Positions 1-25,081 of a DNA stretch of 25,081 nt are shown here, in pieces. Under the pieces are notes generated by a model. The model ran no database searches, was not told where the DNA came from, and saw only the letters and a list, made by a program, of their open reading frames with translations. Source of the DNA: a virus; the UHGV virus genome UHGV-0233562; one strand, 5' to 3'. The translations under genes were made by a program, and so were the position numbers. Numbering within the stretch: position 1 is the stretch's first letter; every line of letters begins with the position of its first letter.

Positions 1-123
1 CATAACCTGAATCTGAGACAACATCTGGCAAGGCTGGGACGGAAGTCACTGTCGTTCTCAAAATCGGTGGAGCTGCATGACAAAGTCATCGGGCATTATC
101 TGAACATAAAACACTATCAGTAA
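1..123 (+). CDS. 3' end of an unidentified CDS (40 codons open from the window edge, stop TAA 121-123)
   Basis: Frame 1 is open from nt 1 to a TAA at 121-123 (..[40 protein letters not shown]). No family recognised; could be a chance open frame. Confidence 0.3.
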
Positions 124-755
124 GTTGGAGTCATTACCCGAATCCGTGAACATTAATGCTAACGCTAAGTATACGAAAGATATTGTAAATATACTTCTTT
201 TTTTGTTTTTAAGTTCTTTTATTTGACAGTAGTTCCATCATTCAATTGCGTATTATCTTCCAATGCCAGTGACACTCCCTCATTATGAGAGGATTGTGGT
301 AATCAAAAGAAAAATTAATATCACGCCAAGAATATTCGAAACCAACCCTATGGTGTTAAGTCCTGGTGATGTCATTTAGTTTGCTCTAGGTTTATTATTC
401 AGAAAGCAAAGAATATTCGTTAAATTATTATGTTAGCTTTAATTATTAAAAAACATGTTAATTATCATCAAATGAGCACTTATCATCATTTTAGTCAAAG
501 AGGTAGTGAGTATTCATTCTGGATCATAACTGCCTTCCTGTTTACGCTAGTGTTTTTTAAAGTCGATGTCCGCTCATCGCTCAAAGCGGACTAGAAGGTT
601 AGCTTGTGTCGGACTTTGCGTATTAAATGACTAGTGGTTGAGCCCCATTTCCACAGAAAAAATCAGAGAAACTATACCCAATAGTTGTATTGAATCACTG
701 ACGAGACAGCCTCATATTCATCAGGACTGGTGTACGTCCAATACAGGAGGTTGTG

Positions 756-845
756 GTGCTGGTTCTCAAATGTGCGCTGGCTATTACGGCTGTAATGGCG
801 ATTTATTGTCTTGCTATTGTTCTTATGGATCGCCTTTCTGACTGA
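756..845 (+). CDS. Candidate 29-aa single-pass membrane peptide (VLVLKCALAITAVMAIYCLAIVLMDRLSD), GTG start
   Basis: Perfect Shine-Dalgarno AGGAGG at 745-750, 5 nt upstream of GTG 756; 23-residue hydrophobic stretch with charged C-terminus. Not in the ORF track because it is under 60 aa. May instead be hok promoter region with a chance ORF. Confidence 0.25.
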   Translation: MLVLKCALAITAVMAIYCLAIVLMDRLSD

Positions 846-849
846 TTTC

Positions 850-1056
850 ACATTGGCGAGGTAACGGTAGTTAAGTAGAATGGCTGCGGGTGCTTGAGGC
901 TATCTGCCTCGGGCATGAACACCAACGGCAGATAGAGAAAAGCCCCAGTTAACATTACGCGTCCTGCAAGACGCTTAACATTAATCTGAGGCCAATTTCA
1001 TGCTAGACACATGTAGGTTAGCCTCTTACGTGCCGAAAGGCAAGGAGAAGCAGGCT
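850..1056 (+). promoter_or_regulatory. hok mRNA 5' leader region (tac-like element, long stem 899-907/926-934, mok-like upstream start at 1000)
   Basis: GCTTGAGGCTATCTGCC...GGCAGATAGAG and ...CAAGGAGAAGCAGGCTATG resemble the hok-family leader as I recall it from plasmid R1. GGCGAGG at 855-861 is complementary to CCTCGCC at 1237-1243 downstream of hok, as in tac/fbi pairing. Boundaries approximate. Confidence 0.5.
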
Positions 1057-1212
1057 ATGAAGCAGCAAAAGGCGATGTTAATCGCCCTGATCGTCATCTG
1101 TTTAACCGTCATAGTGACGGCACTGGTAACGAGGAAAGACCTCTGCGAGGTACGAATCCGAACCGGGCAGACGGAGGTCGCTGTCTTCACAGCTTACGAA
1201 CCTGAGGAGTAA
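1057..1212 (+). CDS. hokD: Hok/Gef-family type I toxin (51 aa)
   Basis: MKQQKAMLIALIVICLTVIVTALVTRKDLCEVRIRTGQTEVAVFTAYEPEE: single TM helix followed by the conserved Hok periplasmic tail (RKDLCEV..TGQTEVAVF.AYE). Matches my recollection of E. coli HokD/RelF. An in-frame ATG at 1000 would give a 70-aa product. Confidence 0.85.
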   Translation: MKQQKAMLIALIVICLTVIVTALVTRKDLCEVRIRTGQTEVAVFTAYEPEE

Positions 1213-1281
1213 GAGACCCGGCGAGGGAGAAATCCCTCGCCACCTCTGATGTGGCAGGCATCCTCAACGCACCCGCACTTA

Positions 1282-1310
1282 ACCCGCTTCGGCGGGTTTT
1301 TGTTTTTATT
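1282..1310 (+). terminator. Rho-independent terminator after hok
   Basis: ACCCGC-TTCG-GCGGGT hairpin followed by TTTTTGTTTTTATTTT. Confidence 0.6.
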
Positions 1311-1428
1311 TTCAACGCGTTTGAAGTTCTGGACGGTGCCGGAATAGAATCAAAAATACTTAAGTAGCGCGCAGGGATAAGAGGGATGGTCCCTTAAAGG
1401 GGAGAGCTAATTATCCGGAAGGATTCTG

Positions 1429-1680
1429 ATGATGAACATCGAAGAACTGCGTAAAATTTTTTGTGAAGATGGCCTCTATGCGGTGTGCGTTGAAAATGGA
1501 AATCTTGTTAGTCATTACCGCATTATGTGTTTGCGAAAGAATGGGGCTGCGTTAATTAATTTTGTGGATGGTCGAGTGACAGACGGATTTATCTTGCGCG
1601 AAGGTGAGTTTGTCACTTCATTACAGGCACTGAAAGAGATCGGAATAAAAGCAGGCTTTTCAGCTTTTGCAGAAGAATAA
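1429..1680 (+). CDS. rem: Small protein of unknown function (83 aa), Rem-like by size and position next to hok
   Basis: ORF with SD GGAAGG upstream of ATGATG. Length and location (between hok and the ydfU-like gene) match the Qin prophage rem gene as I recall it; name assigned from memory, not from a search. Confidence 0.6.
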   Translation: MMNIEELRKIFCEDGLYAVCVENGNLVSHYRIMCLRKNGAALINFVDGRVTDGFILREGEFVTSLQALKEIGIKAGFSAFAEE

Positions 1681-1746
1681 ACTCATCTACAATCTTGCGC
1701 GGGGCTGAACTCCCGCTGAGTAACACCGTGCCACCGGAGAAAACCG

Positions 1747-2025
1747 ATGGCACGCAACGTAAAATATTACAATTCTGATAATTCGCCCGTTCTTGCCTGC
1801 ACGCACGAGCGGTATTCTCACGCATTCAAGTCTGAATGGTTCCAACACCCTCCATGCACTGAAGAGCAGGCTGAATGGATAATTCAGTGTTACCGCAGGC
1901 GCGGATACGAGGTTAAGAAAGCCCTTAGTCTCGACTACCGTCACTGGATAATCTCAGTCAGATTGCCTTACTCCGAACGCCCACCACGTGCGTCCCGCAC
2001 TTTCCAGCAACGGATCTGGAGGTAA
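1747..2025 (+). CDS. Hypothetical protein (92 aa), translationally coupled to the downstream DUF968 gene
   Basis: SD GGAGA at 1735-1739, ATG 1747; stop TAA 2023-2025 lies 1 nt before the GTG start of the next gene, inside that gene's SD. No family recognised. Confidence 0.5.
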   Translation: MARNVKYYNSDNSPVLACTHERYSHAFKSEWFQHPPCTEEQAEWIIQCYRRRGYEVKKALSLDYRHWIISVRLPYSERPPRASRTFQQRIWR

Positions 2026-2026
2026 C

Positions 2027-3076
2027 GTGCGGGTATTACTTAGACCTGTTCTGGTGCCTGAGCTTGGGCTGGTGGTCCTTAAGCCGGGCCGTGAATCCAT
2101 ACAGATATTTCATAATCCTCGAGTGCTGGTGGAACCGGAACCAAAAAGCATGCGTAATCTGCCATCCGGAGTCGTTCCTGCCGTTGGCCAGCCGCTGGCG
2201 GAAGACAAAACATTGCTGCCGTTTTTTAGTAACGAACGGGTGATTCGTGCTGCTGGCGGCGTTGGCGCATTGTCTGACTGGCTATTACGTCATGTTACAT
2301 CCTGCCAGTGGCCTAATGGAGATTACCATCACACTGAAACAGTCATTCACCGTTATGGTACCGGCGCAATGGTGTTGTGTTGGCACTGCGACAACCAACT
2401 GCGTGACCAGACATCGGAATCACTGGAGCTGCTTGCTCAACAAAATCTGACAGCATGGGTGATTGACGTCATCCGTCACGCAATAAGCGGTACGCAGGAG
2501 CGGGAATTATCTTTGGCTGAATTATCCTGGTGGGCGGTCTGCAATCAGGTGGTGGATGCACTACCTGAGGCTGTATCGCGTCGTTCGCTGGGATTACCAG
2601 CGGAAAAAATCTGCTCGGTGTACCGCGAAAGCGACATCGTACCGGGAGAGCAGACCGCCACCAGCATACTGAAACAGCGCACAAAAAATCTTGCGCCGCT
2701 GCCTCACGCCCACCAGCAACAGAACCCACCACAGGAAAAGACGGTGGTCAGCATTGCCGTTGATCCTGAGTCTCCGGAATCTTTCATGAAACGACCTAAA
2801 CGTCGCCGCTGGGTTAACGAGAAATACAAACGCTGGGTGAAGACACAGCCGTGTGCGTGTTGTGGTAAGCCAGCCGACGATCCCCATCACCTGATTGGTC
2901 ATGGTCAGGGCGGAATGGGGACAAAATCTCACGATATTTTCACGCTACCGCTGTGTCGGGAGCATCACAACGAGCTTCATGCGGATCCTCTGGCGTTCGA
3001 AGAAAAGCATGGTTCTCAGGTTGATTTAATTTTTCGTTTTCTTGATCACGCCTTTGCAACTGGCGTGCTTGGGTAA
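2027..3076 (+). CDS. ydfU: DUF968/YdfU-family protein with C-terminal HNH-type zinc-finger nuclease motif (349 aa)
   Basis: SD GGAGG 2018-2022, GTG 2027 in frame with the 1988 track ORF. C-terminus CACCGKPADDPHHLIGHGQGGMGTKSHDIFTLPLCREHHNELH has the CxxC...D.HH...C..HH...H pattern of HNH endonucleases. Length equals what I recall for E. coli YdfU. Confidence 0.8.
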   Translation: MRVLLRPVLVPELGLVVLKPGRESIQIFHNPRVLVEPEPKSMRNLPSGVVPAVGQPLAEDKTLLPFFSNERVIRAAGGVGALSDWLLRHVTSCQWPNGDYHHTETVIHRYGTGAMVLCWHCDNQLRDQTSESLELLAQQNLTAWVIDVIRHAISGTQERELSLAELSWWAVCNQVVDALPEAVSRRSLGLPAEKICSVYRESDIVPGEQTATSILKQRTKNLAPLPHAHQQQNPPQEKTVVSIAVDPESPESFMKRPKRRRWVNEKYKRWVKTQPCACCGKPADDPHHLIGHGQGGMGTKSHDIFTLPLCREHHNELHADPLAFEEKHGSQVDLIFRFLDHAFATGVLG

Positions 3077-3088
3077 AAGAGGTGACTG

Positions 3089-3445
3089 ATGCTCATAGAT
3101 TTGGTTTTACCTTACCCGCCGACGGTGAACACTTACTGGCGACGCCGTGGCAGCACATATTTTATCTCGGAGGAGGGAAAGCGTTATCGCCGGGCTGTGG
3201 CGCTTATTGTTCGCCAGCAGCGGCTGAAATTAAGCCTGTCCGGAAGGCTGGCGATAAAGGTGATTGCAGAGCCACCGGATAAGCGTCGTCGCGACCTGGA
3301 CAATATCCTGAAAGCACCGCTGGATGCGCTGACGCATGCGGGAGTGTTAATGGACGATGAGCAGTTTGATGAAATCAATATCGTTCGTGGTCAGCCAGTA
3401 TCTGGCGGACGTCTGGGGGTGAAGATTTACCCCATAATGCATTAA
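3089..3445 (+). CDS. rusA: Crossover junction endodeoxyribonuclease RusA (Holliday junction resolvase)
   Basis: 118 aa; ..YPPTVNTYWRRRG...RRRDLDNILKAPLDALTHAGVLMDDEQ..GGRL matches the conserved RusA core (RRRDLDN, catalytic Asp cluster). Confidence 0.9.
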   Translation: MLIDLVLPYPPTVNTYWRRRGSTYFISEEGKRYRRAVALIVRQQRLKLSLSGRLAIKVIAEPPDKRRRDLDNILKAPLDALTHAGVLMDDEQFDEINIVRGQPVSGGRLGVKIYPIMH

Positions 3446-3459
3446 GAGCAGGTCAAAAA

Positions 3460-4281
3460 ATGAAACTGGAAGATTTACCGAAATACTACTCCCCAAAATC
3501 CCCTGGCCTGACCGATGCATCGGCCTCAACGTCAAAAGATGCGCTGAGTATCACTGATGTGATGGCCGCGCAGGGCATGACACAGAATCGGGCTGAGATG
3601 GGTTTTTCTGCGTTCCTGGGGAAAATGGGCATCAGTATGAATGACAGGGCGCGGGCAACAGAATTACTGGCAGATTATGCACTCAGTCGGTGCGATCGTG
3701 TGGCGGCGTTGAGAAAACTTCCGGCAGAAATAAAACCGGTAGTGATGCGCATTATGGCTTCGTACGCTTTTGAGGATTATGCCCGCAGCGCAGCGAGTAA
3801 AAAGCAGTGCCCTTGTTGCTATGGGGAAAAATTTATTGAAAGCATAGTTTTTACAAACAAGGTCCAGTATCCGGATGGTAAGCCGCCGGTATGGGCAAAG
3901 TGTACGAAAGGTGTGTATCCGTCTTACTGGGAAGAATGGAAAAAAGTCAGGGAGGTGGTAAAAGTTGCCTGTCCGGAGTGTGGCGGAAAGGGTGAGGTTT
4001 CCACCGCCTGTAAGGATTGCCGTGGGCGTGGTGTCGCCATTCATCGTGAAGAGTCGGTAAAACGTGGTATGCCTGTTGTCAGAGACTGCCAGCGTTGTGG
4101 TGGTCGTGGCTATGAAAGACTACCATCAACGGAGGCATTTAATGCTATATGCGAGGTGACAAACCAGATAACACGCGCGTCATGGGAAAAAACAGTTAAG
4201 AAATTCTATGATGCGCTGGTGACCCGGTTTGATATTGAAGAAGCATGGGCTGAGCGGCAGTTAAAAAAGGTAACTAGGTAA
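3460..4281 (+). CDS. Q: Late-gene antitermination protein Q (zinc-binding, phage 21/82-type)
   Basis: 273 aa with CxxC clusters (CPECGGKGE...CKDCRGRG...CQRCGGRG); sits immediately upstream of a promoter/terminator pair and the lysis-head-tail operon, the canonical Q position. Confidence 0.85.
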   Translation: MKLEDLPKYYSPKSPGLTDASASTSKDALSITDVMAAQGMTQNRAEMGFSAFLGKMGISMNDRARATELLADYALSRCDRVAALRKLPAEIKPVVMRIMASYAFEDYARSAASKKQCPCCYGEKFIESIVFTNKVQYPDGKPPVWAKCTKGVYPSYWEEWKKVREVVKVACPECGGKGEVSTACKDCRGRGVAIHREESVKRGMPVVRDCQRCGGRGYERLPSTEAFNAICEVTNQITRASWEKTVKKFYDALVTRFDIEEAWAERQLKKVTR

Positions 4282-4284
4282 CAA

Positions 4285-4330
4285 GGTTGATTTTTCCGGA
4301 ATCTGTGGTAAATTCGTCATAATGATGGGC
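4285..4330 (+). promoter_or_regulatory. Candidate late promoter pR' with Q-utilisation region
   Basis: TTGATT (4287-4292) with TAAATT/CATAAT -10 candidates 16-25 bp downstream, directly after Q and before the tR' hairpin. Exact -10 and qut not resolvable by eye. Confidence 0.45.
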
Positions 4331-4362
4331 TTTTTATGCCTGACGTTAGAAGAGTTTCTACA

Positions 4363-4387
4363 ACCCGCCGCCGAGCGGGTTTTTTAT
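4363..4387 (+). terminator. tR'-like rho-independent terminator
   Basis: ACCCGC-CGCCGA-GCGGGT hairpin followed by TTTTTTATT, about 80 nt after Q, consistent with the short terminated transcript that Q modifies. Confidence 0.6.
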
Positions 4388-4424
4388 TGCGGAATTAATT
4401 ACGGACCGTTATTATTCTGCTCCC

Positions 4425-4500
4425 GGCCCTTTAGCTCAGTGGTGAGAGCGAGCGACTCATAATCGCCAGGTCGCTGGTTCAAATCCAGCAAGGGCCACCA
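4425..4500 (+). tRNA. ileZ: tRNA-Ile2 (anticodon CAU, lysidine-type; ileX/ileY-like)
   Basis: GGCCCTTTAGCTCAGTGGTGAGAGCGAGCGACTCATAATCGCCAGGTCGCTGGTTCAAATCCAGCAAGGGCCACCA: 76 nt, 7-bp acceptor stem, CT-CAT-AA anticodon loop, GGTTCAAATCC T-loop, encoded CCA. Near-identical to E. coli ileX as recalled. Confidence 0.85.
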
Positions 4501-4600
4501 TCACAAACCGCCATTAGCTTATCAGGAAGAGCAGACGACACGATAACAGGGTTGTTGGTGCGGGGGCGGGTCCCCGATGGCGGTCCATTATCGGTATTCA

Positions 4601-4677
4601 GCGTTGTTAGCTCAGCCGGACAGAGCAATTGCCTTCTAAGCAATCGGTCACTGGTTCGAATCCAGTACAGCGCGCCA
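4601..4677 (+). tRNA. tRNA-Arg (anticodon UCU, reads AGA/AGG)
   Basis: GCGTTGTTAGCTCAGCCGGACAGAGCAATTGCCTTCTAAGCAATCGGTCACTGGTTCGAATCCAGTACAGCGCGCCA: 77 nt, acceptor stem with one G-U pair, CT-TCT-AA anticodon loop, GGTTCGAATCC T-loop, encoded CCA. Confidence 0.85.
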
Positions 4678-4787
4678 TATTCATTCTTCCAGATTCCTTC
4701 CGGCAGAGCCTTATACTGGAATATACCTGGCTCAGGATATTGTTGAAAACATAATATGTTTGTCAAAAATAAAAGTTCTGTTAAGTA

Positions 4788-5141
4788 TTGATTGAGTGTT
4801 TGTTATACGGTCTAATGGTTTTTTCAGCATTAAATATTTATCATTCATATGGTGTGGGTAGAGTGAATATTGATGAGGCGTCGGGGTGTTTCATCCTTAG
4901 GCAGCGTATTGATATAGTCAATGCAGCACGAGCAAAGGCCTTCAGCCGTTTGACAGTTTTGTTCTGTGCTCCTGATCGTCTTTCGGGAAGAGACGTTATT
5001 ATTCTGAATAGTGATGCTATACAGAGGGTTTGCGATGAGTTCATGGTTGCTAATTCAGAATTATTTGCTCTTGTTCAGGAGTACAACAGAATAGCCAGGA
5101 CCTGTGGTATGGATGAACTTCGGATTACTCATCTGGGGTAG
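4788..5141 (+). CDS. Hypothetical protein (up to 117 aa; start uncertain, TTG 4788 or ATG 4815)
   Basis: Open frame in the cargo locus after the tRNAs; no convincing SD, no family recognised. Confidence 0.35.
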   Translation: MIECLLYGLMVFSALNIYHSYGVGRVNIDEASGCFILRQRIDIVNAARAKAFSRLTVLFCAPDRLSGRDVIILNSDAIQRVCDEFMVANSELFALVQEYNRIARTCGMDELRITHLG

Positions 5142-5674
5142 ATACATATCTGGATTATCACCTGTTACGGTAAAAAGTGATTGCTTACTGTTTTTGTGAA
5201 TGGCATTGCAGCAGCCGGATAATGTCAGTGCTGGCTGACGGTGTGCTGGTGGCGGGTGTGGTGGTTGTTGCTTTCCCGTTGCTGAAAAAGAAAACGCCAG
5301 ACTGTTAGCCGGGTATCAGTTAGCGGGAGAAATTTTTAAATACTTCACAATTCAGGCGGTTGACTGTTCTCTGGTTTGCGGGGAGTTTGTTAAAAGAAAC
5401 TGGCATGGTGAATCCCCCTGTGCGGAGGGGCAATCAGCGAGTAGGTATATGGGATAATCGCGGATTCAGGTGCTGGTACTGAATTCACCGGGAGGCACCC
5501 GGCACCATGCACTTCAATAGATTCTCTCCACATTATGGATATTCTTTCAGAATATCCCACGCAGACTTTGTGTAAATGTTAACAAATGTGCGTTTTATTT
5601 GATCTGATTCGCTGTTTGAGCGTCCAAAACAACGGTATATATAATCCTTTACTATATGACATATGTGAGGAAAA

Positions 5675-6103
5675 ATGGGTTTTCGTAGCGCATCAATTCT
5701 TACGTTGATTATTAGTGGGATTATTATCGGGTGCACTGATGCTGTATCGACAAATTATCATGACCGTACATCATATTACTCCGATAAAGCAATAGAGACA
5801 CAGTATGTGAGTTCATCTGAACGTACTTCTGATGTTAGTGAGGATATCCGTCTGTATGCCCATCAAATCAAGAGCGCCATCGAAAAACAGTTCGGGGATG
5901 CGAGTAAGTATTCAGGAAAAGAGTGTACACTGAGAATGCATATGGCCCCGAATGGCCTTCTACTGGAGGTTAAAAGAGAAAGTGGAGACCTCGATTTATG
6001 TCGTGAAGCGATGAATGCGATAAAGAATGTTGATATACCTGCCCCCCCTTCGCCGGAAGTATATAAAGTATTTCAAAATGGGGTGCTGGATTTTAAACCC
6101 TGA
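5675..6103 (+). CDS. Lipoprotein with TolA C-terminal (domain III)-like domain, 142 aa
   Basis: SD GAGG then ATG 5675; signal peptide MGFRSASILTLIISGIIIG with lipobox IIGC and Thr at +2. C-terminal half HQIKSAIEKQFGDASKYSGKECTLRMHMAPNGLLLEVKRESGDLDLCREAMNAIKNVDIPAPPSPEVYKVFQNGVLDFKP aligns by eye with the E. coli TolA C-terminus (..GQIKSAIESKFYDASSYAGKTCTLRIKLAPDGMLLDIK..ALCQAA..KIPKPPSQAVYEVFKNAPLDFKP), including both Cys and the terminal LDFKP. Confidence 0.85.
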   Translation: MGFRSASILTLIISGIIIGCTDAVSTNYHDRTSYYSDKAIETQYVSSSERTSDVSEDIRLYAHQIKSAIEKQFGDASKYSGKECTLRMHMAPNGLLLEVKRESGDLDLCREAMNAIKNVDIPAPPSPEVYKVFQNGVLDFKP

Positions 6104-6253
6104 TATTTATTGTTTTGTAATAAACGGTTTCGGCTTAGGTTTGTTCTGACACAACTACGGCACTGAGCTAAATTTAGCGGATAGTCAGCTCTGAGCCAGT
6201 GGCGGACGTAACAACTACTATTGCTGAGATTTTAATGGATTGAGGAGCAAGAA

Positions 6254-6649
6254 GTGGGATTAAAGAAAATCGTTATGTTGACTTTTTGGGTCGGTTTTGT
6301 TGCGGGATGCACACCTTTACACCCTTCAGATTGCCACAAAACTACTGCTACAGGTAGTTGCAGTTCAGGACGCTGGGATGATCAGGATGAATGGGGGGCG
6401 CAAGCGCGGGGAATCAGAGCTGCAATTAATGCCAAACTTGATGAGCCGCATAACTGGAAAGGGAAAAAATGCAGGTTGCATATGGAATTCTCTCAGGATG
6501 GCACGGCGTTAAAAATATCTACCAGTAACGGTGATAAAGCCTATTGCGAAGCGATAAAGTCCGCAGCTCATAAAGCCAAATTTCCGGCCTTCAACAATCC
6601 GGAAGTCTACAGAGATTTTCAGAAATCTGGCTTTGACATGCGAGGTTAG
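6254..6649 (+). CDS. Second, divergent TolA C-terminal-domain-like lipoprotein, 131 aa (paralog of 5675..6103)
   Basis: SD GAGGAG 6242-6247, GTG 6254; signal peptide with lipobox VAGC, Thr at +2. C-terminal region KKCRLHMEFSQDGTALKIS...AYCEAIKSAAHKAKFPAFNNPEVYRDFQKSGFD keeps the two-Cys and PEVY..F pattern of the upstream paralog and of TolA domain III. Confidence 0.8.
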   Translation: MGLKKIVMLTFWVGFVAGCTPLHPSDCHKTTATGSCSSGRWDDQDEWGAQARGIRAAINAKLDEPHNWKGKKCRLHMEFSQDGTALKISTSNGDKAYCEAIKSAAHKAKFPAFNNPEVYRDFQKSGFDMRG

Positions 6650-6774
6650 CTCTTCAATTACTATATCTCATTCATAGCAAACTGACAGATTTGATGATGT
6701 TCTATATACGAAACCTGTGATGTCAAGTCTGAGCTAATACAAATAAACATAATATCAGAGAAATACATTTTATT

Positions 6775-6798
6775 AGCTCGCTACGGCGAGCTTTTTAT
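6775..6798 (+). terminator. Rho-independent terminator closing the TolA-like cargo unit
   Basis: AGCTCGC-TACG-GCGAGCT hairpin followed by TTTTT. Confidence 0.5.
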
Positions 6799-6900
6799 AT
6801 TGCATCGTCTCCAGCATATATATCAATTAAGGCTCTGATTGATGTGTCTGGAAGCCTACACATAATAACTATGCCATCCGTTCCGTGCGGAGGTGAGGCT

Positions 6901-7116
6901 ATGAAATCCATGGACAAAATTTCAACAGGCATTGCCTACGGCACCTCCGCAGGCAGTGCTGGCTACTGGTTTTTACAGCTGCTCGATAAAGTCACGCCCT
7001 CACAGTGGGCAGCAATAGGTGTGCTGGGTAGCCTGGTATTTGGCCTGCTGACGTACCTGACAAATCTTTATTTCAAGATTAAAGAAGACAGGCGTAAGGC
7101 TGCGAGAGGAGAGTAA
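6901..7116 (+). CDS. S: Class II holin (S21-type pinholin) with dual-start motif
   Basis: SD GGAGGTGAGG then ATG 6901; [61 protein letters not shown]: two TM segments, charged C-terminus, Met1-Lys-Ser-Met4 dual start typical of holin/antiholin pairs. Resembles phage 21 S as recalled. Confidence 0.85.
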
Positions 7117-7120
7117 TCCA

Positions 7121-7428
7121 ATGACTCAATACTATGAACTGGTTGTGAAAGGAGTCCGTAATTTTGAGAATAAAGTTACGGTAACTGTAGCCTTACAGGA
7201 CAAAGAACGCTTTGACGGTGAAATTTTTGGCCTGGATGTCGCCATGGACCGTGTTGAAGGAGCTGCGCTGGAGTTTTATGAGGCAGCAGCCAGAATGAGC
7301 GTCCGGCAAGTCTTCCTGGAAGTAGCAGAAAAATTGTCAGAAAAAGTTGAGTCTTATCTGCAGCATCAGTACTCCTTTAAGATTGAAAATCCTGCCAATA
7401 AGCACGAGCGTCCTCATCATAAATATCT

Positions 7429-7432
<4 letters not shown>
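7121..7432 (+). CDS. ydfR: Conserved prophage protein of unknown function between holin and endolysin (103 aa, YdfR-like)
   Basis: SD GGAGAG then ATG 7121; same size and position as Qin ydfR as I recall it. Function unknown. Confidence 0.65.
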
Positions 7433-8456
<1,024 letters not shown>

Positions 8457-8819
8457 ATTAATATTAAATCGGATTATTTTTAGCGCTGAATGTGAAATTT
8501 AAATAAAAAGGACTCTTCCATGAGTCAAAATCCTTGAAATCTTAAGGGTAAGATAAAAGGTCATTAGACAGAATGACACGTTTTATTAATAAATAAAGCT
8601 ATTGTTTCATTCGTGTGTTTTTCTTTACAAAAGTAATCCTTGCTATGGTTGGTTAATCATGCGTTAATGGTGTTCTGGTTTGTTACAAAATTATCTGAAG
8701 CAGTCATTGTTATAATTTTATTATTTGTACCTCTTGAGATTTCCTTGTTGGTTTTTCTCTCTGATATTTTTTTTCGGACCATTCTGCCCAAGGGCTAACT
8801 TCTTCAAAAGGTAATAATG

Positions 8820-9032
8820 ATGTCTAACAAAATGACTGGTTTAGTGAAATGGTTTAACCCTGAAAAAGGTTTTGGTTTCATCACGCCGAAAGATGGTAGC
8901 AAAGATGTGTTTGTGCATTTCTCAGCTATTCAGAGCAACGATTTCAAAACGTTAACTGAGAATCAGGAAGTCGAATTTGGTATTGAGAACGGACCTAAAG
9001 GCCCTGCAGCTGTTCATGTAGTGGCACTTTGA
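8820..9032 (+). CDS. CspA-family cold-shock protein (CspB/CspI-like)
   Basis: [38 protein letters not shown]...: cold-shock domain with RNP1 (KGFGFI) and RNP2 (VFVHF) motifs; preceded by a long AT-rich leader of about 360 nt. Confidence 0.9.
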
Positions 9033-9238
9033 GGTAGAAAATATTACAAACCATATTCACTTTAGATGCCCGTGTTGCCATGGTTCTCAGTATAGAACAT
9101 CATCTTTTGATGTTTCTGACAGAAATCCTTTCGGGGCAAAATGTATCTTTTGTAAATCAATGATGATTACATTTGATAATATTTCACAATACTTAAATGT
9201 TAGCCATCTGTCGTTAGATTTAAGAAAGTGAAAATGAA

Positions 9239-9260
9239 GGCTCCTTCGGGAGCTTTTTTG
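9239..9260 (+). terminator. Rho-independent terminator downstream of the csp gene
   Basis: GGCTCC-TTCG-GGAGC hairpin followed by TTTTTTG. Confidence 0.5.
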
Positions 9261-9303
9261 CTTAGTGTCTAGTCGATGGATACTCACATATTACGGTAAC
9301 ATT

Positions 9304-9534
9304 ATGAAAAAAATAATAGTTTTTTTTAACTCTGAACCAGCAATGGTAGTGCCAGTGATGACCGGAGTTAACACCATCATGCGTGAATATCCAAATGGCG
9401 AAACAACACACCTCACTGTAATGGCTGCAGGGTTTCCATCTCTGACCGGAGATCATAAAGTCATTTATGTAGCAGCGGATCGACATGTAACTTCAGAAGA
9501 AATTCTGGAAGCAGCAATGAGACTCTTGAATTGA
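9304..9534 (+). CDS. Hypothetical small protein (76 aa from ATG 9304)
   Basis: The track ORF starts at 9265 inside the terminator hairpin, so ATG 9304 (MKKIIVFF...) is more plausible; weak SD. Lies among cold-shock-type accessory genes; no family assignment made. Confidence 0.45.
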   Translation: MKKIIVFFNSEPAMVVPVMTGVNTIMREYPNGETTHLTVMAAGFPSLTGDHKVIYVAADRHVTSEEILEAAMRLLN

Positions 9535-9703
9535 TTTGATTCTAATGCATTGATAATAAATGATAATCATCTTTATCTGTTTGTGTGAAATTTAGACCGT
9601 CGTATGTTGATTATTGCGATGTTTCATCTTATCTTTTATACGTTTGCTCCATATAATTGACACTACTGTGTACCAGGACAGTCATAACAGACTAAAAGAG
9701 GAA

Positions 9704-9880
9704 ATGATGAACATTGAAGAGTTAAAAACAAAAACAGAAGCAGATATTTCTGAATATATAACAAAAAAAATCATTGAGCTTAAGAAAAAGACCGGGAAAG
9801 AAGTTACCAGTATCCAGTTTACTGCACGGGAAAAAATGACTGGTCTTGAAAGCTATGATATCAAGATTGATTTAATCTAG
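9704..9880 (+). CDS. gnsB: GnsA/GnsB-family small protein (58 aa)
   Basis: SD AAAGAGGAA then ATGATG 9704; MMNIEELKTKTEADISEYITKKIIELKKKTGKEVTSIQFTAREKMTGLESYDIKIDLI matches the GnsA/GnsB pattern as recalled (..NIEELK...KTGKEV..I.FTAREKMTGLESYD.KI). Confidence 0.8.
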   Translation: MMNIEELKTKTEADISEYITKKIIELKKKTGKEVTSIQFTAREKMTGLESYDIKIDLI

Positions 9881-9944
9881 CATGTTTATAGTATTAGCAT
9901 CAATTTCTCATCAGATGCTATTCAACAATACAAATTACCCATAA

Positions 9945-9966
9945 ACCTCGTTTTTACGGGGTTTTG
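9945..9966 (+). terminator. Weak rho-independent terminator after the gnsB-like gene
   Basis: CCTCG-TTTTTA-CGGGG hairpin (one G-U pair) followed by TTTTG. Confidence 0.4.
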
Positions 9967-10175
9967 TTATATTTAAACATTACCGAATAGATATAAATCT
10001 CGATTGTCGATGGTATTGGTTGTGTGACAATACCTAGTCTTTCCGGTATGCCTGAAGAGAATACAAACGACAGATTATGTAAGGGAAACGCGCTGAAACT
10101 TTCACTCTTTCATGCTGAGTGATTTGACGTTATATTTTTAGCCGCAAGTGAAGAGCAAACGAATGGAGCGACAAA

Positions 10176-10382
10176 ATGCATAAAGATCAATACACTGATG
10201 CCCCCTCCCAGGAGCAGGTTCGTGTAAAAACTATGCTTAATAGCACCATTTCGATGGGTTACCCGGATGTTGTAATTGCATGTATAGAACATCAAGTATC
10301 TCTGGAAGCATTCAGGGCAATTGAGGCCGCGTTAGTAAAGCACGATAAGAATACGAAGGATTATTCCCTGGTGGTTGACTGA
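10176..10382 (+). CDS. Hypothetical small protein (68 aa)
   Basis: ORF with a weak SD; no family recognised. Confidence 0.4.
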
Positions 10383-10739
10383 TCACCATAACTGCTAACC
10401 ATTCTGACCATTTCACAAGTGACAGAGTCAATATCGTATTCTGTCACTGTAAGGCTAATACAGTACTGCAATTCAACTACAGCAATGCCTCGTATTTAGG
10501 TGAATTTACAATATCGTCCAGTTCGGATGCCGGCTGCATTTCTGAAGATAAGGCATTTCGGTTCGCGTATTTTCCCCTCATGCTCGTCAGTCCTGCGCGT
10601 AGTAAGAAACAGGACACTCACACTAATTTGTGTGGGCATGCTGTGATGTCCTTCTGAATTATACCCATGCCATTATGTAACGCTCTGTTTCAGATGCTCG
10701 TCACGGTTGTCAGGCTGTCGGGTCCTCCCAGTGGGGGTC

Positions 10740-10934
10740 CCTGCCACGGGGCGGGAGCGTCGCGGAAAAAGGCTAGTTTTTGAAATTTCATTCGTCATCA
10801 CCACTACTGTAATAGATTGATATTACAGTATATTTATTTTTGTGGTGTCGATTTTGATTGTTTTTTGTTCATCACTAACACCGTTTGCCTAAAGTCGTTC
10901 GCAAGATGCATGTTTAAAACATTCTGGAGCGGGT
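10740..10934 (+). other. Putative cos site (cosN near 10749-10760, cosB between cosN and Nu1)
   Basis: ACGGGGCGGGAGCGTCGCGG...TTCGTCAT lies about 185 bp upstream of the Nu1 start and resembles the phage lambda cos junction and left end as I recall them (ACGGGGCGGCGACCTCGCGG...TTCGTCAT); spacing to Nu1 is as in lambda. Exact nick positions not determinable. Confidence 0.5.
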
Positions 10935-11429
10935 ATGGATCGAGAGTTAAAAAATCTGACGCTGAATATCAGTCAATTGGCGGCACTGTCAGGTGTACAT
11001 CGCCAGACTGCTGCGGCAAGGCTGCAAAATCTACCCGTTGCAGGGGGGCATGAAAGCAACCTCAAGCTTTATCGGGTGGTTGATATTGTGTCGGCATTTC
11101 TGGCATTACCACCGCCGGTTGCAGAAGGCGAAATGGACGCACATGAGCGCAAAGCCTGGTATCAGTCTGAACGTGAGCGTCTTAAGTTCGAACAGGAAAC
11201 GGCACAACTCATTCCGGCCAGTGATGTCAGACGGGAGTTTGCCATCTGGGCAAAAGCGGTCGTGCAGGTGCTGGAGACATTACCGGATATTCTTGAACGT
11301 GACTGCGGTCTGCAGCCTGCCGCTGTGAGCCGTGTTCAGTCCATTATTGATGATCTGCGCGATCAGATAGCCCTGCGGGTGACTGAACCAGGTGCGGATG
11401 ATGAGGAGGAATTACAGCAGGAGGAGTAA
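10935..11429 (+). CDS. Nu1: Terminase small subunit (Nu1-like)
   Basis: 164 aa directly upstream of, and overlapping (TAATG), the large terminase; N-terminal helix-turn-helix-like region (LNISQLAALSGVHRQTAAARLQ) and acidic C-terminus. Confidence 0.8.
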   Translation: MDRELKNLTLNISQLAALSGVHRQTAAARLQNLPVAGGHESNLKLYRVVDIVSAFLALPPPVAEGEMDAHERKAWYQSERERLKFEQETAQLIPASDVRREFAIWAKAVVQVLETLPDILERDCGLQPAAVSRVQSIIDDLRDQIALRVTEPGADDEEELQQEE

Positions 11430-13531
11430 TGCTGAATCAGGAAACCGCAAAGGCAGCACGAACCGATTCAGGTTATATCCTTCGCGCACCGAGACGAATG
11501 CGGGTTGCTGATGCCGTTGCTCAGTATATGCGGGTGCCCATGGGGGCAGGGAACTCAGTCCCATGGGATCCGCTGGTGGCACCGTATGTTATTGAGCCTA
11601 TGAACTGCCTGGCCTCGCGTGAATACGACGCAGTGATATTTGTTGGCCCGGCACGAACCGGCAAGACTATCGGCCTGATTGACGGCTGGGTGATTTACAA
11701 CGTGATTTGCGATCCTGCTGATATGCTGATCATTCAGATGACGGAGGAAAAAGCCCGCGAACACTCCAAAAAACGACTCGCCAGAACGTTTCGCGTCAGC
11801 CCGGAAGTGGTCAGTCGCCTGAGTCCGAACAAAAATGACAACAACGTTTATGACAGAACATTCCTTGCTGGCAACTACCTGAAAATCGGCTGGCCGTCAG
11901 TCAATATCATGTCTTCATCAGATTATAAATGCGTGGCGCTGACGGATTATGACCGTTTTCCGGAAGATATTGATGGTGAGGGGGATGCCTTCTCTCTTGC
12001 CTCAAAACGTACCACCACATTTATGTCCAGTGGTATGACGCTGGTGGAGAGTTCCCCCGGCAGGGATGTGAAGGATGTGAAATGGCGACGGACTTCACCG
12101 CATGAGGCTCCACCAACCACGGGGATCCTGTCGCTCTATAACCGTGGCGATCGCCGTCGCTGGTACTGGCCCTGTCCACACTGTGGTGAGTATTTTCAGC
12201 CCTGCGGCGATGTGGTTGCTGGTTTCCGTGATATTGCCGATCCTGTGCTGGCAAGTGAGGCGGCTTATATTCAGTGTCCTTCCTGTTCAGGACGGATTTT
12301 GCCTGAACAAAAACGCGAGCTGAACGGACGTGGGGTCTGGTTACGGGATGGTGAATCCATCAATGCAGATGGCAGTCGTTATGGTGATCCCCGGCGTTCA
12401 CGTATTGCGTCATTCTGGATGGAGGGTCCGGCAGCTGCTTATCAGACACTCTCGCAACTCGTTTACAAACTGCTTACTGCAGAACAGGAATACGAGACAA
12501 CCGGAAGTGAAGAGACACTCAAGACGGTTATCAATACCGACTGGGGATTACCTTATCTTCCCCGCGCCAGCATGGAGCAACGAAAAAGTGAATTGCTTGA
12601 GCAGCGGGCAGAGCCAGTTCCTTCCCGCAGTGTGCCGGATGGCGTTAATTTCCTTGTGGCGACAGTGGATGTGCAGGCGGGACGTCATCGCCGTTTTGTG
12701 GTTCAGGTAACGGGCTATGGCAGCCGTGGCGAACGCTGGATTATTGATCGTTACAACATCACGCAGTCATTGCGCGGTGACAGCGACGGGGAGAGCCAGC
12801 GAATTGATCCGGCCAGCTATCCGGAAGACTGGGATGTCCTGCTGACGGATGTTTTTCATAAAAGCTGGCCGCTGGCCTCCGACCCTTCTCAACAAATGCG
12901 ACTGATGGCAATGGCGGTGGACTCCGGCGGTGAAGACGGGGTCACTGATAATGCCTATAAATTCTGGCGTCGTTGCCGTCGTGATGGCCTTGGTAAACGT
13001 ATTTACCTGTTTAAGGGCGACAGCATCCGGCGAGCAAAACTGATCACCCGTACATTCCCTGATAACACCGGACGAACGGGCCGACGGGCGCAGGCCGCAG
13101 GTGATGTGCCGCTCTGGCTTCTTCAGACGGATGCCCTGAAAGACCGGGTGAATAACGCGTTATGGCGTGACTCGCCAGGTCCCGGCTATGTGCATTTCCC
13201 TGACTGGCTGGGGAGCTGGTTTTACGACGAACTGACGTATGAAGAGCGGAGCAGTGACGGGAAATGGAGTAAGCCGGGTCGCGGTGCCAACGAAGCTTTT
13301 GACCTGATGGTGTATGCCGAGGCTCTGGTCATTCTGCATGGATACGAAAAGATCCGCTGGCCGGATGCACCGGAGTGGGCGAGCCGGGAAACCTGGCTGG
13401 AGTGTGTCCCGGACAGTACCGAACCGTCACCCTCACCGGAACCGGTACCCACGCCTGTTAAAAAACAAAAACGGAAGAAAACAGTAACTGACGATGTTAA
13501 CCCCTGGCTGACTTCCGGAGGATGGTTATGA
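11429..13531 (+). CDS. A: Terminase large subunit (lambda gpA family)
   Basis: 700 aa; Walker A-like VGPARTGKT, and WYWPCPHCGEYFQP resembling lambda gpA's ACPHCGEE zinc-finger-like motif; canonical gene order. Confidence 0.95.
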   Translation: MLNQETAKAARTDSGYILRAPRRMRVADAVAQYMRVPMGAGNSVPWDPLVAPYVIEPMNCLASREYDAVIFVGPARTGKTIGLIDGWVIYNVICDPADMLIIQMTEEKAREHSKKRLARTFRVSPEVVSRLSPNKNDNNVYDRTFLAGNYLKIGWPSVNIMSSSDYKCVALTDYDRFPEDIDGEGDAFSLASKRTTTFMSSGMTLVESSPGRDVKDVKWRRTSPHEAPPTTGILSLYNRGDRRRWYWPCPHCGEYFQPCGDVVAGFRDIADPVLASEAAYIQCPSCSGRILPEQKRELNGRGVWLRDGESINADGSRYGDPRRSRIASFWMEGPAAAYQTLSQLVYKLLTAEQEYETTGSEETLKTVINTDWGLPYLPRASMEQRKSELLEQRAEPVPSRSVPDGVNFLVATVDVQAGRHRRFVVQVTGYGSRGERWIIDRYNITQSLRGDSDGESQRIDPASYPEDWDVLLTDVFHKSWPLASDPSQQMRLMAMAVDSGGEDGVTDNAYKFWRRCRRDGLGKRIYLFKGDSIRRAKLITRTFPDNTGRTGRRAQAAGDVPLWLLQTDALKDRVNNALWRDSPGPGYVHFPDWLGSWFYDELTYEERSSDGKWSKPGRGANEAFDLMVYAEALVILHGYEKIRWPDAPEWASRETWLECVPDSTEPSPSPEPVPTPVKKQKRKKTVTDDVNPWLTSGGWL

Positions 13532-13740
13532 ATCAGAATGATATTGAAGCCATGATTCAGCGTTATACGGAAGCTGAAATGGCGGTGCTGGACGGAAAAT
13601 CCGTCACTTTTAATGGTCAGCAGATGACCATGGAAAACTTATCTGAGATCCGGCAGGGGCGGCAGGAGTGGGAGCGCCGCCTTGCGGCTCTGATTACACG
13701 ACGACGGGGGCATCCCGGGTACCGGCTGGCGAGGTTCTGA
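13528..13740 (+). CDS. W: Head-tail joining protein gpW-like
   Basis: About 70 aa, SD GGAGG before ATG 13528 (alternative ATG 13522); size, position and the C-terminal RRRG motif parallel lambda gpW. Confidence 0.7.
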   Translation: MNQNDIEAMIQRYTEAEMAVLDGKSVTFNGQQMTMENLSEIRQGRQEWERRLAALITRRRGHPGYRLARF

Positions 13741-15248
13741 TGGCAATTCTTGATGATGTGATTGGCGTTTTTTCACCAGGATGGAAAGCGGCAAGGCTGC
13801 GTTCCCGTGCGGTGATCCAGGCTTATGAGGCCGTAAAAACGACGCGGACACACAAAGCCCGACGGGAGAACCGAACTGCCGACCAGTTAAGCCAGTACGG
13901 GGCCGTGTCGTTACGTGAGCAGGCTCGTTACCTTGATAACAACCACGATCTGGTCATTGGTGTATTTGACAAGCTGGAAGAACGGGTGGTGGGGAAAAAC
14001 GGGATTATTGTCGAGCCACATCCGGTATTACGCAATGGGGCCATTGCCCGTGATCTGGCAGCGGAGATACGTACCCGATGGAGTGAATGGTCTGTCAGTC
14101 CGGAGGTCACCGGGCAGTTTACCCGTCCGATGCTGGAACGTCTGATGCTGCGTACCTGGCTGCGCGATGGTGAGGTGTTTGCCCAGATGGTTTCCGGGCG
14201 CATAAACAGCCTGACGCCTTCTGCCGGTGTTCATTTCTGGCTGGAGGCGCTCGAGCCGGACTTTATTCCCATGACCAGTGATGAGAGCAACAGGCTGAAT
14301 CAGGGCGTGTTTGTTGATGACTGGGGGCGTCCCGAAAAATATCTGGTGTATAAAAGCCGTCCCGTATCCGGGCGGCAGATGGAAACCAAAGAAGTGGATG
14401 CAGAGCGAATGCTGCATCTTAAATTTGTTCGCCGTCTGCACCAGATGCGCGGGACGTCTTTGTTGTCCGGTGTGCTGATCCGCCTCAGTGCTCTGAAAGA
14501 GTATGAAGATTCTGAGCTGACTGCAGCAAGGATCGCCGCTGCTCTGGGGATGTACATCCGGAAAGGCGACGGACAGAGCTATGAAACGGATGGTAATGAC
14601 AGCAAGGAGAATGAACGCGAGCTTACCATTCAGCCAGGCATTATTTACGACGATCTGAAACCCGGCGAAGAAATCGGAATGGTGAAGTCGGATCGCCCCA
14701 ATCCTAACCTTGAAACTTTTCGTAATGGTCAGTTGCGTGCCGTGGCTGCGGGCAGTCGTCTGAGTTTTTCCAGTACAGCGCGCAACTATAACGGCACTTA
14801 CAGCGCCCAGCGTCAGGAGCTGGTTGAATCTACTGATGGCTACCTGATCCTGCAGGACTGGTTTATTGGTGCCGTCACCCGCCCGATGTACCGTGCCTGG
14901 CTGAAACAGGCTGTGGTATCCGGTGTTATCAGGCTACCCCGCGATCTGGACCGATCTTCACTGTATACCGCGGTGTATTCCGGACCGGTGATGCCGTGGA
15001 TTGACCCTGTTAAGGAGGCTGAGGCCTGGAAAATTCAGATTCGTGGTGGAGCGGCGACAGAATCAGACTGGGTACGTGCAGGTGGTCGTAATCCAGATGA
15101 TGTCAAACGTCGGCGCAAGGCCGAAATTGATGAAAACCGCAAGCTGGATCTGGTATTTGATACCGATCCGGCCAGTGATAAAGGAGGCAGCAGTGCCGCA
15201 ACGAAACGACAGGAGCCGCAGCACACCGACGACCAGTCCGAAGAATAA
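13740..15248 (+). CDS. B: Portal protein (lambda gpB family)
   Basis: ATG 13740 overlaps the W stop (TGATG); 502 aa, typical portal size and position after terminase and W. The track ORF 13668 start is an upstream in-frame extension. Confidence 0.9.
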   Translation: MAILDDVIGVFSPGWKAARLRSRAVIQAYEAVKTTRTHKARRENRTADQLSQYGAVSLREQARYLDNNHDLVIGVFDKLEERVVGKNGIIVEPHPVLRNGAIARDLAAEIRTRWSEWSVSPEVTGQFTRPMLERLMLRTWLRDGEVFAQMVSGRINSLTPSAGVHFWLEALEPDFIPMTSDESNRLNQGVFVDDWGRPEKYLVYKSRPVSGRQMETKEVDAERMLHLKFVRRLHQMRGTSLLSGVLIRLSALKEYEDSELTAARIAAALGMYIRKGDGQSYETDGNDSKENERELTIQPGIIYDDLKPGEEIGMVKSDRPNPNLETFRNGQLRAVAAGSRLSFSSTARNYNGTYSAQRQELVESTDGYLILQDWFIGAVTRPMYRAWLKQAVVSGVIRLPRDLDRSSLYTAVYSGPVMPWIDPVKEAEAWKIQIRGGAATESDWVRAGGRNPDDVKRRRKAEIDENRKLDLVFDTDPASDKGGSSAATKRQEPQHTDDQSEE

Positions 15249-15261
15249 TTCTTGGTTCAGG

Positions 15262-17220
15262 ATGCAGGCAGGTCACCAGAGTGACGCGGATATTTATATT
15301 TATGACGAGATTGGTTTCTGGGGTGTTACGGCGAAGCAGTTTATCAGTGATCTGAATGCACTGGGCGATATCACCCACATTAATCTCCATATTAATTCAC
15401 CGGGTGGCGATGTCTTTGAAGGCATCGCCATTTTTAATGCACTGAAAACACATGGTGCGTCCATTACCGTTTATGTCGACGGTGTGGCGGCGTCAATGGC
15501 GTCGGTCATTGCGATGGTGGGAAACCCGGTCATTATGCCGGAAAACTCCTTCATGATGATTCATAAACCATTTGGCTTTACGGGCGGTGATGCGGAGGAC
15601 ATGCGCACCTATGCCGACCTGCTCGATAAAGTTGAGGCGGTTCTGTTACCCGCTTATGCACAGAAAACCGGGAAAACCACCGATGAAATTGCTGCCATGC
15701 TGGCGGATGAGACCTGGATGTCCGGTGCCGAATGTCTGGCACAGGGATTTGCTGATCAGGTGACACCAGCCGTTAAGGCAATGGCATGTATTCAGTCAAA
15801 ACGTACAGAGGAATTTAAAAAGATGCCGGAATCCATTCGAAATATGATTACTCCGCCACGCAACAGTGCTCCACGCGTACAGGATGATGGACCTGCAGCC
15901 TCCCGGACGCCAGTGCAGGCAGCAGCACCCGTGGTGGATGAAAACAGCATCCGTGCGCAGGTCCTGGCAGAGCAAAAAGCGCGTGTAAACGGTATTAATG
16001 ATCTGTTTGCCATGTTTGGCGGGCGTTATCAGTCGTTGCAGGCTCAGTGTCTTGCCGATCCTGAATGTTCGCTGGAGCAGGCCCGCGAAAAGCTGTTGAA
16101 CGAGATGGGGCGCGAGTCCACGCCATCCAATAAAAATACCCCGGCTCATATTTATGCCGGTAACGGTAATTTTGTGGGGGACGGGATCCGCCAGGCGCTG
16201 ATGGCGCGCGCCGGGTTTGAAAAAACTGAACGTGATAATGTCTACAACGGGATGACCCTGCGTGAATATGCCCGTATGTCACTGACTGAACGTGGTATTG
16301 GTGTTTCCAGTTATAACCCGATGCAGATGGTCGGTGCGGCGTTCACACACAGTACGTCTGACTTCGGTAATATTCTGCTGGATGTTGCGAACAAAGCCAT
16401 TCTGCAGGGCTGGGAAGATGCTCCTGAAACCTATGAACAGTGGACGCGGAAAGGTCAGTTGTCTGATTTTAAAATTGCCCATCGTGTGGGTATGGGGGGC
16501 TTCAGTGCTCTGCGTCAGGTGCGTGAAGGGGCGGAATATAAATACGTCACCACCGGAGATAAACAGGCCACTATTGCACTGGCGACCTATGGCGAGCTGT
16601 TCAGTATCACCCGTCAGGCCATTATCAATGATGATCTGAATATGCTGACCGATGTCCCGATGAAACTGGGCCGTGCGGCGAAATCCACTATTGCCGATCT
16701 GGTTTATGCCATTCTGACGTCTAACCCGAAAATCTCCACAGATAATGTAAGTCTGTTCGATAAAGCGAAACATGCAAACGTACTGGAGAGCGCTGCAATG
16801 GACGTGGCATCGCTGGATAAAGCCCGCCAGTTGATGCGCGTTCAGAAAGAGGGGGAGCGTCATCTGAATATTCGTCCTGCGTTCGTACTGGTACCGACGG
16901 CGATGGAGTCTGTTGCTAACCAGGTCATTCGCTCCTCAAGTGTCAAGGGGGCTGACATTAACGCCGGTATTATTAACCCGGTGAAAGATTTTGCGACCGT
17001 TATTGCAGAGCCTCGTCTTGATGATAACAGCCAGACCACCTTCTACCTGGCTGCGTCAAAAGGCTCCGATACGATTGAAGTGGCTTATCTCAACGGTGTG
17101 GATACGCCATATATTGATCAGATGGAGGGCTTCAGTGTGGATGGCGTGACAACGAAAGTGCGTATTGACGCCGGTGTCGCGCCAGTTGATCACCGCGGTC
17201 TGGTGAAATGTACGGCGTAA
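15262..17220 (+). CDS. Prohead protease (ClpP/S14-like) fused in one reading frame to a scaffold-like linker and the major capsid protein (653 aa)
   Basis: ATG 15262 just after the portal stop. N-terminus has ClpP-like catalytic motifs (GVAASMASVI Ser; MMIHKP His); Ala/Pro/Gln-rich middle; C-terminal roughly 330 aa of capsid-sized domain. No stop codon between them. Confidence 0.85.
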   Translation: MQAGHQSDADIYIYDEIGFWGVTAKQFISDLNALGDITHINLHINSPGGDVFEGIAIFNALKTHGASITVYVDGVAASMASVIAMVGNPVIMPENSFMMIHKPFGFTGGDAEDMRTYADLLDKVEAVLLPAYAQKTGKTTDEIAAMLADETWMSGAECLAQGFADQVTPAVKAMACIQSKRTEEFKKMPESIRNMITPPRNSAPRVQDDGPAASRTPVQAAAPVVDENSIRAQVLAEQKARVNGINDLFAMFGGRYQSLQAQCLADPECSLEQAREKLLNEMGRESTPSNKNTPAHIYAGNGNFVGDGIRQALMARAGFEKTERDNVYNGMTLREYARMSLTERGIGVSSYNPMQMVGAAFTHSTSDFGNILLDVANKAILQGWEDAPETYEQWTRKGQLSDFKIAHRVGMGGFSALRQVREGAEYKYVTTGDKQATIALATYGELFSITRQAIINDDLNMLTDVPMKLGRAAKSTIADLVYAILTSNPKISTDNVSLFDKAKHANVLESAAMDVASLDKARQLMRVQKEGERHLNIRPAFVLVPTAMESVANQVIRSSSVKGADINAGIINPVKDFATVIAEPRLDDNSQTTFYLAASKGSDTIEVAYLNGVDTPYIDQMEGFSVDGVTTKVRIDAGVAPVDHRGLVKCTA

Positions 17221-17243
17221 ACGTCGCAGACAACAACTCTGAT

Positions 17244-17263
17244 GCCCGTAAGGGCTTTTTTTG
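17244..17263 (+). terminator. Intra-operon rho-independent terminator/attenuator after the capsid gene
   Basis: GCCC-GTAA-GGGC hairpin followed by TTTTTTT. Confidence 0.5.
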
Positions 17264-17305
17264 TACCTGAAATCAGCCCCTGAACGGGGCAGTGCGGAGA
17301 CAGTT

Positions 17306-17629
17306 ATGGCAAAGAATTTTGTAGAAGAAGGAAAAACGGTGGCGATTGTTGCCAGTGCAGCCATCAGCAGCGGAGATCTGGTGCAGGTGGGTGATGTTTT
17401 TGCGGTGGCGCTGACCGATATTCCACAGGGTGAAACAGGCGACGGCATGACCGAAGGTGTGTTTATGCTGCCTAAGCTGAAAACGGATGATATGAAAACG
17501 GGTAAGAAGGTTTATCTGAAGTCCGGAAAAGTTCAGCTGACTAACAGTGGCTCTGATCCGCTGGTCGGGGTTGTCTGGGCAGATGCCGGAACCAGTGCAG
17601 AAGAAGTGCCGGTAAAACTCAATGTCTGA
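17306..17629 (+). CDS. Small head-associated protein (107 aa; possible decoration/cement-type protein)
   Basis: SD GGAGA then ATG 17306; position immediately after the capsid gene. Family assignment tentative. Confidence 0.55.
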   Translation: MAKNFVEEGKTVAIVASAAISSGDLVQVGDVFAVALTDIPQGETGDGMTEGVFMLPKLKTDDMKTGKKVYLKSGKVQLTNSGSDPLVGVVWADAGTSAEEVPVKLNV

Positions 17630-17897
17630 TCCCTTTTCCCGGCTGGCAGCGCGTATGGATGCGATCACGGTCAGAAAGATGGGAAAGACAGCCTCGGTTA
17701 ATGATGTCGATATGACTGTGATCCCGGGAGAAACACTGGCAGAGCTGAATGCTCTGTCCGGACCTGCGGTCTCTCTGGTGGTGTTTTCTTCGGGATACCG
17801 CCCACGGCGCGGGGATCGCGTTGTTTATGACGGACAACAATGGACGGTCACACGGCATGAACGCTTTAACGGTAAGCCAATGATCTTTATTGAGTAA
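17622..17897 (+). CDS. Head completion / head-tail connector-type small protein (91 aa)
   Basis: ATG overlaps the upstream stop (ATGTCTGA), indicating translational coupling; position equivalent to lambda FII. Function inferred from synteny only. Confidence 0.5.
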   Translation: MSDPFSRLAARMDAITVRKMGKTASVNDVDMTVIPGETLAELNALSGPAVSLVVFSSGYRPRRGDRVVYDGQQWTVTRHERFNGKPMIFIE

Positions 17898-17908
17898 AGA
17901 GGTGTGGG

Positions 17909-18499
17909 ATGAAGGGGCTTGAGAATGCCATCCGCAATCTGAACAGCCTTGATACCCGTATGGTGCCACAGGCCAGCGCATGGGCGATAAACCGTGTGGC
18001 ACAGAAAGCGGTCTCGGTTGCCACCCGGCAGGTTGCCGGGAATACCGTTGCGGGAGATAACCAGGTGAAAGGGATCCCCCTGAAACTGGTACGTCAGCGT
18101 GTCCGGGTGTTTAAAGCCAGTCCGTCAGGAAAAATGACGGCCAGGATCCGCGTTAACCGGGGCAATCTGCCCGCCATCAAACTGAACACAACACGGCGGC
18201 GTGCTGGTGAAGGACTGAGAGTGGGAAAATACTTTTTCCGGGGGGCATTTGTTCAGCAACTGGCGAATGGCCGCTGGCATGTTCTTAGGCGTCTTCCTGA
18301 AGCGCGTTTTGCAACAGGGCATGACCATCAGGGCAGGCCAAGAAAAAATCGTCTTCCTGTGGAGGTAGTGAAAATCCCGCTGTCCGGACCGCTGACACAG
18401 GCATTTGAAGATGCCCGCGACCGCATCATTGCTGCGGAAATGCCGAAACAGCTGGGGTATGCACTGAAACAACAACTGAGATTATGGCTGACCCGATGA
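17909..18499 (+). CDS. Z: Minor tail protein Z-like (tail completion)
   Basis: 196 aa, similar in size to lambda gpZ, immediately upstream of the U homolog; N-terminus MKGLENAIRNLNSL resembles gpZ as recalled. Confidence 0.7.
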   Translation: MKGLENAIRNLNSLDTRMVPQASAWAINRVAQKAVSVATRQVAGNTVAGDNQVKGIPLKLVRQRVRVFKASPSGKMTARIRVNRGNLPAIKLNTTRRRAGEGLRVGKYFFRGAFVQQLANGRWHVLRRLPEARFATGHDHQGRPRKNRLPVEVVKIPLSGPLTQAFEDARDRIIAAEMPKQLGYALKQQLRLWLTR

Positions 18500-18897
18500 A
18501 CCGACATACACAAATCCGCCAGGTCGTACTGGCACGCCTTCGGGAACAGTGTGGAGACAGCGCCACGTTTTTTGACGGGCTTCCGGCATTTATTGATGCG
18601 CAGGAACTGCCTGCCGTGGCGGTGTGGCTGAGTGATGCTCAGTACACCGGAAAAATGACGGATGAAGATGACTGGCAGGCTGTTCTGCATATTGCCGTCT
18701 TCATCCGGGCACAGGCACCGGATTCAGAGCTGGATATGTGGATGGAGAGCACCATTTTTCCTGCCCTGAATGATATACCGGCACTTTCCGGACTCATCGA
18801 CACCCTGATCCCACTCGGTTTTAACTATCAACGTGATAATGAGATGGCCACCTGGGCGATGGCGGAAATCACGTACCAGATCACGTACACGAATTAA
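18484..18897 (+). CDS. U: Tail terminator protein U
   Basis: ..ATFFDGLPAFIDAQELPAVAVWLSDAQYTG...WQAVLHIAVFIRAQAPDSELDMWMESTIFPALNDIPALSGLI..YQITY closely parallels lambda gpU as recalled. Start may be ATG 18496. Confidence 0.85.
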   Translation: MADPMNRHTQIRQVVLARLREQCGDSATFFDGLPAFIDAQELPAVAVWLSDAQYTGKMTDEDDWQAVLHIAVFIRAQAPDSELDMWMESTIFPALNDIPALSGLIDTLIPLGFNYQRDNEMATWAMAEITYQITYTN

Positions 18898-18907
18898 GGA
18901 GGTGGTA

Positions 18908-19651
18908 ATGACCACACCAAATCCACTGGCAAAGACGAAAGGTGCGGGGACGACGTTCTGGATGTATACCGGCAACGGCGATGCGTTTGCGAATCCTTTG
19001 TCGGACACTGACTGGCTGCGTCTTGCGATGGTGAAGGATCTGCAACCTGGCGAAATGACCGCTGATGCAGAAGATGACACTTATCTCGATGATGAAGATG
19101 CAGACTGGAAAACGACAACCCAGGGGCAGAAATCCGTTGGTGATACTTCGGCGACGCTGGCCTGGCGTCCGGGTGACAGCGGGCAGAAAAAACTGGTTCA
19201 GTTGTTCGACTCCGGTGAAGTCTGCGCGTTTCGTATCAAATATCCCAACGGTACTGTTGATGTTTTCCGTGGCTGGCTGAGTTCACTGGGTAAAACCATT
19301 GCCTCAAAAGACGTGATGACCCGCACAGTGAAAATCAGCGGTGTGGGGCGTCCGTATCTGGCAGAGGAAGGCACTGAAACAGTGAGCGTTACCGGGCTGA
19401 CGGTGGCACCGGCATCTGCCAGTGTAAAAGTGGGAGCAACCACCACGCTGACCTTTACAGTAAAACCTGACGGAGCCAGTGACAAAGCGATCAGTGTGCA
19501 TTCGACAGATCCACAGACTGCCACGGTGACCCTGAACGGGCTTGTGGCCACGGTGAAAGGCGTGAAGCAGGGCAGTGTCAGCATTGTGGGCATGACCGCT
19601 GACGGGAATTTTGTGGCTGTGGCTGCGGTGACTGTCAGCGCAGCAGGTTAA
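18908..19651 (+). CDS. V: Major tail tube protein V with C-terminal Ig-like (Big_2-type) domain
   Basis: SD AGGAGG then ATG 18908; MTTPNPLAKTKGAGTTFWMYTGNGDAFANPLSDTDWLRLAMVKDLQPGEMTA..YLDDEDADW...GQKS.GDTS.TLAW.PG..GQ...FPNGTVDVFRGW.SS.GK...K.V.TRTVK is near-colinear with lambda gpV; C-terminal about 80 aa form an Ig-like domain. Confidence 0.95.
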   Translation: MTTPNPLAKTKGAGTTFWMYTGNGDAFANPLSDTDWLRLAMVKDLQPGEMTADAEDDTYLDDEDADWKTTTQGQKSVGDTSATLAWRPGDSGQKKLVQLFDSGEVCAFRIKYPNGTVDVFRGWLSSLGKTIASKDVMTRTVKISGVGRPYLAEEGTETVSVTGLTVAPASASVKVGATTTLTFTVKPDGASDKAISVHSTDPQTATVTLNGLVATVKGVKQGSVSIVGMTADGNFVAVAAVTVSAAG

Positions 19652-19671
19652 CAGGACGATACTCATCATTT

Positions 19672-19696
19672 GCCCCGGTTATTCGGGGCTTTTTTA
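19672..19696 (+). terminator. Intra-operon rho-independent terminator/attenuator after the major tail gene
   Basis: GCCCCG-GTTATT-CGGGGC hairpin followed by TTTTTT; overlaps the ATG 19670 of the track ORF, so the G gene more likely starts at 19709. Confidence 0.55.
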
Positions 19697-19708
19697 CAGG
19701 TGGAGAAC

Positions 19709-20098
19709 ATGATGTTTCTGAAACAGGACACGTTTAATTATGAAAAACAGTCCGTGGTGCTCAGTGAGCTGTCCGGGCTGCAGAGAATTGAATATCTGAC
19801 GTTTGTTCAGCAGCGAACGGCAAAGTTTGATGCCGGGGAGGGAGAACTGCCGGAGGCTGAACGACAGATTGCTTTTCTGCGGATGGGGATGGATATCAAT
19901 GCCTGGCTGGTTTCCCGCTCACTGTGGAATGCGGAACAGTCTCAGGATGTTGAGACGCTTTACGCATCCGTTATTACAACATGGTCGTATGATGCCCTGG
20001 GTGCGGGGGCGGAGATGGTTCTGTCGCTGAGCGGTATGGGGGCCATTGATAATGCCGGGGATTTGGAGCATGAGGTGCTGACGCCGGAAAAGTCCTGA
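19709..20098 (+). CDS. G: Tail assembly chaperone G
   Basis: SD GGAGA then ATGATG 19709; MMFLKQDTFNYEKQSVVLSELSGLQRIEYL resembles the lambda gpG N-terminus (MFLKTESFEHNGVTVTLSELSALQRIEHL) as recalled. Confidence 0.85.
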   Translation: MMFLKQDTFNYEKQSVVLSELSGLQRIEYLTFVQQRTAKFDAGEGELPEAERQIAFLRMGMDINAWLVSRSLWNAEQSQDVETLYASVITTWSYDALGAGAEMVLSLSGMGAIDNAGDLEHEVLTPEKS

Positions 20099-20424
20099 CG
20101 CGGGAAATGCAGTTTGTCATGCGGCTTGCCCGGGAGTTCCGGCGGGCAGACTGGCGGCGGATGCTGTCGGAAATGTCGGCCACTGAGCTTGGTGAGTGGG
20201 GCGATTATTTCCGGATGCAGAGCTTCAGTGATGTGTGGATGGATGCGCAGTTTGCCTCGCTGAAGGCATTGATCGTGAGAATGGTGTCCGGCAGCAGTGA
20301 TGCTGCGGTGGCTGATTTCAGCCTTTTACCGGAAGAGAACGGGATTCCGGAGCGAACGGACGAAGAACTGATGCATCTTGGGGAAGGTATTTCCGGAGGT
20401 GTGCGTTATGGACCAGATAGCTAA
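20074..20424 (+). CDS. T: T portion of the G-T tail assembly chaperone, expected to be expressed by -1 frameshift from G
   Basis: The -1 frame is open from 20074, overlapping the last 8 codons of G; candidate shift heptamer GGAAAAG at 20086-20092. RLAREFRRADWRRMLSEMSATELGEWGDYF is gpT-like. An independent ATG exists at 20107. Confidence 0.7.
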   Translation, partial: GADAGKVLTREMQFVMRLAREFRRADWRRMLSEMSATELGEWGDYFRMQSFSDVWMDAQFASLKALIVRMVSGSSDAAVADFSLLPEENGIPERTDEELMHLGEGISGGVRYGPDS

Positions 20425-23400
20425 CCTGGTCATTGATTTGGGGATTGATGCGGCAGAGTTTAAAAATGAAATTCCCCGTATCAAAAACCTTCTGAATGGT
20501 GCAGCCAGCGATGCAGAACGGTCTTCTGCCCGTATGCAGCGTTTTATGGAGCGTCAGACTCAGGCCGCCCGGCAGACAACGCAGGCGGCGTCTTCGGCTG
20601 CAACAGCCGCATCCGTCCATGCGCAGACGGTGGAGAAGAACGCACAGGCTCATGAACGCATGGCCCGCGAGGTGGAGAAAACCCGCCAGCGTATGGAGGC
20701 ACTGAGCCAGAAAATACGCGAGGAACAGGCGCAGGCCATGGCTCTGGCGGAGGCTCAGGATAAAGCGGCTGCCGCGTTTTATCGTCAGATTGACAGTGTG
20801 AAACAGGCCAGTGCGGGGCTGCAGGAATTACAGCGTATTCAGCAGCAGATCCGACAGGCCAGAAACAGTGGCGGGATTGGTCAGCAGGATTATCTGGCGC
20901 TGATTTCTGAGGTTACGGCGAAAACCCGTGTTCTTACACAGGCTGAGGAAGAGGCTACCCGACAGAAAGTGGCGTTTATCCGTCAGCTTAAAGAGCAGGC
21001 AACCCGCCAGAATCTTTCTTCTTCTGAGTTGCTTCGTGCCAGGGCTGCCCAGCTGGGGGTAAGCAGTGCTGCAGAAGTGTATATCCGCAAAATGGAGCAG
21101 GCAGGAAAAGCCACGCATTCGCTGGGTCTGAAAAGTGCAGCGGCCCGTCAGGAGATAGGCGTTCTGATAGGTGAACTGGCCCGCGGAAATTTAGGTGCGC
21201 TGAGGGGATCCGGAATAACGCTGGCTAACCGTGCCGGGTGGATAGACACACTGATGTCACCGAAAGGCATGATGCTTGGCGGGGTTATTGGTGGTATTGC
21301 CGCGGCTGTCTATGGTCTGGGTAAAGCCTGGTATGACGGTCAGAAGGAGGGGGAAGAATTTAACCGCCAGCTGTCGCTGACGGGGCATTATGCCGGAGTC
21401 ACTGCCGGGCAGCTGTGGACGCTCAGTCGTGCTATTTCCGGGAATGGTATCACGCAACATGCTGCAGTCGGTGCGCTGGCTCAGGTGGTGGGGAGTGGTG
21501 CATTTCGTGGAAACGATATCAGTATGGTGGCGAGAGCTGCCGCACAGATGGAGCGATCGGTTGGCCAGTCGGTCAGCGATACCATAAGTCAGTTTAAGCG
21601 GCTGAAGGATGATCCTGTAAATGCCGCGAAGGCTCTGGACAATGAGCTGCATTTTCTTACTGCCACTCAGCTTGAGCAGATACGCGTCCTTGGGGAACAG
21701 GGGCGGTCCAGTGATGCGGCACGGATAGCCATGTCTGCACTGGCAGAGGAAACCGGTCGACGTACTGCGGATATTGATAATAACCTCAATGCGCTGGGCA
21801 GTACGCTGAAGTATCTGTCTGATTTATGGAGTCGTTTCTGGGATGCGGCCATGAATATTGGTCGTGAAGATTCGCTGGATGCGCAGATTGCCACTTTGCA
21901 GGAGAAAGTGTCGCGGGCGAAAAGACTCCCCTGGACGGCATCATCTTCTCAGGTTGAATACGATCAGCAGCGTCTTAACGATCTTCAGGAGAAAAAACGC
22001 CAGAAGGATTTGCAGGATGCAAAAGAGCAGGCAGAGCGGAATTATCAGGAGCAACAGAAACGCCGTAATGCTGAAAATGCTGCACTGAATCGGATGAATG
22101 AAACGGAAGCTGCACGACATCAGCGTGAAATTGCGCGTATTAATGCCATGCAGTACGCCGATCAGGCTGTCAGGGATGCGGCGATACAACGTGAAAATGA
22201 ACGTTACGAGAAAGCCCTGGCATCCGGTAAGAAAAAAACACGCGAAACCCGTAATGATGAGGCCACCCGGTTATTGCTGCAGTACAGCCAGCAACAGGCA
22301 CAGGTGGAAGGACAGATTGCTGCTGCAAGACAGTCAGCAGGCATTGCCACTGACAGGATGACAGAAGCGCATAAACAGCTTCTGGCTCTGCAGCAGCGCA
22401 TCAGCGATCTGGACGGGAAAAAACTGACGGCAGATGAAAAGAGTGTGCTGGCCCGTAAAGATGAACTGATTCAGGCACTGACGCTGCTGGATGTAAAACA
22501 GCAGGAGCTTCAGAAACAGACGGCACTCAACGATCTGAAGAAAAAAACAATTCAGCTGACCAGTCAACTGGCTGAAGAAGAGCGCGCTCAGCGTCAGCAA
22601 CATGACCAGGATATCGCCACGGTGGGTATGGGTGATCAGCAGCGGCAGCGATATCAGGTACAACTGAGTCTTCGCCAGAAATACCAGCAACAGCTGGAGC
22701 AGTTGAGGCGGGATAGTGAGCAGAAAGGGACATATAACACGGATGACTACAGAAAGGCCGAGCAGGCGCTGACGGAGAGCCTGAACCGACAACTGAATGA
22801 GAATCGCCGTTACTGGCAACAGCTTGAAATTGCTCAGGGTAACTGGAAAAACGGAGTCCTGCGTGCATTTCAGGATTTTACCGTGGATGCAGATAATACG
22901 GCAGGAACAGCAGAACAGGTGTTCTCGTCAGCCTTCAGCAACATGGGAAATGGCCTGGCAACTTTTGTCACTACCGGCAAACTCAATTTCAAATCCTTCA
23001 CCTCTTCTGTGCTGTCAGATATGGCGAAAATCCTGGCGCAGGCAACCATGATGAAATCGATAAAAGGGATTGGCAGTGTACTGGGATTTGATCTCAGCAG
23101 CCTTTCCCTGAATGCCAATGGGGGGATTTATCAGTCTGCTGATTTGAGTCGTTACAGTGGCACGGTGGTTAACCGTCCGACGTTTTTTGCTTTTGCAAAA
23201 GGCGCGGGTGTGATGGGGGAAGCTGGACCTGAAGCCATTCTGCCACTGCGTCGTGGTGCTGACGGTAAGCTGGGGGTTGTGGCGGATATTGGTGGTTCAG
23301 GTATGGCGATGTTTGCCCCGCAGTACAACATCGAGATCAATAACGATGGCACGAACGGGCAGATAGGTCCGGCTGCCCTGAAGGTGGTTTATGACCTTGG

Positions 23401-23473
23401 GAAAAAAGCGGCAGCGGACTTTATGCAACAGCAGGCCCGTGATGGTGGTCGGTTAAGTGGAGCATATCGGTAA
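20408..23473 (+). CDS. H: Tail tape measure protein H
   Basis: SD GGAGGTG then ATG 20408 (overlaps the T end); about 1021 aa. N-terminus MDQIANLVIDLGIDAAEFKNEI and C-terminus INNDGTNGQIGPAALKVVYDLGKKAAADFMQQQARDGG parallel lambda gpH; long Gln/Ala-rich coiled-coil centre. Confidence 0.95.
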   Translation: MDQIANLVIDLGIDAAEFKNEIPRIKNLLNGAASDAERSSARMQRFMERQTQAARQTTQAASSAATAASVHAQTVEKNAQAHERMAREVEKTRQRMEALSQKIREEQAQAMALAEAQDKAAAAFYRQIDSVKQASAGLQELQRIQQQIRQARNSGGIGQQDYLALISEVTAKTRVLTQAEEEATRQKVAFIRQLKEQATRQNLSSSELLRARAAQLGVSSAAEVYIRKMEQAGKATHSLGLKSAAARQEIGVLIGELARGNLGALRGSGITLANRAGWIDTLMSPKGMMLGGVIGGIAAAVYGLGKAWYDGQKEGEEFNRQLSLTGHYAGVTAGQLWTLSRAISGNGITQHAAVGALAQVVGSGAFRGNDISMVARAAAQMERSVGQSVSDTISQFKRLKDDPVNAAKALDNELHFLTATQLEQIRVLGEQGRSSDAARIAMSALAEETGRRTADIDNNLNALGSTLKYLSDLWSRFWDAAMNIGREDSLDAQIATLQEKVSRAKRLPWTASSSQVEYDQQRLNDLQEKKRQKDLQDAKEQAERNYQEQQKRRNAENAALNRMNETEAARHQREIARINAMQYADQAVRDAAIQRENERYEKALASGKKKTRETRNDEATRLLLQYSQQQAQVEGQIAAARQSAGIATDRMTEAHKQLLALQQRISDLDGKKLTADEKSVLARKDELIQALTLLDVKQQELQKQTALNDLKKKTIQLTSQLAEEERAQRQQHDQDIATVGMGDQQRQRYQVQLSLRQKYQQQLEQLRRDSEQKGTYNTDDYRKAEQALTESLNRQLNENRRYWQQLEIAQGNWKNGVLRAFQDFTVDADNTAGTAEQVFSSAFSNMGNGLATFVTTGKLNFKSFTSSVLSDMAKILAQATMMKSIKGIGSVLGFDLSSLSLNANGGIYQSADLSRYSGTVVNRPTFFAFAKGAGVMGEAGPEAILPLRRGADGKLGVVADIGGSGMAMFAPQYNIEINNDGTNGQIGPAALKVVYDLGKKAAADFMQQQARDGGRLSGAYR

Positions 23474-23802
23474 TGGAGACGTTTCACTGGAAAGTGCGCC
23501 CGGATATGAATGTGGTATCAGAGCCGAAAGTGGTGACAGTGAAGCTGGGCGATGGTTATGAACAGCGTCGTGCGGCGGGACTGAATAACCAGTTGTCGAC
23601 TTACAGCGTGACGATACGTGTTCGTAAATGTGAACACCCATCTTTGAAAGCCTTTCTGGAACGGCACGGTGGCGTCCGCGCATTTCAGTGGACGCCACCT
23701 TATGACTGGAAGCCGATCAGGGTGGTTTGTCGTAAATGGTCGGCAAGCGTGGGGGCGCTGTGGGTAACCATAACGGCAGATTTTGAACAGGTCGTGGCAT
23801 AG
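23473..23802 (+). CDS. M: Minor tail protein M
   Basis: ATG overlaps the H stop (TAATG); 109 aa, lambda gpM size and position. Confidence 0.9.
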   Translation: METFHWKVRPDMNVVSEPKVVTVKLGDGYEQRRAAGLNNQLSTYSVTIRVRKCEHPSLKAFLERHGGVRAFQWTPPYDWKPIRVVCRKWSASVGALWVTITADFEQVVA

Positions 23803-23811
23803 GAGGCCCTG

Positions 23812-24510
23812 ATGCAGGATATTCCACAGGAAACACATCATGAGACGACACGCCTCACTCAGTCAGCCCAGGTGGTGCTCTGGGAAATCGATCTGACAGA
23901 GGTCGGTGGTGAACGTTATTTTTTCTGTAATGAGCAGAACGAAAAAGGTGAGCCGGTCACCTGGCAGGGGCGGCAGTATCAGGCATACCCCATTCAGGGG
24001 ACGGGATTTGAACTGAACGGTAAGGGCAGTGCTGCCCGTCCGACACTGACGGTCTCTAACCTGCACGGCATGGTCACCGGGATGGCGGAAGACCTGCAGA
24101 GTCTGGTCGGCGGAACGGTGGTCAGGCGTAAGGTTTACGCCCGTTTTCTGGATGCGGTGAACTTCGTCAACGGAAACAGCGACGCCGATCCGGAGCAGGA
24201 GGTGATCAGCCGCTGGCGCATCGAGCAGTGCAGCGAACTGAGTGCGGTGAGTGCCTCCTTTGTACTGTCCACACCGACGGAAACGGATGGTGCCGTTTTT
24301 CCGGGGCGCATCATGCTGGCTAATACCTGCACCTGGACCTATCGCGGTGATGAGTGCGGTTATCACGGTCCGGCTGTCGCGGATGAATATGATCAGCCGA
24401 CGTCCGATATCACGAAGGATAAATGCAGCAAATGCCTGAATGGCTGTAAGTTTCGCAATAACGTCGGCAACTTTGGCGGCTTCCTTTCCATTAACAAACT
24501 TTCGCAGTAA
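23812..24510 (+). CDS. L: Minor tail protein L
   Basis: 232 aa, lambda gpL size and position; C-terminal Cys cluster (CGYHGP...CSKCLNGC). Confidence 0.9.
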   Translation: MQDIPQETHHETTRLTQSAQVVLWEIDLTEVGGERYFFCNEQNEKGEPVTWQGRQYQAYPIQGTGFELNGKGSAARPTLTVSNLHGMVTGMAEDLQSLVGGTVVRRKVYARFLDAVNFVNGNSDADPEQEVISRWRIEQCSELSAVSASFVLSTPTETDGAVFPGRIMLANTCTWTYRGDECGYHGPAVADEYDQPTSDITKDKCSKCLNGCKFRNNVGNFGGFLSINKLSQ

Positions 24511-24515
24511 ATCCC

Positions 24516-25081
24516 ATGACAGAGACAGAATCAGCGATTCTGGCGCACGCCCGGCGATGTGCGCCAGCGGAGTCGTGCGGCTTCGTGGTGAGAACGCCGG
24601 AAGGGGAAAGATATTTTCCCTGCGTGAATATCTCCGGTGAGCCGGAGGCGTATTTCCGGATGTCGCCGGAGGACTGGCTGCAGGCAGAGATGCAGGGTGA
24701 GATTGTGGCACTGGTCCACAGTCATCCCGGTGGTCTGCCCTGGCTGAGTGAGGCTGACCGGCGGCTGCAGGTGCAGAGTGATTTGCCGTGGTGGCTGGTC
24801 TGCCGGGGGGCGATTCACAAGTTCCGCTGTGTGCCGTATCTCACCGGGCGGCGCTTTGAGCACGGGGTGACGGACTGTTACACGCTGTTCCGGGATGCTT
24901 ACCATCTGGCGGGGATTGAGATGCCGGATTTTCATCGCGAGGATGACTGGTGGCGTCACGGTCAGAATCTCTATCTGGATAATCTGGAGGCCACAGGGCT
25001 GTATCAGGTGCCGTTGTCAGCGGCGCAGCCGGGCGATGTGCTGCTGTGCTGTTTTGGTTCATCGGTGCCGAATCATGCCGC
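24516..25081 (+). CDS. K: Tail assembly protein K (NlpC/P60 plus JAB/MPN-type domains), 3'-truncated by the window end
   Basis: ATG 24516, open to the end of the window (so absent from the ORF track); ..HARRCAPAESCGFVV...EIVALVHSHPGG.. gives a JAMM-like HSHxxG motif, and a later Cys/His region is consistent with a peptidase domain, as in lambda gpK. Confidence 0.85.
   Translation, partial: MTETESAILAHARRCAPAESCGFVVRTPEGERYFPCVNISGEPEAYFRMSPEDWLQAEMQGEIVALVHSHPGGLPWLSEADRRLQVQSDLPWWLVCRGAIHKFRCVPYLTGRRFEHGVTDCYTLFRDAYHLAGIEMPDFHREDDWWRHGQNLYLDNLEATGLYQVPLSAAQPGDVLLCCFGSSVPNHA

What the first reader, a model, noticed from the sequence alone, without database searches (positions are those of the whole stretch)
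1747..3076. Translationally coupled two-gene unit: unknown 92-aa ORF plus DUF968 protein with an HNH nuclease motif, next to RusA
The 92-aa ORF stops 1 nt before the GTG of the DUF968 gene, inside its Shine-Dalgarno, implying coupled expression. The DUF968 protein ends in a recognisable HNH zinc-finger nuclease signature (CACCGK..DDPHHLIGH...LCREHHNELH), while its roughly 250-aa N-terminal region is unassigned. A nuclease of unknown specificity with a small obligate partner in the nin region could serve recombination or replication (it neighbours RusA) or could be an anti-host or exclusion function.
Basis: partly seen in the sequence, partly recalled or inferred. Interest (0 to 1): 0.5.

Follow-up and report, generated by a model that had tools for sequence, protein, structure and literature searches.

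The report
Common prophage nuclease gene pair
This is an ordinary, already catalogued pair of prophage genes found in most E. coli genomes: a small conserved protein of unknown function followed by the HNH-type nuclease YdfU. The small protein is a frequent neighbour of recombination nucleases in general, not YdfU's obligate partner.

Summary
A 92-codon ORF (1747-2025) ends 1 nt before the GTG of ydfU (2027-3076), and a GGAGG lies in its last codons. RusA and Q follow. The ORF is a real gene: its core has dN/dS of 0.07-0.18, indels are in frame, and it matches phrog_1212.

YdfU carries an invariant CxxC...HH...CxxHH...H motif. This is not new: the K-12 orthologue is already placed in His-Me finger group 7. 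The junction is present in 4542 of 5426 complete E. coli genomes.

New here:
- The N-terminal half is a separate confident domain with an invariant Cys/His cluster. It is not Orf/NinB-like.
- P1 PdcB is a full-length relative.

The 'obligate partner' idea fails. At least 114 of 175 phage records with a YdfU-like gene lack the small protein. Its roughly 66-aa relatives sit directly upstream of RusA, NinG/Rap, YbcO or DUF968 genes.

The likeliest role is a nin-region recombination module. Activity and any physical partnership remain untested.

The parts
1736..1739 (+). Shine-Dalgarno (GGAG) of ORF92, 7 nt before its ATG
   Evidence: Read from the sequence.
1747..2025 (+). ORF92: small basic protein (pI 9.7), identical to WP_032140164.1 and a member of phrog_1212. 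Residues 1-26 are a fast-evolving, disordered extension. Residues 27-92 are the conserved core, about 66 aa (beta-alpha-beta-beta plus a C-terminal helix).
2018..2022 (+). GGAGG Shine-Dalgarno of ydfU, embedded in the last two sense codons (Trp-Arg) of ORF92. It lies 4 nt before GTG 2027. The ORF92 stop codon occupies 2023-2025.
   Evidence: The same TGGAGG, TGGGGG or TGGGAG plus stop junction recurs in family members that are tightly joined to their downstream gene.
2027..3076 (+). ydfU: 349-aa DUF968 protein, a His-Me finger (HNH) nuclease.
   Evidence: Pfam DUF968 at 2.5e-76 and phrog_96 'HNH endonuclease' at 2e-171. PGAP annotation agrees.
2192..2605 (+). YdfU N-terminal domain (residues 56-193): confidently modelled, mostly helical, with a beta-hairpin plus helix at 105-125. 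No relative of known function found.
2303..2395 (+). Invariant Cys/His cluster of the N-domain (C93 Q94 ... H101 ... C118 W119 H120 C121. N123). Presumed zinc site.
   Evidence: Invariant in 30 homologues of 50-93% identity. Zinc binding is inferred, not shown.
2606..2812 (+). Disordered linker (residues 194-262). It ends in a very basic stretch, residues 250-275, with 10 K/R in 26 residues.
   Evidence: AF2 pLDDT below 50. Composition.
2852..2980 (+). HNH / beta-beta-alpha-metal motif. Presumed Zn ligands are C276, C279, C310 and H313. Presumed catalytic and metal residues are H288, H314 and H318.
   Evidence: Invariant or nearly invariant in alignment A4. Aligned to PhiNM1 Gp16 residues C145/C148/H157/C181/H184/H185/H189. 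Strands 285-288 and 306-309 and helix 311-319 in the AF2 model.
3089..3445 (+). rusA, Holliday-junction resolvase. Same operon.
   Evidence: Pfam RusA at 1.8e-17. Annotation.
3460..4281 (+). Antiterminator Q, the end of the nin-like module.
   Evidence: Pfam Antiterm at 1.4e-54.
1281..1308 (+). Terminator-like hairpin plus T-run after hokD. It marks the likely upstream limit of the rem-ORF92-ydfU-rusA-Q transcription unit. The next convincing one lies after Q, at 4362-4381.
   Evidence: This is a consensus scan only and the unit is inferred.

Best explanation
The region is the late-early ('nin-like') recombination module of a Qin-type lambdoid prophage of E. coli. The genes rem, ORF92, ydfU, rusA and Q are probably transcribed as one unit.

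ORF92 is a real, small, basic protein of a conserved family (phrog_1212) whose typical member is about 66 aa. The family occupies the slot that NinE holds in DLP12 and lambda-type nin regions. In most arrangements seen it sits immediately upstream of a structure-specific nuclease gene. Its last codons (Trp plus Arg, Gly or Glu) also serve as the ribosome-binding site of that downstream gene, so the two are made together.

YdfU is a two-domain His-Me finger nuclease:
- an N-terminal domain with an invariant Cys/His cluster, presumably for zinc and for binding DNA or a partner protein;
- a disordered basic linker;
- a C-terminal HNH core homologous to the RecA-dependent nickases P1 Ref and PhiNM1 Gp16.

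The most likely mechanism is that YdfU nicks branched or RecA-bound DNA such as D-loops, alongside RusA. This would help phage recombination and recombination-dependent replication.

Shown here: gene reality, domain layout, conservation, homologies and gene neighbourhoods. Inferred: nuclease activity, substrate, any RecA dependence, and any physical link between ORF92 and a nuclease. ORF92 is most likely a dispensable DNA-binding helper of the module, not a YdfU-specific subunit.
For: Gene reality and junction.

Module context:
- RusA and Q lie downstream.
- No convincing terminator-like site lies between 1300 and 4362.
- In several phages homology to the window starts at about 1730, just before ORF92 and without rem.

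HNH core:
- Pfam DUF968 at 2.5e-76.
- Invariant C276, C279, H288, C310, H314 and H318 in 30 homologues.
- AF2 gives a beta-beta-alpha element.
- hhalign: E 2.9e-5 to Ref and E 7.4e-8 to Gp16. BLASTP to Gp16 gives 39% identity over 59 aa, sharing CxxCGKP...LCREHHNExHA.
- Gp16 is an experimentally shown nickase whose cleavage RecA enhances (PMC12817073). Ref is a RecA-dependent HNH nuclease with an unstructured basic N-terminal segment (PMC4330346 abstract). YdfU has a comparable basic disordered stretch before its core.
- The literature already places YdfU in His-Me finger group 7 and proposes a recombination role (PMC5714182).

ORF92 family neighbours:
- Over 84 loci the next gene is RusA-like in 62, NinG in 9, YdfU in 8 and YbcO-type HNH in 2.
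- In 9 of 11 distinct gene arrangements the next gene is a nuclease.
- phiES15 has ybcN-ORF66-HNH-rusA-Q where DLP12 has ybcN-ninE-ybcO-rusA.
- The family is basic, with median pI 9.7.
Against: - No biochemical or genetic data exist for YdfU or ORF92.
- The Pfam HNHc_6 score (the Gp16 family) is 22 bits, below its 26.6 cut-off.
- YdfU lacks the NinB-like N-domain of Gp16.
- RecA dependence cannot be read from sequence.
- P1 PdcB, a full-length YdfU relative, has lost the catalytic histidines. The scaffold may therefore also have a non-catalytic function.
- The neighbour counts are dominated by near-identical Klebsiella-type prophages and are not independent events.
- Conserved gene order alone could explain the adjacency.
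Confidence: 0.55

Rival explanations
1. ORF92 has a function unrelated to the nucleases. Its position upstream of them reflects only conserved nin-region gene order and the compact, overlapping layout of phage early operons.
For: - Every gene junction in these regions is tight or overlapping, whatever the partner. Examples are Rha-ydfU and KilA-N-ydfU and ybcN/ninE/ybcO/rusA/ylcG in DLP12.
- ORF92 relatives are followed by four unrelated nuclease families and sometimes by a methyltransferase or an unknown ORF.
- In locus L006, ORF92 is 72% identical to the window copy while YdfU is 91% identical. Mosaic exchange therefore occurs between the two genes.
- The predicted fold is generic.
Against: - In 9 of 11 distinct arrangements a nuclease gene comes next, across rearrangements that permute RusA and YdfU.
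- The small gene stays with the nuclease genes when rem or NinB-like genes are swapped out.
Confidence: 0.3
2. ORF92 is an antitoxin- or immunity-like inhibitor that neutralises a toxic YdfU nuclease.
For: - It is a small upstream gene, translationally coupled to the nuclease gene.
- The homologous nuclease Gp16 arrests growth when overexpressed (PMC12817073).
- One genome carries an in-frame ORF92-YdfU fusion, P0125.
Against: - At least 114 of 175 phage records with a YdfU-like gene, and 8 of 21 genome loci, lack any ORF92 relative.
- ORF92 relatives occur with only RusA or NinG nearby.
- The protein is basic, whereas known DNase immunity proteins are typically acidic (general knowledge; pI).
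- PADLOC gave no hit, and NCBIfam gave none for ORF92 or YdfU.
- The fusion is a single case.
Confidence: 0.08
3. YdfU is mainly an anti-host or exclusion weapon: it degrades or nicks host or competitor DNA rather than serving as a recombination enzyme.
For: - Gp16 suppresses host replication, and P1 Ref increases ciprofloxacin lethality (PMC12817073 and PMC4713147).
- Prophages often carry such functions.
Against: - No match to defence-system models.
- Across Enterobacterales the gene sits between replication genes and Q, with RusA, NinG or NinB-type genes (PMC5714182).
- It lies in a lytic-cycle operon, not a lysogen-expressed accessory ('moron') gene.
Confidence: 0.12
4. YdfU is the terminase-associated HNH nuclease needed for cos cleavage and packaging, as gp74 is in HK97.
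For: It is an HNH protein in a cos-type lambdoid phage.
Against: - It lies about 8 kb upstream of the lambda-like small and large terminase ORFs (10935-13531), separated by Q, tRNAs and the lysis genes.
- Packaging HNH genes normally abut the terminase genes (general knowledge).
- Its nearest relatives are Ref, Gp16 and YbcO, not packaging HNHs.
Confidence: 0.03

Closest known systems
E. coli K-12 YdfU (b1560, Qin prophage), Pfam DUF968, His-Me finger group 7 of Jablonska et al. 2017
   Same: - The K-12 protein is 92% identical over the full length.
- It has the same position downstream of rem and the (unannotated) ORF92.
- It has the same HNH motif.
   Different: In K-12 Qin, ydfU is followed directly by Q (ydfT). 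In the window, rusA lies between them. No function has been tested for either copy.
Staphylococcus phage PhiNM1 Gp16 (Pfam HNHc_6), a RecA-dependent nickase (NAR 2026, PMC12817073)
   Same: - The HNH core is homologous, with the same CxxCGKP...H...LCREHHNExHA signature. hhalign gives E 7.4e-8 and BLASTP gives 39% identity over 59 aa.
- Both are phage early-region genes with RusA encoded nearby.
   Different: - Gp16 has a NinB/Orf-like N-domain (per the paper). YdfU instead has an unrelated Cys/His-cluster domain and a long disordered linker.
- YdfU scores below the HNHc_6 gathering threshold.
- RecA dependence of YdfU is untested.
Phage P1 Ref (PDB 3plw), a RecA-dependent HNH endonuclease
   Same: - Both have a disordered, strongly basic segment before the HNH core.
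   Different: Ref is 186 aa with no folded N-domain. It belongs to a different Pfam family (RecA_dep_nuc) and sits in a different genomic setting, under C1 repressor control near cre.
DLP12 YbcO (DUF1364, PDB 3g27) and lambda NinG/Rap
   Same: They occupy the same slot in nin regions, before RusA and/or Q. They are His-Me finger nucleases (YbcO putative, NinG predicted) and are preceded by a small protein: NinE in DLP12, or an ORF92 relative in mEp237, phiES15, Gifsy-2 and SPN3UB.
   Different: - They are much shorter: YbcO is 96 aa and NinG about 200 aa. Neither has the YdfU N-domain.
Phage P1 PdcB
   Same: It is a full-length homologue of YdfU, covering the N-domain, linker and C-domain (hhalign E 6e-42, 332 aligned columns). 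It also follows a 66-aa ORF, PdcA.
   Different: - The catalytic histidines are replaced (CQSCQRDIE in place of CREHHNELH) while the cysteines are kept.
- PdcA is unrelated to ORF92.
- It lies after phd/doc, not in a nin region.
NinE (lambda, DLP12)
   Same: It holds the same position between an Orf/YbcN-type gene and the nuclease gene, is a similarly small protein (56-60 aa), and has no known function.
   Different: There is no detectable sequence relationship to ORF92 or its family.

Membership tests
His-Me finger / HNH nucleases (Pfam DUF968, PF06147) | Score above the family's curated Pfam threshold | tested here: met
   255.9 bits against a cut-off of 27.8; residues 160-346 cover the whole model.
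His-Me finger / HNH nucleases (Pfam DUF968, PF06147) | Beta-beta-alpha-metal fold | tested here: met
   [not shown]
His-Me finger / HNH nucleases (Pfam DUF968, PF06147) | Conserved zinc ligands (CxxC...CxxH) and catalytic/metal histidines | tested here: met
   C276, C279, H288, C310, H314 and H318 are invariant. H287 and H313 are conserved in at least 90% of 30 homologues of 50-93% identity. H313 is replaced by Cys in the Enterobacter type.
His-Me finger / HNH nucleases (Pfam DUF968, PF06147) | Metal-dependent nuclease activity | not testable with these tools
   Needs purified protein.
RecA-dependent HNH nucleases (P1 Ref, PhiNM1 Gp16) | Homologous catalytic core | tested here: met
   [not shown]
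RecA-dependent HNH nucleases (P1 Ref, PhiNM1 Gp16) | Membership of the Gp16 Pfam family HNHc_6 (score above threshold) | tested here: not met
   22.0 bits against a cut-off of 26.6, and only residues 271-319 match. Gp16 itself scores 389 bits.
RecA-dependent HNH nucleases (P1 Ref, PhiNM1 Gp16) | Cleavage stimulated by, or dependent on, RecA | not testable with these tools
   Needs a biochemical assay or an interaction test.
Orf/NinB-HNH fusion proteins (DUF968 as described by Curtis et al. 2014) | N-terminal domain with the Orf/NinB fold or sequence | tested here: not met
   [not shown]
phrog_1212 (about 66-aa nin-region proteins, unknown function) - for ORF92 | Significant match over the full profile | tested here: met
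   E 1.7e-35; residues 27-92 match profile positions 1-66 of 66. Relatives at 35-46% identity occur in Gifsy-1/2, N15, PY54, mEp237 and others.
NinE family (PF05322) - for ORF92 | Sequence or profile similarity to NinE | tested here: not met
   No Pfam hit. hhalign against DLP12 NinE gives probability about 0.1%. Only the position is equivalent.
Translationally coupled gene pair | Stop and start within a few nt, with the downstream SD inside the upstream ORF, conserved among relatives | tested here: met
   GGAGG-TAA-C-GTG. The 1-nt gap is kept in Escherichia loci. A G-rich Trp-Arg/Gly/Glu codon pair plus stop recurs at tight junctions in other family members.
Translationally coupled gene pair | Downstream translation depends on upstream translation | not testable with these tools
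   Needs reporter fusions with an ORF92 stop-codon or start-codon mutation.
Toxin-antitoxin / nuclease-immunity pair | Strict co-occurrence of the two genes | tested here: not met
   Each gene occurs without the other in many phages and genomes.

The most novel reading that the evidence does not exclude
phrog_1212 proteins such as ORF92 could be dedicated accessory factors that deliver or restrain phage junction nucleases (RusA, NinG/Rap, YbcO, YdfU) on branched DNA. YdfU could be a RecA-dependent D-loop nickase. Because it is present in about 84% of E. coli genomes, it could then modulate SOS responses or quinolone lethality, as P1 Ref does.
Probability: 0.15. Interest if true: 0.6.

Novelty: already known. 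Interest (0 to 1): 0.27.

Why it matters
As a discovery it matters little. Both genes are annotated in thousands of genomes, and the HNH nature of YdfU has been published.

The useful outputs are testable hypotheses for two uncharacterised genes (of the E. coli 'y-ome'):
- YdfU shares its catalytic core with the only two HNH nucleases shown to work with RecA.
- A conserved 92-codon gene under purifying selection is missing from the reference MG1655 annotation.
- A widespread small nin-region protein family tracks recombination nuclease genes.

If YdfU does act with RecA, cryptic Qin-like prophages could influence DNA-damage responses in most E. coli strains.

Tried and rejected
1. ORF92 as a NinE homologue: no Pfam hit and hhalign negative.
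3. The YdfU N-domain as a degenerate duplicate of the HNH domain. This was suggested by the CQW..DYHH..LCWHCDN motif and a weak BLAST segment. hhalign of the N-domain against the C-domain gave E 0.096 over 5 columns, so it is rejected as unproven.
4. P1 PdcA (66 aa, upstream of the YdfU homologue PdcB) as a distant ORF92 relative: negative.
5. Rem as a homologue of the 81-aa ORF that sits upstream (about 130 nt away) of the small gene in Klebsiella-type loci: no alignment.
6. Defence-system models (PADLOC) gave none for ORF92, YdfU or Rem. NCBIfam gave none for ORF92 or YdfU.
7. Sequence searches of the PDB for YdfU, its profile and the ORF92 family profile: nothing significant.
9. A locus search with the diverse family alignment failed for lack of a conserved block. 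A single member was used instead.
10. A dedicated promoter for ORF92: the TTTGCA-16-TACAAT match at 1666-1693 is no more than chance gives (3 sites found, 3.7 expected).
11. Programmed frameshifting between ORF92 and ydfU: it would need a +1 shift. The only fusion seen (P0125) occurs in a single genome.
Full report
**What is in the window**

ORF92 runs from ATG 1747 to TAA 2023-2025. A GGAG lies 7 nt upstream of its start. One base separates its stop from GTG 2027 of a 349-codon gene that ends at 3076. GGAGG at 2018-2022 lies inside ORF92's last two sense codons.

The flanking genes are as follows:
- Upstream: the hok/sok locus (888-1212) and rem (1429-1680).
- Downstream: rusA (3089-3445), an antiterminator Q gene (3460-4281) and two tRNA genes.

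The 2.1-kb stretch 1400-3500 is 100% identical to many E. coli chromosomes. NCBI's PGAP pipeline annotates exactly these two genes there, as 'hypothetical protein' WP_032140164.1 and 'ydfU: DUF968 domain-containing protein'. The stretch is also identical to the recombinant phage mEp460_ev081. The rest of the window carries lambda-like lysis, terminase, head and tail genes, and no sequenced phage matches it over its full length. It is therefore a Qin-type lambdoid prophage.

**Is ORF92 a gene?**

Yes.
- Among Escherichia copies that differ by up to 35% in protein sequence, the frame is always open and indels are in frame.
- Codons 27-92 have dN/dS of 0.07-0.18 (0.25 in one pair). Codons 1-26 evolve almost neutrally (0.3-1.1).
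- The AF2 model agrees with this split. Residues 1-23 are disordered. Residues 27-74 form a beta-alpha-beta-beta unit, with block-mean pLDDT of about 85 over residues 31-70. A C-terminal helix follows.
- The core matches phrog_1212 end to end, a family of 66-residue proteins with no known function.
- A profile search of 1.84 billion representative proteins finds only 74 related clusters, most of them 66 aa long. tblastn finds relatives at 35-46% identity in 61 phage records. These include Gifsy-1 and -2, N15 ('orf QD1'), PY54, mEp237, SPN3UB, phiES15 and phages of Klebsiella, Edwardsiella, Hafnia and Erwinia.
- The family is basic, with median pI 9.7.
- It has no Pfam, NCBIfam, PADLOC or PDB relative. 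Its model matches only generic alpha/beta folds.

**Is ORF92 the partner of YdfU?**

Within E. coli the pair is very stable. A 560-nt probe across the junction matches 4542 of 5426 complete genomes, and 4370 of them carry at least 80% of it in one piece. Outside this lineage the link breaks in both directions.

YdfU without the small protein:
- Among 21 usable species-representative genome loci with a YdfU relative, 8 have no ORF92 relative nearby. There ydfU abuts or overlaps a Rha or KilA-N regulator gene.
- The non-catalytic part of YdfU has relatives in 175 phage records, whereas the ORF92 family occurs in 61. At least 114 records therefore have YdfU alone. Examples are SfV, SfII, SfIV, mEp390, the original mEp460, Stx2c phages, Vibrio phages and P1.

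The small protein without YdfU next to it. Its relatives sit directly upstream of:
- RusA, with or without YdfU after it;
- NinG/Rap (Gifsy-2, SPN3UB, GF-2);
- a 96-aa YbcO-type HNH protein (mEp237, phiES15);
- a DnaQ-like exonuclease fused to Lar (N15);
- a cytosine methyltransferase (an Erwinia phage);
- an unknown ORF (PY54).

Over 84 loci the next gene is RusA-like in 62, NinG in 9, YdfU in 8 and YbcO-like in 2. These loci are dominated by near-identical Klebsiella-type prophages. The fairer count is 9 of 11 distinct gene arrangements with a nuclease gene next.

phiES15 has ybcN-ORF66-HNH-rusA-Q where DLP12 has ybcN-ninE-ybcO-rusA. The family therefore fills the NinE slot, although it is not related to NinE in sequence.

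Where the small gene is tightly joined to its neighbour, its last codons are Trp plus Arg, Gly or Glu, written TGGAGG, TGGGGG or TGGGAG. This supplies the next gene's ribosome-binding site. In most members with a 48-84 nt gap to the next gene, the residue(s) after this Trp are different. Coupled expression is thus a conserved feature. It is coupled to whichever gene follows, however, and tight junctions are the rule throughout these operons.

**What is YdfU?**

Pfam DUF968 covers residues 160-346 (E 2.5e-76). PHROGs calls the whole protein an HNH endonuclease. In 30 homologues of 50-93% identity, C276, C279, H288, C310, H314 and H318 never vary.

None of this is new. Jablonska et al. (2017) name K-12 YdfU as a member of His-Me finger group 7, together with YbcO (PDB 3g27). 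They note RusA, Q and antirepressor genes as neighbours and propose a recombination role like that of NinG (PMC5714182).

The AF2 model (mean pLDDT 67) resolves four parts:
- Residues 1-55: conserved in sequence but modelled with low confidence.
- Residues 56-193: a confident domain, with 10-residue-block pLDDT of 72-93, mostly above 80. It is mostly helical, with a beta-hairpin and helix at 105-125 that carry the invariant C93, H101, C118-W-H-C121 and N123.
- Residues 194-262: a disordered linker ending in a very basic stretch.
- Residues 263-344: the beta-beta-alpha HNH core.

Profile comparison confirms homology of the core to two proteins:
- Ref, at E 2.9e-5.
- PhiNM1 Gp16, more strongly, at E 7.4e-8, with 39% identity over 59 residues and the shared CxxCGKP...LCREHHNExHA signature.

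Gp16 was shown in January 2026 to be a nickase that binds RecA, whose cleavage RecA enhances, and which promotes phage replication (PMC12817073). Ref has an unstructured basic segment before its core that is needed for function (PMC4330346 abstract), and YdfU has a comparable one.

The resemblance stops at the core.
- Gp16 has a NinB-like N-domain. YdfU does not.
- YdfU scores below the threshold of Gp16's Pfam family, HNHc_6.
- I could not show that the YdfU N-domain is a degenerate copy of the HNH domain.
- The N-domain is widespread. P1 PdcB is a full-length homologue (E 6e-42) that keeps the cysteines but has lost the catalytic histidines.

**Most likely mechanism**

Shown here:
- a co-oriented gene block (rem, ORF92, ydfU, rusA, Q) with no convincing terminator-like site between 1300 and 4362 (the single transcription unit is inferred);
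- an SD-in-ORF junction;
- a conserved small basic protein;
- an intact HNH active site whose nearest characterised relatives are nickases that work with RecA.

Inferred:
- YdfU nicks branched or RecA-bound DNA.
- It acts with RusA to process recombination and replication intermediates during lytic growth.
- The N-domain binds zinc and provides contacts with DNA or a partner protein.
- ORF92 is a DNA-binding helper of the module rather than a YdfU-specific subunit.

I put 0.55 on this overall picture. I put about 0.35 on RecA dependence specifically and about 0.3 on any direct ORF92-nuclease cooperation.

The rivals are:
- ORF92 is functionally unrelated and merely syntenic (0.3).
- YdfU is an anti-host weapon (0.12).
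- ORF92 is an immunity-type inhibitor (0.08).
- YdfU is a packaging HNH (0.03).

**Verdict**

The finding is real but ordinary and already catalogued. The 'small obligate partner' reading is not supported.

The residual value lies in three leads:
- the homology of the YdfU core to Ref and Gp16;
- the nuclease-tracking behaviour of the phrog_1212 family;
- an intact, selected 92-codon gene that the reference MG1655 annotation omits.

Noticed in passing
L002 2307-2585, minus strand (NC_000913.3 1644306-1644584): The K-12 MG1655 reference annotation leaves a 346-nt gap between rem and ydfU. That gap holds an intact ORF92 orthologue, 92% identical in protein and under purifying selection. PGAP annotates it in other K-12 derivatives such as BW25113.
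   Followed up: partly
window 2010-2029 and junctions in L016, L025-L036: In the ORF92 family, the codons for the invariant C-terminal Trp plus Arg, Gly or Glu (TGGAGG, TGGGGG or TGGGAG) also form the ribosome-binding site of the next gene. In most members separated from the next gene by 48-84 nt, the residue(s) after this Trp are different.
   Followed up: partly
L108 877-2148 (phage P1 pdcA-pdcB): P1 PdcB is a full-length YdfU homologue (hhalign E 6e-42). Its catalytic histidines are replaced while the zinc cysteines are kept. It follows a 66-aa ORF, PdcA, which is unrelated to ORF92.
   Followed up: partly
protein P0125: One E. coli genome encodes an in-frame fusion of ORF92 (residues 1-89) directly to the start of YdfU. 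It is a single case, so it may be a mutation or an assembly or annotation artefact.
   Followed up: no
window 3076-3460 compared with L002 1242-1256: The window has rusA between ydfU and Q. K-12 Qin has ydfU followed directly by Q (ydfT). Some genomes even have a YdfU-Q read-through fusion of 607 aa (P0126-P0128).
   Followed up: no
window 888-1308: A complete hok/sok type I toxin-antitoxin locus: an Rfam sok match at 888-1062, hokD ending at 1212 and a strong terminator-like hairpin at 1281-1298.
   Followed up: no
window 4425-4677: Two phage-borne tRNA genes lie just after Q and its terminator. ARAGORN calls the first Met (anticodon CAT), but PGAP calls it Ile, which implies a lysidine-modified Ile2 type. 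The second is Arg (TCT). This resembles the rare-codon tRNA sets of Stx phages.
   Followed up: no
window 5374-5564 and 8662-9078: Rfam matches to the sRNA STnc100 and to the cspA-type thermoregulator leader. The leader lies upstream of the prophage cold-shock gene cspI.
   Followed up: no
LR597641.1 36258-38358: In the deposited mEp460_ev081 record, ORF92 is not annotated and the ydfU region is labelled 'Phage antitermination protein Q'. This is probably an annotation error. Other records name ORF92 'toxin to Rem'; I did not trace the source of that name.
   Followed up: no
window 2027-2191 (YdfU residues 1-55): This segment has many invariant residues (R2, L4, G14, V16, P20, G21, F28, R32, L34, P39, G48, Q55), yet AF2 models it with low confidence. 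It may fold only on binding a partner or DNA.
   Followed up: no

What the first reader, a model, noticed from the sequence alone, without database searches (positions are those of the whole stretch)
4282..5674. Q - pR'/tR' - tRNA(Ile2, Arg-UCU) - cargo slot arranged as in Stx phages, with tRNAs matching rare codons in the cargo
The order Q, promoter, short terminated leader, tRNA genes, then cargo directly upstream of the lysis cassette is the architecture that places stx under Q control in Shiga-toxin phages. Here the slot holds an unknown 117-aa ORF and the TolA-like lipoproteins, so these are probably Q-dependent, induction-coupled genes. The first TolA-like gene contains 3 ATA and 2 AGA codons in 142 codons, exactly the rare codons read by the two adjacent tRNAs. 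About 530 bp (5142-5674) carry no ORF and are unexplained.
Basis: partly seen in the sequence, partly recalled or inferred. Interest (0 to 1): 0.55.

Follow-up and report, generated by a model that had tools for sequence, protein, structure and literature searches.

The report
Prophage late-operon leader with cargo
This is the ordinary, already sequenced stretch between the late-gene activator Q and the lysis genes of a lambda-like E. coli prophage. It is built from the same modules as Shiga-toxin phages but carries harmless-looking cargo instead of toxin, and its "empty" 530 bases hold a small membrane-protein gene and a known prophage small RNA.

Summary
A lambda-type Q gene (3460-4281) is followed by a lambda-like late promoter pR' and a terminator tR' (4362-4388). 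Next come tRNA-Ile2(CAU) and tRNA-Arg(UCU), then cargo, then holin S (6901).

The region is 100% identical to phage mEp460_ev081 and occurs in about 1180 of 5426 complete E. coli genomes. The tRNA block is homologous to ileZ-argN-argO of Stx2 phages. The 100-nt spacer between the two tRNAs is a decayed argN.

The "unexplained" 530 bp is not empty. It holds a DUF3927/TciB-like 43-aa gene (5177-5308) and an STnc100/PasD-family sRNA (5374-5511). In Stx2 phages that sRNA sits just after stx2B.

The 117-aa ORF is probably a 92-aa gene (4863-5141, phrog_2873).

The two TolA-domain-III lipoproteins form a separate inserted cassette (5512-6909) with its own promoter-like site and terminator. The insertion cut off the sRNA's terminator.

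The codon counts are correct but not cargo-specific. Early and lysis genes are just as rich in ATA/AGA/AGG. The tRNA module carries its own promoter.

"Strictly Q-dependent cargo served by matched tRNAs" is therefore only partly supported. The architecture is already known; only the TolA-like cargo is unstudied.

The parts
3460..4281 (+). Late-gene antiterminator Q of the lambda Q family, with a roughly 68-aa extra CxxCxGxG zinc-finger insert.
   Evidence: PF03589 1.4e-54 and DnaJ_CXXCXGXG 6.7e-07. PDB 7UBM Q-lambda 2.8e-40, matched in two stretches, residues 1-113 and 182-273.
4287..4329 (+). Late promoter pR'. It has -35 TTGATT (4287-4292), a 16-nt spacer and -10 TAAATT (4309-4314). It also has the sigma-70 pause-type -10-like element AATGAT (4321-4326) followed by GGG. 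The inferred transcription start is near 4321.
   Evidence: Column-for-column alignment with lambda pR'. The elements are invariant in relatives whose Q region is only 87-90% identical, and those relatives carry AACGAT exactly as lambda does.
4321..4388 (+). Short pR'-tR' leader RNA of about 67 nt (inferred). It is the counterpart of lambda 6S RNA and of StxS. tR' is the hairpin at 4362-4381 plus a T run.
   Evidence: Terminator scan and fold. The stem is conserved with loop changes in relatives. No Rfam family reaches threshold: isrK 18 bits (E 0.36) and Trp_leader 25.6 bits.
4387..4415 (+). Promoter-like site of the tRNA module: -35 TTGCGG (4387-4392), 17 nt, -10 TATTAT (4410-4415).
   Evidence: Homology with Stx2a and other prophages starts exactly at the -35, whether tR' or a methylase gene lies upstream. 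A primary transcription start upstream of the tRNAs was mapped in the Sakai Stx2a phage (PMC7547250).
4425..4500 (+). tRNA-Ile2 (anticodon CAU, lysidine type; ileZ homologue). It reads ATA.
   Evidence: ARAGORN. Rfam 72.5 bits. PGAP calls it tRNA-Ile. Identical to Stx2a ileZ and 89% identical to K-12 ileX.
4507..4587 (+). Relic of argN (tRNA-Arg UCG). The acceptor, D and T stems are retained. The anticodon arm is replaced by a 7-bp stem with a 3-nt loop, and the T loop is degenerate.
   Evidence: Alignment with the Stx2a ileZ-argN-argO block and fold. Not called by ARAGORN or by Rfam at E<=1. An intact argN is present in L009.
4601..4677 (+). tRNA-Arg (anticodon UCU; argO homologue). It reads AGA and, by wobble, AGG.
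   Evidence: ARAGORN. Rfam 68 bits. PGAP calls it tRNA-Arg.
4863..5141 (+). Gene of unknown function (phrog_2873), most likely 92 aa from a GTG start. The predicted fold is a helical hairpin.
   Evidence: phrog_2873 2.2e-69. Homologues at 55% identity lie beside STnc100 in another context. dN/dS is 0.28 for the 92 codons and 0.69 for the N-terminal 24 aligned codons, and the frame is broken upstream in L014. PGAP annotates the 92-aa form once. AF2 pLDDT 69 with no fold match.
5177..5308 (+). DUF3927 / TciB-like small hydrophobic protein (43 aa).
   Evidence: PF13064 1.7e-27. phrog_1470 7.8e-13. PGAP annotates it as a DUF3927 family protein.
5374..5564 (+). STnc100 (RF02076; PasD-related) prophage sRNA gene. 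Family homology ends at 5511. The family's 3' terminator is replaced by an unrelated hairpin (5533-5557) with no U tract.
   Evidence: Rfam 114 bits against a gathering score of 47. Alignment of six copies. BLAST breakpoints at 5510-5512 in seven loci.
5512..6909 (+). Inserted TolA-like cassette (moron). It contains a promoter-like site at 5616-5645, two lipoprotein genes and a terminator.
   Evidence: Sharp homology breakpoints at 5511/5512 and 6909/6910 against relatives. The three cargo genes together (DUF3927 and the two TolA-like genes) have G+C 45%, against 50-54% for the early and head/tail genes. Present with at least 80% coverage in 774 of 5426 genomes.
5616..5645 (+). Sigma-70 promoter-like site TTGAGC-18-TATAAT, 30 nt upstream of the TolA-like gene 1 start (SD GAGGA).
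   Evidence: Best-scoring site of the scan, 10 of 12 matches. This is a sequence match only.
5675..6103 (+). Lipoprotein 1 with a TolA domain III. The signal peptide ends in lipobox IIGC with +2 Thr. Residues 55-142 are 58% identical to E. coli TolA residues 334-421, up to the C-terminus.
   Evidence: PF06519 8e-23. PDB 1S62, 3QDP and 1TOL TolA at 2e-27. Only the last ~95 positions of the full-length TolA models match.
6254..6649 (+). Lipoprotein 2 with a TolA domain III. Start is GTG after GGAG, lipobox VAGC, +2 Thr. It is 28% identical to lipoprotein 1.
   Evidence: PF06519 1.3e-14. phrog_5772. Pairwise comparison. Copies 87% identical lie on plasmids such as pO157.
6775..6800 (+). Intrinsic terminator-like hairpin AGCTCGC-tacg-GCGAGCT followed by TTTTTATATT. 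It lies between the cargo and holin S.
   Evidence: Terminator scan: 7-bp stem with 5 GC pairs.
6901..7116 (+). Holin S (P21 type), the first gene of the lysis cassette. It is followed by ydfR, the lysozyme gene and Rz.
   Evidence: PF04971 5.5e-36. PGAP annotates it as essD.

Best explanation
The region is the leader and accessory-gene zone of the late operon of a lambdoid (mEp460/Qin-like) E. coli prophage. It is assembled from exchangeable modules that are shared with Stx2 phages.

Inferred from homology to lambda:
- pR' fires constitutively.
- RNA polymerase pauses at the -10-like AATGAT-GGG element, where the lambda-family Q loads.
- Without Q, transcription stops at tR' and yields an RNA of about 67 nt.
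- With Q, polymerase reads through tR' and every terminator downstream, including the one at 6775. It transcribes the tRNAs, the cargo, the lysis genes and the head/tail genes.

Superimposed on this are self-contained units that can also be expressed in the lysogen:
(a) The tRNA module has its own promoter. It supplies tRNA-Ile2 and tRNA-Arg(UCU) for ATA and AGA/AGG. These codons are 5-6 times enriched across all AT-richer prophage genes, not only in the cargo.
(b) A unit of a 92-aa gene, a DUF3927 gene and STnc100 lies exactly where stx2AB lies in Stx2 phages.
(c) A later-inserted cassette has its own promoter-like site and terminator. It encodes two outer-membrane-targeted lipoproteins that display a copy of TolA domain III.

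The most likely role of the two lipoproteins is to act as periplasmic decoys for TolA ligands (TolB, group A colicins, filamentous-phage g3p). This would give tolerance or exclusion. This last step is inference only.
For: Identity and occurrence:
- 100% identical to phage mEp460_ev081 and present in 1178 of 5426 E. coli genomes.

Late transcription unit:
- Q belongs to the lambda Q family.
- pR', the pause element and tR' align with lambda and are conserved among diverged relatives.

tRNAs:
- Both are verified, and the Ile2 assignment rests on ileX and ileZ identity.
- The homology boundary lies exactly at the -35 of the tRNA promoter in five contexts.
- A mapped transcription start exists in the Stx2a phage (PMC7547250).

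Module mapping:
- Stx2a phage order: ileZ-argN-argO, stx2AB, STnc100, iraM, nanS-p, S.
- Window order: ileZ, argN relic, argO, ORF92, DUF3927, STnc100, TolA x2, S.

Cassette:
- Sharp junctions at 5511/5512 and 6909/6910, plus a promoter-like site and a terminator.
- The three cargo genes together have lower G+C.
- TolA domain III is 58% identical to the host domain, and both genes have lipoboxes.

Codons:
- Statistics across gene classes.
Against: - No expression data for this element. All promoters other than pR' are consensus matches. The scan found 11 promoter-like sites against 5.8 expected, so single sites are weak evidence.
- The exact position of the published tRNA transcription start was not compared with 4387-4415.
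- The STnc100 copy has lost its terminator and may be non-functional.
- argN is decayed, which argues that selection on the tRNA set is relaxed in at least part of the lineage.
- The decoy role of the TolA-like proteins has no direct support. Four full-text searches on TolA and prophage terms (one hit checked) found no study of prophage-encoded TolA-domain proteins, there was no PADLOC hit, and only one of 50,697 phage records carries such a gene.
Confidence: 0.8

Rival explanations
1. The tRNAs and all cargo are silent in the lysogen and are made only by Q-antiterminated pR' transcription. The two tRNAs are there specifically to decode the cargo's rare codons, as proposed for stx.
For: - Everything lies downstream of pR'/tR' and upstream of S on one strand.
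- The three cargo genes contain 6 ATA, 4 AGA and 1 AGG in 309 codons. That is 35.6 per 1000 against 5.7 per 1000 in the host sample (p = 2e-6).
Against: - Rare-codon density is the same in early genes (28.0), lysis genes (34.9) and csp/gns genes (30.0). Q itself has 10 such codons and must be translated before Q can act.
- The tRNA module carries a conserved promoter of its own, and a transcription start is mapped there in the Sakai Stx2a phage.
- The TolA cassette has a near-consensus promoter and its own terminator.
- argN has decayed, and in phage 640R1 argO is truncated. The tRNA set is therefore not tightly coupled to a given cargo. The same tRNA block also precedes quite different cargo: stx2, nanS-p, or TolA directly in L014.
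Confidence: 0.15
2. The TolA-domain lipoproteins are late lysis accessories rather than lysogen-expressed decoys. On this view they are made with the holin and endolysin, titrate TolB/Pal contacts, and loosen the outer membrane to speed lysis or vesicle release.
For: - They sit directly upstream of S in the late operon.
- Both are predicted outer-membrane lipoproteins with an intact TolA domain III.
- Periplasmic TolA domain III is known to cause a tol (leaky) phenotype. This is from my recollection of Levengood-Freyermuth et al. 1993 and was not checked here.
Against: - A strong terminator separates them from S, and a promoter-like site precedes them. That suggests an independent unit.
- The cassette is absent from most relatives that have the same lysis genes, so lysis does not need it.
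- A close homologue of gene 2 sits on non-phage plasmids such as pO157.
Confidence: 0.2
3. The stretch is decaying filler of a cryptic prophage. On this view the sRNA, the 92-aa ORF, DUF3927 and the tRNA relic are remnants with no present function.
For: - The argN relic.
- STnc100 lacks its terminator.
- PGAP annotates nothing across 4690-5176 in 29 of the 30 genomes listed.
- The neighbouring genes carry Qin cryptic-prophage names: hokD, rem, ydfU, cspI.
Against: - The stretch is identical to a stretch of the record Escherichia phage mEp460_ev081.
- The window carries a complete lysis, terminase, portal, capsid and tail set.
- The 92-aa gene shows purifying selection, dN/dS 0.28 at dS about 1.1.
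- The region is at least 95% conserved in about 1180 genomes.
Confidence: 0.1

Closest known systems
Stx2-converting lambdoid phages (933W / Sakai Sp5 type; here Stx2a phage Stx2_EH2201, LC567829)
   Same: - Same order on one strand: Q, late promoter/terminator, ileZ-argN-argO tRNA block, cargo slot, STnc100 sRNA, further cargo, holin-endolysin.
- The tRNA block is 88.5% identical, and ileZ is identical.
   Different: - No stx genes. The slot holds a 92-aa phrog_2873 gene and DUF3927.
- Q is of the lambda family (273 aa), not the short 126-aa Q annotated in LC567829, and the pR'-tR' region finds no match in Stx2 phages.
- argN is a relic.
- A TolA-domain cassette replaces iraM/nanS-p.
Phage lambda Q / pR' / 6S RNA / tR' late antitermination unit
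   Same: - Q is homologous to Q-lambda (7UBM, 2.8e-40).
- The -10 TAAATT is identical.
- The pause-type -10-like element plus GGG sits at the same distance.
- An intrinsic terminator follows downstream.
   Different: - The leader is about 67 nt instead of lambda's 194-nt 6S RNA (the lambda figure is from my own knowledge).
- The spacer that holds the Q-binding element in lambda has a different sequence.
- Q has an extra zinc-finger insert.
- Lambda has no tRNAs or cargo cassettes before S.
StxS (sRNA from the terminated pR' transcript of Stx phages; PMC7547250)
   Same: A short RNA made constitutively from pR' and ended at tR', as a by-product of control by antitermination.
   Different: - StxS comes from a 258-nt leader processed to 74 nt.
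- Megablast matches to Stx2 phages begin only after tR', so no similarity in the leader was found at that sensitivity.
- No evidence of Hfq binding or of targets for this leader.
STnc100 (Rfam RF02076) / PasD family of prophage sRNAs
   Same: - The score is well above the gathering score, and both conserved internal hairpins are present.
- Same neighbourhood: after Q and tRNAs, before the lysis genes, and beside cargo.
   Different: - This copy lacks the family's Rho-independent terminator, because the TolA cassette is joined at 5511/5512.
- The function of the family is itself unknown.
Lambdoid 'morons' such as lambda bor and lom (independent promoter-gene-terminator units inside late operons)
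   Same: A promoter-like site, envelope lipoprotein genes and a terminator are inserted between late genes. The insert has sharp junctions, lower G+C, and is present in some relatives and absent in others.
   Different: The payload is a copy of a host periplasmic domain (TolA III) fused to lipoprotein signal peptides. Expression in lysogens was not tested.
E. coli TolA (Tol-Pal system)
   Same: Residues 55-142 of lipoprotein 1 are 58% identical to TolA domain III, including both cysteines and the C-terminal LDFKP.
   Different: - No N-terminal membrane anchor and no long helical domain II. A lipoprotein signal peptide takes their place.
- The score reaches only 105 bits against the 213-bit cut-off of the full-length model. 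PGAP's name 'tolA' is an over-annotation.

Membership tests
Lambda-type Q-dependent late transcription unit | Q protein of the lambda Q family encoded immediately upstream | tested here: met
   PF03589 1.4e-54 and PDB 7UBM 2.8e-40.
Lambda-type Q-dependent late transcription unit | Sigma-70 promoter followed by a -10-like pause-inducing element in the initially transcribed region | tested here: met
   TTGATT-16-TAAATT, then 6 nt, then AATGAT-GGG. This aligns with lambda TAAATT-6-AACGAT-GGG, and relatives carry AACGAT itself.
Lambda-type Q-dependent late transcription unit | Q-binding element between -35 and -10 that is recognised by the cognate Q | not testable with these tools
   The spacer sequence differs from lambda but is conserved among relatives with the same Q type. 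Binding needs a footprint or gel-shift assay.
Lambda-type Q-dependent late transcription unit | Intrinsic terminator tR' shortly downstream that Q-modified polymerase reads through | tested here: inconclusive
   The hairpin at 4362-4381 plus T run is present and conserved. Read-through was not testable.
tRNA-Ile2 (lysidine-dependent, ileX/ileZ type) | CAU anticodon with an Ile2-type body rather than a Met-type body, including the C4-G69 and C5-G68 pairs. I recall these pairs as the TilS determinants; this was not checked here. | tested here: met
   89% identical to K-12 ileX and identical to Stx2a ileZ. PGAP calls it tRNA-Ile in six genomes. ARAGORN labels it Met from the anticodon alone.
tRNA-Ile2 (lysidine-dependent, ileX/ileZ type) | C34 modified to lysidine, and charging with isoleucine | not testable with these tools
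   Needs mass spectrometry or an aminoacylation assay.
Stx-converting phage | stxA and stxB genes between the tRNA block and the lysis genes | tested here: not met
   All ORFs from 4678 to 6900 were identified, and none is stx. Megablast to Stx2 phages covers only the tRNA block, and blastn also finds the sRNA and lysis genes.
Stx-converting phage | ileZ-argN-argO block downstream of Q, and STnc100 after the toxin slot | tested here: met
   In this window argN is only a relic.
STnc100 sRNA (RF02076) | Covariance-model score above the gathering threshold | tested here: met
   114 bits against 47.
STnc100 sRNA (RF02076) | Intact 3' Rho-independent terminator (GC stem plus U tract) | tested here: not met
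   The other copies end in CAGCCCCTCTCCGGAGGGGCT-TTT. This window diverges from 5512 and has GGATATTC/GAATATCC with no U tract.
STnc100 sRNA (RF02076) | Expressed as a discrete small RNA | not testable with these tools
   Needs a northern blot or RNA-seq on a strain with this prophage.
Moron (autonomous cargo cassette in a late operon) | Presence/absence polymorphism with sharp junctions among otherwise homologous phages | tested here: met
   Breakpoints at 5511/5512 and 6909/6910. Present in 774 of 5426 genomes, against 1178 for the flanking region.
Moron (autonomous cargo cassette in a late operon) | Own promoter and own terminator | tested here: inconclusive
   Sequence matches only: TTGAGC-18-TATAAT at 5616-5645 and a hairpin plus T run at 6775-6800.
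TolA (Tol-Pal protein), as named by PGAP | Three-domain protein: N-terminal membrane anchor, long helical domain II, C-terminal domain III | tested here: not met
   Only model positions 293-386 of 387 match, and the score of 105 bits is below the 213-bit cut-off. The N-terminus is a lipoprotein signal peptide.
Bacterial lipoprotein | Signal peptide ending in a lipobox [LVI][ASTVI][GAS]C | tested here: met
   LIISGIIIGC-T and FWVGFVAGC-T, read directly from the translations. Lipidation itself was not testable.

The most novel reading that the evidence does not exclude
The two prophage lipoproteins are outer-membrane-tethered mimics of TolA domain III. They would act as periplasmic decoys for TolA ligands and protect the lysogen from group A colicins and from Tol-dependent filamentous phages. 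Plasmids carrying the homologue would protect their hosts in the same way. In addition, the repeated STnc100 elements that flank every cargo gene in this slot (stx2AB, TolA, DUF3927; up to five copies in one prophage) may serve as both the shared terminator and the recombination joint through which cargo, including stx, is swapped between lambdoid prophages.
Probability: 0.3. Interest if true: 0.6.

Novelty: already known. Interest (0 to 1): 0.25.

Why it matters
There is little here that is new. The arrangement is the textbook late-operon leader of Stx-like lambdoid phages. The exact sequence is already deposited as part of phage mEp460_ev081 and in more than a thousand E. coli genomes.

The value of the check is corrective:
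- It fills the "empty" 530 bp with a DUF3927 gene and an STnc100/PasD-family sRNA.
- It trims a mis-called ORF.
- It shows that the tRNA/rare-codon match is prophage-wide rather than cargo-specific.
- It shows that the cargo looks autonomously expressible.

Two side observations could matter if followed up:
- A widespread family of TolA-domain-III lipoproteins that I found no study of. It occurs in 14% of complete E. coli genomes and also on pO157-type plasmids.
- STnc100 copies mark the joints of the cargo cassettes in the slot that carries stx in pathogens.

Tried and rejected
1. Function of the 117/92-aa protein.
- No Pfam, NCBIfam or PADLOC hit.
- The AF2 model is a helical hairpin (pLDDT 69). 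Foldseek against the PDB gave nothing below E = 0.3. Function remains unknown.

2. Known-family assignment for the pR'-tR' leader.
- Only sub-threshold Rfam hits: Trp_leader 25.6 of 41 bits and isrK 18.1 of 50 bits. Both are driven by the terminator, so both were rejected.

3. Whether the ~67-nt leader equals HnrS (66 nt).
- The paper text gives neither the sequence nor the exact position. Left untested.

4. Promoter for STnc100.
- No convincing -10/-35 is conserved upstream in six copies. It may be processed from the upstream gene's transcript.

5. Literature on prophage TolA-like proteins.
- Four searches found nothing relevant.

6. The ileZ/argN/argO literature search found no paper in the library. 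The attribution of the rare-codon idea to the 933W genome paper rests on my own recollection.

7. Variation among near-identical copies of ORF117 (7 variable sites) had no power to test coding. The distant homologue in L012/L014 was needed.

8. Counts of promoter-like and terminator-like sites are not by themselves above chance: 11 against 5.8±2.6, and 4 against 2.0±1.4. Only the sites backed by homology or by strong hairpins were used.
Full report
**What the window is**

The window is an E. coli lambdoid prophage. The finding's stretch 4282-5674 is 100% identical to Escherichia phage mEp460_ev081. It is found with at least 80% coverage in 1178 of 5426 complete E. coli genomes. A RefSeq chromosome (NZ_CP033850) differs from the whole 25-kb window at only 100 positions. 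Its annotation gives this order:
- hokD, rem, ydfU, rusA, Q
- two tRNAs
- a DUF3927 gene
- two TolA-like genes
- holin, ydfR, lysozyme, Rz
- cspI and gnsB
- a complete terminase-portal-capsid-tail set

**Check of the observation: Q, pR' and tR'**

- The ORF at 3460-4281 is a Q antiterminator of the lambda family. It hits PF03589 at 1.4e-54 and the Q-lambda structure 7UBM at 2.8e-40. It has an extra zinc-finger insert of about 68 aa.
- Just after its stop codon lie TTGATT (4287-4292), a 16-nt spacer and TAAATT (4309-4314). Six bases later comes AATGAT followed by GGG.
- Aligned with lambda, this is the pR' layout: TAAATT, six bases, AACGAT, GGG. From established knowledge, the -10-like element there causes the sigma-70-dependent pause at which Q loads.
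- Relatives whose Q region is only 87-90% identical keep every one of these elements, and they carry AACGAT itself.
- The hairpin at 4362-4381 plus a T run is the best terminator in the region. Its stem is conserved.
- The terminated RNA would be about 67 nt (4321-4388). No Rfam family claims it.

**Check of the observation: the tRNAs**

- ARAGORN and Rfam confirm tRNA(CAT) at 4425-4500 and tRNA-Arg(TCT) at 4601-4677.
- The CAT tRNA is identical to the Stx2a-phage ileZ. It is 89% identical to K-12 ileX, with C4-G69 and C5-G68 retained. PGAP labels it tRNA-Ile. The Ile2 reading is therefore right.
It aligns with the tRNA-Arg(UCG) of Stx2 phages at the acceptor, D and T stems. Its anticodon arm is replaced by a 7-bp stem with a 3-nt loop. 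No predictor calls it.
- An intact three-tRNA block exists in a close relative (L009). In phage 640R1 the third tRNA is truncated as well.

**Check of the observation: the "unknown 117-aa ORF"**

- The ORF belongs to phrog_2873 (2.2e-69).
- Full-length relatives at 55% identity exist. In those relatives it lies after a YdeO/GadX-like AraC regulator and again before an STnc100 copy. So it is a real gene.
- However, the N-terminal 24 aligned codons evolve almost neutrally (dN/dS 0.69). They are out of frame in a second relative, L014.
- The C-terminal 92 codons show dN/dS 0.28 at dS about 1.1.
- PGAP, in the one listed genome where it annotates the gene, also starts at the GTG at 4863.
- The likely gene is therefore 4863-5141.
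- Its AF2 model is a helical hairpin with no informative fold match.

**Check of the observation: the "530 bp with no ORF"**

This part of the finding is wrong.
- 5177-5308 encodes a 43-aa DUF3927/TciB-like hydrophobic protein (PF13064 1.7e-27; phrog_1470).
- 5374-5564 matches the prophage sRNA family STnc100 at 114 bits against a gathering score of 47.
- STnc100 has recently been linked to the PasD sRNAs of EPEC. It is described as common next to Q, tRNAs and lysis genes in Stx-type prophages. Its function is unknown.
- STnc100 has been noted 75 nt downstream of stx2B. I confirmed this in Stx2a phage Stx2_EH2201: stx2B ends at 7623 and STnc100 spans 7698-7909.
- The rest of the 530 bp holds the best sigma-70-like site of the region (TTGAGC-18-TATAAT, 5616-5645). 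It lies 30 nt before the GAGGA-ATG start of the first TolA-like gene.

**Mosaic structure**

BLAST of the window against seven relatives gives sharp breakpoints.
- Homology to Stx2a and other prophages begins at 4385-4387, immediately after tR'. In several relatives a methylase gene is inserted there instead.
- Homology runs through the tRNAs, the 92-aa gene, DUF3927 and STnc100, and stops at 5510-5512. It resumes at 6910, in the holin gene.
- The stop at 5511 lies inside STnc100. All other copies continue into a GC-rich terminator (CAGCCCCTCTCCGGAGGGGCT-TTT). The window continues into unrelated sequence with an AT-rich hairpin and no U tract.
- So 5512-6909 is an inserted cassette that removed the sRNA's terminator.
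- The cassette carries two genes and a strong terminator-like hairpin (6775-6792 plus TTTTTATATT) before S. The three cargo genes together have lower G+C (45%).
- It is present in 774 of 5426 genomes.

By position:
- The 92-aa gene plus DUF3927 occupy the stx2AB slot.
- The TolA cassette occupies the place of iraM/nanS-p.
- In another prophage (L014) a TolA-like gene sits directly after the tRNAs and is followed by an intact STnc100. That prophage has five STnc100 copies, four of them in tandem.

**The cargo proteins**

- Both have lipoprotein signal peptides (…IIGC-T and …VAGC-T). By the +2 rule they would go to the outer membrane; this is inferred from established knowledge.
- Both have a TolA C-terminal domain (PF06519).
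- Residues 55-142 of the first are 58% identical to E. coli TolA domain III, right to the C-terminus.
- The two proteins are only 28% identical to each other.
- They are not TolA orthologues. Only the last ~95 positions of the full-length model match, and the score is below its cut-off.
- Gene 2 has 87% identical copies on plasmids such as pO157.
- Among 50,697 phage records, only mEp460_ev081 has such a protein.
- No literature on them was found, and there was no PADLOC hit.

**Codon claim**

- The counts are exact: 3 ATA and 2 AGA in 142 codons.
- A 49-gene, 14,354-codon sample of the same chromosome has 5.7 ATA+AGA+AGG per 1000 codons. The cargo has 35.6 (p = 2e-6).
- The early genes have 28.0, the lysis genes 34.9 and the csp/gns genes 30.0. 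Only the head/tail genes are low, at 12.1.
- Q itself has 10 such codons.
- The enrichment is therefore a property of the AT-richer accessory part of the prophage, not of the cargo.

**Q dependence**

- All of this lies downstream of pR' and tR'. On induction, Q-modified polymerase is expected to read through to the lysis and structural genes. This is inferred from the lambda paradigm.
- Two units also look autonomous. The first is the tRNA module. It begins exactly at a -35/-10 pair (TTGCRG-17-TATTAT). That pair is conserved in five contexts whatever precedes it.
- Sy et al. mapped a primary transcription start between tR' and the tRNAs in the Sakai Stx2a phage (PMC7547250).
- The second is the TolA cassette, which has its own promoter-like site and terminator.
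- The most likely picture is basal expression in the lysogen plus a Q-driven boost. None of this was measured here.

**Comparison with what is known, and novelty**

- The unit works like the lambda Q/pR'/tR' system and is a member of it by the sequence features I could test.
- It is built like an Stx2 phage late leader and shares modules with it, but it fails the defining stx test.
- Its sRNA belongs to STnc100 by score but lacks the family's terminator.
- The TolA cassette fits the moron concept.
- Everything in the finding's own coordinates is already in databases and in described families, so I rate it as already known and of low interest.
- The unexplored items are the TolA-domain lipoproteins and the apparent role of STnc100 copies as joints between cargo cassettes.
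- My best guess for the lipoproteins is periplasmic decoys for TolA ligands. The rival is a role as lysis helpers.

Noticed in passing
window 4507-4587: Relic of a third tRNA (argN, Arg-UCG) between the two live tRNA genes. It keeps a cloverleaf-like fold but has a 3-nt 'anticodon' loop. The same relic occurs in ST131-type prophages and in phage 640R1, while L009 keeps an intact argN.
   Followed up: yes
L014 3469-3681 and 5441-6361 (E. coli 2014C-3338 prophage): Five STnc100 copies lie in one prophage, four of them in tandem at a period of about 265 nt. Cargo genes alternate with STnc100 copies in all relatives examined, and homology breakpoints fall at or inside the element.
   Followed up: partly
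window 6254-6649; L013 3995-4426 (plasmid p86-24-1, the pO157-type plasmid of O157:H7 strain 86-24): The second TolA-domain lipoprotein gene has copies about 87% identical on plasmids; the cassette search found 526 plasmid places in the E. coli collection. In p86-24-1 the copy lies next to a nikB relaxase remnant. Only one of 50,697 phage records carries a TolA-like protein.
   Followed up: partly
window 5675-6103: RefSeq/PGAP names this 142-aa lipoprotein 'tolA, cell envelope integrity protein TolA'. Only domain III is present, so this is an over-annotation triggered by TIGR02794 (73.9 bits against a cut-off of 59.45).
   Followed up: yes
window 5393-5533, minus strand: PGAP places a partial pseudogene 'hypothetical protein' on the strand opposite the STnc100 sRNA. 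It is most likely spurious.
   Followed up: partly
window 888-1062 and 1057-1212: A hok/sok type I toxin-antitoxin locus lies in the early-right region. The sok RNA scores 115 bits, and the toxin gene is hokD.
   Followed up: no
window 8662-9078: A cspA-type thermoregulator 5' UTR (Rfam 110 bits) precedes and overlaps cspI. It is followed by ymcF, ynfN and gnsB. This is a second cargo cluster, between the lysis genes and the terminase gene, and it has very low G+C (38%).
   Followed up: no
window 8110-8406: An ORF embedded in another frame of Rz (7959-8456) contains a lipobox-like LTSC. It is probably the Rz1 o-spanin, which PGAP does not annotate here.
   Followed up: no
L012 164-889 and L014 4058-4783: In EHEC-type relatives, the homologue of the 92-aa gene lies directly downstream of a YdeO/GadX-like AraC regulator. 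I suspect this is the Psr/PatE class of prophage regulators, from memory. This hints that the small protein belongs to a regulatory module.
   Followed up: partly
window 4321-4388: The predicted pR'-tR' RNA (about 67 nt) is in the same size class as the prophage sRNA HnrS (66 nt, PMC13502914) and as StxS. Sequence identity with HnrS could not be checked.
   Followed up: partly
L002 (mEp460_ev081 record): The deposited phage annotation calls the holin a 'phage tail fiber protein' and calls the DUF968/YdfU protein 'antitermination protein Q'. It also omits both tRNAs.
   Followed up: no

What the first reader, a model, noticed from the sequence alone, without database searches (positions are those of the whole stretch)
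5675..6649. Tandem pair of prophage lipoproteins that mimic the TolA C-terminal domain
Two adjacent, paralogous ORFs (142 and 131 aa) each combine a lipoprotein signal peptide (lipobox IIGC / VAGC, Thr at +2, predicting outer-membrane sorting) with a C-terminal domain that aligns by eye with TolA domain III, including both cysteines and, in the first copy, the terminal LDFKP. TolA domain III is the periplasmic contact point for Pal/TolB/CpoB and the docking site used by group A colicins and filamentous-phage g3p. A membrane-tethered free copy of that domain in a prophage cargo slot is a plausible decoy or superinfection-exclusion factor, or alternatively a modulator of the host Tol-Pal system. 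I am not aware of a characterised system of this kind. The two copies are highly diverged from each other, which could reflect different ligands.
Basis: partly seen in the sequence, partly recalled or inferred. Interest (0 to 1): 0.8.

Follow-up and report, generated by a model that had tools for sequence, protein, structure and literature searches.

The report
Prophage lipoproteins copying TolA's tip
A prophage carries two small outer-membrane lipoproteins that are free-standing copies of the TolA domain used by colicins and filamentous phages to enter E. coli; they probably act as unpowered decoys or competitors for TolA's partners, but nobody has tested this.

Summary
ORF1 (5675-6103, 142 aa) and ORF2 (6254-6649, 131 aa) each have a canonical lipoprotein signal (Cys20, Cys19; no Asp at +2), a 25-34-residue low-confidence linker and a complete TolA domain III. 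Pfam TolA_C E-values are 8e-23 and 1.3e-14. The models superpose on E. coli TolAIII at 0.7 and 1.2 A. Identity to TolA 334-421 is 58% and 31%, ungapped.

Neither has TolA domains I or II, so they are not TolA, although PGAP names ORF1 "tolA". They lie between Q and the holin, with a promoter-like site upstream and a strong terminator before the holin.

The two are not a recent duplication (27-28% identity) and occur apart elsewhere. ORF1-type genes sit alone in the same slot of other E. coli prophages. ORF2-type genes follow the nikA-nikB relaxase genes on about 600 plasmids, and are single chromosomal genes in about 27 other Enterobacterales species, sometimes next to PARIS, Septu or Gabija. 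The pair is in 775 of 5,426 complete E. coli genomes.

No characterisation was found. My best reading is an outer-membrane-tethered, unpowered TolAIII competitor: most likely a decoy for group A colicins and filamentous-phage g3p. The main rival is Tol-Pal interference that loosens the outer membrane at lysis.

The parts
3460..4281 (+). Late antiterminator Q (context: start of the late operon)
   Evidence: 273-aa ORF. Annotated as antitermination protein in the identical E. coli locus and in phage mEp460_ev081.
4362..4381 (+). tR'-like intrinsic terminator just downstream of Q
   Evidence: 7-bp stem with 5 G-C pairs plus a T-run. Fold -11.2 kcal/mol, though z is only -1.05.
4425..4677 (+). Two phage tRNA genes: CAT anticodon (called Met by ARAGORN, Ile by PGAP) at 4425-4500, and Arg-TCT at 4601-4677
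5177..5308 (+). Small DUF3927 ORF, another cargo gene of the slot
   Evidence: Pfam PF13064, E 1.7e-27. Annotated by PGAP.
5616..5645 (+). Best sigma-70-like promoter match in the region (TTGAGC-18-TATAAT), 30 nt upstream of ORF1
   Evidence: 10 of 12 consensus matches. Conserved with one change in the 90%-identical allele of other prophages. This is a consensus match only; activity was not shown.
5675..6103 (+). ORF1, 142 aa: signal peptide with lipobox IIGC (Cys20 = 5732-5734), low-confidence linker (aa 21-54), TolA domain III (aa 55-142 = 5837-6100)
6219..6253 (+). Conserved leader block with Shine-Dalgarno GAGGAG (6242-6247) that travels with ORF2-type genes in prophage, plasmid and chromosomal settings
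   Evidence: Alignment of the upstream regions from the window, an IncK plasmid, Enterobacter and Serratia. It supports the GTG at 6254 as the start (ATG in the plasmid copy) rather than PGAP's ATG at 6275.
6254..6649 (+). ORF2, 131 aa: signal peptide with lipobox VAGC (Cys19 = 6308-6310), Cys-containing linker (C27, C36), TolA domain III (aa 45-131 = 6386-6646)
6775..6800 (+). Intrinsic terminator between ORF2 and the holin gene
   Evidence: 7-bp stem with 5 G-C pairs, 4-nt loop, T-run. -13 kcal/mol, z -4.2, 0 of 200 shuffles fold as well. No comparable structure lies between ORF1 and ORF2.
6901..8456 (+). Lysis cassette: class II holin (6901-7116), DUF1327/YdfR (7121-7432), lysozyme (7429-7962), Rz-like DUF2514 (7959-8456)
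   Evidence: Pfam Phage_holin_2_1 at 1.1e-35 and DUF1327 at 8.8e-51. PGAP annotation of the identical locus.

Best explanation
Each gene encodes a lipoprotein tethered to the periplasmic face of the outer membrane by its N-terminal lipid. A 25-34-residue tether carries a complete TolA domain III.

The proteins lack TolA's inner-membrane anchor (domain I) and long helical domain II. They therefore cannot connect to the TolQ-TolR motor. All they can do is bind proteins that normally bind the tip of TolA.

They would sit just under the outer membrane, where the translocation domains of group A colicins and the N1 domain of filamentous-phage g3p first appear. There they would capture these ligands by edge-strand (beta-strand) addition, in a dead-end complex that is not coupled to energy. 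Uptake would be blocked or slowed. This would make them a receptor-domain decoy that benefits the lysogen or plasmid host.

The native TolA-TolB contact is about 40-fold weaker than the invader contacts. Modest expression could therefore intercept invaders without disabling the host's own Tol-Pal system.

ORF1 is 58% identical to E. coli TolAIII and keeps LDFKP, so it is the close mimic of the E. coli domain. ORF2 is 31% identical and belongs to a lineage spread across Enterobacterales. It probably has a different ligand range.

What is shown: the domain architecture, the fold, the absence of domains I and II, the genomic settings and the distribution. What is inferred: lipidation and outer-membrane sorting, expression in the lysogen, ligand binding and the protective phenotype.
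For: Architecture and fold. Lipobox rule and absence of Asp at +2. TolA_C profile hits. PDB sequence hits. AF2 models with low-confidence N-terminal 44-54 residues and a confident TolAIII fold at 0.7 and 1.2 A rmsd.

Not TolA. Only the last ~100 positions of the full-length TolA profiles are matched, and NF007065 scores 105 and 54 against a cut-off of 213.

Binding surface. g3p-N1 binds the first helix of TolAIII and strand beta3. ColN and TolB use beta3 through backbone hydrogen bonds at D418 and K420. Kd is about 1 uM for ColN and g3p-N1 and about 40 uM for TolB (PMC4339652). ORF1 keeps 12 of 17 helix residues and 5 of 7 beta3 residues, including LDFKP, with no proline introduced.

Selection. 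Against K-12 tolA, third codon positions are only 40% identical and blastn detects no similarity, yet 58% of residues are kept. This is old divergence under purifying selection, not a decaying fragment.

Cassette features. Promoter-like site at 5616-5645, a strong terminator at 6775-6792 ahead of the holin, and lower G+C (0.42-0.46 against 0.50 for the window).

Distribution on mobile elements and in conflict loci.
- The pair is in 775 of 5,426 complete E. coli genomes.
- ORF1-type alleles occupy the same Q-S slot alone in other prophages.
- An ORF2-type gene lies directly after nikA-nikB on I-complex conjugative plasmids. The filamentous phage IF1, which infects cells carrying I-type pili (my knowledge), uses TolAIII as co-receptor (PDB 2x9a, listed).
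- A third lipoprotein-TolAIII type on Klebsiella IncF plasmids lies 3.4 kb from Gabija.
- Chromosomal ORF2-type genes sit next to PARIS AriAB, Septu PtuA, an OLD-type ATPase and an NsnA-like/HEPN pair.

Precedent. Periplasmic g3p-N1 gives colicin A resistance and a 4-log drop in phage uptake, attributed to TolA sequestration (PMC10424213). From my own knowledge, periplasmic TolAIII gives tolerance to group A colicins (Levengood-Freyermuth et al. 1993, J Bacteriol 175:222; I could not read it here).
Against: There is no experimental evidence for expression, lipidation, localisation, ligand binding or protection.

The promoter is only a consensus match.

The genes lie inside the Q-dependent late operon, and this allele always travels with the holin (77 of 77 loci). 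That would equally fit a role at lysis.

Free periplasmic TolAIII is known to make the outer membrane leaky when overproduced (PMC6195910), so a decoy has a potential cost.

ORF2 is divergent at the g3p/ColN/TolB interface (5 of 17 helix residues, 1 of 7 beta3 residues), so its ligand may not be a classical TolA ligand at all.

Neither protein matches any PADLOC defence model. Most chromosomal neighbours of ORF2-type genes are ordinary metabolic or regulatory genes. The defence-gene adjacency is anecdotal: about 4 of 27 species loci, plus one Serratia locus and a related Klebsiella plasmid gene.
Confidence: 0.45

Rival explanations
1. Lysis or release helper. The proteins are made in bulk from the Q-antiterminated late transcript just before the holin, endolysin and spanin act. 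The tethered TolAIII copies compete with TolA for TolB (and perhaps Pal or CpoB). This switches off Tol-Pal, loosens the outer membrane and increases vesiculation, which speeds or completes lysis and virion or cargo release. It uses the same biochemistry as the decoy model, but the selected effect is on the producing cell.
For: The genes lie between Q/tR' and the holin in the late operon. In IMG/VR prophage contigs this allele is followed by the holin in all loci that extend far enough, while the upstream Q module varies. ORF1-type alleles take the position that stx occupies in Stx-phage-like layouts (my knowledge of those layouts), ahead of the SASA-esterase (DUF1737/SASA)-DUF1378-DUF826-holin block. 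Exported TolAIII overproduction is used in biotechnology to make E. coli release periplasmic proteins (PMC6195910). TolA beta3 mutants that lose TolB binding have a full tol phenotype (PMC4339652).
Against: A strong terminator separates ORF2 from the holin, and a promoter-like site precedes ORF1. This is the layout of a cassette meant to be expressed without the lysis genes. ORF2-type genes sit in plasmid relaxase operons and as single chromosomal genes with no lysis genes nearby, where chronic outer-membrane damage would be costly. The phage already has an Rz-type gene for the outer-membrane step.
Confidence: 0.25
2. Envelope-physiology or conjugation accessory. The domain acts as an outer-membrane-anchored docking site for a host or plasmid periplasmic protein. 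Candidates include TolB, Pal, CpoB or a component of the conjugation machinery. This would tune envelope integrity, cell-surface properties, mating or host interaction, by analogy with the prophage and plasmid lipoproteins Bor and TraT, rather than blocking invaders.
For: ORF2-type genes are well conserved (65-89%) as single chromosomal genes in about 27 Enterobacterales species, mostly among ordinary metabolic or regulatory neighbours. On I-complex plasmids the gene is co-oriented with, and about 70-100 nt downstream of, the relaxase gene. ORF2-type proteins carry a conserved extra Cys pair in the 'linker', which suggests a structured element with its own role. A large, diverse family of 120-150-aa lipoprotein-TolAIII proteins exists beyond mobile elements.
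Against: The chromosomal copies have no conserved synteny, which argues against a fixed housekeeping partnership. The family recurs on prophages and plasmids and beside defence systems. ORF1 closely mimics E. coli TolAIII specifically.
Confidence: 0.2
3. Inert debris: fragments of a tolA gene picked up by the phage and carried without function.
For: PGAP labels ORF1 'tolA'. Prophage cargo slots do accumulate fragments; a partial pseudogene is annotated just upstream.
Against: Both ORFs are intact and at least 99% conserved in 775 genomes. A purpose-built lipoprotein signal replaces TolA domains I and II. Synonymous sites are saturated relative to tolA while 58% of residues are kept. Divergent alleles keep the same architecture. 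Hundreds of plasmids and many species carry the ORF2 type.
Confidence: 0.03

Closest known systems
TolA domain III (TolAIII) of the E. coli Tol-Pal system
   Same: Same fold and domain boundaries, the same disulfide pair and the same C-terminus. ORF1 is 58% and ORF2 31% identical over TolA 334-421 without gaps. ORF1 keeps the beta3 strand LDFKP used by g3p-N1, colicin N and TolB.
   Different: There is no inner-membrane anchor and no helical domain II, so no link to TolQ-TolR or the proton motive force. Instead there is a lipoprotein signal and a short tether, which predicts anchoring to the opposite (outer) membrane. The genes are on a prophage, not in the tolQRA-tolB-pal operon.
Laboratory constructs that export free TolAIII (signal sequence-TolAIII) or g3p-N1 to the periplasm
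   Same: These are also an unpowered TolAIII, or a TolAIII-binding domain, in the periplasm. They perturb Tol functions: outer-membrane leakiness (PMC6195910), and colicin A resistance with a 4-log lower phage uptake (PMC10424213).
   Different: They are soluble, artificial and overproduced. The window's proteins are natural, lipid-tethered, diverged and carried by mobile elements.
Prophage and plasmid exclusion lipoproteins (T5 Llp, Cor of phi80/N15/mEp167, F-plasmid TraT) - comparison from my own knowledge
   Same: Small lipoproteins encoded by mobile elements that protect the carrier cell at the envelope stage. They are often found in cargo positions.
   Different: As I recall, Llp and Cor inactivate the outer-membrane receptor FhuA, and TraT acts at the surface. 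None is a copy of a host receptor domain. No sequence relationship: Pfam finds only TolA and TonB_2 in ORF1, and TolA plus a sub-threshold But2 match (E 0.15) in ORF2.
Superinfection immunity of filamentous phages through g3p (from the literature read)
   Same: It targets the same TolA-g3p contact to stop TolA-dependent entry.
   Different: The logic is the mirror image. g3p occupies the host's TolA. The proteins here would occupy the invader's TolA-binding site.
PHROG family phrog_5772 and the NCBI name 'cell envelope integrity TolA C-terminal domain-containing protein'
   Same: Both window proteins are full-length members (E 1.8e-61 and 6.7e-65) and carry these database names.
   Different: These are labels only. 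The PHROG is 'unknown function', and I found no paper using the NCBI name.

Membership tests
Pfam TolA_C (PF06519) domain family | Profile score above the gathering threshold (25 bits) over most of the 96-position model | tested here: met
   ORF1 80.9 bits, model positions 4-96. ORF2 54.6 bits, model positions 10-92.
Pfam TolA_C (PF06519) domain family | TolAIII fold (helices packed on a three-stranded sheet) with the conserved cysteine pair | tested here: met
   AF2 plus Foldseek give rmsd 0.7 A and 1.2 A to E. coli TolAIII over 86 residues. Cysteines C84/C109 and C73/C98 are invariant in the alignments.
Bona fide TolA (Tol-Pal system protein; NCBIfam NF007065 / TIGR02794) | N-terminal transmembrane domain I that docks to TolQ-TolR | tested here: not met
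   The N-terminus is a cleavable lipoprotein signal. Only profile positions 265-362 or 293-386 are matched.
Bona fide TolA (Tol-Pal system protein; NCBIfam NF007065 / TIGR02794) | Long Ala/Lys-rich helical domain II spanning the periplasm | tested here: not met
   Only 25-34 low-confidence residues lie between the lipid-anchor Cys and domain III. K-12 TolA has about 290 residues there.
Bona fide TolA (Tol-Pal system protein; NCBIfam NF007065 / TIGR02794) | Whole-protein score above the curated equivalog cut-off | tested here: inconclusive
   NF007065: 105 and 54 bits against a cut-off of 213, so not met. TIGR02794: ORF1 73.9 bits exceeds 59.45, ORF2 47.2 bits does not. The TIGR02794 pass rests on domain III alone and explains PGAP's misleading 'tolA' name.
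Bona fide TolA (Tol-Pal system protein; NCBIfam NF007065 / TIGR02794) | Location in the ybgC-tolQRA-tolB-pal-cpoB cluster | tested here: not met
   The genes lie between phage Q and the holin. The K-12 tolA locus is shown for comparison.
Bacterial lipoproteins (PROSITE PS51257-type signal), outer-membrane sorted | Positive n-region, hydrophobic core, lipobox [LVI..][AST..][GAS]C with Cys at position 15-35 | tested here: met
   ORF1 IIGC with Cys20, ORF2 VAGC with Cys19; K or R within the first 7 residues. The lipobox is conserved across alleles and distant relatives.
Bacterial lipoproteins (PROSITE PS51257-type signal), outer-membrane sorted | No Asp at +2 (Lol-avoidance signal absent) | tested here: met
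   +2 is Thr in both window proteins. In the close ORF1- and ORF2-type alleles it is Thr, Ala or Ser, and I saw no Asp at +2 among the more distant lipobox-bearing relatives.
Bacterial lipoproteins (PROSITE PS51257-type signal), outer-membrane sorted | Actual lipidation and outer-membrane localisation | not testable with these tools
   Needs globomycin or palmitate labelling and membrane fractionation.
Prophage 'moron' / lysogenic-conversion cassette | Own promoter and terminator, inserted between conserved phage modules, atypical composition | tested here: inconclusive
   The terminator is strong (z -4.2). G+C is 0.42-0.46 against 0.50 for the window. The slot holds different cargo in other prophages. 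The promoter is only a 10-of-12 consensus match.
Prophage 'moron' / lysogenic-conversion cassette | Expression from the repressed prophage | not testable with these tools
   No transcript data could be tied to this gene. A literature lead for a 'TolA'-type prophage gene in EDL933 could not be verified.
Known anti-phage defence systems (PADLOC-DB v2) | Match to a curated defence-protein model | tested here: not met
   0 families for either protein.
Known exclusion lipoproteins (TraT and similar families represented in Pfam) | Sequence membership | tested here: not met
   The Pfam scan up to E = 10 returns only TolA, TonB_2 and a chance-level But2 hit.

The most novel reading that the evidence does not exclude
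Lipid-tethered copies of TolA domain III are a widespread, unrecognised class of receptor-domain decoys carried by prophages, conjugative plasmids and chromosomal islets in Enterobacterales. They would neutralise TolA-dependent invaders (group A colicins and related bacteriocins, and filamentous phages) in the outer periplasm. On I-complex and IncF plasmids they would specifically shield pilus-bearing donor cells from pilus-specific filamentous phages. The prophage pair would combine a close E. coli TolAIII mimic with a broad-lineage variant to widen the range of ligands covered.
Probability: 0.35. Interest if true: 0.8.

Novelty: new variant of a known kind. Interest (0 to 1): 0.62.

Why it matters
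TolA domain III is the shared periplasmic entry point for group A colicins and for filamentous phages, including the cholera-toxin phage's route in Vibrio. If mobile elements carry unpowered, outer-membrane-tethered copies of that domain, this would be a simple kind of envelope-level protection: mimic the host receptor domain instead of removing or masking the receptor.

It would be common. The pair is present in about 14% of complete E. coli genomes (775 of 5,426), and ORF2-type genes sit on about 600 sequenced plasmids next to the relaxase genes. It could affect colicin- and phage-based antimicrobials, phage-display hosts, plasmid-targeting 'male-specific' phage strategies, and the interpretation of Tol-Pal phenotypes in natural isolates.

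If instead the proteins disable Tol-Pal at lysis, that would add a new accessory step to the outer-membrane stage of phage lysis.

Either way, the current automatic annotation of ORF1 as 'tolA' in about 900 genomes is misleading and should be corrected.

Tried and rejected
- Recent capture from host tolA: rejected. blastn with word size 7 finds no similarity between either ORF and K-12 tolA. The domain is 58% identical at the nucleotide level, with 40% identity at third positions.
- Tandem duplication: rejected. The two share 27-28% identity, and each type is found without the other.
- Known defence family: PADLOC gives no hit.
- Conserved chromosomal synteny for ORF2-type genes: none beyond a glutathione peroxidase neighbour in a few Enterobacter, Klebsiella and Kluyvera loci.
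- Leading-region (early-entry) gene on plasmids: considered and set aside. ardA lies on the other side of the nikA promoter region, beyond the divergently transcribed mobC, so I take that side to be the leading region. The gene is at the 3' end of the nikA-nikB unit. The direction of transfer was not tested.
- Literature: ten full-text searches found no study of these proteins. A paper reports a CP-933O 'TolA'-type gene (EDL933_2012) induced 32-fold by ciprofloxacin (PMC11125564). The 50-kb EDL933 region I inspected held no TolA-like gene, so the link is unverified.
- The classic paper on periplasmic TolAIII (Levengood-Freyermuth 1993) could not be opened. Its colicin-tolerance result is cited from memory only.
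- The 117-aa TTG ORF at 4788-5141 has no Pfam hit and is not annotated, so I treated it as not a gene.
Full report
**What is in the sequence**

The window carries a lambdoid prophage of the Qin/DLP12 type. The gene order is hokD, rem, ydfU, rusA, Q (3460-4281), a tR'-like terminator (4362-4381), two tRNA genes, a small DUF3927 ORF, the two ORFs of the finding, a class II holin, ydfR, lysozyme and an Rz-like gene. After these come cspI, gnsB, terminase and the head and tail genes.

Each starts with a textbook lipoprotein signal. ORF1 is MGFRSASILTLIISGIIIGC|TDAV with Cys20. ORF2 is MGLKKIVMLTFWVGFVAGC|TPLH with Cys19. Both pass the PROSITE-type rule, and neither has Asp at +2, so Lol-dependent transfer to the outer membrane is predicted.

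For ORF2, a strong Shine-Dalgarno sequence and a 35-nt leader are conserved in prophage, plasmid and chromosomal copies. This supports the GTG at 6254 as the start rather than PGAP's internal ATG.

**The TolA similarity is real and covers a whole domain**

- Pfam TolA_C scores are 80.9 bits (E 8e-23) for ORF1 and 54.6 bits (E 1.3e-14) for ORF2, against a threshold of 25.
- phmmer against PDB sequences returns only TolA chains, at 1.9e-27 and 5.2e-9.
- AlphaFold models give a low-confidence N-terminal 52 (ORF1) or 42 (ORF2) residues, followed by a confident helix-helix-strand-strand-helix-helix-strand domain.
- Foldseek puts E. coli TolAIII crystal structures first: 2x9a_B at rmsd 0.7 A, 86 residues and 59% identity for ORF1, and 3qdp at rmsd 1.2 A, 86 residues and 31% identity for ORF2.

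Aligned without gaps to K-12 TolA residues 334-421, ORF1 shares 51 of 88 residues and ORF2 27 of 88. Both keep the disulfide cysteines and both stop at the position of TolA's last residue.

Both proteins are full-length members of phrog_5772, which has unknown function.

**They are not TolA**

Only the last ~100 positions of the full-length TolA profiles are matched. There is no transmembrane domain I and no helical domain II. The genes are not in the tol-pal cluster.

ORF1 nevertheless exceeds the TIGR02794 cut-off on domain III alone (73.9 against 59.45 bits). This is why PGAP calls it 'tolA' in hundreds of genomes.

**Origin and relationship**

The two proteins share 28% identity overall and 24 of 88 residues in the domain. 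ORF1 has no nucleotide-level similarity to K-12 tolA. Third codon positions are 40% identical while 58% of amino acids are retained. This is therefore not a recent pick-up or a decaying fragment. It is an old lineage held under purifying selection.

**Distribution**

- *The pair.* It is at least 99% identical in 775 of 5,426 complete E. coli genomes and in one deposited phage, mEp460_ev081.
- *IMG/VR.* In 77 of 77 loci with enough flank, ORF2 follows ORF1 (by 154 nt in 76 of them), followed by the holin wherever the flank reaches it. The upstream Q module varies.
- *ORF1-type alleles.* Alleles at 90%, 73% and 65% identity are named only from E. coli and Shigella. For the 90% and 65% alleles I looked at the contexts: they sit alone in the same Q-to-S slot. 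One layout (Q ... TolA-like, DUF1737/SASA esterase, DUF1378, DUF826, holin) resembles, from my knowledge, that of Stx phages with stx replaced.
- *ORF2-type on plasmids.* These genes have a separate life. At about 88% identity they lie 70-100 nt downstream of nikA-nikB on about 600 plasmids of the I complex (IncK2/Z, IncI1/B/O typing). The pO157-type plasmids carry it after a truncated nikB.
- *ORF2-type on chromosomes.* At 65-89% identity they are single chromosomal genes in about 27 other Enterobacterales species: Enterobacter, Leclercia, Klebsiella, Raoultella, Citrobacter, Pluralibacter, Pantoea, Buttiauxella, Lelliottia, Kluyvera, Yokenella, Rouxiella and Serratia. There is no conserved synteny and there are no phage or relaxase genes nearby.
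- *A third type.* A 145-aa protein with lipobox ITAC, 32-35% identical, sits on about 300 Klebsiella and Enterobacter plasmids beside a thioredoxin-fold gene.
- *The wider family.* An exhaustive HMMER search with ORF2 found 130 cluster representatives. Many are 120-150-aa proteins with a lipobox. Lipoprotein-TolAIII is therefore a broad, unstudied architecture.

**Clues to function**

(a) *Position and signals.* A 10-of-12 sigma-70 match lies 30 nt upstream of ORF1. No terminator lies between the ORFs. A strong terminator (-13 kcal/mol, z -4.2) lies between ORF2 and the holin. G+C is below that of the phage. This is the layout of a cargo cassette that can be expressed from the repressed prophage without reading into the lysis genes. 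It would also be transcribed heavily by Q-modified polymerase late in infection.

(b) *Binding surfaces.* Published work shows that g3p-N1 contacts the first TolAIII helix and strand beta3. Colicin N and the TolB N-terminus add a strand to beta3 through backbone hydrogen bonds (D418, K420). Colicin A uses beta2 on the opposite edge. Affinities are about 1 uM for ColN and g3p-N1 and about 40 uM for TolB (PMC4339652). ORF1 keeps 12 of 17 helix residues and LDFKP in beta3. ORF2 keeps the strands but few side chains.

(c) *Neighbours.* Chromosomal ORF2-type genes lie next to a fused PARIS AriAB (1e-180), a Septu PtuA (6e-140), an OLD-type ATPase-Toprim protein and a weaker OLD/GajA-like ATPase. 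In Serratia the neighbours are an NsnA-like/HEPN pair. The Klebsiella plasmid type is 3.4 kb from Gabija. Two loci have bacteriocin-type ABC exporters (one with what looks by eye like a C39 peptidase domain) nearby. Most other neighbours are ordinary genes, so this is suggestive only.

(d) *Precedent.* Periplasmic g3p-N1 gives colicin A resistance and a 4-log loss of phage uptake, attributed to TolA sequestration (PMC10424213). Exported TolAIII makes cells leak periplasmic proteins (PMC6195910).

**Most likely mechanism**

The shared, well-supported core is an unpowered TolAIII held at the outer membrane that competes with TolA for its ligands. I favour a decoy role (confidence 0.45). The tether would place the domain where colicin translocation domains and g3p-N1 first emerge. 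Binding there cannot be coupled to TolQR. The 40-fold affinity gap would let modest amounts trap invaders without stripping TolB from TolA.

The plasmid setting fits this. Cells that display conjugative pili are the targets of pilus-specific filamentous phages. The crystal structure 2x9a shows that phage IF1 uses TolAIII as co-receptor; that IF1 is specific for I-type pili is my own knowledge.

The main rival (0.25) uses the same biochemistry for a different end. Bulk late expression would disable Tol-Pal and loosen the outer membrane at lysis. The two are not exclusive, because the outcome may depend on dose.

A role as an envelope or conjugation accessory (0.2) remains open, especially for ORF2, whose linker carries two extra conserved cysteines (C27, C36). 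Inert debris is effectively excluded (0.03).

**Novelty and verdict**

The TolA similarity is already visible in database names, so it is not a discovery in itself. I found no experimental or comparative study of these proteins in ten full-text searches.

Relative to known exclusion lipoproteins (Llp, Cor, TraT) and to g3p-mediated immunity, a lipid-tethered copy of the host's own receptor domain would be a new variant of a known kind of system.

Interest is moderate to high (0.62), because the hypothesis is specific, cheap to test and concerns a cassette present in about one in seven sequenced E. coli.

Noticed in passing
window 5675-6103, and about 900 E. coli genomes: PGAP assigns the gene symbol 'tolA' and the product 'cell envelope integrity protein TolA' to this 142-aa prophage lipoprotein. 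Its domain III alone exceeds the TIGR02794 equivalog cut-off (73.9 against 59.45 bits). This is a systematic misannotation.
   Followed up: partly
window 6308-6385 (ORF2 aa 19-44): ORF2-type proteins have two extra cysteines just after the lipid-anchor Cys (C19-x7-C27-x8-C36, motif CxPLHPSxCHKTTATGSC). They are conserved in several relatives down to about 40% identity, but AlphaFold models the region with pLDDT below 50. This may be a structured disulfide loop rather than a plain tether.
   Followed up: no
window 6219-6253; L003, L005, L009: A ~35-nt leader including the Shine-Dalgarno sequence travels with ORF2-type genes in the prophage, an IncK plasmid, and the Enterobacter and Serratia chromosomes, although the wider contexts are unrelated. 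This suggests the gene moves as a very small unit.
   Followed up: partly
L003 8965-9396; L014, L015, L002: On I-complex plasmids (IncK2/Z and IncI1/B/O typing) the ORF2-type gene is the last backbone gene after nikA-nikB. Resistance genes and IS elements are inserted just beyond it. The pO157-type plasmid keeps it after a truncated nikB and upstream of toxB.
   Followed up: partly
L013 255-7246 (Klebsiella IncF plasmid): A third lipoprotein-TolAIII type (145 aa) is paired with a thioredoxin-fold (DsbA/TraF-like) gene and lies 3.4 kb from a complete Gabija system, GajA at 2e-217 and GajB at 5e-172.
   Followed up: partly
L110, L122, L124, L132, L009; L133, L134: Genes within about 1 kb of chromosomal ORF2-type genes include a fused PARIS AriAB, a Septu PtuA, OLD-type ATPases and an NsnA-like/HEPN pair. 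In Rouxiella and Serratia grimesii they include bacteriocin-type ABC exporters; the Rouxiella one has an N-terminal stretch that looks by eye like a C39 peptidase domain.
   Followed up: partly
window 4425-4500 and 4601-4677: Two tRNA genes sit directly after Q/tR'. ARAGORN reads the first as tRNA-Met (CAT), while PGAP calls it tRNA-Ile, presumably the lysidine-modified type. The second is tRNA-Arg (TCT). The same pair precedes different cargo in an EDL933 prophage.
   Followed up: no
window 4700-6843, compared with L016-L023 and L105: The Q-to-holin interval is a cargo hot spot. In related prophages it holds an AraC-type regulator and a TfpB-like gene, PmrD, an IS200-type transposase, a TerB-family gene, a SASA-family esterase, and DUF826/DUF1378 genes, in various combinations with or without a TolA-like gene.
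   Followed up: no
window 7121-7432: A DUF1327 (YdfR) gene of unknown function is wedged between the holin and the lysozyme. It is present in only some of the otherwise identical cassettes in IMG/VR.
   Followed up: no
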